Positions 1 through 46,713 of a DNA stretch of 46,713 nucleotides are shown one piece after another. This stretch comes from a virus (Duplodnaviria > Heunggongvirae > Uroviricota > Caudoviricetes): IMG/VR virus record IMGVR_UViG_2563366972_000004; one strand, written 5' to 3'. How positions within the stretch are numbered: position 1 is the first letter of the stretch; every line of letters begins with the position of its first letter. The translations under genes and the position numbers were made by a program. The notes below the pieces were generated by a model that was not told the origin of the DNA, made no database searches, and saw only the letters and a list, made by a program, of their open reading frames with translations.

Positions 1-1164
1 TTACGCCTTCTTTATATCCTCCATAATTCCAGAGTGGGACATATTTGGGACATTATCACCAAAAATGTCGTCTATTTTCCTCGCATGCTCTGTCAAATGA
101 TTAGGCGCAAGGTGAGCATACCTACGAACCATTTCTGTGGACTCCCATCCGCCCATTTCCTGAAGCACTGATAATGGGACGCCTGACTGAATCAGCCAGC
201 TTGCCCAGGTGTGTCTGAGGTCATGGAAACGGAAATCTTCAATTCCTGCACGACGACAAGCTGATAGCCATGATGTCTTGCTGTCGATGCGCATCTTCCT
301 GACCGCAGGCGTTGATGTTCCATCTGCTCGCTTAGCCGCCTTGGTATGTACAAACACCCATTTGTGATGCTTGCCTATTTGATCACGCAACACTTTACAG
401 GCGGTATCGTTCAGCGCCACACCAATGGCGCGGTTTGATTTGCTCTCTTCTGGATTCACCCAGGCAACTCGTCGCTGCATGTCGATTTGTTGCCATTCCA
501 GATTTATGATGTTCGACTTTCTCAGACCAGTTGCCAGCGCAAACTTGACGACAGATTTCAGTGGTTCGGGGCACTCATCAATAAGGCGTTTTGCTTCCTC
601 CTTTTCCAGCCATCTGACTCGCTTGTTTCTGACCGCTGGTATCTTGATGACAGGCGCTTTTTCCAGCCACTTCCAGTCGCGTTCTGCAGCACGGAGAATG
701 GCCTTTATCATGGCAAGATGCTTTGCCTTTGTCTGAGTTGATACTGGCTTTGGTTCATAAACAGGCGGTTCTTTACCTTTCCTGATGGCGGCCTGAACTT
801 TCTGTTTCCATATTTCTTTCGTCTTTCTGTTATGCATTCTGCTTACAGCAGAGTAAATCTTTGCCTCCGAGATATCTTTAAGCCTTATACCCTCAAAATG
901 TTCAAGCCAGAACTCAATCCGGCTTTTATCTGAATCGAGAGATTTTTTATCAGCTTTTTCCTCAAGCCATCTTAGGCAGGCCTCTTCAAAAGTGACATCA
1001 GGTAAATCCCCTAGCTTTTCTACTCGCCAGAGTTCTGCTTTTCGCTTGTCGTGCAACTCCTGAGCTTGCCGCTTGTCCTTTGTGCCAAGAGATTCCTTAA
1101 TTCGTTTCCCGCCCGGGAGCGAATACGAGGCATACCATATTTCATTTCTGCGGAAGAGTGACAT
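1..1164 (-). CDS. int: Tyrosine integrase, P22-type (387 aa)
   Basis: Full ORF; N-terminus [18 protein letters not shown] and C-terminal HDLRHT...RYAH catalytic region match recalled P22-type integrases. Stop codon at 1-3. Confidence 0.9.
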
Positions 1165-1391
1165 TTTCTTTCCTCTGTTATGCCATCACCCGCGCTCACC
1201 TGGACAGTATGCAGCGGAGACTGAAGCGCCGCAATGCAGGCTTGCCGTGTTGTGAGGTAAGGAGATTTTGGCTTGGTTGGATCTTTACGTGTTGCCTGTA
1301 GGCGGCCTGTTCGTATCCAGTTGGTGGCGGTTGGTCTGGATATCTTAAGAAACTGACAGGCCTCATCGAGTGTGAGGCTGTATGATTCCAT
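1020..1391 (-). CDS. xis: Excisionase (starts [31 protein letters not shown])
   Basis: HTH-containing small protein directly upstream of int and overlapping its 5' end in another frame; ATG at 1389-1391. Confidence 0.75.
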
Positions 1392-1641
1392 GGTTACCTC
1401 TGCTTTTTGAACGCATGTCACGTAACTTCTTAATGTGTTCTGCCGTTTCGATCTCTTCTGCTATCCGATCTGCATCAGCTTTATTCACAGGTTCAAAGTC
1501 ATGATTAAAGCGGAACATGCTGGCGATACATGTTCTGCCTTTTCGGATGTAGTGAACTTTGTTGTGGGTAGAACGCAGGATTTTGCAGGGAGTGCCGTGG
1601 TGGTCGACGTACCAGGTGTTAGGAAAAATGATTCTGAACAT
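1363..1641 (-). CDS. Hypothetical early protein (about 92 aa, MFRIIFPNTWYVDHHG...)
   Basis: ORF in track; internal ATG at 1641 preceded by GGGG; 3' end overlaps xis start. Not recognised. Confidence 0.4.
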   Translation of the reverse strand: MFRIIFPNTWYVDHHGTPCKILRSTHNKVHYIRKGRTCIASMFRFNHDFEPVNKADADRIAEEIETAEHIKKLRDMRSKSRGNHGIIQPHTR

Positions 1642-1688
1642 TTTTACACCCCAGTTGGACGATGTTGAAATTTGCTGCTTTGAGGCCA

Positions 1689-1907
1689 TCACAGTCCCCA
1701 TTGTTTGTTCTTAAGTTCGATCTCCTCCTGGCAACTTGCACAAGTCCGACAACCCTGAACAGCCAGGCGTCTTCGCTCATCTATCGGATCGCCACACTCA
1801 CAACAATGAGTTGCGGATACAGTCTGGTAGTTCAGACGACGCATTTTTATTGCTGTATTGCGCTGTAATTCTTCGATTTCTGATGCTGAATCAATGATGT
1901 CTGCCAT
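1689..1907 (-). CDS. TraR/DksA-family C4 zinc-finger protein (72 aa)
   Basis: CxxC...CxxC motif (CCECGDPIDERRRLAVQGCRTCASC) in a 72-aa protein; common small gene in lambdoid early-left regions. Confidence 0.55.
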   Translation of the reverse strand: MADIIDSASEIEELQRNTAIKMRRLNYQTVSATHCCECGDPIDERRRLAVQGCRTCASCQEEIELKNKQWGL

Positions 1908-1957
1908 CTTTCATTAATCCCTGAATTGTTGGTTAATACGCTTGAGGGTAAATGCGA

Positions 1958-1984
1958 ATAATAAAAAAGGAGCCTGTAGCTCCC
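1958..1984 (-). terminator. Candidate intrinsic terminator (minus strand)
   Basis: On the minus strand, GGAGC-tacag-GCTCC stem-loop followed by TTTTTTATTAT, about 20 nt after the stop of the upstream gene. Confidence 0.4.
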
Positions 1985-2005
1985 TGATGATTTTGCTTTT
2001 CATAT

Positions 2006-2221
2006 TCATCGTTCCTTAAAGACGCCGTTCAACATGCCGATCGCCAGGCTTAAATGAGTCGGTGTGAATCCCATCAGCGTTACCGTTTCGCGGTGCTTCT
2101 TTAGTACGCTACGGCAAATGTCATCGACGTTTTTATCCGGAAACTGCTGTCTGGCTTTTTTGATTTCAGAATTAGCCTGACGGGCAATGCTGCGAAGGGC
2201 GTTTTCTTGCTGAGGTGTCAC
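2006..2221 (-). CDS. Hypothetical protein (about 71 aa if GTG start at 2221; track ORF extends to 2287)
   Basis: ORF in track; likely GTG start overlapping (GTGA) the stop of the upstream 27-codon ORF. Not recognised. Confidence 0.35.
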   Translation of the reverse strand: MTPQQENALRSIARQANSEIKKARQQFPDKNVDDICRSVLKKHRETVTLMGFTPTHLSLAIGMLNGVFKER

Positions 2222-2301
2222 TGAACAAGCCCCATGCCGGCAAGCATAAGCACACAGAATATGAAGCCCGCTGCCAGAAAAATGCATTCAGTGGTTGTCA
2301 T
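2218..2301 (-). CDS. Small hydrophobic peptide, 27 aa (MTTTECIFLAAGFIFCVLMLAGMGLVQ)
   Basis: Hand-translated; not in the ORF track (under 60 aa). ATG overlaps the stop of the upstream ORF (ATGA) and its stop overlaps a GTG of the next ORF (GTGA). Confidence 0.35.
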   Translation of the reverse strand: MTTTECIFLAAGFIFCVLMLAGMGLVQ

Positions 2302-2489
2302 ACCTGGTCTCTCTCATCTGCTTCTGCTTTCGCCACCATCATTTCCAGCTTTTGTGAAAGGGATGTGGCTAACGTATGAAATTCTTCGTCTGTTTCTACT
2401 GGTATTGGCACAAACCTGACTCCAATTTGAGCAAGGCTATGTGCCATCTCAATACTCGTTCTTAACTCAACAGGAGATGCTTTGTGCAA
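2298..2489 (-). CDS. Hypothetical small early protein (63 aa in track; may start at internal MAHSLAQIG, 2447)
   Basis: ORF in track adjacent to exo, in the position of the lambda small-orf cluster. Start uncertain. Confidence 0.4.
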   Translation of the reverse strand: MHKASPVELRTSIEMAHSLAQIGVRFVPIPVETDEEFHTLATSLSQKLEMMVAKAEADERDQV

Positions 2490-2650
2490 ACCGCCTCCCG
2501 TTTATTATTTATCTTCTCAGCCAGCCGCTGTGCTTTCAGTGGATTTCTGATAACAGAAAGGCCGGGAAATACCCAGCCTCGCTTTGTAACGGAGTAGATG
2601 AAAGTGATCGCGCCTACCCGGATATTATCGTGAGGATGCGTCATCGCCAT
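2462..2650 (-). CDS. Hypothetical small protein (62 aa)
   Basis: ORF in track; start overlaps the exo stop. Overlaps the next ORF if that one uses its longest start. Confidence 0.3.
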
Positions 2651-3321
2651 TGCTCCCCAAATACAAAACCAATTTCAGCCAGTGCCTCGTCCATTTTTTC
2701 GATGAACTCCGGCACCATCTCGTCAAAACTCGCCATGTACTTTTCATTCCGCTCAATCACGACATAATGCAGGCCTTCACGCTTCATGCGCGGGTCATAG
2801 TTGGCAAAGTACCAGGCATCTTTTCGCGTCACCCACATGCTGTACTGCACCTGGGCCATGTAAGCCGATTTTATTGCCTCGAAACCACCGAGCCGGAATT
2901 TCATGAAATCCCGGGAGGTAAACGGGCATTTCAGTTCAAGGCCGTTGCCGTCACTGCATAAACCATCGGGAGAGCAGGCGGTGCGCATACTTTCGTCGCG
3001 ATAGATGATCGGGGATTCAGTAATATTCACGCCGGAAGTGAATTCAAACAGGGTTCTGGCGTCGTTCTCGTACTGTTTTCCCCAGGCCAGCGCCTTAGCA
3101 TTAACTTCCGGAGCAACACCGGTGCAAACCTCAGCCAGCAGGGTGTGGAAGTAGGACATTTTCATGTCAGGCCACTTCTTTCCTGAGCGGGGCTTTGCTA
3201 TCACGTTGTGAACTTCTGAAGCGGTGATGACGCCGAGCCGTAATTTGTGCCACGCATCATCCCCCTGTTCGACAGCTCTCACGTCGATCCCGGTACGCTG
3301 CAGGATAATGTCCGGTGTCAT
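2641..3321 (-). CDS. exo: Lambda exonuclease (Red alpha), 226 aa
   Basis: [37 protein letters not shown]... matches recalled lambda Exo essentially end to end. Confidence 0.95.
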
Positions 3322-4103
3322 GCTGCCACCTTCTGCTCAGTGGCTTTCTGTTTCAGGAATCCAAGAGCTTTCACTGCTTCGGCCTGTGTCAGTTCTGACG
3401 ATGCGCGAATGTCGCGGCGAAATATCTGGGAACAGAGCGGCAATAAGTCGTCATCCCATGTTTTATCCAGGGCGATCAGCAGAGTGTTAATCTCCTGCAT
3501 GGTTTCATCGTTAACCGGAGTGATGTCGCGTTCCGGCTGACGTTCCGCAGTGTATGCAGTATTTTCGACAATGCGCTCAGCTTCATCCTTGTCATAGATA
3601 CCAGCAAATCCGAAGGCCAGACGGGCACACTGAATCATGGCTTTATGCCGTAACATTCGTTTGGGATGCGACTGCCACGGTCCGGTGATTTCTCTGCCTT
3701 CGCGGGTTTTGAATGGTTCGCGGCGGCATTCATCCATCCATTCGGTAACGCAGATCGGATGATTACGGTCCTTGCGGTAAATCCGGCATGTACATGATTC
3801 ATTGTCCTGCTCAAAGTCCATGCCATCAAACTGCTGGTTTTCATTGATGATGCGGGACCAGCCATCAACGCCCACCACCGGAACGATGCCGTTCTGCTTA
3901 TCAGGGAAGGCGTAAATTTCTTTCGTCCACGGATTAAGGCCGTACTGGTTGGCGACGATCAACAATGCGATGAACTGCGCATCGCTGGCATCACCTTTAA
4001 ATGCCGTCTGACGAAGAGTGGTGATCAGTTCCTGTGGGTCGACAGAATCCATGCCGACACGTTCAGCCAGCTTCCCAGCCAGCGTTGCGAGTGCAGTACT
4101 CAT
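3318..4103 (-). CDS. bet: Red beta single-strand annealing protein, 261 aa
   Basis: [37 protein letters not shown]... matches recalled lambda Bet; overlaps exo start (ATGA). Confidence 0.95.
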
Positions 4104-4108
4104 TCGTT

Positions 4109-4405
4109 TTATACCTCTGAATCAATATCAACCTGATGGTGAGCAATGGTTTCAACCATGTACCGGATGTGTTCCGCCATGCGCTCCTGAAACTCAACAT
4201 CGTCATCAAATGCACGGGTAATGGCTTTTTTGCTGGCCCCGTGGCGTTGCAAATGATCGATGCATAGCGATTCAAACAGGTGCTGGGGCAGGCCTTTTTC
4301 CATGTCGTCTGCCAGTTCTGCCTCTTTCTCTTCATGGGCGATCTGCTGGTAGTGACGCGCCCAGCTCTGAGCCTCAAGACGATCCTGAATGTAATAAGCG
4401 TTCAT
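4109..4405 (-). CDS. gam: Gam RecBCD inhibitor, short form (98 aa)
   Basis: [21 protein letters not shown]...[10 protein letters not shown] matches recalled lambda GamS. Confidence 0.92.
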
Positions 4406-4480
4406 GGCTGAACTCCTGAAAATGGCTGTGAAAATATCGCCCGCGAAATGCCAGGCTGATTAGGTAAACAGGAAAGGGGA

Positions 4481-4687
4481 TTAGTGATTCAGACCGTTGC
4501 CGCGCCCGTCGAGAAAAACTTCCACGAGCAAGTCACGGGTATAAGTGCGCTCGATGCCGCGATGCAGATAAAGCCGTCCGCGTAAATTAGCTGATGCAGT
4601 CCAGGTACCATCTTTGTGTTTGACCAGCATTCCTGGCATGACCGCACCGCGATTAACGGTCTGCGTTCCGTAATGTTGATGAACCAT
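4481..4687 (-). CDS. Hypothetical early protein in the kil/cIII position (68 aa from ATG at 4687; frame stays open to 4891)
   Basis: Best SD (AGGAG, 6-nt spacer) precedes the ATG at 4687. Frame is open upstream with a weaker ATG at 4771 and an Arg-rich segment. Not recognised as lambda kil or cIII. Confidence 0.4.
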   Translation of the reverse strand: MVHQHYGTQTVNRGAVMPGMLVKHKDGTWTASANLRGRLYLHRGIERTYTRDLLVEVFLDGRGNGLNH

Positions 4688-4949
4688 AAAAACTCCTGCC
4701 CGTAAGCTGGGCTGCTGAACATATAGAGACTTCTGCGCGTATTCAGGCGGTGGATGGCCGCCGGTTGTCATAACTAAGCCGCCTCGTTGAAGCGACTGAG
4801 GTATAAAGTGTTGTGTTGATTTCAGCTGGTCACACCGACGTTCACGCGTCCGCTTCACCCCTCGCACTCCCCGGAGCCTGCTGAAATTCAAGCTGCGGAT
4901 CTAAGCGGTCATCGCAACGGTGAATCAGGTGATTGCCGTATCGTTGTGT

Positions 4950-5030
4950 TGTTGCGACATGGGGATAATAGCTATTGCTATTGATGATATCAATACTTAT
5001 TGCTATTGCTAGATGTGTTTTGATATTAAA
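4950..5030. promoter_or_regulatory. Candidate OL/pL operator-promoter region
   Basis: Non-coding; two copies of TTGCTATTG(C) (4975-4983, 5000-5009) flank an inverted repeat TATTGAT-gat-ATCAATA (4979-4995). The same TTGCTATTG motif occurs twice in the cI-cro intergenic region. Confidence 0.4.
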
Positions 5031-5130
5031 TGTTTGATAGCAAAAAGAATTAATTTTGTGACTTGCATCGCATAGCGATAACTGAAGCGAGGTCGTGGTG
5101 GTTTTTTGAACGGTGTGTGATGAGGGGAGG

Positions 5131-5162
5131 GCAAAAGAAAACCCGGCACGGTGGCCGGGTTT
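5131..5162 (-). terminator. Intrinsic terminator closing the cI-distal cassette
   Basis: CCCGGC-acggtg-GCCGGG stem (5142-5159); on the minus strand it is followed by TTTTCTTTTG. Lies 77 nt after the stop of the 147-aa gene. Confidence 0.55.
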
Positions 5163-5236
5163 AGATGATTGGTTAAGAGCGAGGGTAATGGGGAATGAAA
5201 AATCGCTTTACCTAATGCAAGGGTGCGAGCATTTTC

Positions 5237-5680
5237 TTAAGCACTAAAGAAAAAGTACATTGATAGCTTATAAAGTCCTGTTCCTGCAGCGATGATTGCT
5301 GGAACACCAAGCAATACCGCAAGCTTTGCGTCTGAAATCTTTCTATCGACAGCATCACTTGATGGCTTGTTTGTTAAGGATTCTTTTATAGAGTCCAGAC
5401 GTGCAAGAATAGTTATCATATTTTTGTCGATAGCTTTAACGTCTGTTTTAAGTTCATCAACGTCTCGTTTGATATGAGCAACATCGGACTCCAGTTTTGC
5501 AACTTTTTCAGGCATGTTATCACTCCCAGACCCACTGCTACCACTTGATTGTAGCATGTCCCATCTTTTTCCAGATATACCTGCTAGCTGGGAAGACGCA
5601 CTGGAGTGCAAACAAAATGATTCTGCCGCCTTTGCAATTTTATCATTTAGGTTTGGAGCTTCGTAATAATCGTGTTTCAT
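5237..5680 (-). CDS. Unrecognised coiled-coil protein with single C-terminal membrane anchor (147 aa)
   Basis: ORF in track, ATG start. Gly/Ser linker (SSGSSGSGSD), heptad-like region (KVAKLESDVAHIKRDVDELKTDVKAIDKNMITILARLDSIKESL), C-terminal hydrophobic stretch LAVLLGVPAIIAAGTGLY. AT-rich. Confidence 0.6.
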   Translation of the reverse strand: MKHDYYEAPNLNDKIAKAAESFCLHSSASSQLAGISGKRWDMLQSSGSSGSGSDNMPEKVAKLESDVAHIKRDVDELKTDVKAIDKNMITILARLDSIKESLTNKPSSDAVDRKISDAKLAVLLGVPAIIAAGTGLYKLSMYFFFSA

Positions 5681-5692
5681 AATTAATTACGA

Positions 5693-5956
5693 TTAGTTTG
5701 TTTTAGCTTTGTCATGCTGGTCGCGAATGAAGTCAGCCAATTTAAGCATCAATTCTTCGGGCATTCTAATGGTTGCAATGTTGTACTTTATGTTCTCAAC
5801 ATCGTCACTTTCATCAACAGGCCATTCAGTTACATTATGAAAAAAAGAAATTGAACCTAGGCGCTGAGAGCCGTCACCAAACGAAGAGTAGCCAAACGCG
5901 TCGGCGTATGCATCGACACAGTTATTTGATTTTTTAACAAGTGTTTTATTACTCAT
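5693..5956 (-). CDS. Unrecognised small acidic protein (87 aa)
   Basis: ORF in track, ATG preceded by GGGAAAGG; stop 12 nt before the next gene's start. C-terminal IATIRMPEELMLKLADFI resembles a ribbon-helix-helix strand plus helix (tentative). AT-rich. Confidence 0.55.
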   Translation of the reverse strand: MSNKTLVKKSNNCVDAYADAFGYSSFGDGSQRLGSISFFHNVTEWPVDESDDVENIKYNIATIRMPEELMLKLADFIRDQHDKAKTN

Positions 5957-6038
5957 TTTTTGCCTTTCCCGTAATGTTATTTTTTATAAGGTATTTTCTT
6001 CAGCGTATTACCCAAAAGCCTCATCAACACGCGGCTGA

Positions 6039-6731
6039 TTATCCGTGTTTTCTGTACGTCTGCGGCATGCTCCCAATAACCTTACCGAATATGAATACCC
6101 GGTTCATCTCGTCTTTCTCGATCGGGTCCCACGGTGAGTAGCTCTTGTTATCAGAGATAACCAGTAGCTTATCCTTCATCATTTGCAGGCGCTTTACATG
6201 GGCGGTGTCGTCATACAGAAACGCATAGATACCATCACCGTCGAAAGATTTAACCGTGATATCAACGAACAGCAGATCACCTGGTTCGATCGTTCCTGAC
6301 ATGCTGTCACCACGCACGTTAATGATGCGGATATTTTCCGCCTTCCTGCCATCGAACATGTGACGAGCATCGTCAAACGAGTATTCAACCGAGCGTAGAA
6401 CTTCTACAAACTCACGGTTGATTACACCCGGCCCGGCACTGACTTCTATATCAAGAACGTCAATTTTGAAGTATTTGGAATGGCTGACAGCAGGCTTCCC
6501 TGATTGTTGACCGTCATTTCTCATCGGGCCTATGCCTGATGAGAGCCATTCTGTTCGAACACCCAATGCATTAGCTATTTCAACAATTTTTGTTGAGCCG
6601 CGCGCGTTGCCGCTTGTCAGTCTCCAGATTGTGGGTTGAGCTACGCCAGACGCCTTTGCAAGAGCGCCTTGAGACATTCCAGATTGTTCCATCGCTAGGT
6701 TTAAGCGATCAGCAAGAGTTTCTTTTTTCAT
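6039..6731 (-). CDS. cI: CI-like prophage repressor: N-terminal HTH, C-terminal S24 LexA-like peptidase domain (230 aa from ATG at 6731)
   Basis: HTH (MSQGALAKASGVAQPTIWRL) plus C-terminal autocleavage-type domain. The ATG at 6731 has no SD, consistent with a leaderless pRM transcript as in lambda; the track's longer ORF begins at an upstream TTG. Confidence 0.8.
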   Translation of the reverse strand: MKKETLADRLNLAMEQSGMSQGALAKASGVAQPTIWRLTSGNARGSTKIVEIANALGVRTEWLSSGIGPMRNDGQQSGKPAVSHSKYFKIDVLDIEVSAGPGVINREFVEVLRSVEYSFDDARHMFDGRKAENIRIINVRGDSMSGTIEPGDLLFVDITVKSFDGDGIYAFLYDDTAHVKRLQMMKDKLLVISDNKSYSPWDPIEKDEMNRVFIFGKVIGSMPQTYRKHG

Positions 6732-6841
6732 AAGTTTTAATTTATACGCTTGCGTATTGATGGTCAAAACACGTTTTGCTATTGCTTGGATTAATACGCA
6801 TTGCTATTATTCATTCATTGCAATACCAATAGGAATTGATA
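6732..6841. promoter_or_regulatory. OR / pRM-pR divergent control region
   Basis: Intergenic between divergent cI and cro; perfect palindrome ATACGC-tt-GCGTAT (6744-6757), TTGCTATTGC (6776-6785), TTGCTATT (6801-6808), palindrome ATTGCAAT (6817-6824). Confidence 0.6.
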
Positions 6842-7069
6842 ATGACAAATCAAACCATTCAACTCGCAATCAGTATTACAGGTAGTCAAAAACGACTGGC
6901 AGATCTATGCGGTGTAGCCCAACCCACAGTTTGGCGTTGGCTACACGGTGGCGGAATTGATGCCCGCTATGTAATGAAAATTGTCTCAGCCACTGGTGGA
7001 AAGATTAAACCAGCAGATATTCGTCCCGACCTCGCACCATTGTTTAACGCGAGTAATTCTGCCGCCTAA
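6842..7069 (+). CDS. cro: Cro-like HTH regulator (75 aa)
   Basis: Small HTH protein (GSQKRLADLCGVAQPTVWRWLHGG) divergent from cI; ATG at 6842 with AGGA 8 nt upstream. Confidence 0.75.
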   Translation: MTNQTIQLAISITGSQKRLADLCGVAQPTVWRWLHGGGIDARYVMKIVSATGGKIKPADIRPDLAPLFNASNSAA

Positions 7070-7093
7070 ACTGCGGCGTTAACTGATAAGGCA

Positions 7094-7639
7094 ATGACTA
7101 TGCAACCACTTACATACCAACAGACTAGCGGATTTAGCCCGACTGCGGTGATAAATCGTTCTCAAACAAAACAGGCGCCAGGCCACGAAAAAATCCGTGA
7201 TGCCGTTCGCGCCTGGTCGGCTGCAGATAATCAGGATGTTGTTGCCGCACTCATTGTGAATGAGTATCGGGAGCAGGGCGGCGGCACCATCGATTTCCCT
7301 GATGATGTCAGCCGTGCACGCCAGAAGCTGTTCCGCTTCCTCGATAACAAATTCGATTCTGAAAAATACCGAAATAACGTGCGTGAACTGACCCCGGCAA
7401 TTCTGGCGGTACTACCGCTGGAATATCGCGGCCACCTGGTTGAGCAGGATAGCTTCATGGCTCGGCTGGCTGAAATGGAAAAGGAACTCAGTGAGGCAAA
7501 ACAGGCTGTCATTCTCAACGCACCACGCCACCAGAAACTGAAGGAAATTAGTGAAGGTATTGTGTCGATGTTTCGTGTGGACCCAGATCTGGCTGGTCCA
7601 TTGATGGCGATGGTTACTACCATGCTGGGGGCGATATGA
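7094..7639 (+). CDS. CII-position regulator, YdaT-like (181 aa)
   Basis: Position right after cro; segment ...EYREQGGG...PAILAVLPLEYR... resembles recalled Rac YdaT-type proteins (from memory, unverified). Confidence 0.5.
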   Translation: MTMQPLTYQQTSGFSPTAVINRSQTKQAPGHEKIRDAVRAWSAADNQDVVAALIVNEYREQGGGTIDFPDDVSRARQKLFRFLDNKFDSEKYRNNVRELTPAILAVLPLEYRGHLVEQDSFMARLAEMEKELSEAKQAVILNAPRHQKLKEISEGIVSMFRVDPDLAGPLMAMVTTMLGAI

Positions 7640-7725
7640 CAGGTTCAGAAATGGCGAAAGCCGGTCTGCTGGAACAGAACCGACTTTCAGGTGCAAATCG
7701 TAACACACTCATTGCGGGAGGAATT

Positions 7726-8655
7726 ATGGCAAACACTGCTGAGATATTCAATTTTCCAGTGCCGGATGCGGCACAAAAGGAGCCGCGCGTGGCAGATCTC
7801 GATGATGGTTATACGCGCATTGCAAATGAGTTGCTGGAAGCTGTGATGCTGGCCGGATTAACACAGCACCAGCTTCTGGTCTTCCTAGCTGTCATGCGCA
7901 AAACATATGGCTTTAATAAAAAACTGGATTGGGTGAGCAACGAGCAACTGTCCGAATTGACCGGGATATTGCCGCACAAGTGTTCTGCTGCAAAAAGTGT
8001 TCTGGTAAAGCGTGGGATTTTGATTCAGAGCGGGCGGAATATCGGTATTAATAATGTGGTCAGTGAATGGTCAACATTACCCGAATCAGGTAAGAAAAAT
8101 AAAGTTTACCTGAAAGAGGTAAATTTACCTGAATCAGGTAAGAAAAGTTTACCCAAATCAGGTAAAGGCGTTTACCCGAATCAGGTAAACACAAAAGACA
8201 AACTAACAAAAGACAATATAAAACCTTTTTCGTCCGAGAATTCTGGCGAATCCTCTGACCAACTAGAAAACGATCTTCCTGTGGTGAAACCAGATGCTGC
8301 AATTCAGAGCGGCAGCAAGTGGGGGACAGCAGAAGACCTGACCGCCGCAGAGTGGATGTTTGACATGGTGAAGACCATCGCGCCATCAGCCAGAAAACCG
8401 AATTTTGCAGGGTGGGCTAACGATATCCGCCTGATGCGTGAACGTGACGGACGTAACCACCGCGACATGTGTGTGCTGTTCCGCTGGGCATGCCAGGACA
8501 ACTTCTGGTCCGGTAACGTGCTAAGTCCGGCCAAACTCCGCGACAAGTGGACCCAACTCGAAATCAACCGTAACAAGCAACAGGCAGGCGTGACAGCTAG
8601 CAAACCAAAACTCGACCTGACAAACACAGACTGGATTTACGGGGTGGATCTATGA
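7726..8655 (+). CDS. O: Replication initiator O (309 aa from ATG at 7726)
   Basis: C-terminal half (SGSKWGTAEDLTAAEWMFDMVKTIAPSARKPNFAGWANDIRLMRERDG...) matches recalled lambda O; N-terminal DNA-binding half differs. GGGAGG 6 nt before the ATG at 7726. Confidence 0.85.
   Translation: MANTAEIFNFPVPDAAQKEPRVADLDDGYTRIANELLEAVMLAGLTQHQLLVFLAVMRKTYGFNKKLDWVSNEQLSELTGILPHKCSAAKSVLVKRGILIQSGRNIGINNVVSEWSTLPESGKKNKVYLKEVNLPESGKKSLPKSGKGVYPNQVNTKDKLTKDNIKPFSSENSGESSDQLENDLPVVKPDAAIQSGSKWGTAEDLTAAEWMFDMVKTIAPSARKPNFAGWANDIRLMRERDGRNHRDMCVLFRWACQDNFWSGNVLSPAKLRDKWTQLEINRNKQQAGVTASKPKLDLTNTDWIYGVDL
8087..8189. repeat. Replication origin iterons inside O, followed by AT-rich tract
   Basis: Five tandem about 18-bp repeats of TTACC(C/T)(G/A)AA..AGGTAA(G/A), then an A-rich stretch (acacaaaagacaaactaacaaaagacaatataaaacc). 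Confidence 0.75.
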
Positions 8656-9353
8656 AAAACATCGCCGCACAGATGATTAACTTTGACCGTGAGCAGATGC
8701 GTCGGATCGCCAACAACATGCCGGAACAGTACGACGAAAAGCCTCAGGTACAGCAGGTAGCGCAGATCATCAATGGTGTGTTCAGCCAGTTACTGGCAAC
8801 TTTCCCGGCGAGCCTGGCTAACCGTGACCAGAATGAACTGAACGAAATCCGCCGCCAGTGGGTTCTGGCTTTCCGGGAAAACGGGATCACCACAATGGAA
8901 CAGGTTAACGCTGGAATGCGCGTAGCCCGTCGGCAGAATCGACCATTTCTGCCATCACCCGGGCAGTTTGTTGCATGGTGCCGGGAAGAAGCATCCGTTA
9001 TCGCCGGACTGCCAAACGTCAGCGAGCTGGTTGATATGGTTTACGAGTATTGCCGGAAGCGAGGCCTGTATCCGGATGCGGAGTCTTATCCGTGGAAATC
9101 AAACGCGCACTACTGGCTGGTTACCAACCTGTATCAGAACATGCGGGCCAATGCGCTTACTGATGCGGAATTACGCCGTAAGGCCGCAGATGAGCTTGTC
9201 CATATGACTGCGAGAATTAACCGTGGTGAGGCGATCCCTGAACCAGTAAAACAACTTCCTGTTATGGGCGGTAGACCTCTAAATCGTGCACAGGCTCTGG
9301 CGAAGATCGCAGAAATTAAAGCTAAGTTCGGACTGAAAGGAGCAAGTGTATGA
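8652..9353 (+). CDS. P: Replication protein P (DnaB loader), 233 aa
   Basis: MKNIAAQMINFDREQMRRIANNMPEQYDEKPQVQQVAQII... matches recalled lambda P nearly throughout. Confidence 0.95.
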   Translation: MKNIAAQMINFDREQMRRIANNMPEQYDEKPQVQQVAQIINGVFSQLLATFPASLANRDQNELNEIRRQWVLAFRENGITTMEQVNAGMRVARRQNRPFLPSPGQFVAWCREEASVIAGLPNVSELVDMVYEYCRKRGLYPDAESYPWKSNAHYWLVTNLYQNMRANALTDAELRRKAADELVHMTARINRGEAIPEPVKQLPVMGGRPLNRAQALAKIAEIKAKFGLKGASV

Positions 9354-9652
9354 CGGGCAAAGAGGCAATTATTCATTACCTGGGGACGCATAAGAGCTTC
9401 TGTGCACAGGACGTTGCCGCGGTAACAGGCGCAACCGTAACCAGCATAAATCAGGCTGCGGCTAAAATGGCGCGGGCAGGAATCCTGGTCGTTGATGGTA
9501 AGGTCTGGCGAACGGTGTATTACCGGTTCGCTACCAGAGAAGAACGGGAAGGAAAGGTGAGCACGAATCTGATTTTTAAGGAGTGTCGCCAGAGTGCCGC
9601 GATGAAACGCGTATTGAGGGTATATAAAAGAACATCAATGGGTACACAATGA
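9350..9652 (+). CDS. ren: Ren (100 aa)
   Basis: Position after P and recalled similarity to lambda Ren. Confidence 0.8.
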   Translation: MTGKEAIIHYLGTHKSFCAQDVAAVTGATVTSINQAAAKMARAGILVVDGKVWRTVYYRFATREEREGKVSTNLIFKECRQSAAMKRVLRVYKRTSMGTQ

Positions 9653-9719
9653 TGAAACAGGTGAGTTGATTTCAAACTGTAGTACAATTCTCTCCAGTTT
9701 GAACAGGAAAGAATATGCT

Positions 9720-10052
9720 ATGAACCCTTATATTTATCTTGGTGGTGCAATACTTGCAGAGGTCATTGGTACAACCTTAATGAAGTTTTCAGAAGGTTTT
9801 ACACGGTTATGGCCATCTGTTGGTACAATTATTTGTTATTGTGCATCATTCTGGTTATTAGCTCAGACGCTGGCTTATATTCCTACAGGGATTGCTTATG
9901 CTATCTGGTCAGGAGTCGGTATTGTCCTGATTAGCTTACTGTCATGGGGATTTTTCGGCCAACGGCTGGACCTGCCAGCCATTATAGGCATGATGTTGAT
10001 TTGTGCCGGTGTGTTGGTTATTAATTTATTGTCACGAAGCACACCACATTAA
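9720..10052 (+). CDS. emrE: SMR-family multidrug efflux transporter EmrE (110 aa)
   Basis: MNPYIYLGGAILAEVIGTTLMKFSEGFTRLWPSVGTI... matches recalled E. coli EmrE (a DLP12 prophage gene in K-12); four hydrophobic helices. Confidence 0.9.
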   Translation: MNPYIYLGGAILAEVIGTTLMKFSEGFTRLWPSVGTIICYCASFWLLAQTLAYIPTGIAYAIWSGVGIVLISLLSWGFFGQRLDLPAIIGMMLICAGVLVINLLSRSTPH

Positions 10053-10083
10053 AAATAATTTGTTTCTAAACGACTAAAATATG

Positions 10084-10125
10084 GAGGCTCTTATATTTAT
10101 ATGAGCCTCGTTTTATGCTTTTTGT
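10084..10125 (+). terminator. Intrinsic terminator after emrE
   Basis: GGAGGCTC-loop-GAGCCTC hairpin followed by GTTTTATGCTTTTTG. Confidence 0.55.
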
Positions 10126-10308
10126 TAATGTCTTTATTTTTTTATGTATTCTTTTGTGCTTTCAAGATTATGGCGTAAGAAAATTGCAATACGATTATTG
10201 TTGTATATTCAAGATAATGTGACCTTAATTGTCTTTTTAAATAAAAATTAAACAAAAATTATATCTCACCACTAAGGTTTATAAAAGCATACGTTAGCAG
10301 GTGTCACC

Positions 10309-11835
10309 ATGAAAAAAGCCATAGCATATATGCGATTTTCATCACCAGGTCAGATGTCTGGCGACTCATTAAACCGACAGAGAAGACTTATTGCTGAATG
10401 GTTAAAGGTAAATAGTGATTATTATCTTGATACCATAACATATGAAGATTTAGGATTAAGTGCATTCAAAGGAAAGCATGCACAATCAGGAGCTTTTTCG
10501 GAATTTTTAGATGCTATAGAGCATGGTTATATATTGCCAGGAACTACATTGTTAGTTGAAAGTCTGGACAGACTTTCAAGAGAAAAAGTCGGTGAAGCGA
10601 TTGAGCGTCTGAAATTGATTTTGAATCACGGTATTGATGTTATAACTCTTTGCGATAATACAGTCTATAATATTGACTCTTTGAATGATCCATATTCATT
10701 AATAAAAGCCATACTTATAGCACAAAGGGCAAATGAAGAAAGCGAGATAAAGTCAAGTCGGGTTAAATTATCATGGAAGAAAAAACGGCAGGATGCACTG
10801 GAGTCAGGCACGATTATGACGGCGTCTTGTCCGAGATGGCTCTCCTTAGATGACAAAAGAACGGCTTTTGTTCCAGACCCCGACAGGGTGAAAACTATTG
10901 AGCTAATTTTTAAACTCAGGATGGAAAGGCGCTCATTGAATGCAATAGCCAAGTATTTAAATGATCATGCTGTAAAGAATTTCTCAGGAAAAGAAAGTGC
11001 ATGGGGACCTTCTGTAATTGAAAAATTATTAGCGAATAAAGCTCTGATAGGTATATGCGTACCTTCATATCGTGCAAGAGGTAAAGGAATAAGTGAAATC
11101 GCTGGCTATTATCCCAGAGTCATATCAGATGATTTGTTTTACGCTGTGCAGGAAATTCGGTTGGCACCTTTTGGTATTAGCAATAGTAGCAAAAACCCTA
11201 TGTTGATAAATCTACTTCGAACAGTTATGAAGTGCGAGGCTTGTGGTAATACCATGATTGTTCATGCGGTATCTGGAAGTTTGCATGGCTATTATGTTTG
11301 TCCGATGAGAAGACTGCATCGATGTGACAGGCCATCAATAAAGAGAGATTTGGTTGATTATAATATCATTAATGAGTTGCTTTTTAATTGTAGTAAAATC
11401 CAACCAGTTGAAAACAAGAAAGATGCTAATGAAACTTTAGAGTTGAAAATTATTGAGCTCCAGATGAAAATTAATAATTTAATTGCTGCATTATCTGTTG
11501 CGCCTGAAGTTACCGCTATAGCAGAAAAAATCAGAGTATTAGATAAGGAATTACGAAGGGCTTCTGTATCATTAAAAACTTTGAAGAGTAAAGCGGTGAG
11601 CTCACTTGGTGATTTTCATGCTATTGACTTAACCAGTAAAAATGGGCGAGAGCTATGTCGTACACTTGCCTATAAAACATTCGAAAAAATCATAATCAAT
11701 ACAGATAATAAAACCTGTGATATCTATTTTATGAATGGCATTGTTTTTAAACACTATCCTTTAATGAAAACAATATCCGCCCAGCAGGCGATAAGTACTC
11801 TCAAATATATGGTTGATGGTGAGGTTTATTTTTGA
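10309..11835 (+). CDS. ybcK: Large serine recombinase (YbcK-like), 508 aa
   Basis: N-terminal resolvase-type catalytic motif (AYMRFSSPGQ), zinc-ribbon cysteines (CEACGNT...CPMRRLHRC), coiled-coil tail; matches recalled K-12 DLP12 YbcK. Confidence 0.85.
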   Translation: MKKAIAYMRFSSPGQMSGDSLNRQRRLIAEWLKVNSDYYLDTITYEDLGLSAFKGKHAQSGAFSEFLDAIEHGYILPGTTLLVESLDRLSREKVGEAIERLKLILNHGIDVITLCDNTVYNIDSLNDPYSLIKAILIAQRANEESEIKSSRVKLSWKKKRQDALESGTIMTASCPRWLSLDDKRTAFVPDPDRVKTIELIFKLRMERRSLNAIAKYLNDHAVKNFSGKESAWGPSVIEKLLANKALIGICVPSYRARGKGISEIAGYYPRVISDDLFYAVQEIRLAPFGISNSSKNPMLINLLRTVMKCEACGNTMIVHAVSGSLHGYYVCPMRRLHRCDRPSIKRDLVDYNIINELLFNCSKIQPVENKKDANETLELKIIELQMKINNLIAALSVAPEVTAIAEKIRVLDKELRRASVSLKTLKSKAVSSLGDFHAIDLTSKNGRELCRTLAYKTFEKIIINTDNKTCDIYFMNGIVFKHYPLMKTISAQQAISTLKYMVDGEVYF

Positions 11836-11946
11836 GTAATAATCACTTTTTCAACCGTGCTATAGTAAGAAAGTTAGGTAAGTACAATAAAATTATCTAT
11901 CCTGAACGAAGCGTCCTGAGCTATGGTTTTACTATAGGGACTGCCA

Positions 11947-12264
11947 ATGGATGCTGGCGTTCTCGTTCTAGCAGTTCAACAATCCCCAATCACAAAACAA
12001 TTCACTGATAACGAACTTTGCACACTCGCCTGGTTATGGCGAGCAGGGAATGTGATGTTAATTGCCTACCAGAACGTTACTCATCTTCTTCAGGATGCGG
12101 AGCATGGTGAAGCTGGTCACTTCACTTCCATCGAGCAAGAATATCCCCAGATACTCAACAGAGCGCGAGCAATCCTCGTCCGAGAAACGGCACATGTAAA
12201 ACTTCAGCCGTGGCAGGATGATAAGTGGAGTCGAGTATTGCCGTATTTGCGTCAAATCTGTTAG
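11947..12264 (+). CDS. Hypothetical protein (105 aa)
   Basis: ORF in track with AGGGA upstream; not recognised; could be a gene remnant. Confidence 0.3.
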   Translation: MDAGVLVLAVQQSPITKQFTDNELCTLAWLWRAGNVMLIAYQNVTHLLQDAEHGEAGHFTSIEQEYPQILNRARAILVRETAHVKLQPWQDDKWSRVLPYLRQIC

Positions 12265-12361
12265 GAGTATAGCCGCCAGCCATGAGTGTTGTATTAAAAC
12301 AAGGATGTCTATATATGGGATAGCGAGAGTATGAATATCAGTTATTTTGAGAGTTAACTGA

Positions 12362-12405
12362 TTGTGAAATTAGTTTTTTTCACAAACGAGTGGGGTTACT
12401 ATGAT
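12362..12405 (+). promoter_or_regulatory. Candidate sigma70 promoter with overlapping inverted-repeat operator for the 309-aa gene
   Basis: Inverted repeat TTGTGAAA-7nt-TTTCACAA (12362-12385); -35-like TTCACA (12379-12384) and -10-like TATGAT (12400-12405), 15-nt spacer. Confidence 0.4.
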
Positions 12406-12468
12406 GAGTGTTCTAATGCATAGGGAACACCTAATTTTTTCAATGAATTCAAATTGATAGGATCAAAA

Positions 12469-13398
12469 ATGGCACAACAGAGAACTACCTCCCTCAGATC
12501 CATACCTTTAGACTTAGATGTTAAGCAAGAGGCTGTCATTAACGGTATAGAAATGGGGGTACTCGATAACGGAATTCCGTACCTTACTCAGAATGGGTTG
12601 GCAAATGTTTGTGGTGTTCAGCGTTTGCGAATCAAGGAAATTACCGATGAGTGGGCTCAATCCGTTGAGAACGGTATTTTCAAAAAAGGAAGAATGACTT
12701 TTATTGGTACATATCTTCTTAATGAAGGTTTTACAGATGAAAAACTTTATATACCAATAATTCGAAATGGTGTTGAGTACCATGCTTATCCAGATGTTGT
12801 ATGCATGGCTATACTTGAATACTATGCCTTTGAAGCAAAACAAGCAGAAAGTGAGACTGCAATTAGATCTTACAGAGAGCTTGCTAAAAAAGGCCTCAAG
12901 ACATTTATATACGAGGCGCTAAAATATCAACCGGAGGACCCGTGGAGGCATTACCATGACAGAGTATCTTTATTAAAAGATAAGGGAACCATACCTGATG
13001 GGTATTTCATTATATTTAATGAAATTGCAGGTATGATGGTAGATCTCATCAATGCTGGATTAGCGATTAATCAGCATACCGTACCTGATGGCAGTGTTGG
13101 TTCTTGCTGGGCGCGTCACTGGAAAGCAAAGGGGTTAGCAACAGAATTTGGAGAAAGAGTAGACTGTGAGCATTATTACCCTGAAGATTTTCTTCAGGCA
13201 AGTTCCAATCCTCAGATCATTAATGCCTATCCTGATTCTGCATTGTCAGAGTTTCGTAGATGGTTTAAGCATGAATATTTAACCACAAAGTTCCCACCGT
13301 ATATTCTTAAAAAATCAAACGTGCTTCCTGGTGGTACAGAAGATGCTAATCGTCTGATAGAAGCTTTCAAAAAATCAGAGCTAGAAAATAAACCATAA
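12469..13398 (+). CDS. Unrecognised prophage accessory protein (309 aa from ATG at 12469)
   Basis: ORF in track; ATG at 12469 with AGGA 8 nt upstream; AT-rich; not recognised. Contains YPD-x12-EAK, a possible PD-(D/E)xK-like nuclease motif (tentative). Confidence 0.6.
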   Translation: MAQQRTTSLRSIPLDLDVKQEAVINGIEMGVLDNGIPYLTQNGLANVCGVQRLRIKEITDEWAQSVENGIFKKGRMTFIGTYLLNEGFTDEKLYIPIIRNGVEYHAYPDVVCMAILEYYAFEAKQAESETAIRSYRELAKKGLKTFIYEALKYQPEDPWRHYHDRVSLLKDKGTIPDGYFIIFNEIAGMMVDLINAGLAINQHTVPDGSVGSCWARHWKAKGLATEFGERVDCEHYYPEDFLQASSNPQIINAYPDSALSEFRRWFKHEYLTTKFPPYILKKSNVLPGGTEDANRLIEAFKKSELENKP

Positions 13399-13594
13399 TT
13401 GTTTTTTGGCTTTTGATTTTACATAATCATTTTGCCATAATCATGTCATCGGAGCCTGAACAACTCCGGTGACTTCTGCGCTAAACGGGGACGTTTATGC
13501 GCACATACAATCCAAACTCTCTTCTCCCTTCACAGATGCAGAGATGCACCTGCGATTTTTTGCATCCAGCGTTTGACCTCTGCGGAGGTGAAGC

Positions 13595-14050
13595 GTGAAT
13601 CTCCCACAAGATGGCATCAAATTACATCGCGGTAACTTCACCGCTATCGGTCGGCAGATCCAGCCTTATCTGGAGGAGGGCAAATGCTTTCGCATGGTGC
13701 TTAAACCGTGGCGTGAGAAACGCAGTCTTTCCCAGAATGCACTCAGCCACATGTGGTACAGCGAAATCAGTGAATACCTCATCAACAGGGGTAAAACGTT
13801 CGCCACTCCAGCTTGGGTAAAAGATGCTCTCAAACACACATATCTCGGTTATGAAACCAAAGACCTGGTTGATGTCGTAACCGGTGATATCACCACTATC
13901 CAGTCGTTACGCCATACCTCCGATCTTGATACCGGAGAGATGTATGTCTTCCTGTGTAAGGTTGAAGCCTGGGCGGTGAATATTGGCTGCCACCTGACTA
14001 TTCCGCAGAGCTGCGAGTTCCAGCTGCTCCGTGACAAGCAGGAGGCGTAA
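13595..14050 (+). CDS. ybcN: YbcN-like nin-region protein (151 aa, GTG start)
   Basis: Matches recalled K-12 DLP12 YbcN; GGAGG 7 nt before the GTG. Confidence 0.8.
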
Positions 14051-14220
14051 TGGCTACACCGCTTATTCGTGTCATGAACGGACACATCTACAGAGTATCA
14101 AATCGTCGTAAGCGTAAGCCTGAGCCGAAGCCATCCGAAATACCAACACTGCTCGGATATACCGCTAGCCTGGTTGATAAAAAATGGTTGCGACTGGCAG
14201 CAAGGAGGAATCATGGCTGA
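14050..14220 (+). CDS. ninE: NinE (56 aa)
   Basis: Hand-translated [56 protein letters not shown]; start overlaps the ybcN stop (TAATG). Not in the ORF track (under 60 aa). Confidence 0.75.
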   Translation: MATPLIRVMNGHIYRVSNRRKRKPEPKPSEIPTLLGYTASLVDKKWLRLAARRNHG

Positions 14221-14503
14221 TTTGAGAAAAGCAGCGCGTGGTCGGGAATGCCAGGTAAGAATCCCTGGCGTATGTAATGGCAATTCTGAAACGTCTGTAC
14301 TGGCACATATCCGGCTGGCTGGATTGTGCGGTACCGGTATCAAACCGCCAGACCTGATTGCCACCATTGCATGTTCTGCCTGCCACGACGAAATCGACCG
14401 CCGCACACATTTTGTCGATGCTGCATATGCAAAAGAATGCGCGCTGGAAGGTATGGCGAGAACACAGGTTATCTGGCTGAAAGAGGGGGTTATTAAGGCG
14501 TGA
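14213..14503 (+). CDS. ybcO: YbcO-like putative nuclease (96 aa)
   Basis: [34 protein letters not shown]... with Cys-rich motif; matches recalled DLP12 YbcO. Confidence 0.8.
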
Positions 14504-14862
14504 ATACCTACAGCATCACATTACCCTGGCCTCCGAGCAATAATCGCTATTACCGCCATAATCGCGGGCGCACGCACATCAGCGCAGAAGGGCAGGCATA
14601 CCGCGATAACGTCACCCGAATCATTAAAAACGCAATGCTGGATATCGGCCTGGCTATGCCAGTGAAAATCCGTATTGAGTGCCACATGCCGGATCGCCGT
14701 CGCCGTGACCTGGATAATCTGCAAAAAGCCGCTTTTGACGCACTCACCAAAGCAGGTTTCTGGCTGGATGATGCTCAGGTCGTTGATTACCGCGTTGTGA
14801 AGATGCCTGTTACCAAAGGTGGGAGGCTGGAACTGACCATCACCGAAATGGGGAATGAATGA
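14500..14862 (+). CDS. rusA: Holliday junction resolvase RusA (120 aa)
   Basis: [35 protein letters not shown]... matches recalled RusA. Confidence 0.9.
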
Positions 14863-14999
14863 TGTTTGAGTTTTATATGGCAGAACTTCTTCGCCACCGC
14901 TGGGGGCATCTGCGCTTATATCGTTTCCCCGGTTCTGTTTTGACCGATTACCGAATACTGAAGAATTACGCCAAAACCCTGACAGGAGCAGGAGTATGA
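14859..14999 (+). CDS. ylcG: YlcG-like small protein (46 aa)
   Basis: Hand-translated [46 protein letters not shown]; start overlaps the rusA stop (ATGA). Confidence 0.6.
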
Positions 15000-15084
15000 A
15001 GTCAGAGATAACAATCAACTAATACTGTTTTGTTGATTTTTGCTTGTAATTGGCGTTCTGGTCTGATTTTTGTGGAGTAAGTTG

Positions 15085-15468
15085 ATGCGTGATATTCAGA
15101 TGGTTCTTGAGCGTTGGGGAGCGTGGGCGGCTAATAATCATGAAGATGTGACCTGGTCGTCCATTGCCGCCGGTTTTAAGGGATTAATTACTTCAAAAGT
15201 AAAATCTCGCCCGCAATGTTGTGACGATGACGCGATGATTATTTGCGGGTGCATGGCCCGTCTGAAAAAGAACAACAGCGATTTGCACGATTTATTAGTA
15301 GATTATTATGTAGTCGGTATGACATTCATGTCACTGGCAGGTAAGCATTGCTGCTCTGATGGTTATATCGGGAAAAGGTTACAGAAGGCTGAGGGCATAA
15401 TTGAAGGGATGTTAATGGCATTAGATATCCGGTTAGAGATGGATATCGTTGTTAATAACTCTAATTAA
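15085..15468 (+). CDS. quuD: Late-gene antiterminator Q (QuuD-like), 127 aa
   Basis: Position after the nin region and before the lysis genes; Cys-rich zinc-binding segment ([16 protein letters not shown]...CCSDGY); GGAG upstream of the ATG at 15085. Confidence 0.8.
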
Positions 15469-15657
15469 TATGCCAATTGTTTACTAAAAATTATTAAAAA
15501 TGGGGCGTTGAGACGCCCCCAAAAATAAAGGGTAATATATAACAGAAGGTTTATATAGTTAGAAGCAAGGTTGTGCTTCTAAAGGAAGTGGCTTGAGGGA
15601 GCCACTTATATGTTGGGGAGGCAACGCCTCCCGCAACATATCTTTTTCGTAATCAGA

Positions 15658-16755
15658 TTAGAACTGGTAAACCAGACCTACAGCAACGATGTCATCAGTG
15701 CTTACACCGAGTGCTTTAGTGAAGTCATTTTTGTCAAGCAGGTTGATTTTGTAATCAACGAAAGTAGACATATTTTTGTTGAAGTAATAGGTTGCACCTA
15801 CATCAACATATTTGACTAAGTCCTGATCGCCCCATACTCCAAGATCTTTACCTTTAGATTGCAGGTAAGCAACGGACGGACGCAGACCGAAATCGAACTG
15901 ATATTGTGCAACAGCTTCGAAGTTTTGGGCTTTATTAGCAACGAAGTGATCAGCAAATACAGTCATATTCTGGGTTTCAGAATAGGTAGTGGCCAGGTAA
16001 ATGTTGTTAGCGTCATATTTCAGACCTGCGGCCCAAACTTCTGCATTTTTACCGGAAGCAAATACTTCAGGAAGAACTTTCCCTGCATTAACTTGAGTGT
16101 CGGTACGATCAGATTTCGCATAAGTTGCACCGATACCGAATCCTTCGTATTCATAGGTAGCAGAGAAACCGAAGCCATCACCGTTACCTTCAGTGTAGTT
16201 ATCGAAATCGCTACGATCGTTTTTGCCTTGGTACTGAGCAGCAAAGTTCAGACCATCAACCAGACCAAAGAAGTCGTTGTTACGATAGGTTGCAACACCA
16301 GTGGTGCGACCAGTCATGAACACATCTGTTTGGGTCCAGGTATCGCCACCGAATTCTGGCAGAACGTCAGTCCACGCACCGATGTCGTATGCTACACCGT
16401 AGTTACGGCCGTAATCGATTGAGCCGTAGTCACCGAATTTCAGGCCTGCAAATGCAAGACGGGTTTTGTCTTTGGAGGAACCTTGAGATTCAGCGCGGTT
16501 GCCTTTGAATTCATATTCCCACTGACCGAAACCAGTCAGTTGATCGTTGATTTGGGTTTCACCTTTGAAGCCAAGACGGGCATAAGTAGTATCACCATCA
16601 TCTGCATCATTAGAGGAGAAGTAGTGCTTGGCATTAACTTTCCCGTACAGATCCAGCTTGTTACTGTCTTTATTATAAATTTCAGCTGCCTGAGCAGACA
16701 TCGCCATCAGTACTGATGCAGCTACAGCAGAAATTGCCACTGTTAATTTTTTCAT
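15658..16755 (-). CDS. nmpC: Outer membrane porin NmpC (OmpC/OmpF family), 365 aa, apparently intact
   Basis: Signal peptide ([23 protein letters not shown]), porin beta-barrel motifs, C-terminal ...GLVYQF; matches recalled NmpC. No interruption seen. Confidence 0.9.
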
Positions 16756-17343
16756 CGTGAGCCCTTTTTTTTGAACTATTATTAAAAAATGATGTCACTG
16801 CGCGATAAATATTCATCTAATCAATGTGATTATTTCAAGATGTAAGTTTTAGTTTCTCATTTAATTTGTGAAGTAGATCTCTATTTTTATCTGAACTTTT
16901 TCTATCGAAACCTATTTATGGCTCTTATTTGAACAAAAATAAACCTATTAGCTAATTTATATTAATGGTTGTTATTTATGGAGGTTCTATAATTCGGCAG
17001 TTTAATTTAAATCAACTAAAAATAACGTCTGAAATTATTTATTGGTTATTTGTTGAGGTTTTCTTATGTATTTGTGGTGGTGTTTTGAACACTCGGTAGC
17101 ATTCTCATAAATATCATTCAGTGGTTTACGTACGTAAAAAATTGGTTATGCTGTTAAGAGTGGTTACTTCGTCACACAGCTTAAACCCGCCGTCGAGCTG
17201 GTTTTTCCATTTTTTGAGTCTCGATATTAGCTGATAACTCAATACCTGAGTTATTCACTGACTCCGAGTCTGTTACGTTTCTGCTTTTTTGCGATACGTT
17301 GTATTCCCTCAATTTACACCCGCTTTGTCTGCGAGGTGGGGTT

Positions 17344-17559
17344 ATGAAATCCATGGATAAGTTAACAACGGGTGTCGCCTATGGCACCTCAGCAGGTAGT
17401 GCCGGTTACTGGTTTTTACAGCTGCTCGATAAAGTCACGCCCTCACAGTGGGCAGCAATAGGTGTGCTGGGTAGCCTGGTATTTGGCCTGCTGACGTACC
17501 TGACAAACCTTTATTTCAAGATTAAAGAAGATAAGCGCAAGGCTGCGAGAGGTGAATAA
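17344..17559 (+). CDS. essD: Pinholin with dual-start motif (71 aa, S21/EssD-like)
   Basis: [14 protein letters not shown]... with M1-K2-S3-M4 dual start; two predicted TM segments; GAGGTGGGG upstream. Confidence 0.8.
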
Positions 17560-18056
17560 TGCCTCCATCATTACGAAAAGCCGTTGCTGCTGCTATTGGT
17601 GGCGGAGCAATTGCTATAGCATCAGTGTTAATTACTGGCCCAAGTGGTAACGATGGTCTGGAAGGTGTCAGCTACATACCATACAAAGATATTCTTGGTG
17701 TATGGACTGTATGTCACGGGCATACAGGAAAAGACATCATGCTCGGTAAAACGTATACCAAAGCAGAATGCAAAGCCCTCCTGAATAAAGACCTTGCCAC
17801 GGTCGCCAGACAAATTAACCCGTACATCAAAGTCGATATACCGGAAACAATGCGCGGCGCTCTTTACTCATTCGTTTACAACGTGGGTGCTGGCAATTTC
17901 AGAACATCGACGCTTCTTCGCAAAATAAACCAGGGCGATATCAAAGGCGCATGTGATCAGCTACGTCGCTGGACATATGCTGGCGGTAAGCAATGGAAAG
18001 GTCTCATGACTCGTCGTGAGATTGAGCGTGAAATCTGTTTGTGGGGTCAGCAATGA
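17559..18056 (+). CDS. rrrD: SAR endolysin (lysozyme, RrrD-like), 165 aa
   Basis: N-terminal Gly/Ala-rich weakly hydrophobic SAR segment ([20 protein letters not shown]) followed by a lysozyme domain. Confidence 0.9.
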
Positions 18057-18514
18057 ACAGAGTAACCGCGATTATCTCCGCTCTGGTTATCTGCATCATC
18101 GTCGGCCTGTCATGGGCTGTTAATCATTACCGTGATAACGCCATTACCTACAAAGCCCAGCGCGACAAAAATGCCAGAGAACTGAAGCTGGCGAACGCGG
18201 CAATTACTGACATGCAGATGCGTCAGCGTGATGTTGCTGCGCTCGATGCAAAATACACGAAGGAGTTAGCTGATGCGAAAGCTGAAAATGATGCTCTGCG
18301 TGATGATGTTGCCGCTGGTCGTCGTCGGTTGCACATCAAAGCAGTCTGTCAGTCAGTGCGTGAAGCCACCACCGCCTCCGGCGTGGATAATGCAGCCTCC
18401 CCCCGACTGGCAGACACCGCTGAACGGGATTATTTCACCCTCAGAGAGAGGCTGATCACTATGCAAAAACAACTGGAAGGAGCCCAGAAGTATATTAATG
18501 AGCAGTGCAGATAG
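18053..18514 (+). CDS. rzpD: Spanin inner-membrane subunit Rz (153 aa)
   Basis: N-terminal TM, coiled-coil periplasmic domain; overlaps the lysozyme gene end. Confidence 0.85.
18273..18455 (+). CDS. rzoD: Spanin outer-membrane lipoprotein Rz1 (60 aa), embedded in Rz in the +1 frame
   Basis: Lipobox ...VVVGC TSK and proline-rich mature region ([15 protein letters not shown]), fully nested inside Rz. Confidence 0.8.
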
Positions 18515-18545
18515 AGCTGCCCATATCGATGGGCAACTCATGCAA

Positions 18546-18839
18546 TTATTGCGAGCAATACACACGCGCTTCCAGCGGAGTATAAATGCCTAAAGTAATA
18601 AAACCGAGCAATCCATTTACGAATGTTTGCTGGGTTTCTGTTTTAACAACATTTTCTGCGCCGCCACAAATTTTGGCTGCATCAACAGTTTTCTCCTGTC
18701 CAATTCCCGAAACGAAGAAGTGATGGGTGATGGTTTCCTTTGGTGTTACTGCTGTCGGTTTGTTTCCAACAGTAAACGTCTGTTGAGCACATCCTGTAAT
18801 AAGCATTGCCAGAGCGGCAGAAAACAACATTTTTTTCAT
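18546..18839 (-). CDS. bor: Bor lipoprotein (serum-resistance moron), 97 aa
   Basis: MKKMLFSAALAMLITGCAQQ... lipoprotein signal; matches recalled Bor. Confidence 0.85.
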   Translation of the reverse strand: MKKMLFSAALAMLITGCAQQTFTVGNKPTAVTPKETITHHFFVSGIGQEKTVDAAKICGGAENVVKTETQQTFVNGLLGFITLGIYTPLEARVYCSQ

Positions 18840-19198
18840 CTTATTATCCTGCATTGTTAAAAACGGCAGAATCCTATGTGACAACAATTAAACGATAGTT
18901 AAATGGATTGATGAAAATTAAAACTATATAGGTGGATGCTCAGCCTATTGGAGGAGGGGGGCACTCAGAATCCTGTGGAATGAAATAAACCGCTCTTTCT
19001 GTCCATTACCCTTTTAGCTGCGCTGTATCGTCGCCGTATTCCCGCATTAACCATGACCGTAGCCCGACGGGGAATTCCTTCTGCGTGAGTGTGCGGGAAT
19101 AATCAAAAACGATGCACACCGGGTTTTACTGTGCTGACAGACGCAGGGTTACCCTCATAGTCGCTTTTCCGGTGCGATGGTGGAAGAAACCGGGATGT

Positions 19199-19393
19199 TT
19201 ATTCATCATCACTTTGGATTGATGTATATGCTCTCTTTTCTGACGTTAGTCTCCGACGGCAGGCTTCAATGACCCAGGCTGAGAAATTCCCAGACCCTTT
19301 TTGCTCAAGAGCGATGTTAATTTGTTCAATCATTTGGTTAGGAAAGCGGATGTTGCGGGTTGTTGTTCTGCGGGTTCTGTTCTTAGTTGACAT
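19199..19393 (-). CDS. Small ribbon-helix-helix-like protein (64 aa; YlcI/DUF3950-like)
   Basis: Arg-rich N-terminus then RNIRFPNQMIEQINIALEQKGSGNFSAWVIEACRRRL, typical RHH strand-helix-helix pattern. Confidence 0.5.
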   Translation of the reverse strand: MSTKNRTRRTTTRNIRFPNQMIEQINIALEQKGSGNFSAWVIEACRRRLTSEKRAYTSIQSDDE

Positions 19394-19519
19394 GAGGTTG
19401 CCCCGTATTCAGTGTTGCTGATTTGTATTGTCTGAAGTTGTTTTTACGTTAAGTTGATGCAGATCAATTAATACGATACCTGCGTCATAATTGATTATTT
19501 GACGTGGTTTGATGGCGTA

Positions 19520-19780
19520 GATGCACGTTGTGATATGTAGATGATAATTATTATCATTTTTCGGGTCCTTTCCGGCGATCCGACAGGTTACGGGGCGGCG
19601 ACCTCGCGGGTTTTCGCTATTTATGAAAATTTTCCGGTTTAAGGCATTTCCGTTCTTCTTCGTCGTAACTTAATGTTTTTATTTAAAATACCCCCTGAAA
19701 AGAAAGGAAACGACAGGTGCTGAAAACGAGCTTTTGGGCCTCTGTCGTTTCCTTTCTCTGTTTTTGGCCGTGGAATGAAC
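19520..19780. other. cos: cos region: cosQ-cosN-cosB; 12-nt cohesive-end sequence GGGCGGCGACCT at 19593-19604
   Basis: Sequence from about 19580 to 19780 matches the recalled lambda genome ends (..CGACAGGTTACG|GGGCGGCGACCTCGCGGGTTTTCGCTATTTATGAAAATTTTCCGG..). Confidence 0.85.
19773..19780. repeat. Target site duplication GAATGAAC (left copy)
   Basis: Identical 8 bp immediately flank both ends of the IS66-family element. Confidence 0.85.
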
Positions 19781-19810
19781 GTAAGCGGCTCGCCAGAACC
19801 GTATTGATAT

Positions 19811-21382
19811 TTACCGAGTGGTCAGAGCAACCTTCCAGGGCAACAGATCGCGCACCCGGTTTGCCGGCCAGTCCGGGATATGTTCAATGACGTAACGCAG
19901 CCATTTTTCTGGCTCCACATTGTTCAGGCGGCATGTGCCGATCAGCGAGTACAACACCGCCGTATGTTCGCCACCGCTGTCGGAACCCGCGAACAGCCAG
20001 TTTTTCCGGCCTACGGCCACTCCCCGTAAGGCGTTCTCTGCGATGTTGTTGTCGATTTCCACCCAGCCATTACTGCAGTACACGTTCAGGCTGTCCCACT
20101 GTTTCAGCAGGTATGCGAACGCTTTTGCCGTATCTGAGTGACGCGACAGTGTTTTCATCTGAGTCTGTATCCAGTCATACAGTGACTGCATCAGTGGCGC
20201 AGCTCTGGCTTTTCTTGCCGCCAGACGCTGTTCTGCTGAACATCCCCGGACCTCCGCCTCAATGGCATACAGTTCACCGATACGCTGCAGGGCTTCCGTG
20301 GTGATATCGGTGGGCGCTCTTGCATGCACATCGTGGATTTTTCTCCGGGCATGAGCCATACACGCGGCTTCCGTTATTCTGCCGGATTCGTATAACGCCC
20401 GGTAACCACCGTAAGCATCGGCCTGAAGCACACCGCTGTAACCGGCCAGGTGATTCTGTGGATGGATACCTTTCCGGTCCGGACTGTACGCGAACCAGAC
20501 CGCCGGGGGCATCTGTGAACCGGCGTTACGGTCATCACGGACGTAGACCCACAGCCGGGCGGTCCGGGTTTTACCGCTGCCCGGCTCCTGGACCGGGACG
20601 GGGATATCATCAGCATGGACTTTACCGGGCATCAGCACATACTGGCGCAGGACGTCATACAGCGGCTCCAGCAGTTCAGCAACGGCACCTGTCCAGCGCC
20701 CCAGTGTGGCACGGCTCAGCTCCACTCCCTGACGACGGTATATTTCTGACTGACGGTATAACGGCAGATGGTCTGCATATTTCCCGGTGACAACATGAGC
20801 CAGAAGCCCCGCTCCGGCATAACTGCGTGTAATGGGTTTTGAAGGCACCGGTGCCTGCACGATATGGTCGCACCGGCAACAGGCCAGTTTCGGACGTTGT
20901 GTTTCGATGACCTTAAAGGCGCTGCTGATAAGTTCCAGTTGCTCTGACACATCACATCCCAGAGAAGTGAGGTCACCGCCGCAGGCCGGGCAGCATTCCT
21001 CTTCCGGCCGGATGACCCGGGTTTCACGGGGAAGTGAGGCCGGTAACGGTTTACGGGCTGAAGACTGGCGCAGGGCGGATGGCAGTGCCGGGTCATATTG
21101 CTCACCCAGTGTTTCCGCCATTTCTTCCTGAAGTGCGCTGATTCGCTCCTGTGCTTCCTGTATCTGCCGTTCGGTTTTTGCGCGAAGTTTTTCTGAGCTT
21201 TTACCGAACTGCATACGCTGCAGTTTCGCAACCAGCGCCTTCAGTCGGTTGATTTCGGAAGCATAAGCCGCCACCCGCTGTGAGAGCAGGCGGGTGTATT
21301 CAGCCATCTGGCGGATGGTGTCCTGTTGCGTCTGCAACAGTGCCCGCAGGCGGGCGTTCTCATGAGCAAGTGAGGTGTCCAT
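19811..21382 (-). CDS. IS66-family transposase TnpC (523 aa)
   Basis: Leucine-zipper N-terminus, Cys-rich CCPACG...CCRCDH motif, typical IS66 TnpC length. Confidence 0.85.
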
Positions 21383-21401
21383 ATCCTCACTTTACAACGG
21401 G

Positions 21402-21749
21402 TTATATGCGGATTCCAGCGCGTTCCGTTCGTTTCGGGTGCTTCCAGTTGATACCTTCAAGAAGCATGGATAACTGAGCCGGAGTAAGGTGCACCTTGCC
21501 GTCGCGGGTGACCGGCCAGACGAAGCGGCCCCGCTCCAGGCGTTTGGTGAAGAGGCACAGTCCGTCGCTGTCAGCCCACAGCACTTTTATCTGGTCACCC
21601 CGGCGTCCGCGGAAGATGAACAGGTGTCCGGAGAACGGGTCATCCTTCAGGACGTTCTGAACTTTTGATGCCAGGCCGTTAAAGCCATTCCGCATGTCAG
21701 TAATACCGGCAACCAGCCAGATACGTGAACCGGCAGGGAGAGATATCAT
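21402..21749 (-). CDS. IS66 accessory protein TnpB (115 aa)
   Basis: Typical IS66 orf2 size and position; overlaps orf1 stop. Confidence 0.8.
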   Translation of the reverse strand: MISLPAGSRIWLVAGITDMRNGFNGLASKVQNVLKDDPFSGHLFIFRGRRGDQIKVLWADSDGLCLFTKRLERGRFVWPVTRDGKVHLTPAQLSMLLEGINWKHPKRTERAGIRI

Positions 21750-22399
21750 CAGTGGCTGCTCCCTTTCATTTCGCGGATAAGTGTCTGTAATAACGCCGGC
21801 GTCAGTTTACCTTTAAGCCTGAGAGTTCCGGCCGGCAGAACCAGCTCACAGCACAGACTGTCTGGCGGTGTATTTATCTGTTCAGGTATCTGCACTGGTG
21901 CCGGGATTTTATTATCCGGCTCCGGAGTTAACGTCACGGGAAGCAGCGATGTTTCATGTTCGCCGGGCGGCTGCAGGCCGCCGTTACGCCAGAGATGCCG
22001 CCAGTTGAAGAGCAGGTTATCGTTGATTCCGTTCTCACGAGCTATTTGTGCGACACAGGCACCGGGTAAAAGAGTTTGCTGAACAAGTCTCCATTTAAAC
22101 TCCGGTGAAAATCGGTTCCGGCGGGTTTTCTCTGCTTTCACAGGCTGAGTCACTGTCGGGGTTGAAGGATATCGCCCCGGGAAAAGAGCCCGGGCCAGTT
22201 GCCTGCAGGAATATTCACCGGAAAGGGGCCAGTCAGTGAATACCTGGTGAAATCGCTTCACCAGAGAAAAAATGGCGGTTTTGCTGACACCAGTCTGCGC
22301 AGAAATGCGCGGGTACGACAGTGACTCGTCAAATCTCAGCTGTAGCACACGCAGGATCAATTCCGGATTATCTGCCAGTACCGCCTTTCGTGCATTCAT
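21749..22399 (-). CDS. IS66 accessory protein TnpA/orf1 (216 aa)
   Basis: First ORF of the IS66 operon with N-terminal HTH-like region. Confidence 0.7.
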   Translation of the reverse strand: MNARKAVLADNPELILRVLQLRFDESLSYPRISAQTGVSKTAIFSLVKRFHQVFTDWPLSGEYSCRQLARALFPGRYPSTPTVTQPVKAEKTRRNRFSPEFKWRLVQQTLLPGACVAQIARENGINDNLLFNWRHLWRNGGLQPPGEHETSLLPVTLTPEPDNKIPAPVQIPEQINTPPDSLCCELVLPAGTLRLKGKLTPALLQTLIREMKGSSH

Positions 22400-22484
22400 C
22401 TTAAATGTCCTTTTACTGCGAAAATGGACATTAGTATCGGAAACAGGAAAGGGAGGCGAAAGACGGTTTAAATGAGGCGCTTAC

Positions 22485-22492
22485 GAATGAAC
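22485..22492. repeat. Target site duplication GAATGAAC (right copy)
   Basis: Second copy; ends 1 bp before the Nu1 ATG (22494). Confidence 0.85.
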
Positions 22493-22493
22493 A

Positions 22494-23013
22494 ATGGAAG
22501 TCAACAAAAAGCAGCTGGCTGACATTTTCGGTGCGAGTATCCGTACCATTCAGAACTGGCAGGAACAGGGAATGCCCGTTCTGCGAGGCGGTGGCAAGGG
22601 TAATGAGGTGCTTTATGACTCTGCCGCCGTTATAAGATGGTATGCCGAAAGGGATGCTGAAATTGAGAACGAAAAGCTGCGCCGGGAAGTTGAAGAACTG
22701 CGGCAGGCCAGCGAGACAGATCTCCAGCCAGGGACTATTGAGTACGAACGCCATCGACTTACGCGTGCGCAGGCCGACGCACAGGAGCTGAAAAATGCCA
22801 GAGACTCCGCTGAAGTGGTGGAAACCGCATTCTGTACTTTCGTGCTGTCGCGGATCGCAGGTGAAATTGCCAGTATTCTCGACGGGATCCCCCTGTCGGT
22901 GCAGCGGCGTTTTCCGGAACTGGAAAACCGACATGTTGATTTCCTGAAACGGGATATCATCAAAGCCATGAACAAAGCAGCCGCGCTGGATGAACTGATA
23001 CCGGGGTTGCTGA

Positions 23014-23039
<26 letters not shown>
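22494..23039 (+). CDS. nu1: Terminase small subunit Nu1 (181 aa)
   Basis: MEVNKKQLADIFGASIRTIQNWQEQGMPVLRGGGKGNEVLYD... matches recalled lambda Nu1. Confidence 0.95.
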
Positions 23040-26720
<3,681 letters not shown>

Positions 26721-26740
<20 letters not shown>

Positions 26741-28040
26741 TCTCCCGCATATTGCCAGCATGGCCTTTAATGAGCCGCTGATGCTTGAACCCGCCTATGC
26801 GCGGGTTTTCTTTTGTGCGCTTGCAGGCCAGCTTGGGATCAGCCGCCTGACGGATGCGGTGTCCGGTGACAGCCTGACTGCCGGAGAGGCACCCGCGACG
26901 CTGGCGTTATCCGTTAATGATGACGGACCACGACAGGCCCGCAGTTATCAGGTCATGAACGGCATCGCCGTGCTGCCGGTGTCCGGCACGCTGGTCAGCC
27001 GGACGCGGGCGCTGCAGCCGTATTCGGGGATGACCGGTTACAACGGCATTATCGCCCGTCTGCAGCAGGCTGCCAGCGACCCGATGGTGGACGGCATTCT
27101 GCTGGATATGGACACGCCCGGCGGAATGGTGGCAGGGGCATTTGACTGCGCTGACATCATCGCCCGTGTGCGTGACATAAAGCCGGTATGGGCGCTGGCC
27201 AATGACATGAACTGCAGCGCAGGTCAGCTGCTTGCCAGTGCCGCCTCCCGGCGTCTGGTCACGCAGACCGCCCGGACAGGCTCCATCGGCGTCATGATGG
27301 CTCACAGTAATTACGGTGCTGCGCTGGAGAAACAGGGTGTGGAAATCACGCTGATTTACAGCGGCAGCCATAAGGTGGATGGCAACCCCTACAGCCATCT
27401 ACCGGATGATGTCCGGGAAACACTGCAGTCCCGGATGGATGCAACCCGCCGGATGTTTGCACAGAAGGTGTCGGCATATACCGGCCTGTCCGTGCAGGCT
27501 GTGCTGGATACCGAGGCTGCAGTGTACAGCGGTCAGGAGGCCATTGATGCCGGACTGGCTGATGAACTTGTTAACAGTACCGATGCGATCACCGTCATGC
27601 GTGATGCACTGGATACACGTAAATCCCGTCTCTCAGGAGGGCGAATGACCAAAGAGACTCAATCAACAACTGTTTCAGCCACTGCTTCGCAGGCTGACGT
27701 TACTGGCGTGGTGCAAGCGACGGAGGGCAAAAACGCCAGCGCGGCGCAGCCGGATGTGAACGCGCAGATCACCGCAGCGGTTGCGGCAGAAAACAGCCGC
27801 ATTATGGGGATCCTCAACTGTGAGGAGGCTCACGGACGCGAAGAACAGGCACGCGTGCTGGCCGAAACCCCCGGTATGACCGTGGAAACGGCCCGCCGCA
27901 TTCTGGCAGCTGCACCACAGAGTGCACAGGCGCGCAGTGACACTGCGCTGGATCGTCTGATGCAGGGGGCACCGGCACCGCTGGCTGCAGGTAACCCGGC
28001 ATCTGATGCCGTTAACGATTTGCTGAACACACCAGTGTAA
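26721..28040 (+). CDS. C: Head protease/scaffold C (439 aa, GTG start); Nu3 scaffold nested in frame in the 3' part
   Basis: VTAELRNLPHIASMAFNEPLMLEPAYARVFF... matches recalled lambda C; GGAGGAG before the GTG at 26721. Confidence 0.9.
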
Positions 28041-28049
28041 GGGATGTTT

Positions 28050-28382
28050 ATGACGAGCAAAGAAACCTTTACCCATTACCAGCCGCTGGGCAACAGTGAC
28101 CCGGCACATACGGCAACCGCGCCCGGCGGATTGAGTGCGAAAGCGCCTGCAATGACCCCGCTGATGCTGGACACCTCCACCCGTAAGCTGGTTGTGTGGG
28201 ATGGCACCACCGACGGTGCTGCCGTTGGCATTCTGGCGGTTGCTGCTGACCAGACCAGCACCACGCTGACGTTCTACAAGTCCGGCACGTTCCGTTATGA
28301 GGATGTGCTCTGGCCGGAGGCTGCCAGCGACGAGACGAAAAAACGGACCGCGTTTGCCGGAACGGCAATCAGCATCGTTTAA
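28050..28382 (+). CDS. D: Head decoration protein D (110 aa)
   Basis: [41 protein letters not shown]... matches recalled lambda gpD. Confidence 0.95.
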
Positions 28383-28437
28383 CCTTACCCTTCATCACTA
28401 AAGGCCGCCTGTGCGGCTTTTTTTACGGGATTTTTTT

Positions 28438-29463
28438 ATGTCGATGTACACAACCGCCCAGCTGCTGGCGGCAAATGAGAAGAAATTTAAGTTTGATCCG
28501 CTGTTTCTGCGTCTCTTTTTCCGTGAGAGCTATCCCTTCACCACGGAGAAAGTCTATCTCTCACAAATTCCGGGACTGGTAAACATGGCGCTGTACGTTT
28601 CGCCGATTGTTTCCGGTGAGGTTATCCGCTCCCGTGGCGGCTCCACCTCTGAATTTACACCGGGATATGTCAAGCCGAAGCATGAGGTGAATCCGCAGAT
28701 GACCCTGCGTCGCCTGCCGGATGAAGATCCACAGAATCTGGCGGACCCGGCTTACCGCCGCCGTCGCATCATCCTGCAGAACATGCGAGACGAAGAGCTG
28801 GCCATTGCTCAGGTCGAAGAGATGCAGGCCGTTTCTGCCGTGCTTAAGGGCAAATATACCATGACCGGTGAAGCCTTCGATCCGGTTGAAGTGGATATGG
28901 GCCGCAGTGTGGCGAACAACATCACGCAGTCCGGCGGTACGGAGTGGAGCAAGCGTGACAAGTCCACGTATGACCCGACCGACGATATCGAAGCCTACGC
29001 GCTGAACGCCAGCGGTGTGGTGAATATCATCGTGTTTGATCCGAAAGGCTGGGCGCTGTTCCGTTCCTTCAAAGCCGTCAAGGAGAAGCTGGATACCCGT
29101 CGCGGCTCTAATTCCGAGCTGGAGACAGCGGTAAAAGACCTGGGCGAAGTGGTGTCCTATAAGGGGATGTATGGCGATACGGCGATCGTCGTGTATTCCG
29201 GACAGTACGTGGAAAACGACGTCAAAAAGAACTTCCTGCCGGACAACACGATGGTGCTGGGGAACACTCAGGCACGCGGTCTGCGCACCTATGGCTGCAT
29301 TCAGGATGCGGACGCACAGCGCGAAGGTATTAACGCCTCTGCCCGCTACCCGAAAAACTGGGTGACCACCGGCGATCCGGCGCGTGAGTTCACCATGATT
29401 CAGTCAGCACCGCTGATGCTGCTGGCTGACCCTGATGCGTTCGTGTCCGTACAACTGGCGTAA
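28438..29463 (+). CDS. E: Major capsid protein E (341 aa)
   Basis: MSMYTTAQLLAANEKKFKFDPLFLRLFFRESYPFTTEKVY... matches recalled lambda gpE. Confidence 0.95.
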   Translation: MSMYTTAQLLAANEKKFKFDPLFLRLFFRESYPFTTEKVYLSQIPGLVNMALYVSPIVSGEVIRSRGGSTSEFTPGYVKPKHEVNPQMTLRRLPDEDPQNLADPAYRRRRIILQNMRDEELAIAQVEEMQAVSAVLKGKYTMTGEAFDPVEVDMGRSVANNITQSGGTEWSKRDKSTYDPTDDIEAYALNASGVVNIIVFDPKGWALFRSFKAVKEKLDTRRGSNSELETAVKDLGEVVSYKGMYGDTAIVVYSGQYVENDVKKNFLPDNTMVLGNTQARGLRTYGCIQDADAQREGINASARYPKNWVTTGDPAREFTMIQSAPLMLLADPDAFVSVQLA

Positions 29464-29504
29464 TCATGGCCCTTCGGGGCCATTTTCTCTCTGTGGAGGA
29501 GTCC

Positions 29505-29900
29505 ATGACGAAAGATGAACTGATTGCCCGTCTTCAGGTGCTGGGTGAGCAACTGAACCGTGATGTCAGCCTGACGGGGACGAAAGAAGAACTGGCACTC
29601 CGTGTGGCAGAGCTGGAAGAGGAGCTTGATGACACGGATGACGCTGCTGGTCAGGACACATCTGTCAGCCCGGAAAATGCGCTGACCGGACATGAAAATG
29701 AGGTTGTATCAGCGCAGCCGGATACCGTGACTGATACGGCTGATCTGGTCACGGTTGTGGCACTGGTGACGCTGCATACTGATGCACTTCACGCCACGCG
29801 GGATGAGGCTGTGGCATTTGTGCTGCCGGGAACGGCGTTCCGTGTCTCTGCCGGTGTGGCAGCCGAAATGACAGAGCGCGGCCTGGCCAGAATGCAATAA
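29505..29900 (+). CDS. FI: DNA packaging protein FI (131 aa)
   Basis: MTKDELIARLQ... and lambda gene order. Confidence 0.85.
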   Translation: MTKDELIARLQVLGEQLNRDVSLTGTKEELALRVAELEEELDDTDDAAGQDTSVSPENALTGHENEVVSAQPDTVTDTADLVTVVALVTLHTDALHATRDEAVAFVLPGTAFRVSAGVAAEMTERGLARMQ

Positions 29901-29911
29901 CGGGAGGCGCT

Positions 29912-30265
29912 GTGGCTGATTTCGATAACCTGTTCGATGCTGCCATTGTCCGCGCCGATGAAACGATACGCGGGTACATGGGAACGTCAGCCACCATGAC
30001 ATCCGGTGAGCAGTCCGGCGCAGTAATACGTGGTGTTTTTGATGACCCTGAAAATATCAGCTATGCCGGACAGGGCGTGCGCGTTGAAGGCTCCAGCCCG
30101 TCCCTGTTTGTCCGGACTGATGATGTGCGGCAGCTGCGGCGTGGAGACACGCTGACCATCGGTGAGGAAAACTTCTGGATAGACCGGGTTTCGCCGGATG
30201 ATGGTGGAAGCTGTCATCTCTGGCTTGGGCGGGGCGTACCGCCTGCCGTTAACCGTCGCCGCTGA
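29912..30265 (+). CDS. FII: Head completion protein FII (117 aa)
   Basis: MADFDNLFDAAIVRADETIRGYMGTSATMTSGEQSG... matches recalled lambda FII. Confidence 0.9.
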   Translation: MADFDNLFDAAIVRADETIRGYMGTSATMTSGEQSGAVIRGVFDDPENISYAGQGVRVEGSSPSLFVRTDDVRQLRRGDTLTIGEENFWIDRVSPDDGGSCHLWLGRGVPPAVNRRR

Positions 30266-30276
30266 AAGGGGGATGT

Positions 30277-30855
30277 ATGGCCATAAAAGGTCTTGAGCAG
30301 GCCATTGAAAACCTCAGCCGTATCAGCAAAACGGCGGTGCCTGGTGCCGCCGCAATGGCCATTAACCGCGTTGCTTCATCCGCGATATCGCAGTCGGCGT
30401 CACAGGTTGCCCGTGAGACAAAGGTACGCCGGAAACTGGTAAAGGAAAGGGCCAGGCTGAAAAGGGCCACGGTCAAAAATCCGCAGGCCAGAATCAAGGT
30501 TAACCGGGGGGATTTGCCCGTAATAAAGCTGGGTAACGCGCGGATTGTCCTGTCCCGACGCAGGCGTCGTAAAAAGGGGCAGCGTTCAGCCCTGAAAGGT
30601 GGCGGCAGCGTGCTTGTGGTGGGAAACCGTCGTATTCCCGGCGCGTTTATTCAGCAACTGAAAAATGGCCGCTGGCATGTCATGCAGCGTGTGGCCGGGA
30701 AAAACCGTTACCCCATTGATGTGGTGAAAATCCCGATGGCGGTGCCGCTGACCACGGCGTTTAAACAGAATATTGAGCGGATACGGCGTGAGCGTCTTCC
30801 GAAAGAGCTGGGCTATGCGCTGCAGCATCAACTGAGGATGGTAATAAAGCGATGA
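30277..30855 (+). CDS. Z: Tail completion protein Z (192 aa)
   Basis: Lambda gene order and size. Confidence 0.9.
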   Translation: MAIKGLEQAIENLSRISKTAVPGAAAMAINRVASSAISQSASQVARETKVRRKLVKERARLKRATVKNPQARIKVNRGDLPVIKLGNARIVLSRRRRRKKGQRSALKGGGSVLVVGNRRIPGAFIQQLKNGRWHVMQRVAGKNRYPIDVVKIPMAVPLTTAFKQNIERIRRERLPKELGYALQHQLRMVIKR

Positions 30856-31247
30856 AACATACTGAACTCCGTGCAGCCGTACTGGATGCACTGGAGAAGC
30901 ATGACACCGGGGCGACGTTTTTTGATGGTCGCCCCGCTGTTTTTGATGAGGCGGATTTTCCGGCAGTTGCCGTTTATCTCACCGGCGCTGAATACACGGG
31001 CGAAGAGCTGGACAGCGATACCTGGCAGGCGGAACTGCATATCGAAGTTTTCCTGCCTGCTCAGGTGCCGGATTCAGAGCTGGATGCGTGGATGGAGTCC
31101 CGGATTTATCCGGTGATGAGCGATATCCCGGCACTGTCAGATTTGATCACCAGTATGGTGGCCAGTGGCTATGACTACCGGCGCGACGATGATGCGGGCC
31201 TGTGGAGTTCTGCCGATCTGACTTATGTCATAACCTATGAAATGTGA
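30852..31247 (+). CDS. U: Tail terminator U (131 aa)
   Basis: Lambda gene order and size. Confidence 0.9.
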
Positions 31248-31254
31248 GGACGCT

Positions 31255-31995
31255 ATGCCTGTACCAAATCCAGCAATACCGGTGAAAGGTGCCGGAACCA
31301 CCCTGTGGGTTTATAACGGGAGCGGCGACCCTTATGCGAACCCGCTTTCAGACGTTGACTGGTCGCGTCTGGCTAAAGTTAAAGACCTGACGCCCGGCGA
31401 ACTGACCGCTGAGTCCTATGACGACAGTTATCTCGATGATGAAGATGCGGACTGGACCGCGACCGGGCAGGGGCAGAAATCCGCCGGAGATACCAGCTTC
31501 ACGCTGGCGTGGATGCCCGGAGAGCAGGGGCAGCAGGCGCTGCTGGCGTGGTTTAATGAAGGTGATACCCGTGCCTATAAAATCCGCTTCCCGAACGGCA
31601 CGGTCGATGTGTTCCGTGGCTGGGTCAGCAGTATCGGTAAGGCGGTGACGGCGAAGGAAGTGATCACCCGTACGGTGAAGGTCACCAATGTGGGCCGTCC
31701 GTCAATGGCAGAAGATCGCAGTACGGTGACGGCGGCAACCGGTATGACTGTGACGCCTGCCAGCTCCTCGGTGGTGAAAGGGCAGAGCACCACGCTGACC
31801 GTAGCATTCCAGCCGGAGGGCGCAACTGACAAGAGCTTCCGTGCGGTGTCAGCGGATAAAACAAAAGCCACCGTGTCGGTCAGTGGTATGACCATCACCG
31901 TGAAAGGCGTTGCTGCAGGTAAGGTCAACATTCCGGTTGTATCCGGTAATGGTGAACTTGCTGCGGTTGCAGAAATCACTGTCACCGACAGTTAA
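31255..31995 (+). CDS. V: Major tail tube protein V (246 aa), with C-terminal Ig-like domain
   Basis: [36 protein letters not shown]... matches recalled lambda gpV. Confidence 0.95.
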
Positions 31996-32010
31996 TCCGG
32001 AGAGTCAGCG

Positions 32011-32433
32011 ATGTTCCTGAAAACCGAATCATTTGAACATAACGGCGTGACCGTCACGCTTTCTGAACTGTCAGCCCTGCAGCGTATTGAGCATCTCGCC
32101 CTGATGAAACGGCAGGCAGAACAGGCGGAGTCAGACAGCAACCGGAAGTTTACTGTGGAAGACGCCATCAGAACCGGCGCGTTTCTGGTGGCGATGTCCC
32201 TGTGGCATAACCATCCGCAGAAGACGCAGATGCCGTCCATGAATGAAGCCGTTAAACAGATTGAGCAGGAAGTGCTTACCACCTGGCCCACGGAGGCAAT
32301 TTCTCATGCTGAAAACGTGGTGTACCGGCTGTCTGGTATGTATGAGTTTGTTGTGAATAATGCCCCTGAACAGACAGAGGTCGCCGGGCCCGCAGAGCCT
32401 GTTTCTGCGGGAAAGTGTTCGACGGTGAGCTGA
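32011..32433 (+). CDS. G: Tail assembly chaperone G (140 aa)
   Basis: Lambda gene order and size; ends just after the slippery site. Confidence 0.9.
   Translation: MFLKTESFEHNGVTVTLSELSALQRIEHLALMKRQAEQAESDSNRKFTVEDAIRTGAFLVAMSLWHNHPQKTQMPSMNEAVKQIEQEVLTTWPTEAISHAENVVYRLSGMYEFVVNNAPEQTEVAGPAEPVSAGKCSTVS
32409..32415 (+). other. G-T: Programmed -1 ribosomal frameshift site G GGA AAG producing the G-T fusion (T frame continues to 32849)
   Basis: Heptamer GGGAAAG sits in the G frame just before the G stop; the -1 frame is open from here to 32849 (MFDGELSFALKLAREMG...), as in lambda. Confidence 0.85.
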
Positions 32434-32841
32434 GTTTTGCCCTGAAACTGGCGCGTGAGATGGGGCGACCCGACTGGCGTGCCATGCTTGCCGGGATGTC
32501 ATCCACGGAGTATGCCGACTGGCACCGCTTTTACAGTACCCATTATTTTCATGATGTTCTGCTGGATATGCACTTTTCCGGGCTGACGTACACCGTGCTC
32601 AGCCTGTTTTTCAGCGATCCGGATATGCATCCGCTGGATTTCAGTCTGCTGAACCGGCGCGAGGCTGACGAAGAGCCTGAAGATGATGTGCTGATGCAGA
32701 AAGCGGCAGGGCTTGCCGGAGGTGTCCGCTTTGGCCCGGACGGGAATGAAGTTATCCCTACTTCCCCGGATGTGGCGGACATGAGGGAGGATGACGTAAT
32801 GCTGATGACAGTATCAGAAGGGATCGCAGGAGGAGTCCGGT

Positions 32842-35403
32842 ATGGCTGAACCGGTAGGCGATCTGGTCGTTGATTTGAGTCTGGATGCGGCCAGATTTGA
32901 CGAGCAGATGGCCAGAGTCAGGCGTCATTTTTCCGGTACGGAAAGTGATGCGAAAAAAACAGCGGCAGTCGTTGAACAGTCGCTGAGCCGACAGGCGCTG
33001 GCTGCACAGAAAGCGGGGATTTCCGTCGGGCAGTATAAAGCCGCCATGCGTATGCTGCCTGCACAGTTCACCGACGTGGCCACGCAGCTTGCAGGCGGGC
33101 AAAGTCCGTGGCTGATCCTGCTGCAACAGGGTGGTCAGGTTAAGGACTCCTTCGGCGGGATGATCCCCATGTTCAGGGGGCTTGCCGGTGCGATCACCCT
33201 GCCGATGGTGGGGGCCACCTCGCTGGCGGTGGCGACCGGTGCGCTGGCGTATGCCTGGTATCAGGGCAACTCAACCTTGTCCGATTTCAACAAAACGCTG
33301 GTCCTTTCCGGCAATCAGTCGGGGCTGACGGCAGATCGTATGCTGGTCCTGTCCAGAGCCGGGCAGGCGGCAGGGCTGACGTTTAACCAGACCAGCGAGT
33401 CACTCAGCGCACTGGTTAAGGCGGGGGTAAGCGGTGAGGCTCAGATTGCGTCCATCAGCCAGAGTGTGGCGCGTTTCTCCTCTGCATCCGGCGTGGAGGT
33501 GGACAAGGTCGCTGAAGCCTTCGGGAAGCTGACCACAGACCCGACGTCGGGGCTGACGGCGATGGCACGCCAGTTCCATAACGTGACGGCGGAGCAGATT
33601 GCGTATGTTGCTCAGTTGCAGCGTTCCGGCGATGAAGCCGGGGCATTGCAGGCGGCGAACGAGGCCGCAACGAAAGGGTTTGATGACCAGACCCGCCGCC
33701 TGAAAGAGAACATGGGCACGCTGGAGACCTGGGCAGACAGGACTGCGCGGGCCTTCAAATCCATGTGGGATGCGGTGCTGGATATTGGTCGTCCTGATAC
33801 CGCGCAGGAGATGCTGATTAAGGCAGAGGCTGCGTTTAAGAAAGCAGACGACATCTGGAATCTGCGCAAGGATGATTATTTTGTTAACGATGAAGCGCGG
33901 GCGCGTTACTGGGATGATCGTGAAAAGGCCCGTCTTGCGCTTGAAGCCGCCCGAAAGAAGGCTGAGCAGCAGACTCAACAGGACAAAAATGCGCAGCAGC
34001 AGAGCGATACCGAAGCGTCACGGCTGAAATATACCGAAGAGGCGCAGAAGGCTTACGAACGGCTGCAGACGCCGCTGGAGAAATATACCGCCCGTCAGGA
34101 AGAACTGAACAAGGCACTGAAAGACGGGAAAATCCTACAGGCGGATTACAACACGCTGATGGCGGCGGCGAAAAAGGATTATGAAGCGACGCTGAAAAAG
34201 CCGAAACAGTCCGGCGTGAAGGTGTCTGCGGGCGATCGTCAGGAAGACAGTGCTCATGCTGCCCTGCTGACGCTTCAGGCTGAACTCCGGACGCTGGAGA
34301 AGCATGCCGGAGCAAATGAGAAAATCAGCCAGCAGCGCCGGGATTTGTGGAAGGCGGAGAGTCAGTTCGCGGTACTGGAGGAGGCGGCGCAACGTCGCCA
34401 GCTGTCTGCACAGGAGAAATCCCTGCTGGCGCATAAAGATGAGACGCTGGAGTACAAACGCCAGCTGGCTGCACTTGGCGACAAGGTTACGTATCAGGAG
34501 CGCCTGAACGCGCTGGCGCAGCAGGCGGATAAATTCGCACAGCAGCAACGGGCAAAACGGGCCGCCATTGATGCGAAAAGCCGGGGGCTGACTGACCGGC
34601 AGGCAGAACGGGAAGCCACGGAACAGCGCCTGAAGGAACAGTATGGCGATAATCCGCTGGCGCTGAATAACGTCATGTCAGAGCAGAAAAAGACCTGGGC
34701 GGCTGAAGACCAGCTTCGCGGGAGCTGGATGGCAGGCCTGAAGTCCGGCTGGAGTGAGTGGGAAGAGAGCGCCACGGACAGTATGTCGCAGGTAAAAAGT
34801 GCAGCCACGCAGACCTTTGATGGTATTGCACAGAATATGGCGGCGATGCTGACCGGCAGTGAGCAGAACTGGCGCAGCTTCACCCGTTCCGTGCTGTCCA
34901 TGATGACAGAAATTCTGCTTAAGCAGGCAATGGTGGGGATTGTCGGGAGTATCGGCAGCGCCATTGGCGGGGCTGTTGGTGGCGGCGCATCCGCGTCAGG
35001 CGGTACAGCCATTCAGGCCGCTGCGGCGAAATTCCATTTTGCAACCGGAGGATTTACGGGAACCGGCGGCAAATATGAGCCAGCGGGGATTGTTCACCGT
35101 GGTGAATTTGTCTTCACGAAGGAGGCAACCAGCCGGATTGGCGTGGGGAATCTTTACCGGCTGATGCGCGGCTATGCCACCGGCGGTTATGTCGGTACAC
35201 CGGGCAGCATGGCAGACAGCCGGTCGCAGGCGTCCGGGACGTTTGAGCAGAATAACCATGTGGTGATTAACAACGACGGCACGAACGGTCAGATAGGTCC
35301 GGCTGCTCTGAAGGCGGTGTATGACATGGCCCGCAAGGGTGCCCGTGATGAAATTCAGACACAGATGCGTGATGGTGGCCTGTTCTCCGGAGGTGGACGA
35401 TGA
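32842..35403 (+). CDS. H: Tape measure protein H (853 aa)
   Basis: Size and position; matches recalled lambda gpH features. Confidence 0.95.
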   Translation: MAEPVGDLVVDLSLDAARFDEQMARVRRHFSGTESDAKKTAAVVEQSLSRQALAAQKAGISVGQYKAAMRMLPAQFTDVATQLAGGQSPWLILLQQGGQVKDSFGGMIPMFRGLAGAITLPMVGATSLAVATGALAYAWYQGNSTLSDFNKTLVLSGNQSGLTADRMLVLSRAGQAAGLTFNQTSESLSALVKAGVSGEAQIASISQSVARFSSASGVEVDKVAEAFGKLTTDPTSGLTAMARQFHNVTAEQIAYVAQLQRSGDEAGALQAANEAATKGFDDQTRRLKENMGTLETWADRTARAFKSMWDAVLDIGRPDTAQEMLIKAEAAFKKADDIWNLRKDDYFVNDEARARYWDDREKARLALEAARKKAEQQTQQDKNAQQQSDTEASRLKYTEEAQKAYERLQTPLEKYTARQEELNKALKDGKILQADYNTLMAAAKKDYEATLKKPKQSGVKVSAGDRQEDSAHAALLTLQAELRTLEKHAGANEKISQQRRDLWKAESQFAVLEEAAQRRQLSAQEKSLLAHKDETLEYKRQLAALGDKVTYQERLNALAQQADKFAQQQRAKRAAIDAKSRGLTDRQAEREATEQRLKEQYGDNPLALNNVMSEQKKTWAAEDQLRGSWMAGLKSGWSEWEESATDSMSQVKSAATQTFDGIAQNMAAMLTGSEQNWRSFTRSVLSMMTEILLKQAMVGIVGSIGSAIGGAVGGGASASGGTAIQAAAAKFHFATGGFTGTGGKYEPAGIVHRGEFVFTKEATSRIGVGNLYRLMRGYATGGYVGTPGSMADSRSQASGTFEQNNHVVINNDGTNGQIGPAALKAVYDMARKGARDEIQTQMRDGGLFSGGGR

Positions 35404-35729
35404 AGACCTTCCGCTGGAAAGTGAAACCCGGTATGGATGTGGCTTCGGTCCCTTCTGTAAGAAAGGTGCGCTTTGGTGATGGCTATTCTCAGCGAGCGCC
35501 TGCCGGGCTGAATGCCAACCTGAAAACGTACAGCGTGACGCTTTCTGTCCCCCGTGAGGAGGCCACGGTACTGGAGTCGTTTCTGGAAGAGCACGGGGGC
35601 TGGAAATCCTTTCTGTGGACGCCGCCTTATGAGTGGCGGCAGATAAAGGTGACCTGCGCAAAATGGTCGTCGCGGGTCAGTATGTTGCGTGTTGAGTTCA
35701 GCGCAGAGTTTGAACAGGTGGTGAACTGA
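35400..35729 (+). CDS. M: Minor tail protein M (109 aa)
   Basis: Lambda order and size. Confidence 0.9.
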   Translation: MKTFRWKVKPGMDVASVPSVRKVRFGDGYSQRAPAGLNANLKTYSVTLSVPREEATVLESFLEEHGGWKSFLWTPPYEWRQIKVTCAKWSSRVSMLRVEFSAEFEQVVN

Positions 35730-36427
35730 TGCAGGATATCCGGCAGGAAACACTGAATGAATGCACCCGTGCGGAGCAGTCGGCCAGCGTGGTGCTCTGG
35801 GAAATCGACCTGACAGAGGTCGGTGGAGAACGTTATTTTTTCTGTAATGAGCAGAACGAAAAAGGTGAGCCGGTCACCTGGCAGGGGCGACAGTATCAGC
35901 CGTATCCCATTCAGGGGAGCGGTTTTGAACTGAATGGCAAAGGCACCAGTACGCGCCCCACGCTGACGGTTTCTAACCTGTACGGTATGGTCACCGGGAT
36001 GGCGGAAGATATGCAGAGTCTGGTCGGCGGAACGGTGGTCCGGCGTAAGGTTTACGCCCGTTTTCTGGATGCGGTGAACTTCGTCAACGGAAACAGTGAC
36101 GCCGATCCGGAGCAGGAGGTGATCAGCCGCTGGCGCATCGAGCAGTGCAGCGAACTGAGCGCGGTCAGTGCCTCTTTTGTACTGTCCACGCCGACGGAAA
36201 CGGACGGTGCCGTTTTTCCGGGACGTATCATGCTGGCCAACACCTGCACCTGGACCTATCGCGGTGATGAGTGCGGTTATCACGGTCCGGCGGTCGCGGA
36301 TGAATATGATCAGCCGACGTCCGATATCACGAAGGATAAATGCAGCAAATGCCTGAGCGGCTGTAAGTTTCGCAATAACGTCGGCAACTTTGGCGGCTTC
36401 CTTTCCATTAACAAACTTTCGCAGTGA
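35729..36427 (+). CDS. L: Minor tail protein L (232 aa)
   Basis: Lambda order and size; Cys-rich C-terminus. Confidence 0.9.
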   Translation: MQDIRQETLNECTRAEQSASVVLWEIDLTEVGGERYFFCNEQNEKGEPVTWQGRQYQPYPIQGSGFELNGKGTSTRPTLTVSNLYGMVTGMAEDMQSLVGGTVVRRKVYARFLDAVNFVNGNSDADPEQEVISRWRIEQCSELSAVSASFVLSTPTETDGAVFPGRIMLANTCTWTYRGDECGYHGPAVADEYDQPTSDITKDKCSKCLSGCKFRNNVGNFGGFLSINKLSQ

Positions 36428-36432
36428 ATCCC

Positions 36433-37176
36433 ATGACAGAGACAGAATCAGCGATTCTGGCGCACGCCCGGCGATGTGCGCCAGCGGAGTCGTGCGGCTT
36501 CGTGGTGAGAACACCGGAGGGGGAAAGATATTTTCCCTGCGTGAATATCTCCGGTGAGCCGGAGGCGTATTTCCGGATGTCGCCGGAGGACTGGCTGCGG
36601 GCAGAGATGCAGGGTGAGATTGTGGCGCTGGTCCACAGCCACCCCGGTGGTCTGCCCTGGCTGAGTGAGACCGACCGGCGGCTGCAGGTGCAGAGTGATT
36701 TGCCGTGGTGGCTGGTTTGCCGGGGGGCGATTCACAAGTTCCGCTGTGTGCCACATCTTTCCGGGCGGCGCTTTGAGCACGGGGTGACGGACTGTTACAC
36801 GCTGTTCCGGGATGCTTACCATCTGGCGGGGATTGAGATGCCGGATTTTCATCGCGAGGATGACTGGTGGCGTCACGGTCAGAATCTCTATCTGGATAAT
36901 CTGGAGGCCACAGGGCTGTATCAGGTGCCGTTGTCATCAGCACAACCGGGCGATGTGCTGCTGTGCTGTTTTGGTTCATCGGTGCCGAATCATGCCGCCA
37001 TTTACTGTGGTGACAGCGAGCTGCTGCACCATATTCCTGAACAACTGAGCAAACGAGAGAGGTACACCGACAAATGGCAGCGACGCACACACTCCCTCTG
37101 GCGTCACCGGGAATGGCACGCATCTGCCTTTACGGGGATTTGCAACGATTTGGCCGCCGCATCGACCTTCGTGTGA
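36433..37176 (+). CDS. K: Tail assembly protein K (NlpC/P60 + JAB/MPN-like)
   Basis: Lambda order; HSHPGG motif; start taken at the ATG at 36433 (the track's ORF begins at a GTG at 36424). Confidence 0.85.
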   Translation: MTETESAILAHARRCAPAESCGFVVRTPEGERYFPCVNISGEPEAYFRMSPEDWLRAEMQGEIVALVHSHPGGLPWLSETDRRLQVQSDLPWWLVCRGAIHKFRCVPHLSGRRFEHGVTDCYTLFRDAYHLAGIEMPDFHREDDWWRHGQNLYLDNLEATGLYQVPLSSAQPGDVLLCCFGSSVPNHAAIYCGDSELLHHIPEQLSKRERYTDKWQRRTHSLWRHREWHASAFTGICNDLAAASTFV

Positions 37177-37745
37177 AAACGGGGGCTGAAGCCATCCGCG
37201 CACTGGCCACACAGCTCCCGGCGTTTCGTCAGAAACTGAGCGACGGCTGGTATCAGGTACGGATTGCCGGGCGGGACGTCAGCACGTCCGGGTTAACGGC
37301 GCAGTTACATGAGACTCTGCCTGACGGCGCTGTGATTCATATTGTTCCCAGAGTCGCCGGGGCCAAGTCAGGGGGCGTATTCCAGATTGTTCTGGGGGCT
37401 GCCGCCATTGCCGGATCATTCTTTACTGCCGGAGCCACCCTTGCAGCATGGGGGGCAGCCATTGGGGCCGGTGGTATGACCGGCATCCTGTTTTCTCTCG
37501 GTGCCAGTATGGTGCTCGGTGGTGTGGCGCAGATGCTGGCACCGAAAGCCAGAACTCCCCGTACACAGACAACGGATAACGGTAAGCAGAACACCTATTT
37601 CTCCTCACTGGATAACATGGTTGCCCAGGGCAATGTTCTGCCTGTTCTGTACGGGGAAATGCGCGTGGGGTCTCGCGTGGTTTCTCAGGAGATCAGCACG
37701 GCAGACGAAGGGGATGGTGGTCAGGTTGTGGTGATTGGTCGCTGA
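37074..37745 (+). CDS. I: Tail assembly protein I (223 aa)
   Basis: Lambda order and size; overlaps the K 3' end in another frame. Confidence 0.9.
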   Translation: MAATHTLPLASPGMARICLYGDLQRFGRRIDLRVKTGAEAIRALATQLPAFRQKLSDGWYQVRIAGRDVSTSGLTAQLHETLPDGAVIHIVPRVAGAKSGGVFQIVLGAAAIAGSFFTAGATLAAWGAAIGAGGMTGILFSLGASMVLGGVAQMLAPKARTPRTQTTDNGKQNTYFSSLDNMVAQGNVLPVLYGEMRVGSRVVSQEISTADEGDGGQVVVIGR

Positions 37746-37804
37746 TGAAAAACGTTTATGTGAAACCGCCTCCGGGCGGTTTTGTCGTTTATGGAGCGTG
37801 AGGA

Positions 37805-40800
37805 ATGGGTAAAGGCAGCAGTAAGGGGCATACTCCGCGCGAAGCGAAGGACAACCTGAAGTCCACGCAGTTGCTGAGTGTGATCGATGCCATCAGCGAA
37901 GGGCCGATTGAAGGTCCGGTGGATGGATTAAAAAGCGTGCTGCTGAACAGTACGCCAGTGCTGGACAGTGAGGGGAATACCAACATCTCCGGCGTCACGG
38001 TGGTGTTCCGGGCCGGTGAGCAGGAGCAGACACCGCCGGAGGGATTTGAATCCTCCGGCTCCGAGACGGTGCTGGGTACGGAAGTGAAATACGACACGCC
38101 GATCACCTGGACCATCACGTCGGCAAACATTGACCGACTGCGTGTTACCTTCGGCGTGCAGGCACTGGTGGAAACCACCTCAAAGGGGGACAGGAATCCG
38201 TCGGAAGTCCGCCTGCTGGTTCAGATACAGCGTAATGGTGGCTGGGTGACGGAAAAAGACATCACCATTAAGGGCAAAACCACCTCGCAGTATCTGGCCT
38301 CGGTGGTGGTGGGTAACCTGCCGCCGCGCCCGTTCAGTATACGGATGCGCAGGATGACGCCGGACAGCACCACAGACCAGCTGCAGAACAAAACGCTCTG
38401 GTCGTCATACACCGAAATCATCGATGTGAAACAGTGCTACCCGAACACGGCACTGGTCGGTGTGCAGGTGGACTCGGAGCAGTTCGGCAGCCAGCAGGTG
38501 AGCCGTAATTATCATCTTCGCGGGCGCATTCTGCAGGTGCCGTCGAACTATAACCCGCAGACGCGGCAATACAGCGGTATCTGGGACGGAACGTTTAAAC
38601 CGGCATACAGCAACAACATGGCCTGGTGTCTGTGGGATATGCTGACCCATCCGCGCTACGGCATGGGGAAACGTCTTGGTGCGGCGGATGTGGATAAATG
38701 GGCGCTGTATGTCATCGGCCAGAATTGCGACCAGTCGGTGCCGGACGGCTTTGGCGGCACGGAGCCGCGCATCACCTGTAATGCCTGGCTGACCACACAG
38801 CGCAAGGCGTGGGATGTGCTCAGTGATTTCTGCTCGGCGATGCGCTGTATGCCGATATGGAACGGGCAGACGCTGACGTTCGTGCAGGACCGACCATCAG
38901 ATAAGGTGTGGACCTATAACCGCAGTAATGTGGTGATGCCGGATGATGGCGCGCCGTTCCGCTACAGCTTCAGCGCCCTGAAGGACCGCCATAATGCCGT
39001 TGAGGTGAACTGGATTGACCCGGATAACGGCTGGGAGACGGCGACAGAGCTTGTGGAGGACACGCCGGCCATTCTCCGTTACGGTCGTAACGTCACGAAG
39101 ATGGATGCCTTTGGCTGTACCAGCCGGGGGCAGGCACACCGCGCCGGGCTGTGGCTGATTAAAACGGAACTGCTGGAAACGCAGACCGTGGACTTCAGCG
39201 TGGGCGCGGAAGGGCTTCGCCATGTGCCGGGCGATGTTATTGAAATCTGCGATGATGACTATGCCGGTATCAGCATCGGTGGTCGCGTGCTGGCGGTGAA
39301 CAGCCAGACCCGGACGCTGACGCTCGACCGTGAAATCACGCTGCCATCCTCCGGCACCACGCTGATAAGCCTGGTTGACGGAAAGGGCAATCCGGTCAGC
39401 GTGGAGGTCCAGTCCGTCACCGACGGCGTGAAGGTAAAAGTGAGCCGTGTTCCTGACGGCGTTGCCGGATACAGCGTGTGGGGGCTGAAGCTGCCGACGC
39501 TGCGCCAGCGACTGTTCCGCTGCGTGAGTATCCGTGAGAACGACGACGGCACGTATGCCATCACCGCCGTGCAGCATGTGCCGGAAAAAGAGGCCATCGT
39601 GGATAACGGGGCGCACTTTGACGGCGACCAGAGCGGCACGGTGAATGGTGTCACGCCGCCAGCGGTGCAGCACCTGACTGCCGAAGTCACCGCAGACAGC
39701 GGGGAATATCAGGTGCTGGCGCGCTGGGACACACCGAAGGTGGTGAAGGGCGTGAGCTTCCTGCTCCGTCTGACCGTAACAGCGGACGACGGCAGTGAGC
39801 GGCTGGTCAGCACGGCCCGGACGACGGAAACCACATACCGCTTCACACAACTGGCGTTGGGGAACTACAGGCTGACAGTCCGGGCGGTAAATGCGTGGGG
39901 ACAGCAGGGCGATCCGGCATCGGTATCGTTCCGGATTGCCGCACCGGCAGCGCCGTCTCGGATTGAGCTGACACCGGGCTATTTTCAGATAACCGCCACG
40001 CCGCATCTTGCGGTTTATGACCCGACGGTACAGTTTGAGTTCTGGTTCTCGGAAAAACGGATTGCGGATATCAGGCAGGTTGAAACCAGCGCGCGTTATC
40101 TTGGTACGGCACTGTACTGGATAGCCGCCAGTATCAATATCAAACCGGGCCATGATTATTATTTTTACGTTCGCAGTGTGAACACCGTTGGCAAATCGGC
40201 ATTCGTGGAGGCTGTCGGTCAGCCGAGTGATGATGCATCAGGCTATCTGGATTTTTTCAAAGGCGAGATAGGGAAAACCCATCTGGCTCAGGAGCTGTGG
40301 ACGCAGATTGATAACGGTCAGCTTGCGCCTGACCTGACTGAAATCAGGACGTCCATAACGGATGTCAGCAATGAAATAACACAGACCGTCAATAAGAAAC
40401 TGGAAGACCAGAGTGCAGCGATCCAGCAGATACAGAAGGTTCAGGTTGATACAAATAATAACCTGAACAGCATGTGGGCAGTGAAGCTGCAGCAGATGCA
40501 GGACGGACGCCTTTATATTGCGGGTATCGGTGCCGGTATTGAGAACACCCCTGACGGCATGCAGAGTCAGGTGCTGCTGGCAGCAGACAGGATTGCGATG
40601 ATTAATCCTGCGAATGGCAACACAAAGCCGATGTTTGTTGGTCAGGGCGATCAGATATTCATGAATGAAGTGTTCCTGAAACGCCTGACGGCCCCCACCA
40701 TTACCAGCGGCGGTAATCCTCCGGCATTTTCCCTGACATCAGACGGGAGACTGACGGCGAAAAATGCGGATATCAGTGGCAGTGTGAATGCGAACTCAGG

Positions 40801-41302
40801 AACGCTCAACAATGTCACGATTAACCAGAACTGTACGATTAAGGGCATGCTGGAGGCGACCCAGGTCAGAGGAGATTTCGTTAAAGCTGTATCAAAAGCC
40901 TTCCCGAAAAAAGTCGGTACGTGGGGTAACACGGAAACACCAAACGGTACGGTTACAGTCACCATCAGCGATGATCATAACTTTGACCGCCAGATTATTA
41001 TTCCGCCCATTATTTTTAACGGTATAGCGTATGACGATCCGGGGAGCGGAAATAACCCAGGAGGCACGCGATACACGGGTTATGGTTTTGAAGTTCGCAA
41101 AAACGGCGTATTAATCGCATCCAGAGAAACTAAAGGGGCCATTCCCGGTAGTTACAGTGCAGTTATTGATATGCCGAGTGGCAGGGGAAGCGTCACTCTG
41201 GAGTTTAAGATTTTCCAGAAAGGCAATCAGGGGGCAGGCAATATCACCGACTGTACGGTGATTGTGACCAAAAAAGCCGCTTCCGGCATCAGTATTCGTT
41301 GA
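37805..41302 (+). CDS. J: Central tail fibre / host specificity protein J (1165 aa)
   Basis: Lambda order; N-terminal [26 protein letters not shown]...; longer than the about 1132 aa I recall for lambda J. Confidence 0.9.
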
Positions 41303-41372
41303 AATATTTATAACCCCAATAAAGGGCGTCAGGAATGACGCCTTTTTTATTGCAGAAAAGCGAGAGGTAATT

Positions 41373-41972
41373 ATGCGTAAAGTTTGTGCAGCAATTTTGT
41401 CCGCAGCCATTTGTCTGGCCGTATCCGGTGCGCCTGCATGGGCGTCTGAACATCAGTCCACGCTGAGCGCGGGGTATCTTCATGCCTCGACGAACGTCCC
41501 CGGCAGCGATGATCTGAACGGGATTAACGTGAAATACCGTTATGAGTTTACGGACACACTGGGGCTGGTGACGTCATTCAGCTATGCAGGAGACAAGAAT
41601 CGCCAGCTGACCCGTTACAGCGATACCCGCTGGCATGAAGATTCCGTTCGTAACCGCTGGTTCAGCGTAATGGCGGGGCCGTCTGTGCGCGTGAATGAAT
41701 GGTTCAGCGCGTATGCGATGGCGGGTGTAGCTTACAGCCGTGTGTCGACTTTCTCCGGGGATTATCTTCGCGTAACTGACAACAAGGGGAAAAAGCACGA
41801 TGTGCTGACCGGAAGTGATGACGGTCGCCACAGCAACACGTCTCTGGCGTGGGGGGCTGGCGTGCAGTTTAACCCGACCGAATCCGTGGCCATTGATATT
41901 GCTTATGAAGGCTCCGGCAGTGGTGACTGGCGCACTGACGGTTTCATCGTGGGTGTCGGTTATAAATTCTGA
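41373..41972 (+). CDS. lom: Lom outer membrane protein (Ail/Lom family), 199 aa
   Basis: Signal peptide and beta-barrel pattern ending GYKF; matches recalled lambda Lom. Confidence 0.9.
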   Translation: MRKVCAAILSAAICLAVSGAPAWASEHQSTLSAGYLHASTNVPGSDDLNGINVKYRYEFTDTLGLVTSFSYAGDKNRQLTRYSDTRWHEDSVRNRWFSVMAGPSVRVNEWFSAYAMAGVAYSRVSTFSGDYLRVTDNKGKKHDVLTGSDDGRHSNTSLAWGAGVQFNPTESVAIDIAYEGSGSGDWRTDGFIVGVGYKF

Positions 41973-42030
41973 TTAGCCAGGTAACACAGCGTTATGACAG
42001 CCCGCCTGTTCAGGCGGGCTTTTTTGTGGG

Positions 42031-45000
42031 GTGAATATGGCAGTAAAGATTTCAGGTGTACTGAAAGACGGCACAGGAAAACCGGTACAGAACTGCACAA
42101 TCCAGCTGAAAGCAAAACGTAACAGCACCACGGTGGTGGTGAACACGGTGGCCTCAGAAAATCCGGATGAAGCCGGGCGTTACAGCATGGACGTTGAGTA
42201 CGGTCAGTACAGCGTTATTCTGTTGGTGGAAGGCTTCCCGCCATCGCATGCCGGGACCATCACCGTGTATGAAGACTCACAACCGGGTACGCTGAATGAT
42301 TTTCTTGGTGCCATGACGGAGGATGATGCCCGTCCGGAGGCACTGCGCCGTTTTGAACTGATGGTGGAAGAGGTGGCGCGTAACGCGTCCGCGGTGGCAC
42401 AGAACACGGCAGCCGCGAAGAAGTCAGCCAGCGATGCCAGCACATCAGCCCGTGAGGCGGCAACCCATGCGACTGATGCTGCAGGCTCAGCACGCGCAGC
42501 CAGCACGTCAGCCGGACAGGCCGCGTCGTCGGCTCAGTCAGCATCTTCCAGCGCAGGAACGGCATCAACAAAGGCCAGTGAAGCATCGAAAAGTGCTGCT
42601 GCTGCAGAGTCCTCAAAAAGCGCGGCAGCTACCAGTGCCGGTGCGGCGAAAACGTCAGAAACGAATGCGGCAGCGTCACAACAATCAGCAGCCACTTCTG
42701 CATCCGCCGCGACCACGAAGGCGTCAGAAGCAGCCACCTCAGCCCGGGATGCGGCGGCCTCAAAAGAGGCAGCGAAATCATCAGAAACGAGCGCATCATC
42801 AAGCGCCAGTAGTGCCGCTTCCTCGGCAACGGCGGCAGGCAATTCCGCGAAGGCGGCAAAGACGTCTGAGACAAACGCCAGGTCTTCTGAAACGGCAGCG
42901 TGACAGAGCGCCTCGGCTGCGGCAGGCTCAAAAACAGCGGCTGCGTCGTCTGCCAGTGCCGCGTCAACAAGTGCCGGGCAGGCCTCAGCCAGTGCCACCG
43001 CCGCCGGAAAATCGGCAGAAAGCGCCGCATCGTCTGCTTCAACAGCCACAACGAAGGCTGGCGAAGCCACTGAACAGGCCACGGCAGCAGCGAGGTCAGC
43101 TTCCGCAGCGAAGACATCCGAAACGAACGCGAAAGCGTCGGAAACCAGCGCAGAATCCTCAAAAACGGCTGCCGCATCGTCCGCCAGTTCGGCGGCGTCA
43201 TCGGCATCATCGGCGTCTGCTTCAAAAGATGAGGCGACCAGACAAGCGTCCGCAGCGAAGGGCAGCGCCACGACGGCATCCACGAAGGCGACAGAGGCAG
43301 CTGGCAGTGCGACGGCGGCAGCACAGAGCAAAAGTACGGCGGAATCCGCGGCAACGCGCGCCGAGACAGCGGCAAAACGGGCAGAGGATATTGCATCCGC
43401 CGTGGCGCTTGAGGATGCAAGTACGACGAAAAAGGGGATAGTACAGCTCAGCAGTGCGACCAACAGTACGTCTGAAACGCTGGCGGCAACGCCAAAGGCA
43501 GTAAAATCAGCCTATGACAATGCAGAGAAACGTCTGCAGAAAGACCAGAACGGCGCTGATATACCCGATAAGGGACGCTTCCTGAACAACATTAACGCGG
43601 TCAGTAAAACAGACTTTGCTGATAAGCGTGGTATGCGTTATGTGCGGGTTAACGCTCCTGCAGGTGCAACATCTGGAAAATATTACCCTGTTGTTGTTAT
43701 GCGTTCTGCTGGCTCAGTAAGCGAACTGGCATCAAGGGTCATTATCACCACGGCAACGCGAACCGCAGGCGATCCGATGAATAACTGCGAGTTTAACGGA
43801 TTTGTTATGCCTGGTGGCTGGACTGACAGGGGGCGTTATGCTTATGGAATGTTCTGGCAATATCAAAACAATGAACGAGCCATCCACTCAATAATGATGA
43901 GTAATAAGGGCGATGATTTGCGCTCTGTGTTCTATGTTGATGGCGCTGCTTTCCCTGTTTTTGCGTTTATCGAAGATGGCCTGTCAATATCCGCACCTGG
44001 TGCTGATCTCGTTGTTAATGATACGACCTATAAGTTTGGGGCAACAAATCCGGCGACTGAATGTATCGCGGCGGACGTTATCCTTGATTTTAAGAGTGGG
44101 CGTGGTTTTTATGAGTCTCATTCGTTAATCGTTAACGATAACTTGTCGTGCAAAAAACTTTTTGCCACAGACGAAATTGTAGCGCGTGGTGGTAATCAGA
44201 TTCGAATGATAGGTGGGGAGTATGGGGCATTATGGCGTAATGATGGCGCTAAAACTTACCTGCTGCTTACCAATCAAGGTGATGTTTATGGTGGCTGGAA
44301 TACATTAAGACCGTTTGCTATTGATAACGCAACCGGCGAACTGGTTATTGGAACCAAACTGTCCGCAAGTCTGAACGGTAATGCATTAACAGCAACAAAG
44401 CTGCAAACGCCAAGACGGGTTTCTGGTGTTGAGTTTGATGGTTCCAAAGATATTACTTTAACCGCTGCGCATGTGGCTGCTTTTGCCAGAAGGGCAACGG
44501 ATACATATGCCGATGCGGATGGTGGCGTTCCCTGGAATGCCGAATCAGGCGCTTATAATGTCACCCGCTCTGGCGACAGCTATATTCTGGTTAACTTCTA
44601 TACCGGAGTCGGAAGTTGCCGGACCTTGCAGATGAAGGCGCATTACAGAAATGGTGGTCTGTTCTACCGTTCTTCAAGAGACGGTTATGGTTTTGAGGAT
44701 GACTGGGCAGAAGTTTATACCTCGAAAAATCTTCCACCAGAAAGCTACCCAGTCGGCGCACCAATCCCGTGGCCATCAGATACCGTTCCGTCTGGTTATG
44801 CCCTGATGCAGGGGCAGACTTTTGACAAATCTGCTTACCCGAAACTTGCAGCCGCTTATCCGTCAGGCGTGATCCCTGATATGCGTGGCTGGACGATTAA
44901 GGGCAAACCTGCCAGTGGTCGGGCCGTATTGTCTCAGGAACAGGACGGCATTAAATCGCATACCCACAGCGCCAGCGCATCCAGTACAGATTTGGGGACG

Positions 45001-45450
45001 AAAACCACATCGTCGTTTGATTACGGCACTAAATCCACGAATAACACCGGGGCGCATACGCACAGTCTGAGTGGCTCTACGGGGTCTGCCGGTGCTCATA
45101 CTCATGGTAATGGTATTCGTTGGCCAGGAGGCGTCGGTTCTGCGTTAGCATTTTATGATGGCGGTGGGTTCACTTATGTCCAGGATTCACAGTATCAAGT
45201 AAGCCCGGGGACTTCTTCCAGTAGATCGTATTATCAACGTATTCAGACACAGTCAGCAGGTGCTCATACCCACTCGCTGTCTGGTACTGCAGCAAGTTCT
45301 GGCGCACATGCACATACTGTAGGTATTGGTGCGCATACGCACTCGGTTGCGATTGGCTCACATGGACACACCATCACCGTTAACGCTGCTGGTAACGCGG
45401 AAAACACCGTCAAAAACATCGCATTTAACTATATTGTGAGGCTTGCATAA
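42031..45450 (+). pseudogene. stf: Side tail fibre stf, one reading frame interrupted by a single in-frame TGA at 42901-42903
   Basis: Track ORFs 42031-42903 and 43402-45450 are in the same frame (both start coordinates are 1 mod 3). Hand translation shows the frame is open from 42904 to 45450 (..[15 protein letters not shown]..). Ala/Ser-rich repeats then C-terminal domain with GAHTHS repeats. Confidence 0.8.
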
Positions 45451-46025
45451 TGGCATTCAGAATGAGTGAACAACCACGGACCATAAAAATTTATAATCTG
45501 CTGGCCGGAACTAATGAATTTATTGGTGAAGGTGACGCATATATTCCGCCTCATACAGGTCTGCCAGCAAACAGTACCGATATTGCACCACCAGATATTC
45601 CTGCTGGCTTTGTGGCTGTTTTCAACAGTGATGAGGCATCGTGGCATCTCGTTGAAGATCATCGGGGTAAAACGGTTTATGACGTGGCTTCCGGCGACGC
45701 GTTATTTATTTCTGAACTCGGTCCGTTACCGAAAAATGTTACCTGGTTATCGCCGGAAGGGGAGTTTCAGAAGTGGAACGGCACAGCCTGGGTGAAGGAT
45801 ACGGAAGCAGAAAAACTGTTCCGGATCCGGGAGGCGGAAGAAACAAAAAACAACCTGATGCAGGTAGCCAGTGAGCATATTGCGCCGCTTCAGGATGCTG
45901 CAGATCTGGAAATTGCAACGGAGGAAGAAATCTCGTTGCTGGAAGCATGGAAAAAGTATCGGGTATTGCTGAACCGTGTTGATACGTCAACTGCACAGGA
46001 TATTGAATGGCCAGCACTGCCGTAG
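45450..46025 (+). CDS. tfa: Tail fibre assembly protein Tfa (191 aa)
   Basis: [54 protein letters not shown]... matches recalled lambda Tfa; start overlaps the stf stop (TAATG). Confidence 0.9.
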
Positions 46026-46122
46026 GGTAAAACATATAAATTCTATAATTAGATGTATCTTTCCATTTACGGCAAGGAAGGGGGCTTGGAAGACGTAAAG
46101 CATCTCACACCGAGATTATTTT

Positions 46123-46713
46123 TTATATGTCAGGTGTCTGAAGTTTTGCTTTGGCTCTTAAAATGGTTTGCCGCGAGGTTTTGAATTCCCGGGCAATGGC
46201 ACTTATACTTACACCTGACTTAATTCGTTCGAATACCGCCTGTTTCTGTTCTTCATTTAACACAGGTGGTCGACCAAAACGTTTCCCTGCGCCGCGGGCT
46301 CTTACTATCCCGGAATGAGTGCGTTCAAGTAAAAGGTCTCGTTCAAATTCAGCGACTGCTGAAATTACTTGCATCATCATTTTTCCTGTTGGACTGGTCA
46401 GGTCAATGCCCCCCAATGCTAAGCAATGCACTCTGATACCTGTTTCGGTCAGTTGTTCCACTGTTTTCCTGATATCCATTGCATTACAACCAAGGCGATC
46501 CAGTTTTGTCACAATCAATTGATCACCACATTTCAGGCGAGCAAGCAACCGGTTAAAACCAGGACGCTCACTGGTTGCTGCTGAGCCGCTAATGTGTTCT
46601 TCGATTATTTGCTGAGGTTTGATTTTAAAACCTGCACTTTCGATTTCCCGGCGTTGATTTTCGGTGGTCTGATCCAGCGTTGATATCCGACAGTAAGCAA
46701 AAATTTGAGACAT
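46123..46713 (-). CDS. pin: Serine recombinase / DNA invertase, Pin-like (196 aa)
   Basis: N-terminal catalytic motif ([10 protein letters not shown]), C-terminal HTH; position after tfa as for pinR/pinQ in K-12 prophages. ATG is the last codon of the window (46711-46713). Confidence 0.85.

Follow-up and report, generated by a model that had tools for sequence, protein, structure and literature searches.

Several described systems come close to the small open reading frame (ORF) that is the subject of this work. Small inner-membrane proteins with a single helix include YohP (27 aa), KdpF (29 aa) and AcrZ (49 aa), and they often act by binding larger membrane proteins; Hemm et al. are said to have reported, in 2008, a class of such proteins in Escherichia coli. 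The type I toxin peptides TisB, ShoB, DinQ (27 aa), Ibs and Hok form another group. Products of the lambda pL operon such as Kil (47 aa), CIII (54 aa) and Ral are soluble or amphipathic and have known targets (FtsZ, FtsH, RNA polymerase), and it is established lambda biology that exo, orf60a, orf63, orf61 and orf73 share the N-antiterminated pL early-left transcript. Finally, coupling ORFs, which serve as leaders or bridges in operons of phages and bacteria, work by termination and reinitiation at AUGA or GUGA overlaps. The TraR-like Orf73 is a further small, host-directed product of the lambda pL operon (PMC9239242).

The window, by which we mean the whole stretch of DNA analysed (46,713 nucleotides, IMG/VR record IMGVR_UViG_2563366972_000004), is a lambdoid prophage read leftward on the minus strand, with int at 1..1164, exo at 2641..3321, bet at 3318..4103 and gam at 4109..4405. 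An original prediction, made from the letters alone, had proposed an unannotated hydrophobic ORF of 27 codons in its early-left operon, translationally coupled on both sides. Re-reading of the sequence confirmed the ORF and its overlaps in all details, and the operon placement holds as well, since the ORF lies within the pL-transcribed exo-xis block. With its stop codon it occupies 2218..2301 of the minus strand (read 2301 to 2218, MTTTECIFLAAGFIFCVLMLAGMGLVQ), beginning with the codons ATG ACA ACC ACT GAA TGC and ending with GTT CAG TGA. The ATG (2301-2299) shares the tetranucleotide ATGA (2298..2301, minus strand) with the TGA stop (2300-2298) of the upstream coupling partner, a 63-aa orf63 homologue (DUF1382; 2298..2489, minus strand) that has a TTG start in this window and for whose protein an NMR structure exists; the orf60a homologue lies at 2462..2650 on the same strand. 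At the other end, the TGA (2220-2218) overlaps a GTG (2221-2219) as GTGA (2218..2221, minus strand), and this GTG begins the true orf61 homologue, a helical, homeodomain-like protein of 71 aa (VTPQQENALRSIAR...; 2006..2221, minus strand). The chain of 4-nt overlaps extends past orf61 to a 31-aa ORF (1914..2009, minus strand), the ATG of which overlaps the orf61 stop (ATGA, 2006-2009). A terminator-like hairpin lies inside this 31-aa ORF at 1967-1985, and the TraR/orf73 homologue is found at 1689..1907 of the minus strand.

Compared to the systems above, the small ORF is a mixed case. It resembles the small inner-membrane proteins in that its product is 27 aa long, consists for the most part of one predicted hydrophobic helix and was overlooked by gene callers. 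Unlike them, the peptide is phage-borne, confined to Escherichia lambdoid prophages, devoid of basic residues and flanked by acidic ones, and its membrane location is predicted. As a hydrophobic peptide of less than 50 aa that could perturb the membrane it is similar to the type I toxins, from which it differs in lying inside a polycistronic operon with 4-nt overlaps and in having no homology to them. We also looked for an antisense promoter or sRNA, by which a type I toxin would be recognised: the promoter-like sites of the plus strand between 1600 and 2800 were those at 1933-1962 and 2741-2768, which is the number expected by chance, and no Rfam match was obtained. The ORF shares operon and timing with Kil, CIII, Ral and Orf73, which are small, are not needed to form plaques, and modulate the physiology of the host or its choice between lysis and lysogeny; unlike these products, it would give a bare hydrophobic helix without known target. 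Overlaps on both sides, a weak downstream Shine-Dalgarno sequence (SD) and the occupation of the ancestral initiation region of the downstream gene are features of bridge ORFs; unlike in pure bridge ORFs, its amino acids appear constrained and are strongly hydrophobic. With respect to the annotated orf61 of lambda, vb_24B_7c of Phi24B (93 aa) and PHROG 303, the small ORF is the same DNA and lies wholly inside them, in another frame.

A single hydrophobic helix is predicted from I7 to V26 of the 27-aa peptide; K, R and H are absent from the peptide, and E5 is acidic. Fourteen of the 27 codons have T at their second position. The GRAVY value of the peptide is 1.6-1.7, and only 0.3% of open shuffles attain 1.7 (p=0.003). 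Residue 22 is D in the majority allele and the rarer G in this window. In order to predict membrane insertion we used the Hessa apparent insertion free energy, which for I7-V26 is -2.8 kcal/mol with G22 (this window) and about 0 with the majority D22; the D22 allele retains an uncharged core of 16 residues, C6-A21. The hydrophobic segment is thus predicted, by the Hessa and GRAVY values, to be long enough to span or embed in a membrane, in agreement with the one transmembrane helix proposed originally. The overlap geometry alone is weak evidence for a gene. Because the flanking genes fix both ends of the ORF, a bridging frame requires that the length of the gap be right modulo 3 (1/3) and that no stop fall inside it (true of 0.34 of shuffles), and should therefore occur in about 1 of 9 cases. 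The features of the small ORF that are above chance are its hydrophobicity, the conservation of its frame and an excess of synonymous polymorphism that, among the three sense frames, is found only in its own.

The locus is common. With a query of 201 nt (2150..2350), matches of 90-100% identity were obtained in 3,214 of 5,426 complete genomes of E. coli, in which the region occurs at some 4,400 places, and tblastn placed the peptide in 176 phage records, lambda, 434, 933W, VT2-Sakai, Phi24B and DE3 among them. Against 50,697 phage records, tblastn with the peptide returned the same family only, at 92.6% identity or more, plus one chance match. A scan of contigs gained no phylogenetic depth, its matches being mostly lambda spike-in contamination of unrelated species, with contigs of 48.5 kb in Pseudomonas, Shewanella and others. 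The lambda copy (NC_001416, 30925..31008) has D22 in place of G22 and lies wholly within the annotated orf61 (NP_040613, 30839..31024), which uses another frame. The description of the ORF as unannotated stands for the lambda RefSeq entry, for PGAP and for two hand-curated records (434B, ST2-8624), and does not stand for a few older GenBank records of E. coli, where it was entered as a hypothetical protein (KNY58316.1; UniRef A0A0A2SGE8). On an E. coli locus that is 100% identical over 2150..2350, PGAP calls a 71-aa CDS from the GTG (WP_000188870.1) and leaves 2222..2297 blank. Searches of PHROGs, Pfam and NCBIfam with the peptide gave chance-level matches only, phmmer against the PDB gave no match, and the peptide sequence does not occur in the searchable full-text literature. 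The peptide is not a member of the Orf61 family (PHROG 303; helical proteins of 71 aa, M-x5-NALR...IG-LNG), as it is in a different frame upstream of the conserved N-terminus, and remote members of that family have no counterpart of it. The peptide thus appears to belong to no described sequence family, while small phage membrane peptides are a familiar category.

The status of the small ORF depends on which orf61 is real. In the literature, Orf61 has 93 aa in Stx phages, from an ATG at the position of 2287, and is a 'truncated' protein of 61 aa in lambda (PMC8614690, PMC6213356). The real orf61 is the 71-aa protein that starts at 2221. The GTG at this place had been named as the probable downstream start, and comparison bears this out: 274 loci carry ATG, 67 carry GTG and 1 carries another codon, and distant homologues start there too. 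It is also the start chosen by PGAP and the curated start in 434B and ST2-8624. Remote relatives (HMMER, 1.84 billion representatives) are 32-48% identical, align end to end with the 71-aa form and have the M-x5-NALR N-terminus in common; nineteen remote homologues, which are 69-89 aa long (69-78 aa with a single exception), start at the position of 2221. In an E. coli lineage of protein cluster P0036 (344 members, of which one locus, L226, was read), orf61 directly follows an unrelated 250-aa gene and has its own GAGG SD and an ATG at the 2221 position, and the small ORF is absent. Since the relatives are 69-78 aa long and match the 71-aa form over its whole length, the 93-aa annotation and the 61-aa annotation of lambda are artefacts. 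The latter is doubly wrong: the small ORF is read through in frame B, and after it a +1 A, specific to lambda and located in an A-run (window 2156-2161), shifts the real orf61 out of frame. Matches to orf61 at 51-53% identity, at first taken for distant, were frameshifted copies and not relatives.

This leads us to the alternative that the 93-aa Orf61, read in frame B from the ATG at 2287, is real and that the 27-codon ORF is a spurious overlapping frame, which we consider very improbable. The 93-aa form is the one used by many phage records, PHROG 303, the Phi24B annotation and the exo-xis literature, and it was modelled in PMC8614690. In one Escherichia sp. prophage (L007), moreover, the loss of 14 nt has moved the coupled ATG into frame B, with a fusion of 93 aa as the result; this is the sole support for frame B. 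Against this, the out-of-frame 'N-terminal extension' of 22 codons (MHFSGSGLHILCAYACRHGACS; 2222..2287, minus strand), which we judge to be an annotation artefact, evolves without constraint: its pN/pS is 1.05 for all variants and 1.77 for recurrent ones, and replacements of H by Y occur at each of its three histidine codons. No SD was found before the ATG at 2287. In the AF2 model of the 93-aa protein, pLDDT is 42-57 for residues 1-20 compared to 77-93 for the core, and PMC8614690 itself leaves out residues 1-23. The nineteen remote homologues and L226 start at the position of 2221, where the codon is ATG or GTG in all but one locus. A possible zinc site in the frame-B extension (H-x2-C-x3-C-x-H-x2-C) was considered and dropped, as its histidines are changed to Y in several lineages.

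The relatives of the locus also point to the origin of the small ORF. In the nearest outgroups, the orf61 homologue comes straight after a DNA methylase (65% identity in L364; 45-48% in the genome contigs L365 and L366 and in L368). In three of these four loci (L364, L365, L366) the joint reads ...ACGGAGGC(T/C)GC-ATGA..., and the methylases end in TEAA before the stop. In more distant relatives the conserved methylase/orf61 joint is ACGGAGGCNGC-ATGACA. In the E. coli loci with a Dam-type methyltransferase upstream the same joint is found as CGGGAGGCTGC-ATGACA; here the small ORF comes next, and a second ATGACA about 80 nt further on starts orf61. More distant orf61 loci are without the small ORF. 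The simplest reading is that about 80 nt, a number not divisible by three, were inserted behind the ancestral ATGACA and created the small ORF, which stops in the regenerated start; it would thereby have inherited the SD and the start codon of orf61. The 14-nt deletion of L007 lies in this insertion (80-14=66) and fuses the coupled ATG in frame to orf61, abolishing the small ORF, so that the peptide can be lost. Its absence from distant orf61 loci and from the L226 lineage indicates that it is dispensable for orf61.

In order to assess conservation, we fetched 359 loci from IMG/VR, metagenomes and genomes with probes outside the small ORF or neutral to it, 343 of which cover the ORF. The original prediction had named a broken frame in close relatives as grounds for refutation; the comparison favours the ORF, with the frame intact in 334 of the 343 independent-source loci and exceptions rare. 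The broken frames are Q27stop (5 loci), ATG>ATA (2), a read-through change of the stop to GGA (1) and a 1-nt deletion (1). Further losses are the deletion in L007 and a prophage remnant (L351) that is broken inside the ORF at 2248; IS insertions were found in orf61 (L228) and adjoining the small ORF (L363). The overlaps, too, are conserved among these loci, ATGA being shared with orf63 in 311 loci and with a Dam methylase in 31, and A/GTGA with orf61 in 341 of 342.

For the polymorphism test, each allele per site was counted as one event and compared to a kappa-weighted neutral expectation with a synonymous fraction of 0.26; variants present on at least two distinct haplotypes were taken as recurrent. 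In the frame of the small ORF (frame A) there were 15 synonymous (S) and 17 replacement (N) events among all variants (pN/pS 0.40, p=0.009), and S=11 and N=6 among the recurrent ones (pN/pS 0.19, p=0.0009). These values are similar to those of orf61 (0.54 and 0.29, respectively), and the constraint is weaker in orf63 (0.65-0.86). The third sense frame had 1.2-1.4. By codon position 1, 2 and 3 of frame A, recurrent variants numbered 4, 3 and 13 (p=0.01), and a sublineage of 14 loci carries three substitutions, each of them synonymous in frame A. The commoner replacements in the peptide are mostly helix-conservative (F8L, A21V, V26A, T3A); those that change charge are D22G, the commonest of all, and E5K. 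Identity among all carriers of the small ORF is about 90% or higher, so that just 17-32 polymorphic events underlie the selection signal. The best reading of these patterns is that the small ORF is probably a genuine, overlooked protein-coding gene of the lambdoid exo-xis block.

An antisense frame that shares wobble positions with frame A does nearly as well on recurrent variants (S=8, N=6), and it could be argued that the signal stems from this 61-aa ORF (2234..2419, plus strand), which has a pN/pS of 0.24 on these variants and is open in lambda too. We find this hardly credible. Each variant inside it that is synonymous in the antisense is also synonymous in the sense frame, whereas four sense-synonymous variants are antisense replacements, and one of them kills the antisense ATG in 5 loci. 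With all variants the antisense signal is not significant (p=0.19), and the ORF is unconstrained where it overlaps orf63. It has no SD, nor is there a promoter-like site nearby on the plus strand. It also seems improbable that the 76 nt between orf63 and orf61 are an untranslated spacer, open in one frame by chance. Such an accident is expected about once in nine with the ends fixed, several natural disruptions of the frame exist, and conservation alone says little in a young region whose identity exceeds 90% everywhere. However, a spacer would account neither for the three-base periodicity of polymorphism and the synonymous excess nor for the hydrophobicity of the encoded peptide, and the interval has no RNA family match, stable fold, terminator or promoter that would give it another role.

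Translation signals were examined at both ends of the ORF. Upstream of its ATG in the orf63 context, a purine-rich, SD-like GAGAGAGA (2308..2315, minus strand, 7-14 nt 5' of the ATG) forms a moderate duplex with the 16S anti-SD (-5.6 kcal/mol); in the Dam context the SD is GGGAGG with a 4-nt spacer (-10.3 kcal/mol). The SD of the orf61 start is weak (GGGG, -4.7 kcal/mol), which hints at a possible dependence of orf61 on upstream translation. In 31 loci orf63 is replaced by the Dam-type methyltransferase, whose stop is likewise the TGA within this ATGA; these loci are homologous to the window precisely from 2301 onward, the A of the start codon. This ATGA is a recurrent mosaic breakpoint, and such breakpoints are seen at gene starts, namely at 2301 and at about 2487-2493. 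The start/stop overlaps are kept across relatives, and the ATGA with two unrelated upstream genes, orf63 and Dam. The RNA fold of 2180..2330 was less stable than that of shuffles (z=+1.85) and held no structure occluding the orf61 start; Rfam had no match at the interval of the small ORF, and no terminator or promoter was found within it. An RNA element was dropped as an explanation of the interval on these grounds. A fusion of the peptide to Orf61 by -1 frameshifting was rejected as well, there being no slippery heptamer at GUU CAG UGA.

We think it fairly probable that the small ORF encodes a translated small inner-membrane peptide which also relays ribosomes to orf61 or gates it. The ORF would share the N-antiterminated pL transcript with exo, orf60a, orf63, orf61 and orf73. 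Judging by the sequence around the ATG, initiation would take place by reinitiation after the orf63 stop via ATGA, or at the purine-rich SD (GGGAGG with Dam upstream). The product, by its hydropathy, would have 27 residues, amount in essence to a single hydrophobic helix and insert in the inner membrane. Termination at the UGA in A/GUGA would then pass ribosomes to the weak-SD start of the 71-aa orf61, and by this hand-over the small ORF would also set the rate of orf61 translation. A host-toxic or modulatory role of the membrane peptide, as suggested by the original prediction, is plausible. As a second and non-exclusive role, the small ORF, sitting on the ancestral ribosome-binding site of orf61, may chiefly gate orf61 translation. 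Some observations speak against a functional peptide. In the majority allele the hydrophobic stretch contains D22, a positive flank that would set the topology is lacking, and natural knock-outs occur (ATG>ATA, the 1-nt deletion, the IS insertions and the 14-nt deletion of L007).

Another possibility is that the act of translation alone matters, the small ORF passing some ribosomes to orf61 and its peptide being functionless. The retention of the stop/start overlap in 341 of 342 loci would be expected in this case, as would the combination of a weak orf61 SD (-4.7 kcal/mol) with an ancestral GGAGG that in the Dam context belongs to the small ORF. It also fits that the small ORF was born when some 80 nt, a length not divisible by 3, entered the region where orf61 starts, and that orf61 functions without the small ORF in other lineages. 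Nevertheless, we regard this as unlikely. Mere passage of ribosomes predicts constraint on the integrity of the ORF and not on its amino acids, yet the observed pN/pS is 0.2-0.4; recurrent replacements in the core are conservative, although D22G and E5K alter charge; and the extreme hydrophobicity (p=0.003) is left unexplained.

The reading of the ORF as a translated membrane peptide that also relays ribosomes bears on published 'orf61' mutants. The primer used by the Wegrzyn laboratory for the lambda 'orf61' frameshift is CTTCATATTCTGTGTG*TTATGCTTGCCGACAT, and the mutation delayed phage development after induction with mitomycin C or H2O2 (PMC4195576). The deleted C opens codon 18 of the small ORF and lies 5' of the ATG of the real orf61. 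The recombineering arms of the lambda delta-orf61 mutant (PMC4699033) keep codons 1-12 of the small ORF and delete codons 13-27 together with about the first thirteen codons of orf61, and the deletion of vb_24B_7c in Phi24B takes out codons 6-27. Since the real orf61 of lambda is already truncated, the phenotypes of lambda 'orf61' mutants are candidate effects of the 27-aa peptide. It can be weakly inferred that the pro-lytic phenotypes of these mutants belong at least partly to the peptide; they could also be polar effects on orf61 or orf73, or effects of the scar. According to PMC8614690, ribosome profiling of lambda 'confirmed' orf61 and found ORFs of 7 aa and 31 aa ('orf2313') here; a search of the full-text literature for orf2311 and orf2313 gave nothing apart from that paper. 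Any footprints of the 27-codon ORF would have been counted there as orf61. A bolder proposal is that the recently born peptide, and not Orf61, is the effector of the lambda pro-lytic phenotypes and acts, from its place in the inner membrane, on a host target that bears on the lysis-lysogeny decision or on the 'Bin' replication block of the exo-xis region, with FtsH/HflKC and the membrane potential as candidates. We hold this to be speculative and rather doubtful.

Lambda is the reference temperate phage, and its exo-xis block is common to the Shiga-toxin phages and to more than half of the complete E. coli genomes. Should the 27-codon gene be real, orf61 is wrongly annotated in the references for lambda (61 aa) and Stx phages (93 aa) alike, and structural models as well as insoluble over-expression constructs of the 93-aa form had a non-native N-terminus. 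The phenotypes attributed to 'orf61', that is delayed induction, more lysogeny, higher host survival and, for Phi24B, poorer adsorption, would then need to be split between a membrane peptide and a helical protein of 71 aa. A hidden, selected gene in the lambda pL operon together with a mis-annotated and mis-attributed orf61 would surprise specialists. The locus would also provide a clean and datable case of a small gene born by insertion in the translation-initiation region of another gene.

In phage lambda (NC_001416), the real orf61, a 71-aa form starting at 2221 (-) in the window, is cut to about 29 aa by one extra A in the A-run at window 2156-2161 (-), which lambda and its spike-in copies carry and all other haplotypes lack. 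The 'orf61' of the RefSeq lambda record (30839..31024) is a chimera, made of an out-of-frame stretch across the small ORF (the 27-codon hydrophobic ORF at 2218..2301 (-)) and the shifted tail. The copies in genome contigs (L008-L021) are full-length lambda, 100% identical and in contigs of about 48.4 kb, from assemblies filed under names such as Shewanella, Pseudomonas, Bradyrhizobium, Kitasatospora and Oceanobacillus. Almost certainly, these species-representative genomes were contaminated by a sequencing spike-in. Many RefSeq records, following PGAP naming, call the 71-aa orf61 homologue 'cell division protein ZapA'. The sole support seen for this name was a sub-threshold Pfam ZapA match (16 bits vs the 23.8 cut-off, E=0.014), and the name looks like an over-annotation.

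The orf63 homologue starts in the window with TTG (2487-2489 (-)), a codon that is ATG in 51 of the 52 haplotypes of the first sample. Ahead of it the window retains the strong SD, GGGAGG. Downstream of orf61, the ATG of a 31-codon ORF (1914..2009 (-); MNMKSKIIRELQAPFLLFAFTLKRINQQFRD) overlaps the orf61 stop (ATGA). This ORF is conserved in lambda as well, contains a terminator-like hairpin at 1967-1985 and matched no family in PHROG, Pfam or NCBIfam. It is probably 'orf2313', an ORF of 31 aa for which ribosome profiling has been cited (PMC8614690).

In the window as in lambda, two antisense ORFs, of 54 aa (2215..2379 (+)) and 61 aa (2234..2419 (+)), run unbroken over the small ORF and orf63. 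The longer one mimics the selection signal of the small ORF, since the wobble positions are common to both. Neither an SD nor a promoter was found for this 61-aa ORF, and its ATG is missing in some loci.

Insertion elements show the block decaying in two instances. In L228, orf61 carries an IS3-family insertion (300-1520) with the small ORF upstream intact, and an IS66-family element in another E. coli prophage (L363, 1-1494) abuts or disrupts the small ORF.

Four non-homologous upstream genes, encoding three different DNA methylase families and one DGQHR/DndB-like protein, share the C-terminal ...(T/R)EAA*, encoded by a common ACGGAGGCNGC-ATGA joint. The joint lies at 405-422 in L364 and 1187-1204 in L365 and L366 (more distant orf61 loci without the small ORF), at 1420-1438 in L007 (an Escherichia sp. 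prophage in which a 14-nt deletion abolishes the small ORF), and also in L166, where a Dam-type methylase replaces orf63. Because all share this joint, each upstream gene takes its final codons from the ribosome-binding site of the downstream module, which makes the joint a neat case of a conserved mosaic linker.

Follow-up and report, generated by a model that had tools for sequence, protein, structure and literature searches.

What does a virus carry in the slot that holds rexA and rexB in phage lambda, when the genes found there belong to no named system? After about 70 years of work on the lambda exclusion system, its mechanism is still unresolved. The window analyzed here, a stretch of 46,713 nucleotides from a virus of the Caudoviricetes (IMG/VR record IMGVR_UViG_2563366972_000004), contains two small genes, here called A and B, between the repressor gene cI and OL/pL. 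With only two components, an 87-aa soluble protein and a single-TM coiled-coil protein with putative nested isoforms, this pair should be easier to dissect than RexAB. We describe the locus, the family to which it belongs and the functions that it may have.

Layout and signals of the locus

The gene order was cI, A, B, terminator and OL/pL (Table 1). A sequence-only reading of this DNA had placed two minus-strand genes right after cI and before OL/pL, and both ORFs were found where it had put them, with no minus-strand terminator intervening. The cI reading frame extends mechanically to 6767 when a TTG is accepted as its start, whereas the RefSeq start, known from the identical region of SE11, gives a protein of 230 aa. 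Since neither a terminator nor a promoter was detected in the spacer between cI and A, read-through from the repressor operon is expected, and the two genes would be expressed in the lysogen. The gap between the stop codon of A and the ATG of B is 12 nt.

The cassette had also been described as AT-richer than its flanks, in agreement with a GC content of 0.393, compared with 0.466 for cI, 0.50–0.52 for gam, bet, exo and kil, and 0.513 for the whole window. The proposed hairpin and U-tract terminator is real, with a 9-bp stem that includes six G-C pairs and is followed by a T-tract, but it is not owned by the cassette: its approximately 60 nt are common to many lambdoid phages and end other cargo of the slot in all three phages examined. 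The pL-like promoter (TTGATA-17-TATTAT) matched the consensus at 10 of 12 positions, and the AATAGCAAT-type operator motif was also readable by eye in the OR region. RNA family searches of positions 4300–7200 gave matches at chance level only, and the N-less pL leader folded no better than its shuffled versions (z = 0.13).

Table 1 Features of the cI-downstream locus (positions in the window)
Feature	Position	Strand	Description
cI-type prophage repressor	6039..6731	-	HTH_3 + Peptidase_S24; Pfam PF00717 (1.5e-18), PF01381 (1.5e-06); phrog_4 (9e-70)
cI-A spacer, 82 nt	5957..6038	-	No minus-strand terminator or sigma-70-like promoter in the promoter/terminator scan
Gene A	5693..5956	-	87 aa; phrog_4231; partner family P1
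Gene B, long form	5237..5680	-	147 aa; phrog_3556
Gene B, putative nested short form	5237..5515	-	92 aa, from M56
Internal Shine-Dalgarno sequence GGGAG	5523..5527	-	Precedes the internal ATG (5515-5513) by 7 nt
Intrinsic terminator	5131..5162	-	Ends the predicted repressor-cassette transcript
OL/pL region	4965..5044	-	pL-like promoter (4993-4965) within repeated AATAGCAAT-type operator motifs

Gene A encodes a small soluble protein

Protein A is soluble and, as had been read from its sequence, acidic, although only mildly so (pI 4.96). Its predicted fold is a four-stranded sheet with a C-terminal helix. A ribbon-helix-helix (RHH, Arc/MetJ) C-terminus, which had been suggested earlier, was rejected: this part of the protein is one strand and one helix that close the sheet, and no RHH profile was matched. 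The dN/dS values of A (0.05–0.13) indicated purifying selection, and those of the B core were similarly low (0.09–0.12); therefore, A and B are real coding genes. The N-terminal extension of B showed values of 0.17–0.58. A matched phrog_4231 (7e-54), a PHROG family annotated as 'unknown function'. A B-type gene followed A at every locus but one, where the B-type gene was not captured. Homology of A to a partner family of 93 aa was considered and rejected (hhalign probability 0.1).

Gene B and its putative nested start

B begins with an N-module (residues 1 to approximately 45), followed by a Gly/Ser linker, a coiled coil (residues 56–103), a KPSS break and a single C-terminal TM segment. The linker, the coiled coil and the one C-terminal anchor had all been recognized by eye. 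Specifically, the heptad register was clean, with hydrophobic residues at 14 of 17 a/d positions over residues 55–112, and the single hydrophobic segment (approximately 115–137), with its conserved Pro, Gly and Thr residues, fell in a predicted helix of residues 108–145. An AF2 model, of low confidence (pLDDT 58), showed a pair of long helices. By these predictions, B is tail-anchored in the inner membrane and most likely exposes its coiled coil to the cytoplasm, where most of its mass is predicted to lie.

The sequence-only reading overlooked a second in-frame start inside B. Its Shine-Dalgarno (SD) sequence is encoded in the Gly/Ser linker, and the short form that it would yield corresponds to the conserved core of the B family, namely, coiled coil, KKPS and TM. 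Of 41 loci, 39 had a strong SD core at the corresponding position, whereas synonymous resampling predicted 21.4; the loci include related sequences, and the significance is thus overstated. The internal start codon was ATG or GTG, and the long frame was always open. An internal SD was also present in a non-homologous B-type partner from Serratia. With these signals, B probably gives rise to two nested products of 147 and 92 aa. Because the long-form ATG has no SD, the long form probably relies on translational coupling with A. Homologs of B are often annotated by gene callers as the short form only. We rejected the idea that such 'short B' genes (P0014 and others) are truncated, since the long frame is intact and the callers prefer the internal start.

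Homology and literature searches

Both proteins had been reported as unrecognized, and this still held after searches of Pfam, NCBIfam, PADLOC and PDB sequences with A and B and a fold search with A, which returned nothing significant. B matched phrog_3556 (1.5e-58; 'unknown function'), as did 38 of its 39 relatives. In PADLOC-DB v2, A and ten other partner proteins had no match, and B gave coiled-coil noise only (E ≥ 0.004, at most 13.5 bits). BLASTP against RexA/B, SieA, SieB and orf59a detected no similarity, and neither A nor B matched a toxin-antitoxin family. Membership of B in the XhlA, Lpp or FlaC families was rejected, the coiled-coil matches all being below threshold. The B coiled coil had its best PDB matches, weak and not significant, among trimeric coiled coils, one of them that of the P22-family tail needle gp26.

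Ipe of coliphage mEp021, which we take to be an exclusion/hemolysis protein, was considered as a relative and dropped; mEp021 is non-lambdoid, and the cassette was found among the phage records described below only in UPF_BP1, with weak matches in Enterobacter phages. A and B were absent from the supplements of DefensePredictor and Vassallo 2022. No paper was found that names the proteins or mentions their accessions, locus tags or PHROG identifiers; Brenes & Laub 2025 or Cumby 2012 may describe the genes.

A modular family of partners, N-modules and tails

The census comprised 40 distinct pairs of a partner and a B-type gene, 37 of them with enough upstream sequence; in 34 of these 37, the partner ORF was close to the B-type gene or overlapped it. 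The B family has a fixed plan, in which a variable N-module and a Gly-rich linker are followed by a conserved internal start, preceded by its own SD, and by a coiled coil and one TM. The partners belong to nine mutually unrelated families, of which A represents one (P1), and no known domain was found in any of the nine. There are about a dozen types of N-module. Each N-module family was linked to a single partner family; tail type T1 occurred with all nine partner families, and A was paired with at least six tail types.

This co-variation of partner and N-module could be a matter of mere physical linkage, with recombination breakpoints in the conserved linker and at the start of the coiled coil, rather than of protein contact. 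One protein (P0070) was first taken for a 'Rosetta-stone' protein joining A to B. This was rejected, as a deletion between DVENIK stretches common to A and the UPF-type B fits better.

Slots and distribution

In the census of 40 pairs, the gene 5' of the partner was cI-like in 19, Mnt in three and DUF6246 in three. The A-B pair was found downstream of cI in the window, at four other loci and in many viral contigs. In P22-like prophages (UPF_BP1, E. coli, Leclercia and Serratia), A lay directly 3' of Mnt with a B-type gene second, and its start was at −23, −8, −4 or +2 nt relative to the mnt stop, that is, overlapping or abutting. This arrangement occupies the interval from mnt to gene 16, which in P22 is the orf59a/sieA region, with A at the position of orf59a. 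In addition, A-B or partner-B cassettes occurred in moron islands among tail genes, between a tail chaperone-like gene and the tape measure gene, a slot comparable to the one occupied by HK97 gp15 (62 aa).

Of 5,426 complete E. coli genomes, 198 carried the full cassette, some of them from O26 and O103 strains. The exact A and B proteins were each found on at least 1,000 contigs and are still labeled "hypothetical". When 50,697 phage records were searched at the protein level, UPF_BP1 was the only one with the cassette, and Enterobacter phages gave weak matches. In Perceval, PhiR68_2 and Lambda_4C10, the interval from cI to the shared terminator is filled by different two-gene cassettes, and that of Lambda_4C10 is the PADLOC candidate PDC-M11A/B (2.9e-133 and 6.8e-52). 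Judged by its gene content in these phages, the cI-downstream slot is a cargo hotspot. Three Pantoea species have a lone short B conserved at a single chromosomal locus, with neither a partner nor a prophage around it; therefore, the B core can persist alone, possibly for a host function.

Possible functions of the cassette

We favor, with a probability of roughly 0.35, the reading of A-B as an accessory (moron) module, expressed in the lysogen as part of the repressor operon, that would exclude or abort infecting phages, with a Rex-like logic and no homology to Rex. We infer this function by guilt of position and architecture. The cassettes occupy three independent slots that are lysogen-expressed or moron slots (cI, Mnt and tail genes), and model phages carry exclusion genes there (lambda rexAB, P22 sieA and HK97 gp15). 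Position is weak evidence for defense, because such slots also carry non-defense morons. Under the exclusion reading, A, as a small soluble protein, would most likely dock on the N-module of B, and partner and N-module together would form the variable unit that recognizes a phage cue in the cytoplasm. The coiled-coil/TM unit would be the membrane effector, which might oligomerize and perturb the inner membrane or a membrane process, and the short isoform could be a built-in modulator, as in holin/antiholin or SieB/Esc. Tentatively, A-B may be the founding example of a large unnamed immunity family of Enterobacterales prophages, in which a nested-start effector chassis would take exchangeable N-modules and at least nine families of cognate cytoplasmic sensors, with the short isoform as an antagonist that sets the firing threshold. 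By analogy, such a chassis might conceivably provide plug-and-play abortive infection, like RexAB in logic and evolutionarily unrelated to it.

A block at the entry step, in the manner of SieA or HK97 gp15, would need neither sensing nor cell damage: B would obstruct the DNA-translocation machinery or the ejection proteins, and A would be a cofactor or chaperone. The presence of A-B in the sieA region of P22-like prophages and of cassettes in the gp15-type slot beside the tape measure gene fits such a block, the exchangeable TM tails found with A would suit varied membrane targets, and tail needle gp26 is among the weak coiled-coil matches. We nevertheless consider it rather unlikely, as SieA and gp15 are single polypeptides, similarity to SieA was not detected, the bulk of B is predicted to be cytoplasmic, and a hypervariable cytoplasmic partner with its N-module is hard to account for. 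The same extreme diversification would be expected of conflict systems rather than of housekeeping conversion genes, which makes it doubtful that the pair serves lysogenic conversion outside defense, as a membrane complex altering envelope physiology, stress tolerance or host interaction to the benefit of the lysogen. Moreover, the alternative cargo of the slot was, where examined, a defense candidate (PDC-M11). Points for conversion are the expected co-expression with the repressor, as for other morons (bor and lom are expressed like this), the short B kept alone in Pantoea and the high frequency of the cassette in E. coli.

Two further explanations appear improbable. The small, tightly coupled unit of overlapping or nearly overlapping ORFs, the putative nested isoforms that recall holin/antiholin and the conserved Pro, Gly and Thr of the TM segment would be compatible with addiction, B or its short form being a membrane toxin restrained by either A or the second B isoform. 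However, the cassette forms part of the repressor operon, lacks a separate promoter and encodes no autoregulatory DNA-binding antitoxin domain, its proteins resemble no toxin-antitoxin family, known membrane toxins are much smaller than B, and short B persists without a partner in Pantoea. Adjacency to the maintenance repressor, whether cI or Mnt, would instead fit a membrane-tethered regulator that tunes induction, the lysis-lysogeny decision or lysis timing, with B sequestering A until a signal releases it. Butters gp30/gp31, a membrane protein that sequesters a soluble partner, provides a precedent (summarized in PMC12894663). We give little credence to this role: the cassette is dispensable, sister phages carrying other cargo, and the repressors next to it are unrelated (S24-HTH cI alleles and the RHH protein Mnt), while the tail islands are far from any repressor. 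Therefore, the link to repressors is one of expression timing and not of a single regulatory circuit.

If the favored exclusion reading is correct, A-B would be a common prophage-borne barrier, relevant to phage therapy and to how Stx phages spread, and would close a gap in defense-annotation tools, which now miss it. If the function is not defense, the cassette is still a widespread membrane module with predicted expression in the lysogen. Its modularity, with nine partner families, about a dozen N-modules and at least six tails, offers natural domain swaps for separating specificity from effector. New here are the Mnt and tail-island slots, the fixed plan of B, the internal start, the nine partner families and the alternative cassettes of the slot.

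Comparison with known systems

The short form of B resembles XhlA of Bacillus prophages (PF10779; PHROGs 1193 and 937) in size, in its N-terminal coiled coil and in its C-terminal TM. Weak profile matches of B to phrog_1193 (1.4e-4) and phrog_937 (1.2e-3) were found, and the UniRef name of one B-cluster member is 'Hemolysin XhlA'. The Pfam XhlA model scored B at 12.1 bits (E 0.23), compared with a cut-off of 34.7, and matched none of the 39 relatives at E ≤ 0.001. B, unlike the XhlA genes of lysis cassettes, is carried in repressor operons and moron islands, and what the two proteins share is probably coiled-coil composition.

In P22 SieB/Esc and lambda S105/S107, nested in-frame starts give an effector and its antagonist. 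B likewise has one ORF with two potential in-frame starts, and its shorter product would be without an N-terminal regulatory segment; the N-terminal difference in B is approximately 55 residues, compared with 2 in S107, and is not an N-terminal TM region. B showed no similarity to lambda SieB.

P22 SieA, like B by prediction, is an inner-membrane protein of a prophage. However, SieA is a single polypeptide with its own promoter, whereas A-B is located inside the mnt operon. SieA has approximately 160 aa and three predicted TM domains, and sieA is carried by only 22 of 66 P22-like phages (PMC10883804); in our crude scan for hydrophobic segments, SieA had four and B one. HK97 gp15, a superinfection exclusion protein to judge from the title of Cumby 2012 (cited in PMC10883804), is also a small prophage moron product in the same type of slot. 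Compared by slot and architecture, gp15 differs from A-B in being a single protein of 62 aa with neither a partner nor a coiled coil.

The closest parallel in position is lambda RexA/RexB, an abortive-infection system marked by membrane depolarization upon phage infection, whose RexA is a soluble DNA-binding protein. Neither sequence similarity to RexA/RexB nor a PADLOC Rex match was found for A-B, A (87 aa) is much shorter than RexA (279 aa) and differs from it in predicted fold, and B has one hydrophobic segment and a long coiled coil, whereas RexB has four such segments in the same scan. The nested second start and the exchangeable N-module of B are likewise not features of Rex. Both pairs nevertheless lie directly 3' of cI, on the same strand and before the terminator and OL/pL, and in both the gene for a soluble protein precedes that for a membrane protein; for Rex-type systems downstream of cI, the published scheme combines a soluble partner with a membrane effector (PMC12894663).

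Layout and transcription signals of the locus

Both open reading frames of the cassette, A (87 aa) and B (147 aa), were found on the minus strand directly after cI, as a sequence-only reading had described. With a GC content of 0.393, the cassette is also AT-richer than cI (0.466), kil/gam/bet/exo (0.50-0.52) and the window (0.513). A promoter/terminator scan detected neither a minus-strand terminator nor a sigma-70-like promoter between cI and A. The motif repeated around the pL-like promoter is recognisable by eye in the OR region.

Features of the cassette locus and alternative cassettes in sister phages
Feature	Position	Strand	Details
cI-type repressor	6039-6731/6767	minus	Pfam Peptidase_S24 1.5e-18, HTH_3 1.5e-06
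cI-A spacer	82 nt	minus	sequence
A	5693-5956	minus	87 aa
B	5237-5680	minus	147 aa; ATG 12 nt after A stop
Internal SD of B	5527-5523	minus	GGGAG; 7-nt spacer to M56 ATG
Terminator	5162-5131	minus	9-bp stem, 6 G-C pairs, T-tract
pL-like promoter, strong	4993-4965	minus	TTGATA-17-TATTAT, within repeated AATAGCAAT-type motifs
PhiR68_2 cassette	L027:3061-4516		between cI and terminator
Perceval cassette	L029:3068-4618		between cI and terminator
Lambda_4C10 cassette	L028:3064-4480		between cI and terminator

The hairpin and T-tract after B are real, but they had been read as the cassette's own terminator. Because the slot from cI to this conserved ~60-nt terminator is filled by other two-gene cassettes (first gene 340-353 aa, second 125-168 aa) in Perceval, PhiR68_2 and Lambda_4C10, the terminator belongs to the operon, and the slot is a cargo hotspot. 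The Lambda_4C10 cassette is the PADLOC defence candidate PDC-M11A/B, whose B component contains an ASCH domain. The PhiR68_2 and Perceval cassettes had no Pfam or PADLOC match, and one second gene of these pairs is annotated as 'transmembrane protein'. These sister-phage cassettes add to the cargo seen at the hotspot.

On the plus strand, a hairpin plus T-run resembling a terminator (6029-6048) overlaps the cI stop codon and could halt antisense transcription from the cassette side into cI, or be a chance match. An Rfam hit to the Hfq-binding Salmonella sRNA isrJ, between the B stop and the terminator (5138-5219, minus), is weak (E = 0.89; 21 bits, where the gathering score is 37) and most likely due to chance, driven by the terminator hairpin. 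No N-like ORF or boxA was found between pL and kil (4688-4964, minus; kil at 4481-4687), and the annotations of the SE11 copy and Perceval likewise pass straight from the pL region to kil; an N gene is present after the cassette at another locus (L020). The 261-nt leader before kil is no more stably folded than shuffled sequence (z = 0.13) and matches no Rfam family.

Proteins A and B

Neither protein had been recognised by eye, and Pfam, NCBIfam and PADLOC likewise gave nothing above coiled-coil noise. Both belong only to unannotated PHROGs of unknown function (A, phrog_4231; B, phrog_3556). The predicted architecture of B was borne out: a Gly/Ser linker is present, the heptad register is clean (14/17 a/d positions hydrophobic over residues 55-112), and the single hydrophobic segment lies near the C-terminus. 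The AF2 model of B (pLDDT 58) has a short helix (10-26), disorder (27-55), a long helix (56-103), a break at KPSS and a helix including the TM (108-145).

Pairwise dN/dS over four to five alleles was 0.05-0.13 for A, 0.09-0.12 for the B core (coiled coil, KKPS and TM) and 0.17-0.58 for the N-terminal extension of B, indicating that both are real genes and that the extension is translated under looser constraint. The top PDB matches of the B core profile (5237-5515), all non-significant, were trimeric coiled coils, namely the P22-family tail needle gp26 / 'DNA stabilization protein' (E 0.03-0.2), Lpp and designed CC-Tri peptides, which at most hints at a trimeric coiled coil in B.

A nested internal start in B

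The annotated ATG of B (5680) has no SD, and translation of the 147-aa form (B-long) is probably coupled to A. The part of B conserved throughout the family starts at an internal methionine, M56 (ATG 5515-5513, minus). In homologues, gene callers often annotate the short form alone (90-93 aa), with the long frame intact. A strong SD core (GGAG/GAGG/AGGA), most commonly spaced by 7 nt, precedes the internal ATG/GTG in 39 of 41 distinct loci, against 21.4 expected from synonymous resampling of linker codons with the genes' own codon usage; the relatedness of the loci inflates the nominal significance. The signal is nevertheless seen in every family of N-modules (the variable N-terminal part of B), as well as in a Serratia protein of B type without sequence similarity. 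We infer that B gives two products, B-long and a 92-aa B-short. By its sequence, B is a tail-anchored coiled-coil protein whose internal ribosome-binding site is conserved.

Many NCBI annotations begin B at a third in-frame ATG, codon 42 ('MLQSSGSSG...'; 5555-5557, minus), yielding 106-107-aa forms. Database lengths for this one gene (147, 106, 90-92 aa) vary because the annotated starts differ.

Modular architecture of the family

A deep HMM search returned a small B-core family (~29 clusters at E < 1e-10); all homologues with a named source organism came from Enterobacterales, and none of 39 relatives fell in a named Pfam family. The plan is constant: a variable N-module, a Gly-rich linker, Met, a coiled coil with the motif "E-x-R-V-A-x-L-E-x-D-V-x-H-I-K", "KKPS" and one TM. 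About 100 viral and genomic loci were reduced to 40 distinct partner+B pairs, and a small ORF abuts or overlaps the long start of B in 34 of the 37 with enough flank. Upstream of the partner lies a cI-like gene in 19 pairs, Mnt in 3, DUF6246 in 3 and no gene in 2; in 10 the gene was unclassifiable against the small reference set.

The partners form nine unrelated families, none with a Pfam or PADLOC match; A belongs to one of them, P1, and its comparison with a 93-aa partner family gave an hhalign probability of 0.1. Each N-module family accompanies one partner family only, the main tail type (T1) is common to all nine, and at least six coiled-coil/TM types follow A. The next gene in A-containing viral loci encodes a single-TM coiled-coil protein in 43/44 cases, at -53 to +12 nt (in the other, the filter captured no downstream ORF). 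Partner plus N-module and coiled coil plus TM are thus separately exchangeable, and the conserved linker with the internal start forms their junction. Partner and N-module co-vary across the sequences compared, which may in part reflect linkage instead of contact. In a 134-aa E. coli protein (P0070; cf. L001:4724-5461), residues 1-57 of A are fused to a UPF_BP1-type B coiled-coil/TM tail exactly at the 'DVENIK' stretch common to both genes, apparently a deletion by short-repeat recombination inside the cassette.

The remaining 3 of the 37 pairs are lone short-form B genes, SD kept, at one conserved chromosomal locus in three Pantoea species (L004:5815-6294, L005:5995-6297, L007:5995-6297). They lie between genes for an AraC-like regulator and a 314-aa membrane protein, and neither a partner nor a prophage was found there. 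The same locus in Ca. Pantoea communis (L006:4481-5220) holds, besides phage-type genes, a long-form B and a second coiled-coil ORF. It may be a retained or domesticated prophage remnant, and the lone copies show that the B core can persist without a partner.

Occurrence and genomic slots

The region shares 100% identity with a lambdoid prophage at the DLP12 site (argU) in E. coli SE11. Of 5,426 complete E. coli genomes, 198 carry the full cassette; among the matches listed, its annotation is always "hypothetical protein (x2)" adjoining an XRE/S24 repressor. Each of the exact A and B proteins is present on at least 1,000 contigs.

A-B also occurs apart from cI. Salmonella phage UPF_BP1 and E. 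coli, Leclercia and Serratia prophages show the P22-like order Mnt, A, B-type protein, the start of A overlapping or adjoining the mnt stop (-23, -8, -4 or +2 nt). These copies occupy the mnt-gene 16 interval, which in P22 itself carries orf59a and sieA; sieA is present in only 22 of 66 P22-like phages (PMC10883804). Siphophage prophages of the Raoultella and Serratia type carry A-B or another partner-B pair between DUF6246 (tail chaperone-like) and the tape measure gene, the kind of slot occupied by the gp15 moron in HK97. A-B is a selected, conserved two-gene unit of repressor operons and moron islands.

Proposed function and alternatives

We consider it probable (about 0.8) that A-B is a membrane module expressed in lysogens. 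A and B would be transcribed together with the repressor; the case is strongest for the mnt-overlapping copies, because lysogens make Mnt as a maintenance repressor. B would be oriented N-in/C-out, given the lack of a signal peptide, the 115-residue hydrophilic N-terminus and the Lys-rich juxtamembrane "KKPS..KK". A may dock on the N-module of B-long, and B-short may join the assembly via the coiled coil.

An anti-phage role, by sensing or by entry block, seems somewhat better than an even bet. Within it we tentatively favour a Rex-type sensor/effector logic, itself short of even odds, in which the variable cytoplasmic unit would recognise, the conserved membrane part would act and B-short would modulate. 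Three-fold slot equivalence with rexAB, sieA and gp15, defence-candidate cargo in the same slot and conflict-like diversification of the recognition unit favour this sensor/effector form. Exclusion at the entry step is the less likely of the two anti-phage forms, and lysogenic conversion unrelated to defence is equally improbable. An addiction module, or a system by which the phage regulates itself, seems more doubtful still.

Comparison with known systems

Homology searches placed A and B with none of RexA/RexB, SieA, SieB, XhlA or RHH proteins, so the RHH-like C-terminus once suggested for A is not upheld. No description of either protein was found in the searchable literature or in the supplementary data of two large defence screens; the study likeliest to have tested cI-adjacent cargo of this kind is Brenes & Laub 2025. 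The nested start of B resembles those of SieB/Esc and S105/S107, and in layout and two-component logic A-B is like the Rex-type systems. We rate A-B as a candidate exclusion-type cassette of prophage repressor operons that may realistically prove to be a new system at the family level.

Follow-up and report, generated by a model that had tools for sequence, protein, structure and literature searches.

The DNA analysed here (46,713 nucleotides; hereafter the window, meaning the whole stretch) is a DLP12-type, lambda-like lambdoid prophage of E. coli. The prophage looks complete, and not defective as is DLP12 of E. coli K-12; its own tyrosine integrase is encoded at 1-1164 on the minus strand. 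A 3.1-kb query was matched at 100% by E. coli 13P460A, whose prophage adjoins tRNA-Arg (the 13P460A locus coordinate minus 10701 gives the window coordinate). The emrE-ylcJ-ybcK block is already annotated accessory cargo, known from K-12, and the K-12 DLP12 genes show 97-98% nucleotide identity to it. The first-pass annotation had described 9653-11946 as an AT-rich block in a phage that already has a tyrosine integrase, and had suggested that it is a nested mobile module or a recombinase-controlled switch bounded by short inverted repeats. The description was borne out, in that the block is AT-rich foreign cargo within such a phage and all of the elements listed were found where they had been placed. 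The features of the region are:

9350..9652, plus strand: ren, an ORF annotated as 'protein ren' in the 100%-identical stretch of 13P460A; last gene of the replication module
9626..9643, no strand: left mosaic junction of the cargo slot, from blastn junction mapping and alignment
9671..9703, no strand: dyad TTCAAACTG-n15-CAGTTTGAA in the 5' region of emrE, spanning a TACAAT -10-like hexamer
9720..10052, plus strand: emrE, SMR efflux pump of 110 aa (Pfam Multi_Drug_Res, 2.1e-35; NCBIfam SMR_efflux_EmrE, 1.9e-72, above cut-off)
10084..10115, plus strand: intrinsic terminator of emrE (12-bp stem, short loop, T-run)
10101..10251, plus strand: ylcJ, a small ORF annotated as 'ylcJ, frameshifted' in the identical 13P460A stretch
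10116..10308, plus strand: AT-rich leader of ybcK, containing its sigma-70 promoter
10309..11835, plus strand: ybcK, large serine recombinase of 508 aa (Pfam Resolvase, 5.3e-19; Recombinase, 2.3e-14; Zn_ribbon_recom, 8.2e-08)
11836..11937, no strand: ybcK-linked 3' flank, including both arms of a 9-bp inverted repeat
11860-11868 and 11929-11937, no strand: the 9-bp pair CTATAGTAA / TTACTATAG, both arms confirmed
11938..12264, plus strand: 3' remnant of a rha/antirepressor gene (105-aa ORF at 11947-12264; Pfam P22_AR_C, 7.7e-14)
12454..13398, plus strand: bstA, 309 aa, abortive-infection defence (PADLOC BstA, 3.6e-121, 287 of 292 profile positions)
13411..13441, plus strand: right edge of the slot; the conserved backbone begins again here, with the promoter-like sequence TTGATT-17-CATAAT before ybcN

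Similarity to the phage backbone (cargo-less SfI, PA28 and PhiR5_1) stops at 9625, inside ren, the final ~27 bp of which (from 9626) already belong to the variable slot; similarity to the emrE cassette of the chromosomal fliE locus starts at 9643. On the right, homology to all of the related phages, whatever their cargo, restarts at 13394-13413, shortly before ybcN, the first nin-type gene, at 13595. No common sequence was found among the variants compared to the left of the right joint (~13411). As judged from these alignments, the true variable slot is larger than the flagged block: it spans ~9626-13410 and also contains the rha/antirepressor remnant and the BstA abortive-infection defence gene. 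The end of the block at 11946 was not upheld, since the rha remnant and bstA lie between ybcK and ybcN. Nor did comparison with related prophages place the boundaries at the repeats, as had been anticipated; phages with recombinase-free cargo have the same edges, at ~9626 and ~13411.

The GC content is 0.28-0.40 in the block against ~0.50 in the flanks. Occupancy of the slot differs among SfI, PA28, PhiR5_1, PEC240, Perceval, K-12 and EDL933. SfI has ren joined directly to ninA/ninB, and PA28, PhiR5_1 and PEC240 carry unrelated, recombinase-free cargo between the same two anchors. Where ybcK is present, its right-hand neighbours are of five kinds: ybcL-ybcM, rha'-bstA, an alpha/beta hydrolase gene, a microhomology deletion or backbone. 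The slot is a general hotspot, an accessory 'moron' slot of DLP12-type lambdoid phages, and the block has the deviant composition, the promoter and terminator of its own and the variable presence between conserved modules that characterize such cargo. A permissive Rfam scan of 9300-13600 gave two chance-level matches only, with no riboswitch upstream of emrE.

The dyad at 9671-9703 can be lengthened to arms of 12 nt (one mismatch) around a 9-nt loop, and its position is 30-45 bp within the emrE cassette. In 81 of 83 scorable related loci it is invariant, and it accompanies emrE even at the chromosomal fliE locus, where ybcK is absent and where one arm carries an uncompensated change. Neither a second copy of the dyad nor one of its half-site was found in the 46.7-kb window. 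The dyad is not the minimum-free-energy RNA fold (z = -1.3); considered by itself, it has a chance probability of ~0.016 for the 67-bp spacer, a post hoc figure. It is probably an expression signal or operator of emrE; it is not a module boundary. The terminator hairpin (10084-10109) folds at -13.8 kcal/mol (z = -3.1), and in the phage Perceval the changes in the stem, read by eye, keep pairing only via G-U wobble, which indicates that the hairpin acts at the RNA level. In Perceval, the 3' end and 3'UTR of emrE, with a terminator, are also present a second time, in diverged form. A 38-45-bp direct repeat that flanks ybcK in Perceval, seen in that phage type only among the loci then compared, was considered as a pair of att sites and is better explained as a relic of this second copy.

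The spacer between emrE and ybcK (10053-10308) has a GC content of ~0.28. The ylcJ ORF within it is frameshifted in the present lineage and intact in KKa019. The hexamers of the ybcK promoter, as read from the sequence (GTGACC at 10219-10224, 17 nt, TAAAAA at 10242-10247), match those of a promoter listed in the emrE>ybcK spacer by genomic SELEX, with an H-NS flag (PMC3946193). The leader is reported to be silenced in K-12 by H-NS, Hfq-polyphosphate and Rho: the ybcK 5'UTR contains a Rho-dependent terminator and ybcK is silent in the lysogen (PMC4150792), and Hfq/polyP binds the ybcK leader (PMC10954037). The motif TCAAGATWAT has three copies in the window, all of them near the start of ybcK, and was dropped when 73% of shuffles with the local AT-rich composition gave an equally large 10-mer family. 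The K-12 DLP12 genes emrE (b0543), ylcJ and ybcK (b0544) have the same order, the same position after ren and the same silenced AT-rich leader; the present locus differs from K-12 by the ylcJ frameshift and by having the rha remnant and bstA after ybcK instead of ybcL-ybcM.

By its sequence and its predicted structure, YbcK has all the parts of a large serine recombinase, and purifying selection on it is strong. In 22 homologues with 29-62% identity, R9, S11, Q15, D87, R88 and R91 of the N-terminal catalytic domain and the zinc-ribbon cysteines (C309, C312, C331 and C339) are invariant. In the AlphaFold model (mean pLDDT 80.9, pTM 0.42), in which the domain folds are reliable and their relative placement is not, the coiled-coil is a helical hairpin (H368-395 and H401-429); a clade-specific beta-rich domain follows the zinc ribbon and coiled-coil at the C-terminus. 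A plain sequence search of the PDB with YbcK returned nothing at E <= 1e-3. Searching the PDB with Foldseek returned 9dxd_A (1.3e-18), PhiC31 9tep_A (1.7e-14), Bxb1 9iu2_A (6e-14) and 4kis_C (1.1e-10). YbcK shares the three-domain architecture, the catalytic residues and the zinc ribbon with its coiled-coil hairpin with the PhiC31, Bxb1 and LI (A118) integrases and with that of PDB entries 9dxd and 9dxh (full-length matches to cryo-EM structures, E values of 1e-18 to 1e-10), but is only 14-19% identical to serine integrases; its gene is not located at an end of the prophage, and the phage has the tyrosine enzyme as its integrase. The domains, the invariant residues and the fold match agree with the earlier call of a 508-aa large serine recombinase.

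Full-length ybcK was found in 71 of 72 viral-contig copies, and the catalytic residues are kept in all 71 full-length E. coli phage copies, as they are in each of the 28 protein alleles. The dN/dS ratio of ybcK is 0.06-0.09 at a dS of 0.12-0.18; for the adjacent emrE, in the same genome pairs, dS is 0.01-0.05. Given this greater divergence of the ybcK alleles, the two genes have separate histories despite their constant linkage. Deletion or overexpression of ybcK in E. coli B and K-12 has been associated with sabinene tolerance (PMC7181518) and with rifampin-induced persistence (PMC5845583). No published YbcK recombination assay turned up in the ybcK literature screened, and the PADLOC defence models gave no match for YbcK, the rha remnant or EmrE.

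The 3' flank of ybcK is common to all types, decaying, to ~11874, to the W, Perceval and EDL933 types to 11901, and to W and Perceval to ~11937. The 9-bp pair within it has only 60 bp of non-coding DNA between its arms; among the 86 related loci it is perfect in 44, matches at 6-8 of 9 positions without compensating changes in 15, and is missing or incomplete in 27, the K-12 and EDL933 (O157) types included. The downstream pair is, on these counts, lineage-specific and not conserved. Folding of the flank as RNA was no better than that of shuffles (z = +0.56); considered by itself, the pair has a chance probability of ~0.027 for its 111-bp spacer, again a post hoc figure. The region 9653-11946 contains four 9-mer inverted-repeat hits (gap 3-100 bp), two of them overlapping registers of one palindrome in ybcK; dinucleotide shuffles of the region gave 1.65 +/- 1.71 such hits, and 14% of the shuffles reached four. 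The right arm of the pair ends, at ~11937, at a joint with the truncated rha gene, which aligns from ~11938 with the 3' ends of the full-length genes of PhiR5_1 and PEC240. The rha remnant became attached to the ybcK flank through illegitimate recombination. The suggestion that the two repeats delimit a module or switch was not sustained, the upstream dyad being unpartnered and internal to the emrE cassette and the downstream pair not conserved. We infer that neither repeat is a recombination site for the block.

We found ybcK in 1426 of 5426 complete E. coli genomes, with ren, emrE and ybcK contiguous in at least 1356. In the viral contigs emrE or ren lay upstream of ybcK in 80 of 80, barring interruption by an IS element or a contig end, and in every prophage copy examined ybcK directly followed emrE in a single orientation. 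All of the 86 related loci are colinear, and the region alignments are single pieces apart from IS insertions; the diverged K-12-type flank also aligns colinearly and not inverted. No excised, transposed or inverted allele was found in the 1426 E. coli genomes and 80 viral contigs, a survey in which finished genomes would miss rare excision circles. The inversion or excision expected by the first-pass annotation was therefore not seen in this set.

An arrangement of emrE followed by ybcL without the 2083-bp ybcK block occurs in 2628 genomes, in the fliE lineage only, at 87-93% identity and with small indels at the emrE-ybcL joint. A chimeric query representing a recent emrE-ybcL excision product had no match at >= 95%; what matched were old fliE-lineage alleles and one gene-converted copy (93.5%). 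The ends of the 2083-bp block (10061 and the K-12-type right joint) have no terminal inverted repeats, target duplication or dyad. Short repeats at these ends were set aside as chance-level, for example a 13-nt direct repeat with 12 of 13 matches, one among many similar. The sole strong palindrome (10084-10109) is set back ~35 bp from the edge of the block, and its behaviour is that of an RNA terminator. A second chimeric query, joining emrE to the ybcN backbone, matched in 2 genomes only; the one inspected (wlxctx60), a candidate empty site, proved to be a degraded prophage with a random internal deletion in ybcK. The EDL933 deletion uses a 3-bp microhomology. Independent insertions with identical junctions were not found: ybcK has one context, after emrE in the ren-ybcN slot, and its right joints differ. 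No recognisable att pair around ybcK and no directionality factor were identified, and ybcK is not at the prophage end. The att sites of large serine recombinases have only a few bases in common, and inspecting a sequence does not suffice to find them.

The relatives of YbcK tell more about its origin. Full-length relatives, 39% identical, form the left end of AbiTii-carrying islands in hofB (a T2SSE ATPase gene), with one precise junction in four genera (Serratia, Leclercia, Mixta and Rahnella). The recombinases of these islands are 91-96% identical, whereas the blastn-aligned flanking host genes are 63-78% identical. The same precise junction in four genera is the mark of site-specific integration, and these relatives are bona fide integrases of small defence islands. 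In this respect the idea of a mobile module stands, as it applies to the relatives, and these integrases point to a mobile ancestry of YbcK. The hofB islets belong to the same clade and have the recombinase first, a short leader and variable cargo that includes abortive-infection genes; ybcK differs from them in that its neighbour is always the same, its flanks are eroded and it shows no independent insertion. In a lambdoid nin region, a closer relative (60% identity) heads a block that has a diverged, 229-bp duplication of the 5' end of the target gene at its flanks. The left boundaries of the closer relatives lie at different distances (-68, -120 and ~-149). An unrelated Pantoea lambdoid prophage, also with a tyrosine integrase, has a YbcK relative at the same position between replication genes and Q. 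In other Enterobacterales (Yersinia, Erwinia and, next to ssrA, Atlantibacter), YbcK-like genes lie directly after tail-fibre chaperone genes, with no inverted alternative fibre genes beside them.

We consider it fairly probable that the block, with an orphan integrase in it, is silenced cargo carried passively in a mosaic slot, and that the repeats are not sites. The slot would here be made up of four AT-rich pieces, each acquired separately: emrE together with the dyad before it and the intrinsic terminator behind it; ylcJ'-ybcK and its silenced promoter; what is left of the 3' part of the rha antirepressor gene, now dead; and bstA. Related phages exchange such pieces, and the joints fall on gene or terminator edges or inside truncated genes; joints of this kind are the mark of homologous recombination in conserved flanks and illegitimate joining, not of site-specific recombination. 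The ybcK gene may have come from an island as the gene of an integrase, now orphaned, and be a passive passenger of the slot. In the lysogen, ybcK would be held off by the emrE terminator, the Rho-dependent terminator and silencing by H-NS and Hfq-polyP. YbcK would then be made mainly when antiterminated early-right transcription, or a loss of silencing, reads into the gene, and, once made, could perform conservative recombination at some target. emrE, in turn, may serve as a lysogenic-conversion efflux gene. The block resembles lambdoid morons and defence cargo, such as the BstA prophage-defence family (PMC8585504), in that these are AT-rich, self-contained cassettes of variable presence between conserved modules; a recombinase is unusual among morons, as it is hard to see what host or phage would gain from it. 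The catalytic and DNA-binding residues are under strong purifying selection, which means that the enzyme is used for something, and passive carriage leaves this unexplained. The hofB layout of recombinase first and variable cargo next is also seen downstream of ybcK, an observation that counts against passive carriage, as do the separate histories of ybcK and emrE.

A rather unlikely alternative, in our view, is that YbcK is a trans-acting phage function whose sites lie beyond the block: on the host chromosome, in another part of the phage genome, or in phages or satellites that compete with it. Possibly, YbcK would act in lytic growth alongside the recombination genes ybcN/ninB and rusA. The low dN/dS, with no local sites found, would fit such a role, as would the location of ybcK in the delayed-early rightward operon adjoining ybcN and rusA, its silence in the lysogen (PMC4150792) and the equivalent position of the relative in the Pantoea prophage. 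The reported phenotypes (PMC7181518; PMC5845583) could also be read in this way, but they are indirect, and polar effects or stress might account for them. Against a role in trans, no candidate target was identified, and PADLOC placed YbcK in no known defence family.

We think it improbable that YbcK leads a nested islet, inserted by YbcK at a specific site immediately after emrE and still open to excision by it. In favour of an islet, ybcK encodes an intact enzyme that is under selection, and the 2083-bp difference between emrE-ybcK-ybcL (DLP12 type) and emrE-ybcL (fliE locus) is a discrete presence or absence. Its cargo could include the variable genes that follow ybcK (ybcL-ybcM, bstA or the hydrolase gene), and both the 39%-identical hofB relatives at the head of their AbiTii islands and the 60%-identical relative with its target duplication provide precedents. 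However, ybcK has a single insertion context in ~1500 genomes and contigs, there is no empty site at >= 95% identity, the cargo variants have no common right-end sequence, and illegitimate joints have eroded the right flank. Moreover, the second emrE 3' end and 3'UTR of Perceval suggests that the 10060/10061 boundary is the joint of the fliE lineage and not the end of an element, and the left boundaries of the closer relatives vary, unlike a fixed att arm. A shade more doubtful still is the stronger claim, that YbcK, as an active integrase, gave rise to a mini cargo islet nested in lambdoid phages, with the recombinase first and then exchangeable genes such as bstA, and is still able to move it. 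Such an islet would be a phage-borne counterpart of the hofB AbiTii islets, with att sites too short and too degenerate to be seen by eye.

An invertible switch, in which YbcK would flip a repeat-bounded segment and thereby alter expression of emrE or of downstream genes, is hardly credible and already close to refuted: YbcK has the serine-recombinase catalytic domain of Gin, Hin and Pin, two 9-bp inverted repeats are truly present nearby, and its relatives next to tail-fibre chaperone genes occupy the usual position of an invertase, but the dyad that forms the upstream repeat has no partner site anywhere in the window, the downstream pair spans non-coding DNA, is imperfect or absent in about half of the loci and has one arm abutting an illegitimate joint, the 86 colinear loci hold no invertible segment or inverted allele, and inverted alternative fibre genes are missing beside the relatives that adjoin tail-fibre chaperone genes. 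Gin, Hin and Pin, moreover, are invertases of ~190 aa with a C-terminal helix-turn-helix, acting at conserved 26-bp sites that flank a coding segment, whereas YbcK is a 508-aa enzyme of the integrase type.

The block as found matters little in itself, having long been annotated in K-12 DLP12 and having the architecture of an ordinary lambdoid mosaic cargo slot. What it does bring out is an intact large serine recombinase, under strong purifying selection, in about a quarter of complete E. coli genomes. YbcK is thus a cheap and well-defined candidate for a binding-site or recombination screen, and the compact hofB island integrases of its clade may be of interest as genome-engineering tools and for studies of how defence genes move.

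The window opens with a tyrosine integrase gene, followed by a lambda-like early region and then by O, P and ren. The interval 9300-12400 is 100% identical to an E. coli 13P460A prophage lying beside tRNA-Arg and adjoining the intD integrase, and 97-98% identical to the DLP12 prophage of K-12. All the elements listed in the first-pass annotation were found where it had placed them, and the emrE-ylcJ-ybcK block is a locus already annotated; the observation is thus confirmed, not new. In the lineage of the window, ylcJ is frameshifted. The relevant features are:

1-1164, minus strand: tyrosine integrase gene, at the window start
9720-10052: emrE
10084-10109: strong terminator hairpin with a T-run, from a fold computation
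between emrE and ybcK: spacer with a GC content of about 0.28
10309-11835: ybcK, an ORF of 508 aa with Resolvase, Recombinase and Zn_ribbon_recom domains
11947-12264: 3' remnant of a rha/antirepressor gene, a 105-aa ORF with the C-terminal part only (P22AR_C)
12454-13398: bstA, a BstA abortive-infection gene (PADLOC, 3.6e-121)

We compared the region with related phages. Similarity to their backbone ends at 9625, within the last codons of ren; it is not regained until 13411, where a promoter-like TTGATT-17-CATAAT precedes ybcN. In SfI, ren directly abuts ninA/ninB, and in PA28, PhiR5_1 and PEC240 the same interval is occupied by unrelated genes, with no recombinase among them. The position 3' of ybcK is taken by ybcL-ybcM in the K-12 type, by an alpha/beta hydrolase gene in the Perceval type and by almost nothing in O157 EDL933, the arrangement of the latter being the product of a deletion at a 3-bp microhomology. 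Homology of the rha remnant with full-length genes begins around 11938, and directly left of the 13411 joint the cargo variants have no sequence in common. These limits, together with the varied cargo, argue against the proposed island of two genes with its end at 11946. The stretch is instead a hotspot for cargo in general, made up of several sub-modules and spanning about 9626-13410. Here bstA is part of the ren-ybcN slot; in BTP1, the founding example, it adjoins the repressor instead. In PEC240 the slot carries a P22AR_C gene of full length together with a HEPN-domain gene and, beside it, a small ORF; on either side of this recombinase-free cargo is one copy of a duplicated 123-bp piece of the backbone upstream of ybcN (L004, 5805-5927 and 8127-8249). 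A serine recombinase is therefore not needed for such duplications in the hotspot.

The two inverted repeats had been suggested to bound a mobile module or a recombinase-controlled switch. The 9-bp pair (11860-11868 and 11929-11937) is perfect in 44 of 86 related loci; in 15 others, 6-8 of the 9 positions match, with the changes confined to one arm, and in the remaining 27, including the K-12 and EDL933 types, the pair is missing or incomplete. Its right arm ends at the joint of the ybcK-linked flank with the truncated rha gene, it folds as RNA no better than shuffled sequences, and four 9-mer inverted-repeat hits were observed in 9653-11946 against 1.65 ± 1.71 expected. Judged from these comparisons, the pair is a lineage-specific coincidence. 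The dyad at 9671-9703, which has a chance probability of about 0.016 for so short a spacer, sits 30-45 bp within the emrE cassette and spans a TACAAT hexamer; it is not the preferred fold as RNA, and no further copy occurs in the window. A second emrE locus, located beside fliE and devoid of ybcK, also has the dyad, one arm carrying a single uncompensated change. We read the dyad as part of the expression signals of emrE itself.

We found ybcK in 1426 of 5426 complete E. coli genomes, in one or two copies each, with ren-emrE-ybcK contiguous in at least 1356 of the 1426. In 80 IMG/VR contigs, emrE lies upstream of every ybcK copy except at IS1/IS3 insertions and contig ends. All alignments in both sets were colinear, with no inverted arrangement. 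The fliE locus, emrE-ybcL-ybcM, does not have the 2083-bp block holding ylcJ-ybcK; this arrangement is present in 2628 of the 5426 genomes, only in a lineage 87-93% identical, and no emrE-ybcL allele free of the block was found at 95% identity or above. No terminal repeats, duplication or dyad were detected at the ends of the block. In strain HH45, gene conversion between the two loci has turned the fliE copy into the DLP12 type on both sides of the gap, and the block was not transferred. A search for emrE in direct contact with the ybcN backbone gave two genomes; the one inspected as a candidate empty site was a decayed prophage in which ybcK carries an internal deletion.

Behind ybcK, Perceval-type phages retain the diverged relic of an emrE 3' end with its 3'UTR and terminator, suggesting that the terminator is part of the emrE unit and the 10060/10061 boundary a joint of the fliE lineage. 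In Perceval itself (L014, 4748-4782 and 6821-6855), this second copy lies about 280 bp downstream of ybcK, is followed by a different terminator hairpin, and stands just before the alpha/beta hydrolase gene, which is on the opposite strand. Behind the near-core fliE emrE-ybcL-ybcM (L002, 6001-8154, in E. coli WP4-S17-ESBL-03; also L103) is a stretch resembling the phage backbone upstream of ybcN (77% identity), so that the locus resembles what is left of an old lambdoid prophage. Overall, the pattern points to homologous exchange in conserved flanks plus illegitimate joints, and nothing in it to site-specific events. The repeat-bounded module or switch fails on three counts: conservation, boundaries and population polymorphism.

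The recombinase itself is well preserved. Alignment of YbcK with 21 homologues (29-62% identity) shows no change at the catalytic R9, S11, Q15, D87, R88 and R91 or at any of the four zinc-ribbon cysteines. An AlphaFold model (pLDDT 80.9) shows a catalytic domain, a long E-helix, a recombinase domain, a zinc ribbon and a coiled-coil hairpin, and in Foldseek searches it matched full-length serine integrases (E 1e-18 to 1e-10). The gene is full length with its catalytic residues in 71 of 72 scored phage copies, which represent 28 protein alleles, and E. coli alleles compared with one another give a dN/dS of 0.06-0.09 at a dS of 0.12-0.18. In sequence terms, ybcK is clearly maintained. In the same genome pairs the dS of the adjacent emrE is only 0.01-0.05, and the two linked genes thus have different coalescence histories. 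According to published work, the leader contains a Rho-dependent terminator (PMC4150792) and an H-NS-flagged sigma-70 promoter, GTGACC-17-TAAAAA (PMC3946193), at 10219-10247 in the window, and binds Hfq-polyphosphate (PMC10954037). The phenotypes of ybcK in published work are indirect only. A trans-acting role of YbcK in lytic growth seems rather unlikely.

YbcK-like proteins of 40-61% identity are found in other Enterobacterales, on plasmids, in islands and at prophage accessory positions, the latter either at prophage ends, 3' of tail-fibre chaperone genes, or between the replication genes and Q; a Pantoea prophage has a relative at the second position and also a tyrosine integrase. Related copies in different contexts share little DNA beyond the gene and 60-220 bp upstream. 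In a 39%-identical sub-clade, the gene and a 58-bp leader are 91-96% identical across Serratia, Leclercia, Mixta and Rahnella, and interrupt the T2SSE ATPase gene (hofB) at exactly the same nucleotide in all four genera; the flanking host genes, among those aligned by blastn, are 63-78% identical. Behind the recombinase are two AbiTii genes and a small resolvase (about 5940-10900 in L034, L035, L036 and L037, viewed over 6 kb, the right ends of the islets lying further out). By this shared junction the proteins of the sub-clade are true site-specific island integrases, which is decisive for YbcK ancestry. No fixed junction was seen among closer relatives of YbcK. That the block is a nested islet still active is improbable.

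Two other relatives deserve mention. In L011, a 60%-identical relative lies in a lambdoid nin region and forms a block with a KGG-domain gene and a DinI gene. Direct repeats of 229 bp, 82.5% identical to each other, bound this block (7623-7851 and 10609-10831); they represent the 5' portion of a DUF1367 gene, whose downstream copy is complete and whose upstream copy is truncated. In Citrobacter koseri (L017, 8145-11530), a 50%-identical relative is divergent from the neighbouring gene for a 555-aa protein, which matches Shufflon_N faintly. MobA/MobL and TraD genes are in the same region, and a recombinase-plus-pilus-tip arrangement may be hinted at here.

The best-supported account, which we consider somewhat probable, is that of a passive cargo slot, although it does not account for the retention there of a serine integrase that is intact and under strong constraint. 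The slot would hold emrE as an efflux moron, ybcK as an orphan integrase that came from an island and is silenced, a defunct piece of an antirepressor gene, and bstA as a defence gene.

What the first reader, a model, noticed from the sequence alone, without database searches (positions are those of the whole stretch)
12280..13398. Unrecognised 309-aa accessory protein with its own promoter and operator-like inverted repeat
AT-rich single gene in the variable cargo slot between ren and ybcN, where K-12 DLP12 (from memory) carries different genes. Upstream is an inverted repeat TTGTGAAA-n7-TTTCACAA overlapping -35/-10-like elements. The protein contains YPD-x12-EAK, which could be a PD-(D/E)xK nuclease core, but I cannot confirm the fold. 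Size and context are typical of single-gene prophage defence or abortive-infection proteins.
Basis: partly seen in the sequence, partly recalled or inferred. Interest (0 to 1): 0.65.

Follow-up and report, generated by a model that had tools for sequence, protein, structure and literature searches.

The report
Known BstA prophage abortive-infection gene
The "unrecognised" 309-aa gene is a full-length member of the published BstA family of prophage abortive-infection defence proteins, so the defence guess was right, the nuclease guess was wrong, and the gene is not new.

Summary
The ORF is real: 12469-13398 on the + strand, 309 aa, 39% GC against 51% for the window. It matches the BstA models end to end (PADLOC 3.6e-121, PHROG 1.8e-136). 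The protein is identical to WP_000068668.1 of E. coli NCTC8623, one of the 72 homologues in the paper that defined BstA (Owen 2021). Hochhauser 2023 already reported bstA in lambda-like prophages at tRNA-Arg, which appears to be this site.

The inverted repeat exists, with an 8-nt spacer rather than 7. It is not conserved in relatives and is only mildly above chance. The promoter-like hexamers are no more frequent than chance.

Two things differ from the typical family picture. The gene sits in a cargo slot between ybcK and ylcH, not downstream of the repressor. I also found that about half to two-thirds of 71 bstA loci (depending on threshold) carry direct repeats 56-57 bp apart across the start codon. 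This matches the mapped anti-BstA (aba) element of phage BTP1 and predicts aba here at about 12420-12493.

Verdict: already known, low interest.

The parts
12469..13398 (+). bstA coding sequence (309 aa plus stop). It has an N-terminal DNA-binding-like domain (about residues 17-150) and a C-terminal BstA_C domain (about 155-305).
   Evidence: ORF. PADLOC BstA 3.6e-121 over residues 10-304. PHROG 6287 1.8e-136 over residues 5-308. The identical protein cluster carries PF26567, BstA_C. The protein is identical to WP_000068668.1. AF2 model pLDDT 84.
12420..12493 (+). Predicted anti-BstA (aba) self-immunity DNA element, spanning about 49 bp of leader and the first 25 bp of the gene. This is inferred, not tested.
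   Evidence: It sits at the position of the direct-repeat pair spaced 56-57 bp apart that straddles the start codon in about half to two-thirds of 71 bstA loci, depending on threshold. The BTP1 pair found the same way is the published aba. DNA homology to relatives' loci begins here.
12423..12433 (+). aba-like repeat, copy 1: GGGAACACCTA, in the 5' leader.
   Evidence: The GRGAWC hexamer starts at 12423. 'G.GAAC..C' is invariant across six relatives whose surrounding spacer DNA does not align.
12480..12491 (+). aba-like repeat, copy 2: GAGAACTACCTC, in codons 4-8.
   Evidence: The GRGAWC hexamer starts at 12480, exactly 57 bp after copy 1. The background rate is 0.058 per 100 nt per strand. 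'AGAGA.C...C' is invariant across relatives.
12459..12462 (+). Shine-Dalgarno-like AGGA, 6 nt before the ATG.
   Evidence: Read directly from the sequence.
12377..12405 (+). Best sigma-70-like promoter candidate: TTTTCA, 17-nt spacer, TATGAT. Unproven.
   Evidence: Scores 9 of 12 in the consensus scan. The number of matches in the region equals the chance expectation.
12362..12385 (.). Inverted repeat TTGTGAAA-N8-TTTCACAA. Its right arm overlaps the candidate -35 hexamer.
   Evidence: It is unique in the window. It is absent upstream of bstA in the 86%, 76% and 74% identical relatives.
12337..12362 (.). Second inverted repeat, ATCAGTTA-N10-TAACTGAT, directly abutting the first.
   Evidence: At least two such repeats occur in 0.9% of shuffles.
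12256..13410 (+). Extent of the bstA cargo module inside the prophage.
   Evidence: Left edge: similarity to strain PCP07014, which carries a different cargo gene, ends at about 12255. Right edge: similarity to K-12 resumes at about 13410. The module 12265-13398 is found in 121 of 5426 complete E. coli genomes, in 110 of them at 99% identity or more, and never on plasmids.
11947..12264 (+). Neighbouring 105-aa ORF containing only a P22 antirepressor C-terminal domain. It is probably a remnant and not a BstA partner.
   Evidence: Pfam P22_AR_C 7.7e-14. PHROG 7640 and Ant families. It occurs in 839 genomes, most without bstA. It is a pseudogene in NCTC8623, where bstA is intact.

Best explanation
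The gene is bstA, the single-protein abortive-infection defence of temperate phages. Here it is carried as a cargo module in a lambdoid prophage that is syntenic with DLP12, which in K-12 sits next to argU.

Shown here:
- Full-length family membership.
- Identity to a protein already catalogued as a BstA homologue.
- A two-domain predicted structure, with an N-terminal winged-helix / KilA-N-like DNA-binding fold and a C-terminal BstA_C domain that has no recognisable solved relative.
- A pair of short direct repeats 57 bp apart across the start codon, at the position where the family's self-immunity element lies.

Inferred from experiments on other alleles (BTP1, K. pneumoniae, E. coli NCTC10963; PMC8585504):
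- The protein is made in the lysogen.
- When a sensitive phage infects, the protein moves to the replicating phage DNA and blocks its replication. The infected cell dies without releasing progeny, which protects the population.
- When the host prophage itself is induced, the cognate aba DNA (predicted here at about 12420-12493) suppresses BstA, so the prophage is not aborted.

Inferred from position:
- In close relatives bstA lies just downstream of the CI-type repressor, and Owen et al. presume it shares the repressor's promoter.
- This copy lies in the nin-region slot between ybcK and ylcH. It therefore probably needs a promoter of its own in the module-specific 12265-12420 DNA.
- TTTTCA-17-TATGAT, overlapped by the inverted repeat, is the best but unproven candidate.

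How BstA stops replication is unknown for the whole family.
For: - Family match: PADLOC BstA 3.6e-121 over 287 of 292 profile positions. PHROG 6287, 'BstA abortive infection system, replication inhibitor', 1.8e-136.
- Identity to characterised relatives: 40% over 99% of the length to BstA-BTP1, E = 1e-64. 38-39% to the BstA-Ec-type protein of strain 2012C-4431.
- Family size: 1250 homologues at E of 1e-5 or below, and the listed ones carry PF26567, BstA_C.
- Prior cataloguing: the protein is identical to WP_000068668.1 in NCTC8623. Its coordinates fall within the entry LR134234 4557005-4557922 of Owen et al. Table S1.
- Prior report of the locus: Hochhauser 2023 found bstA in E. coli only in lambda-like prophages at tRNA-Arg.
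- Prophage context: integrase, exo/bet/gam, repressor, O/P, nin genes, Q, lysis, head and tail genes.
- aba signature across the family: at 57-bp spacing 32 of 71 loci have an exact repeat of 7 nt or more, and 6 do at 56 bp, against 0-4 at every other spacing from 30 to 90. 65% of loci reach 9 of 12 matches against 3.5% of control windows. Copy 1 lies upstream and copy 2 downstream of the nearest start codon in 35 of 46 loci. BTP1's published CCCGCC pair is recovered.
- aba signature in the window: GGGAAC at 12423 and GAGAAC at 12480, both conserved in relatives.
Against: - This allele has never been tested. It is only about 40% identical to the alleles that were.
- Its repeat pair is weaker than most in the family: 8 of 12 matches at 57 bp, a score reached by 14.6% of control windows when taken alone. 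There is a 1-nt offset between the two halves of the motif. In BTP1 single-base changes in either repeat abolish aba.
- The gene is not downstream of the repressor, the arrangement Owen et al. called strikingly conserved.
- Expression is not shown. The promoter-like match is at chance level.
- About six E. coli genomes have IS elements inserted in the locus. A 187-aa truncated form exists (P0039). The gene can therefore be lost without obvious cost.
- The host prophage carries an IS66-family insertion next to the terminase genes. Self-immunity may no longer matter here.
Confidence: 0.85

Rival explanations
1. One reading: the protein is a PD-(D/E)xK nuclease that degrades phage or host DNA, with D109, E122 and K124 as the catalytic triad.
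For: YPD-x12-EAK is present. D109 is invariant and position 122 is acidic in nearly all homologues. BstA does act on phage DNA replication (PMC8585504).
Confidence: 0.03
2. The gene is a decaying or re-purposed BstA copy. After moving out of the immunity region into a cargo slot of a DLP12-type prophage, it may no longer act as a defence. It could be unexpressed, or act as a KilA-N-type regulator, and its aba may be non-functional.
For: The position is non-canonical. The neighbouring antirepressor gene is a remnant. The repeat pair is imperfect. IS insertions and a truncated form occur in some genomes. An IS66-family element lies in the host prophage.
Against: The ORF is full length and every residue invariant across the 52-sequence family alignment is kept, since invariant columns include the window sequence by definition. 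The module is 99% or more identical in 110 genomes from many hosts and countries, which looks like a recently spreading intact allele. Both halves of the repeat are conserved relative to homologues at 69-86% identity.
Confidence: 0.1
3. The inverted repeat or repeats form a regulatory operator that makes bstA expression conditional, so that this copy is an inducible rather than a constitutive defence.
For: Two abutting perfect 8-bp inverted repeats occur in 0.9% of shuffles. The right arm overlaps the best -35 candidate.
Against: The repeats are not conserved upstream of bstA in the 86%, 76% and 74% identical relatives. No similar site exists elsewhere in the prophage, including the cI-cro operator region. 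TGTGA-N12-TCACA does not fit the TGTGA-N6-TCACA spacing of a CRP site (my reading of the sequence; the CRP consensus is from my own knowledge). All 110 E. coli copies are near-identical, so conservation within E. coli is uninformative.
Confidence: 0.25

Closest known systems
BstA of Salmonella prophage BTP1 (ST313-td; Owen et al. 2021, PMC8585504)
   Same: Same family over the full length (40% identity, E = 1e-64). Same two-domain layout. Prophage-borne. A short direct-repeat pair about 56-57 bp apart straddles the start codon, and in BTP1 this pair forms the ends of the mapped 63-bp aba element.
   Different: BTP1 bstA lies immediately downstream of the cI repressor. This copy lies in the nin-region slot between ybcK and ylcH, with its own upstream DNA. 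The repeat sequence differs: G(G/A)GAAC against CCCGCC. This allele has not been tested.
BstA-Ec of E. coli NCTC10963 (the tested E. coli allele; the same type occurs in strain 2012C-4431)
   Same: Same species and same family. Its locus also has a 57-bp-spaced repeat, GCAGATCCCT / GCGAATCCCT.
   Different: Only 38-39% identical to the window protein. It is encoded between the LexA-type repressor and N in a different lambdoid prophage. By the paper's finding of cognate aba specificity, the two alleles are not expected to cross-protect.
WP_000068668.1 in E. coli NCTC8623, a Table S1 homologue of Owen et al.; also the bstA prophages at tRNA-Arg hotspot #32 of Hochhauser et al. 2023 (PMC10121019)
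   Same: The protein is identical and the gene neighbourhood is the same: ybcK, P22AR_C ORF, bstA, ylcH, ybcN. Hochhauser et al. describe lambda-like prophages at tRNA-Arg, the DLP12 site.
   Different: Nothing substantive. In NCTC8623 the upstream P22AR_C ORF has an internal stop.
Lambda RexAB and other prophage cargo defences
   Same: A defence carried by a lambdoid prophage in a variable cargo slot, acting by abortive infection.
   Different: Unrelated proteins and mechanism. RexAB occupies the cI-N slot, which is the usual BstA position but not the position of this copy.

Membership tests
BstA abortive-infection family | Full-length sequence homology to BstA, covering both halves of the protein. 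| tested here: met
   PADLOC PDLC02356 3.6e-121, residues 10-304 on profile positions 5-291 of 292. PHROG 6287 1.8e-136. tblastn to BTP1 BstA covers 99% of the query at 40% identity.
BstA abortive-infection family | Two-domain architecture: an N-terminal KilA-N-like DNA-binding domain plus a C-terminal BstA_C domain. | tested here: met
   [not shown]
BstA abortive-infection family | Encoded by a prophage. | tested here: met
   The window is a lambdoid prophage running from integrase to tail fibres.
BstA abortive-infection family | Located immediately downstream of the prophage repressor. This is typical of the family but not universal. | tested here: not met
   The repressor ORF lies at about 6039-6767 (-). 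bstA is 5.7 kb away, on the other side of O, P, ren, emrE and ybcK. Relatives at 69-74% identity do sit directly after an S24 repressor. Owen et al. report this arrangement for 'many', not all, homologues.
BstA abortive-infection family | A cognate aba DNA element with terminal direct repeats overlapping the start of the gene. | tested here: inconclusive
   GGGAAC at 12423 and GAGAAC at 12480, 57 bp apart, occupy the family-typical position. The pair is imperfect, scoring 8 of 12. Function cannot be tested here.
BstA abortive-infection family | Abortive-infection phenotype with a block of phage DNA replication. | not testable with these tools
   Shown only for the BTP1, K. pneumoniae and NCTC10963 alleles.
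PD-(D/E)xK nuclease superfamily | A conserved catalytic D ... (D/E)xK triad. | tested here: not met
   D109 is invariant and position 122 is acidic. Position 124 is Q, K, R, S, T or P, S in BTP1 and T in the NCTC10963-type E. coli BstA.
PD-(D/E)xK nuclease superfamily | The alpha-beta-beta-beta-alpha-beta core, with the motif on adjacent strands of the central sheet. | tested here: not met
   [not shown]

The most novel reading that the evidence does not exclude
The aba self-immunity element may be a family-wide, position-locked architecture: two short direct repeats 56-57 bp apart across the bstA start codon. Their sequence differs from locus to locus while the spacing stays fixed. If so, aba elements and their specificity could be read directly from sequence for every BstA allele. 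For this allele the prediction is G(G/A)GAAC at 12423 and 12480.

The pattern would also point to a mechanism in which BstA's N-terminal DNA-binding domain recognises two sites about 5.4 helical turns apart. I found no description of this beyond the single BTP1 CCCGCC pair in the papers I could search.

A secondary point: this allele has left the repressor operon for a nin-region cargo slot and may have acquired its own regulated promoter.
Probability: 0.45. Interest if true: 0.45.

Novelty: already known. Interest (0 to 1): 0.2.

Why it matters
For the finding as given, little changes: it is a correct annotation of a published defence gene that older RefSeq records still call 'hypothetical protein'. 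Three points have some use.

- It gives a clean negative on the nuclease hypothesis for BstA, whose mechanism is still unknown.
- It shows that bstA can work from, or at least persist in, a slot other than the repressor operon. That slot is a cargo hotspot with at least three alternative contents in E. coli.
- The 57-bp repeat signature gives a testable, sequence-level prediction of the self-immunity element for untested alleles.

Tried and rejected
- Pfam-A and NCBIfam scans of the protein gave nothing significant. The local Pfam copy did not report BstA_C, although the precomputed annotation does.
- A profile search of PDB sequences found no relative; the best hit had E = 0.86.
- Foldseek against the PDB found nothing at E below 0.2.
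- An Rfam scan found no RNA family in the locus. RNA folding of the leader was unremarkable.
- I looked for the inverted repeat elsewhere in the prophage, including the cI-cro operators, and found none.
- I considered a CRP site. TGTGA...TCACA has 12 nt between the half-sites, not 6, so I rejected it.
- I considered the upstream 105-aa P22AR_C ORF as a partner gene. I rejected it because it occurs in 839 genomes mostly without bstA, and it is a pseudogene in NCTC8623.
- I first assumed the window was identical to strain GE3. It is not: a SIR2 gene seen in GE3 is absent from the window.
- PADLOC and Pfam gave no hit for the alternative 260-aa cargo protein or for the window's 147-aa ORF.

Full report
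**Observation**

It is AT-rich, at 39.0% GC for the gene and 33.8% for the 204-bp upstream spacer, against 51.3% for the window. YPD (residues 107-109) and EAK (122-124) are there.

The inverted repeat is TTGTGAAA (12362-12369) / TTTCACAA (12378-12385). Its spacer is 8 nt, not 7. A second perfect 8-bp inverted repeat, ATCAGTTA-N10-TAACTGAT (12337-12362), abuts it. Dinucleotide shuffles of the spacer contain at least one such repeat in 3.5% of cases and at least two in 0.9%.

The consensus scan lists one promoter-like site near the repeat, TTTTCA-17-TATGAT at 12377-12405. However, the region has 5 such sites against 5.0 expected by chance. The leader does not fold unusually well as RNA (z = -0.75), and no Rfam family matches it.

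**Identity**

The protein matches the BstA profile of PADLOC at 3.6e-121 over almost the whole profile. It matches PHROG 6287, 'BstA abortive infection system, replication inhibitor', at 1.8e-136. It is 40% identical over 99% of its length to BstA of Salmonella phage BTP1. It is 38-39% identical to the E. coli BstA-Ec type. It has 1250 homologues at E of 1e-5 or below, and the listed ones carry PF26567, BstA_C.

The translated protein is identical to WP_000068668.1 as annotated in strains GE3 and NCTC8623. NCTC8623, at LR134234 4557005-4557922, is one of the 72 representative BstA homologues in Table S1 of Owen et al. 2021. That paper (PMC8585504) defined the family.

According to that paper, BstA is expressed in lysogens, relocalises to replicating phage DNA, and blocks phage DNA replication, so that infection aborts at the population level. 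A short DNA element called aba overlaps the start of the gene and gives the induced prophage immunity to its own BstA. Each allele has its own cognate aba.

Hochhauser et al. 2023 (PMC10121019) reported that bstA in E. coli occurs only in lambda-like prophages integrated at tRNA-Arg. The window's prophage is syntenic with K-12 DLP12, which lies next to argU, so it appears to be that site. argU itself lies outside the window. The gene and its locus are therefore already described. Some newer RefSeq records name it 'BstA C-terminal domain-containing protein', while older ones say 'hypothetical protein'.

**Context**

The window is an essentially complete lambdoid prophage. It carries an integrase, exo/bet/gam, a repressor with its divergently transcribed HTH (cro-position) gene, O/P, ren, emrE, ybcK, nin-type genes, Q, a porin, lysis genes, terminase, head and tail genes. 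This follows the annotation of the 98-99% identical prophage of strain GE3.

K-12 has ybcL and ybcM between ybcK and ylcH. The window instead has a 105-aa ORF that is only the C-terminal domain of a P22-type antirepressor, followed by bstA. Similarity to K-12 stops just after the ybcK stop codon and resumes near 13410.

The antirepressor remnant occurs in 839 E. coli genomes. Similarity to those genomes ends at about 12255-12262. In strain PCP07014 a different 260-aa protein of unknown family follows the remnant. The bstA module is therefore about 12256-13410, sitting in a cargo slot with at least three alternative contents.

The module is present in 121 of 5426 complete E. coli genomes. In 110 of them it is 99% identical or more. 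It is always chromosomal and never on a PLSDB plasmid. A few copies are interrupted by IS elements.

Relatives at 69-74% identity (Lonsdalea, Morganella) sit in the typical place, directly after an S24-type repressor and, in Lonsdalea, before N. This E. coli allele is the exception in position.

Being in the nin region, it should not be transcribed from the repressor promoter. A promoter in the module-specific DNA at 12265-12420 is therefore a reasonable inference, but it is not shown. That DNA, including both inverted repeats, does not align with the upstream regions of the 86%, 76% and 74% identical relatives. The repeats are thus not a conserved part of the BstA system.

**The nuclease hypothesis**

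In 52 homologues D109 is invariant and E122 is present in 50. Position 124 is Q 20, K 19, R 6, S 3, T 1 and P 1. It is serine in BstA-BTP1 and threonine in the BstA-Ec-type protein, and E117 is arginine in the latter. BstA-BTP1 and BstA-Ec of NCTC10963 are both experimentally active.

The AlphaFold model (pLDDT 84) places D109 at the start and E122 at the end of one helix (109-122) that follows a beta-hairpin. In PD-(D/E)xK enzymes, by established knowledge of the fold, these residues lie on adjacent strands of the central sheet.

**The self-immunity element**

In BTP1 the aba element is a 63-bp stretch from -29 to +34 around the start codon. Its terminal CCCGCC direct repeats are each essential. 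The paper mapped it only in BTP1.

I fetched 79 bstA loci from species-representative genomes, using patterns from the C-terminal part of the protein. I then looked at the start of the gene in 71 non-redundant loci.

- Exact direct repeats of 7 nt or more occur at a spacing of 57 bp in 32 loci and at 56 bp in 6. Every other spacing from 30 to 90 bp has 0-4 loci.
- Allowing mismatches, 65% of loci have at least 9 of 12 matches at 56/57 bp in the expected register, against 3.5% of control windows from the same loci. 49% have at least 10 of 12, against 0.7% of controls.
- The first copy starts a median of 45 nt before the position aligned to residue 1. In 35 of 46 loci the two copies lie on either side of the nearest start codon.
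- The repeat sequence differs from locus to locus, with 40 distinct 12-mers in 40 loci, while the two copies within a locus agree. Within-locus matches average 10.6 of 12. Between loci the average is 4.7, but that comparison is only roughly registered.
- The method recovers BTP1's CCCGCCA pair at 56 bp, and finds GCAGATCCCT / GCGAATCCCT at 57 bp in the BstA-Ec-type locus.

In the window, GGGAAC starts at 12423 and GAGAAC at 12480, exactly 57 bp apart. This hexamer class occurs only 0.058 times per 100 nt per strand in the window. Both copies align with conserved blocks in six relatives: 'G.GAAC..C' in the leader and 'AGAGA.C...C' in codons 4-8. The DNA around the first block is otherwise unalignable.

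The pair is weaker than in most loci. It scores 8 of 12, and the ACCT part is offset by one base. I therefore predict aba at about 12420-12493 but cannot say whether it works. I found no paper describing this family-wide architecture.

**Mechanism, committed**

I consider it most likely (about 0.85) that this is a functional or recently functional BstA. On that reading it is made in the lysogen, aborts infection by blocking replication of incoming phage DNA, and is silenced on induction of its own prophage by the repeat-flanked aba DNA at its start. Family membership and the repeat architecture are shown here. Expression, defence and aba function are inferred from other alleles.

The main rival is a decaying or re-purposed copy (about 0.1). 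The nuclease model is about 0.03. Whether the inverted repeats are an operator is a separate, open question (about 0.25).

**Verdict**

This is a correct re-identification of a known defence gene. It is already known and of low interest (0.2). The nuclease idea is refuted, and the promoter and operator idea is unproven. The by-product, the 56/57-bp repeat signature of aba across the family, is the only part that might be new.

Noticed in passing
loci L003, L004, L007-L088 (start of each bstA homologue); window 12423 and 12480: Across 71 non-redundant bstA loci from several phyla, a pair of direct repeats 56-57 bp apart straddles the start codon. At least 7 nt match exactly in 38 loci, and 65% reach 9 of 12 matches against 3.5% of controls. 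The repeat sequence varies between loci while the spacing stays fixed. This generalises the terminal CCCGCC repeats of the BTP1 aba element.
   Followed up: yes
window 11836-13410; L005 6430-8370 (K-12); L093 3870-4920 (PCP07014): The interval between ybcK and ylcH is a cargo hotspot with at least three alternative contents in E. coli. K-12 has ybcL plus ybcM. The window has a P22AR_C remnant plus bstA. PCP07014 has the P22AR_C remnant plus a 260-aa protein (WP_001348590.1) with no Pfam or PADLOC match.
   Followed up: partly
window 19780-22485: An IS66-family element is inserted immediately upstream of the small terminase / nohD gene. Its ORFs all lie on the minus strand: transposase at 19811-21382, TnpB at 21402-21749 and an HTH ORF at 21749-22399. 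The element is absent from the otherwise 98-99% identical prophage of strain GE3 and may cripple packaging.
   Followed up: partly
window 4924-6040; L006 4324-5925: The slot downstream of the prophage repressor, which is the usual BstA / RexAB position, differs between strains. GE3 carries a 533-aa SIR2-family gene there. The window has unrelated DNA with a 147-aa ORF (5237-5680, minus strand) that matches no Pfam or PADLOC family.
   Followed up: partly
window 11947-12264: A 105-aa ORF consists only of a P22 antirepressor C-terminal domain (Pfam 7.7e-14) and matches the C-terminal ends of the Ant PHROG profiles; related phage hits are annotated as Rha protein. It is present in 839 E. coli genomes and is a pseudogene in NCTC8623.
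   Followed up: partly
E. coli genome hits H1-H6 and H112-H113; protein P0039: Several genomes have IS1, IS2 or IS3 insertions inside this bstA module. A 187-aa truncated form that is 100% identical over its length is recorded in 54 sequences. This suggests recurrent inactivation.
   Followed up: no
[not shown]
   Followed up: partly
window 45793-45991 (+): A full-length match to the Rfam family IS009 (RF02111), at 220.9 bits against a gathering score of 117. It lies near the right end of the window.
   Followed up: no
window 15658-16755 (-): A 365-aa porin ORF is uninterrupted at the position where K-12 DLP12 has nmpC disrupted by IS5.
   Followed up: no

Follow-up and report, generated by a model that had tools for sequence, protein, structure and literature searches.

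Does an insertion sequence lodged between the packaging site and the first terminase gene of a lambda-like prophage disable that prophage? The question is posed by the window, the whole stretch of 46,713 nucleotides analysed here (IMG/VR record IMGVR_UViG_2563366972_000004), in which an IS66-family insertion sequence (IS), a mobile element of a common type, occupies the spacer of about 25 bp between the cosB subsite R1 and the Nu1 start codon. An earlier note on this DNA had judged the otherwise intact-looking prophage to be probably impaired in terminase expression or packaging. The locus offers a natural test of two things: whether lambda Nu1 needs its native leader with a weak SD, and whether the cosB–Nu1 spacer can hold cargo.

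An intact IS66-family element between cosB and Nu1

The edges of the element, read directly from the sequence, are GTAAGCGGCTCG... on the left and ...GAGGCGCTTAC on the right, with the tips GTAAGCG...CGCTTAC (Table 1). The terminal inverted repeats are imperfect; they were recovered by repeat search, and our own comparison of the ends gives 7/7 matches at the tips and 18/25 overall. TnpC matches the profile PF03050 (DDE_Tnp_IS66; E=6e-104, profile positions 1-283 of 284) as well as the zf-IS66, LZ_Tnp_IS66 and IS66_C domains, and its score with the NCBIfam model NF033517 (transpos_IS66; E=3.6e-143), for which the cut-off is 180, is 477 bits. The genes are arranged on the minus strand in the order tnpA-tnpB-tnpC, with base 21749 shared by tnpA and tnpB, so that they run antisense to the late operon of the phage, with the tnpA-proximal end next to Nu1. 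Four features of IS66 membership are present, namely TnpC, the accessory tnpA and tnpB genes, the GTAAGCG end repeats and an 8-bp duplication. The earlier note had read the element as a member of the IS66 family of 2704 bp with inverted GTAAGCG ends and three transposase genes antisense to the late transcript; profile matches, repeat search and end comparison bear this out, and the interval that it gave, 19773-22492, is the IS plus both duplication copies.

Table 1. Features at the cos–Nu1 locus, in positions of the window
Feature	Coordinates	Strand	Basis and remarks
cosN cohesive-end sequence	19593..19604	+	GGGCGGCGACCT; equivalent of lambda bp 1-12; invariant vs PhiR34_1
cosB	19645..19758	+	R3 ~19645-19660, I1 region, inverted R2 ~19700-19715, R1 ~19743-19758; limits approximate
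Target-site duplication, left copy (8 bp)	19773..19780		GAATGAAC; single in empty sites
IS679-like IS66-family insertion sequence	19781..22484	-	2,704 bp; IS66 profile matches, end repeats, target duplication
Terminal inverted repeat, tnpC-proximal	19781..19805		GTAAGCGGCTCGCCAGAACCGTATT; repeat search, 18/25 vs opposite end
tnpC, DDE transposase	19811..21382	-	523 aa, full length; PF03050 and NF033517
tnpB, IS66 accessory protein	21402..21749	-	115 aa; PF05717 E=4.7e-40; NF033819 above cut-off
tnpA, IS66 accessory HTH protein	21749..22399	-	216 aa; HTH_Tnp_1; NF038385 (IS66_access_TnpA) E=9.4e-86, above cut-off
Terminal inverted repeat, tnpA-proximal	22460..22484		...GGCGCTTAC; repeat search, end comparison
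Target-site duplication, right copy	22485..22492		GAATGAAC; Nu1 leader -9 to -2
Nu1, terminase small subunit	22494..23039	+	181 aa, intact; PF07471 E=2.4e-101, profile 1-164 of 164
A, terminase large subunit	23014..24939	+	641 aa, intact; 99.7% identical to PhiR34_1, full length

An exact 8-mer repeat placed precisely at both IS ends has a chance probability of ~1.5e-5. Furthermore, independent 2,704-bp copies (loci L002 and L004; other genomes) have the same end bases and carry 8-bp duplications of their own, CCCGAAAC and GTTGCTGC. At the right junction, GAATGAAC extends to 22492 and is followed by a single A (22493) and the Nu1 ATG at 22494, as the earlier note had it; in relatives, among them the phage PhiR34_1, a lone GAATGAAC runs directly into AATGGAA. 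The insertion is a recent transposition of an IS66 element into this spacer, given the perfect duplication, the three full-length ORFs and the 99.9% identity of the IS to a plasmid copy. With these ORFs and both ends intact, the element is probably transposition-competent.

As to its place within the family, the nearest copies (99.2-99.9% identity) are annotated as 'IS66 family' only. By comparison, the window IS shares 96.7% identity with copies of the same length, 2,704 bp, annotated at NCBI as 'IS66-like element IS679 family', from which it has thus diverged by ~3%. IS679, an element of the EPEC plasmid pB171 reportedly described by Han et al. in 2001 (J Bacteriol 183:4296), has the same 2,704-bp length, tnpA-tnpB-tnpC trio, imperfect end repeats of ~25 bp and 8-bp duplication. 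Our best guess, from comparison with the copies annotated at NCBI, is that the window IS would be an isoform of IS679.

The junction is private to one source

The empty site with one GAATGAAC is present in >100 related phages and prophages. It was recovered in 30 places with exact Nu1, porin or FII alleles by exact protein look-up, and in 79/79 of the IMG/VR loci having upstream sequence. Siblings at 99.0-99.6% identity lack the IS, which is the outcome of a check that the earlier note had proposed. In the assembly collection, 35,593 blocks list the exact Nu1 protein. The exact right-junction 27-mer gave 0 matches in each of genome_contigs, viral_contigs and metagenome_contigs, megablast of the IS with its flanks did not find the same insertion among 5,426 complete E. 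coli genomes and 50,697 phage records, and no insertion of any kind was seen in the Nu1 leader among the phage isolates or IMG/VR contigs searched. In the phage collection searched, most of the element is found in two records only, GER2 (full length) and PPwrbA_EC3734 (partial), in neither case at the cos–Nu1 spacer. The insertion is a single-strain event, with a junction private to this source in the collections searched, and its absence from phage databases is therefore expected. Since it was seen nowhere else among thousands of sampled prophages with the same Nu1 allele, there is no sign of spread.

Two leads were set aside. Nineteen E. coli genomes that seemed to hold most of the query carry IS66-family copies elsewhere in the late region, at bor/iss, rrrD, gpA and upstream of ylcI; we claim no hotspot, because their shared orientation is an artefact of joining same-strand pieces into places. 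An IMG/VR contig that starts exactly at the Nu1 ATG (L033) was considered as a possible assembly break at an IS, and was dropped as ambiguous; it differs from the window by 1 nt and is no closer than loci with intact leaders.

The cos site is complete and the prophage is largely preserved

cosQ, cosN and cosB (R3-I1-R2-R1) are contiguous and unbroken, lie entirely left of the IS and are near-identical to those of the Escherichia phage PhiR34_1; the R2/R1 inverted repeat of cosB was recovered by repeat search. The cohesive end GGGCGGCGACCT is identical to that of lambda as given in PMC12315714. The insertion point corresponds to about lambda bp 188, right of R1, which lies at lambda bp 164 or below (PMC4669245). 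In lambda, cos is a cis site of ~200 bp, and cosB comprises 120 bp ending with R1, the role of which is accessory (PMC4669245); passive prophages are substrates for terminase supplied in trans, and a cos site beside a Nu1 deletion still works (PMC4669245). With a trans-acting enzyme and a site that is self-contained, cos recognition and cleavage would be unaffected by the IS. The distance of ~2.7 kb now separating cosB from Nu1, which the earlier note took to be harmful, is not expected to affect packaging, because cosQ, cosN and cosB are uninterrupted and terminase acts in trans; moreover, the Sakai prophage Sp4, discussed below, is still packaged. We asked whether a G-to-A change in R3 at 19646 (lambda bp 54) might be a further lesion in packaging and decided against it, as 9/10 loci with the same Nu1 allele carry this change; the critical positions are bp 56, 58 and 59, and bp 54 is not among them (PMC4669245).

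Apart from the IS, which PhiR34_1 lacks, the deposited complete genome of this phage (PV340559.1) is collinear with the window at 97-99.5% nucleotide identity. The window minus the IS measures 44,009 bp and aligns to positions 18-43562 of 44,626. The cos–Nu1 leaders of the two differ only by the bp-54 G/A of R3 and by an indel of 1 nt that lies upstream of cosN. Nu1 is 99.4% identical to its PhiR34_1 counterpart, and the structural, lysis, replication and Q genes are full length, as in PhiR34_1. The immunity regions are different, with cro matching at 48% and a part of cI at 82%, and where PhiR34_1 has ybcL/ybcM, the window carries BstA and an Ant-like gene. All genes shared with PhiR34_1 are full length with the sole exception of the side-tail-fibre gene stf, which is intact in PhiR34_1 and has a premature TGA at codon 291 in the window; exact protein look-up returned no record of the truncated 290-aa Stf, and stf is dispensable in lambda (PMC10695390). 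The description of the prophage as otherwise intact was thus nearly right, stf being what it missed. PhiR34_1 is not mentioned in the literature searched; PMC12315714 was considered as the source of the PhiR phages, and it is not.

With the IS, the prophage genome would measure ~47.8 kb, compared with 48.5 kb in lambda, a value that is only an estimate because the att sites and the true prophage ends lie outside the window.

The insertion replaces the Nu1 leader

The native Nu1 leader survives only from -9 to -1, and everything from -10 upstream is IS-derived, in line with the replacement of native sequence that the earlier note had described. The right duplication copy holds an in-frame TGA at -6 to -4, so no upstream alternative start is available to Nu1. 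With the IS in place, GUGGA at -12 to -8, a weak SD-like element, is lost and has no correctly spaced substitute: the IS end gives Nu1 a new leader from -10 to -34 that includes GAGG at -20 to -17, and this nearest good SD core lies ~16 nt from the AUG. In a thermodynamic calculation, anti-SD pairing over the segment from -17 to -4 weakens from -4.8 to -0.3 kcal/mol with the IS. The SD-plus-spacing term of an RBS model goes from -3.3 to +1.6 kcal/mol, which is ~5 kcal/mol worse. The calculated local mRNA accessibility, including that of the start codon, is not clearly different between the native and IS leaders. The RBS model predicts a drop in Nu1 of ~10-fold, an unreliable figure from which we draw only a qualitative conclusion, since the same model ranks D and E worst among the genes; D and E are lambda's most abundant late proteins. 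Nothing on an SD or RBS of Nu1 was found in the literature searched. Translation of A may be partly coupled to that of Nu1.

With respect to transcription, the late genes of lambda are expressed from one long PR' transcript (PMC10695390). Our consensus scan gave no location for pR' in the window. Even without the IS, the path of the late transcript contains antisense genes, bor and ylcI, which are located between Rz and Nu1; terminator-like matches in the IS are at or below the expectation from shuffled sequence. By analogy with lambda, late transcription under Q antitermination would run on through the antisense IS, 2.7 kb long, and reach Nu1, just as it passes bor/ylcI. The antisense genes that the earlier note had placed in the late path are real, and their weight as a problem was overstated.

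Consequences for terminase and packaging

The reading that we favour, with somewhat better than even confidence, is that an intact IS679-like element recently entered the cosB R1–Nu1 spacer of a PhiR34_1-like prophage and left it limited in terminase, with a lower burst, and not dead. With GUGGA lost, the leader cut to -9 to -1 and GAGG too distant, initiation of Nu1 translation would be reduced. The genome of ~47.8 kb would remain packageable, and any co-resident lambdoid prophage of the same packaging specificity could rescue it. Of the two impairments raised in the earlier note, that of terminase expression is plausible from the loss of GUGGA, and that of packaging through cosB displacement is not supported.

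It is rather unlikely that the insertion effectively kills the prophage and strands it, through an unexpressed terminase or through packaging failure once cosB is displaced from Nu1. Such an outcome would be in keeping with the loss of the SD-like element, the TGA that bars an upstream start, the absence of leader insertions from the phage isolates and IMG/VR contigs searched, and an essentially invariant leader, CGTGGAATGAACA, across 79 IMG/VR loci. A-rich, weakly structured leaders, however, commonly permit some SD-less initiation, and start-codon accessibility is not clearly different here. In addition, the invariance is uninformative on constraint, as identity among the 80 loci is 99-100% over their whole length, and absence from databases is what a single-strain event would give. 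Displacement of cosB has no known harmful mechanism, given a complete cos and a trans-acting terminase, and antisense genes were in the late transcript path already. The nu1 gene itself is essential, with an EOP of ~5e-6 on knockdown (PMC10695390). Little terminase is produced in any case, and an additional loss could leave too little for plaque formation. The opposite outcome, a fully viable IS-carrying phage in which the spacer accommodates cargo and translation of Nu1 is normal, is unlikely as well. The IS breaks neither an ORF nor any defined cos subsite, and genome size is within limits; since the native SD is weak and unconventional (hybridisation of only -3.3 to -4.8 kcal/mol), Nu1 may initiate largely SD-free from its A-rich leader. 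Start-codon accessibility is not clearly different with the IS. Against neutrality stand the worsened SD-plus-spacing term and the lack of any second occurrence among the thousands of sampled prophages with the same Nu1 allele.

Two further explanations carry very little weight. An outward or hybrid promoter at the IS end, such as some IS families make, would express Nu1 and A without Q, for example in the lysogen; we consider this extremely improbable, as a promoter scan of the plus strand at the IS right end facing Nu1 found no sigma-70-like site, and the best candidate found by hand (TTTAAA, 17-nt spacer, AACAAT) matches at 8/12 positions and would start inside Nu1, downstream of the ATG. 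An artefact, whether repeat misassembly or misassigned ends or duplication, is scarcely credible either. The IS is multi-copy (a query that included phage flanks matched a median of 2 places per genome, with a maximum of 40), and such repeats can confuse short-read assemblies; yet misassembly would not make a perfect target duplication, the two flanks, joined to each other, reproduce the empty site of relatives exactly, and the ends agree to the base with independent copies that have duplications of their own. The misassignment that the earlier note had named as grounds for refutation is thereby effectively refuted.

It is less likely than not that the prophage is still inducible and packages its genome with the IS intact, which would make the R1–Nu1 spacer a tolerated cargo site. 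To our knowledge, viable phages seldom carry an intact IS in their genomes. If true, a functional lambda-like phage would be taking a whole IS66-family element, probably an active one, from host to host. The importance of the insertion is mainly local. Its sole plausible cost is that the terminase small subunit is expressed less, and the prophage should not be annotated as defective from the IS insertion alone. Neither the current understanding of IS66 elements nor that of lambda packaging is challenged.

Comparison with other insertions near cos

Our comparison with known insertions reveals two related cases. In prophage Sp4 of O157:H7 Sakai (nu1::ISEc8; PMC2669165), an IS likewise lies at the very start of a lambda-like packaging module with cos intact. 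Sp4 is still packaged, most likely by the terminase of another prophage (PMC2669165). The two cases differ in what is interrupted: ISEc8 splits the nu1 coding sequence, so that terminase is lost and packaging needs the enzyme of Sp14, whereas in the window prophage the coding sequence is untouched, Nu1 and A are full length and the leader/RBS alone is changed. ISEc8 is an IS66-family element too.

The other case, found here, is an ISCro1-like insertion in a prophage of E. coli 300709 and WS4437A-1 (locus L001). It resembles the window IS in belonging to the IS66 family, in orientation, in its position within the cos–Nu1 interval and in its 8-bp duplication, GGCTTTTT. The element is distinct, with a tnpA of 678 bp compared with 651 bp in the window IS, and the insertion is an independent event. 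Its site lies ~40 bp upstream of that of the window IS, between R2 and R1, and thus splits cosB, which the window IS leaves whole; the prophage that carries it has decayed heavily, and its A and portal genes are truncated.

Structure and identity of the insertion

Direct reading of window positions 19500–22800 bears out the earlier note on the length of the IS (2,704 bp) and on its perfect 8-bp target duplication. The terminal inverted repeat was recovered by a repeat search, with tips matching at 7/7 positions and ends overall at 18/25. The interior is filled by three minus-strand ORFs, each scoring far over cut-off against IS66-specific Pfam and NCBIfam models. To the right of the IS, Nu1 is full length (PF07471, E=2.4e-101) and gpA is present.

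Coordinates of the insertion and of prophage features in the window
Feature	Position	Strand	Detail
Target duplication, left copy	19773–19780		GAATGAAC; read from sequence
IS left end	starts 19781		GTAAGCGGCTCG...; read from sequence
IS right end	finishes 22484		...GAGGCGCTTAC; read from sequence
Target duplication, right copy	22485–22492		GAATGAAC; then single A, then Nu1 ATG at 22494
tnpA	22399–21749	minus	216 aa
tnpB	21749–21402	minus	115 aa
tnpC	21382–19811	minus	523 aa
Cohesive-end sequence	begins 19593
R1	~19743–19758
R3 substitution	19646		G-to-A; lambda bp 54 equivalent
Integrase gene	1–1164		window starts exactly at its stop codon
Immunity region	4481–7100
BstA and Ant-like ORFs	11947–13398	plus
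Porin gene	15658–16755	minus	365 aa
stf	42031–45450	plus	TGA at codon 291 (42901–42903)
Pin-type invertase gene	46123–46713		window ends exactly at its start codon

The IS belongs to the IS66 family and is very common in enterobacteria, with full-length copies in 1,303 plasmid records. It is 96.7% identical, at equal length, to copies annotated 'IS679 family', and IS679 was reportedly described by Han et al. in 2001 as 2,704 bp long with 8-bp duplications; because identity, length and duplication size agree, IS679-like is our candidate name.

Empty site and age of the insertion

In Escherichia phage PhiR34_1 (PV340559.1), which differs from the window left flank at only two aligned positions, ...GGCCGTGGAATGAAC continues directly into AATGGAA. 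A single-copy empty site is also found in dozens of lambda-like phages, lambda included (two pieces spanning 800 bp), in 79/79 IMG/VR loci possessing upstream sequence, and in 30 genomic places picked by exact identity to the window's Nu1, porin or FII protein, among which siblings with the empty site are 99.0–99.6% identical across 10–20 kb. Independent 2,704-bp copies in other genomes have the same terminal bases and their own 8-bp duplications. These alignments show genuine transposition of the IS into a site known in its empty form.

The exact junction was not found in 5,426 complete E. coli genomes or 50,697 phage records, and was likewise missing from GTDB species representatives, IMG/VR and JGI metagenome contigs. 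Three observations, namely a duplication without mismatches, ORFs that are all intact and a plasmid copy (H20) 99.9% identical to the IS, agree in indicating a recent event confined to the source strain.

The host prophage

Without the IS, the window (44,009 bp) is collinear with PhiR34_1 (44,626 bp; GenBank host, MG1655). All PhiR34_1 head, tail, lysis, replication, recombination and Q genes have full-length, ungapped window counterparts, and the gene-level differences are allelic. By comparison, the immunity region differs, with cI 82% identical over residues 24–251 only and cro 48%; it matches sibling locus L018 and holds full-length Kil-like, cI-like (S24 peptidase) and cII-like genes. Where PhiR34_1 has ybcL/ybcM, the window has a 105-aa Ant/P22_AR_C-like ORF followed by a gene for the BstA abortive-infection protein (314 aa, phrog_6287, E=1.9e-136), a block common to siblings L018, L026 and L027.

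The sole gene lesion is a premature stop in stf, at a codon that is GGA (Gly) in PhiR34_1, beyond which the frame stays open for ~848 more codons. It may be likened to the stf frameshift of laboratory lambda, whose side tail fibres are dispensable (PMC10695390); the truncated 290-aa product has no record in the protein collection. The interval from Q to the holin gene contains a porin gene oriented against the late genes. It is annotated OmpD in PhiR34_1, the identical product is Pfam Porin_1, and the assembly collection lists the exact protein in 17,985 blocks, indicating a widespread phage-borne porin. Both window limits coincide with gene boundaries, as if a prophage call had been cut there; ~1.1 kb equivalent to the PhiR34_1 right end, together with both att sites, falls outside.

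Consequences for packaging and terminase expression

The earlier note held the prophage to be probably impaired, in part through displacement of cosB from Nu1. The 2.7-kb displacement is geometrically true. Lambda cos is a self-contained ~200-bp site with a 120-bp cosB (R3, I1, R2, R1), in which the Δ[R2,1] deletion spans bp 92–164 and R1 is merely accessory (PMC4669245). Since the insertion point corresponds to lambda bp 188, the whole of cos lies uninterrupted to its left. Terminase acts in trans: passive prophages are packaged by helper phages, and cos beside a Nu1 deletion is functional (PMC4669245). In O157 Sakai, packaging of Sp4 still takes place although its nu1 is disrupted by ISEc8, and the Sp14 terminase is most likely responsible (PMC2669165). 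With cos intact and terminase trans-acting, the separation has no known functional consequence. The genome with the IS, estimated at ~47.8 kb after adding the missing PhiR34_1 ends, is smaller than that of lambda (48.5 kb) and should lie inside the generally accepted limits for packaging. The R3 substitution, relative to lambda and PhiR34_1, lies in the conserved CGTTTCC core; it was rejected as a packaging lesion, being a common polymorphism present in 9/10 loci with the identical Nu1 allele, with which it possibly co-varies.

The lambda late polymerase is Q-modified and terminator-resistant. The late genes form a single long PR' transcript (PMC10695390), whose path between Rz and Nu1 already includes antisense bor and ylcI. 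Terminator-like matches in the region show no excess over shuffle expectation. The argument from antisense transposase genes in the transcript path finds no support. A scan of the IS end revealed no promoter-like site directed at Nu1, and pR' was not located by simple scan; we infer late read-through of the IS into Nu1.

As regards translation, the native Nu1 leader is retained only from –9 to –1. UACGA now stands in place of the weak SD-like GUGGA (–12 to –8); the energy of pairing with the 3' end of 16S rRNA, taken over –17 to –4, weakens from –4.8 to –0.3 kcal/mol, and GAGG (–20 to –17) is the only good SD core that the IS end offers. No alternative start further upstream is available, since a TGA occurs in frame at –6 to –4. 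With the SD-like element lost, poorer translation of Nu1 is plausible; the impairment reading of the earlier note is supported in part. A crude initiation model predicts a ~10-fold drop, of which only the direction is trusted because the same model misranks D and E. As nu1 is essential (PMC10695390), a large enough drop would matter; loss of prophage function outright, set beside the intact cos, seems unlikely. Start-codon accessibility shows no clear difference between native and IS leaders, and an insertion without functional effect, set against the lost SD-like element, appears slightly less probable still. We lean modestly towards a hypomorph, with reduced Nu1 and a lower burst.

IS66-family insertions in other lambdoid late regions

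An ISCro1-like IS66-family element lies inside cosB, between R2 and R1, in the E. coli 300709 prophage (L001 1856–4557, NZ_CP025903.1), with the duplication GGCTTTTT. The same insertion occurs in WS4437A-1, and the prophage carrying it is heavily degraded, with gpA and portal truncated. This insertion is independent of the window event, ~40 bp away from the window site. IS679-like or ISCro1-like elements also occur inside bor/iss, rrrD and gpA, and upstream of nohD, in E. coli ETEC1746, 120899, MSI001, Nord58 and 98206 (L002, L003, L004, L016 and L017); their common orientation was rejected as a search artefact. Viral contig L033 (IMGVR_UViG_2585427777_000025), 1 nt from the window across 943 bp, starts exactly at the Nu1 ATG; this start may stem from clipping of a prophage call at the edge of a gene, or else from a break in assembly at a repeat preceding Nu1. 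IS66-family insertion within or around a lambdoid packaging module is already documented in Sp4 (PMC2669165), and the window insertion is a fresh instance of this known type of event.

Follow-up and report, generated by a model that had tools for sequence, protein, structure and literature searches.

A rare opal codon interrupts the side tail fibre gene stf of a prophage in Escherichia coli KTE48

The side tail fibre gene stf of a lambda-like prophage, which occupies the DLP12 site in Escherichia coli KTE48, contains a single in-frame TGA at codon 289. We consider it very probable that this codon is a real G-to-T nonsense substitution (GGA to TGA, Gly289) and that the allele is a fibre-less, near-neutral null with a trace of leaky read-through. 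The gene lies in a stretch of viral DNA of 46,713 nucleotides (IMG/VR record IMGVR_UViG_2563366972_000004), the whole of which is called the window below; its relevant features are listed in Table 1.

Table 1. Features of the interrupted stf region and of the insertion element found in the same window
Feature	Position	Strand	Description
stf (side tail fibre gene)	42037..45450	+	1,137 codons and natural stop; interrupted at codon 289
Premature opal codon TGA, followed by C	42901..42903	+	From GGA (Gly289) by G-to-T transversion at 42901
Truncated ORF, 288 aa	42037..42903	+	Tail-attachment N-terminal domain and 154 aa of Ala/Ser-rich shaft
In-frame remainder of stf, 848 codons	42904..45450	+	Open, undecayed; encodes all distal and receptor-binding domains
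682-aa ORF from first in-frame GTG past the stop	43402..45450	+	Gene-caller product, ELG01507.1 in E. coli KTE48
tfa (tail fibre assembly), intact	45450..46025	+	Overlaps the stf stop codon; Pfam Caudo_TAP, 6.8e-43
IS66-family insertion (tnpA, tnpB, tnpC), 2,704 nt	19781..22484	-	Pfam DDE_Tnp_IS66, TnpB_IS66, HTH_Tnp_1

The codons around the interruption (bases 42895-42906) read GCA GCG TGA CAG, and the TGA is the sole stop of frame 0 across 42037-45447, a frame of 1,137 codons. Over the same interval frames 1 and 2 contain 31 and 71 stops, respectively, with about 50 expected from the base composition, and the probability that 848 codons stay open by chance is about 4e-17. A single stop in 1,137 codons, followed by 848 open codons, thus indicates one interrupted gene and not two. 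The two listed open reading frames, 42031-42903 and 43402-45450, share this frame (42031 and 43402 are both 1 mod 3), and a single-frame translation of 42031-45450 yields Ala/Ser-rich protein throughout, with one stop. An initial sequence-only reading, which had described a TGA at 42901-42903 splitting one stf frame, is borne out here, together with the flanking translation. Its expectation of a truncated product also stands, with a correction of the length from 290 to 288 aa. The gene has two candidate starts, GTG 42031 (ORF tool, annotation of phage PhiR34_1) and ATG 42037 (PGAP, lambda; MAVKISG..). Since the intact homologues annotated by PGAP and lambda itself start at the ATG, the truncated product has 288 aa, the value of 290 being obtained only from the GTG.

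The repaired Stf protein starts with the prophage tail-fibre N-terminal domain phage_tail_N (PF08400, residues 1-134, E = 2e-72), which in lambda-type stf, as the type is understood here, anchors the fibre to the tail. It further contains Gp34_trimer (trimerisation) at residues 663-762, Collar (tail collar) at residues 907-954, and Phage_fiber repeats at residues 1002-1015. To lambda orf401 the N-terminus shows 72% identity, and residues 903-1137, the C-terminal tip, show 69% identity to lambda orf314, so that the protein has the tip of a lambda-type Stf (His-rich, similar to T4 gp37 and homologous to the lambda Stf C-terminus). The order of genes, J (37805-41302), lom (41373-41972), stf, and tfa, is again that of lambda-type stf. 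The gene therefore has the N-terminal domain, surroundings, and tip of this type, and its frame is not uninterrupted, being broken by the TGA at codon 289. It represents the StfR type, with 1,137 codons compared to 774 in lambda. The exact Tfa protein of the window is widespread in E. coli prophages.

Only three substitutions in the whole stf gene are private to the window, and two of them are synonymous. The undecayed state of the gene past the stop fits a young lesion, and it would equally fit continued selection on a read-through product. The gene itself is a mosaic, in which the first ~3 kb are 99.2-99.4% identical to the common 1,132-aa DLP12-site allele, and the last ~375 nt (45076-45450) belong to a rarer tip allele covered by only five of the fetched loci. 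The Ala/Ser-rich part carries overlapping open reading frames of 263-335 aa (42534-43463 and 42629-43420 on the minus strand, 42434-43441 on the plus strand); these other-frame and antisense frames look like by-products of the repetitive GCN/TCN codons. Two sub-threshold Rfam matches to the Salmonella sRNA isrG lie antisense to stf on the minus strand (43078-43178 and 42600-42823; 25 and 21.5 bits versus a gathering score of 100; E = 1e-4 and 1e-3) and probably reflect homology of the underlying fibre gene, not an sRNA.

The ancestral state of the codon can be read from the relatives. The three closest homologues in E. coli (98.5-98.9% nucleotide identity; annotated as intact proteins of 1,137 aa, 'prophage tail fiber N-terminal domain-containing protein / stfR') have G at position 42901 and thus GGA (Gly), as do the phages PhiR34_1 and Kati. 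The alignment to intact stf genes hence supports a single-base nonsense change, and a stop combined with a separate downstream start was seen in none of the intact homologues.

The T allele is rare. A megablast probe of 55 nt, in which the T is flanked by 27 nt on either side and which can seed only on a 28-nt word including the T, was used together with its G version as a control; this pair replaced an earlier 75-nt probe, by which the differing base was not distinguishable. Neither the 5,426 complete E. coli genomes nor the 50,697 phage records contained a match to the T probe. With the G control, 2,274 places were matched in 1,793 of these 5,426 genomes, with up to six places per genome and 1,167 records matching exactly. 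A scan for the G/T pattern gave G in six of six cases among GTDB representative genomes, and 133 G versus one T in the loci then fetched, mostly IMG/VR contigs; in the final count, 141 of the 142 fetched homologous loci had G. A T-specific 24-mer matched one IMG/VR contig and was not found in JGI metagenomes. Exact-protein look-up of the 288-aa and 290-aa N-terminal products gave no match, which is explained by the KTE48 annotation, where no gene is called at this place except for a spurious antisense ORF (245 aa, without Pfam match). A protein search with the N-terminal fragment retrieved mostly contig-end partials and frameshifted fragments, and no second 288-aa product.

The sole other carrier of the T, and the contig matched by the 24-mer, is a prophage contig of 4,022 nt (IMGVR_UViG_2563366972_000008, below L070). 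It aligns to window positions 39223-43244 with 65 mismatches in 4,022 positions in a mosaic arrangement: L070 does not differ from the window in two blocks, 39566-41989 and the stop-bearing 42868-43081, and 40 of the differences fall within 42148-42867. Codon 289 is also the only stop in its stf, whose frame is open elsewhere up to where the locus ends. The presence of the T in L070 implies an age of the allele beyond that of a single clone. The simpler account of the T in both prophages would be common descent with later recombination in the flanks; recurrent mutation is a possible source as well, since the identical block is also common among G alleles. The sequence-only reading had seen a change from GGA to TGA, either a recent inactivating mutation or a site of low-level opal read-through, and had placed a Gly codon in lambda. 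The nonsense change and the GGA hold for this lineage, whose relatives have this codon; the aligned codon 289 of lambda is GAA (Glu, in ..SETAAERSAS..), and 'recent' has to be softened in view of the same T in the non-identical L070.

The likely consequences follow from the positions of the domains relative to the stop. With the G-to-T change at 42901, translation would end after 288 residues, and the product would keep the attachment domain and a part of the Ala/Ser-rich shaft without the trimerisation, collar, and receptor-binding regions. As the distal domains are missing, particles formed from this prophage would be without functional side fibres, and would depend on the central fibre J alone, like those of laboratory lambda. 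The tail of Ur-lambda bears a collar built from 12 copies of Stf residues 1-94, and its side fibres make adsorption 10- to 30-fold faster, leaving plaque counts unchanged (PMC12617516). The stf gene of laboratory lambda still encodes a 401-aa N-terminal fragment, and both Stf and Tfa are undetected in the virions (PMC10721106). By analogy, it is unlikely that the 288-aa fragment builds anything useful. The null allele would persist as neutral or nearly neutral, because side fibres are dispensable for lambda plaques and are readily and often lost, and a dormant prophage exerts no selection on them. That two non-identical prophages have this rare stop in common is a little surprising for such a neutral null allele.

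The stop is followed by C and thus lies in a leaky context. UGA is the leakiest stop in E. coli K-12, where it is read through, usually with Trp, at 0.7-6% in reporter hot spots (PMC11126739), and UGA with C at the +4 position terminates inefficiently in bacteria (PMC5289835). Given the weak termination at UGA-C in E. coli, some full-length Stf is probably made: a small fraction of ribosomes would insert Trp, and by comparison with such reporters a product Stf(W289) is plausible. We regard this read-through as an incidental leak and not as design, because the stop is absent from essentially all relatives. If the leak were instead selected, read-through by tRNA-Trp would set a low ratio of full-length to short Stf as a form of bet-hedging comparable to the Q-beta read-through protein. 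The leaky context would suit such a role, as would the 848 open and undecayed codons downstream and the presence of the allele in two different prophages, but the stop is not conserved, G being found at all but one of the fetched loci and at every complete-genome place, and the 70 nt downstream of the stop are no more stably folded than shuffled sequences (z = +0.96), so that no stimulatory structure follows it. Furthermore, a fibre would need three full-length chains, and the attachment-competent truncated form would be in large excess. Selection for the leak is thus very unlikely. That the opal allele has been kept because leakage at UGA-C gives a minority of fibre-bearing virions among fibre-less ones is likewise very unlikely in our view; if true, one genotype would yield both slow- and fast-adsorbing particles, and this could explain why two prophages that are not identical have this rare stop in common while the frame behind it is undecayed.

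Re-initiation downstream of the stop was also considered as a source of a distal product and rejected. The next in-frame start, GTG 43402, lies 167 codons past the stop, and the nearest GAGG is 14 nt upstream of it, with no well-spaced Shine-Dalgarno sequence; there is no well-placed restart signal, and the product would have no attachment domain. Judged from these features, the 682-aa ORF is not credible as an independent gene.

An error of sequencing or assembly, in which the true base is G and stf is intact, has two circumstances in its favor: the matched KTE48 assembly is a scaffold-level draft, and the stop falls in a repetitive Ala/Ser-rich region that is common to several prophage copies per genome. 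Nevertheless, the separately assembled and non-identical L070 has the same T at the same codon, which makes a one-off sequencing error very unlikely, and a collapse of paralogues cannot create a T that is absent from all of the sampled genomic copies. We therefore give very little credence to an error.

The identity of the window bears on a further explanation, that the stop was selected during plaque propagation in the laboratory, as was the stf frameshift of lambda PaPa. Stf+ lambda rapidly gives rise to mutants without fibres, which form large plaques and overtake it on agar (PMC2762979), and the phage records closest to the window are laboratory-propagated isolates, one of which, mEp332, has a split stf. 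However, the last 13.3 kb of the window (33402-46713) are 100.000% identical, the T included, to scaffold KB733034.1 of E. coli KTE48 (GCA_000352305.1), position 42901 corresponding to 1,356,542 of the scaffold. The exact 682-aa ORF starting at GTG 43402 is present there as ELG01507.1, annotated as 'hypothetical protein A1S5_01433'. The genes downstream in KTE48 encode YnaE, a methyltransferase, an AraC-type regulator, an omptin, and NfrA, and we take the ompT/nfrA side to be the right end of the DLP12 site, as on the K-12 map. The identity to the KTE48 scaffold implies that the window is a chromosomal prophage and not a plaque-propagated stock; a laboratory-propagated phage of the Brenes and Laub collection, which was suspected first, is ruled out by it. 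Together with the T in the second prophage contig, which belongs to another genome record, this leaves laboratory adaptation largely refuted and scarcely tenable. Recoding of the UGA as selenocysteine, suggested by an in-frame UGA in a species, E. coli, that possesses the machinery for selenocysteine, is effectively refuted, because the Rfam search near the stop detected no SECIS or other relevant family even at E up to 10, the fold is no better than shuffled, and in all relatives the sequence downstream is the same but comes after a Gly codon.

General decay of the prophage is not obvious, as all 55 other CDSs that the window has in common with the plaque-forming phage PhiR34_1 are full length and stop-free in the window. 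It has a second lesion beside the stf stop, an IS66-family insertion (tnpA, 216 aa; tnpB, 115 aa; tnpC, 523 aa) located 1 nt ahead of the nu1 start codon (ATG, 22494), in the interval from cos to the terminase genes. The element is flanked by an 8-bp target duplication, GAATGAAC, at 19773-19780 and 22485-22492, has the end GTAAGCG, and replaces a part of the nu1 ribosome-binding region; it may thereby impair the translation of Nu1 and the viability of the prophage. PhiR34_1 is without this element. The IS66/nu1 junction was not found in IMG/VR, and either the L070 prophage is without the insertion or the L070 contig stops short of this region.

Several other features of the prophage were observed. 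A Pin-type serine invertase (Resolvase and HTH_7 domains) is encoded on the minus strand at 46123-46713, 97 nt past tfa; no alternative inverted fibre-tip/tfa cassette lies between it and tfa, the window ends at its start codon, and it looks like an orphan invertase. Further downstream of the invertase KTE48 has a 61-aa tfa remnant (positions 15135-15320 of locus L145). At 11947-13398, where PhiR34_1 has ybcL and ybcM, the window encodes a 105-aa ORF with the P22 antirepressor C-terminal domain and a 314-aa ORF without Pfam match. The immunity region (6042-7045) is unlike that of PhiR34_1, cI being 82% identical over residues 24-251 and cro 48%, with flanks of 97-100% identity.

For annotation, the two open reading frames should be treated as one stf pseudogene and not as two genes; beyond that, the finding has little significance. 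A phage induced from this prophage, if any forms, is expected to be without side fibres, which would affect its adsorption rate, apparent host range, and plaque size. Given that a stop is open to suppression, the allele offers a possible natural test of the amount of read-through that fibres require.

A1 of Q-beta is a protein made by programmed UGA read-through. With this system, and with the UGA-C of prfB, the interrupted stf shares an in-frame UGA that has a long open frame behind it, UGA-C being a poor terminator (PMC5289835); it differs in having a stop that its relatives do not share and for which the analysis yielded no sign of a function. The intact StfR-type genes of E. coli prophages, PhiR34_1, and Kati are 97.5-98.9% identical to it in nucleotide sequence over the whole gene and have the same order of domains and the same neighbours, tfa and pin, but their codon 289 is GGA and their annotation is that of intact genes. 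Frameshifted stf alleles represent independent inactivations in the same region of the shaft. Phage mEp332 (PV340541.1, 4171-7571) has a frameshift in stf after approximately residue 185, and many chromosomal copies in E. coli are frameshifted after residue 185 or 195. These breaks recur after the same two residues, which suggests indel hot spots in the shaft-coding region, whereas the allele of the window is a rare substitution found in only two sequences. Judging from such alleles, disruption of stf is common in nature.

The closest parallel in kind is lambda PaPa (orf401/orf314), where stf, likewise placed in the order J, lom, stf, tfa, has a single-nucleotide lesion in the Ala/Ser-rich shaft that parts the attachment domain from the receptor-binding end, and where fibre-less particles infecting via J are likewise expected (PMC12617516, PMC10721106). 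The lesion of PaPa is a 1-bp deletion causing a frameshift, whereas in the window a substitution creates an opal stop at codon 289, in a gene of the longer, 1,137-codon StfR type that resides in a chromosomal prophage and not in a laboratory stock. In both, the frame is broken between the attachment and the receptor-binding ends; laboratory plaque selection belongs to PaPa and not to the window. The opal stop, unlike a frameshift, is partly suppressible by read-through. As far as its sequence tells, the stf gene described here is a pseudogene, a null or a weak hypomorph, and it adds a nonsense-type example to the known loss of stf in lambdoid phages.
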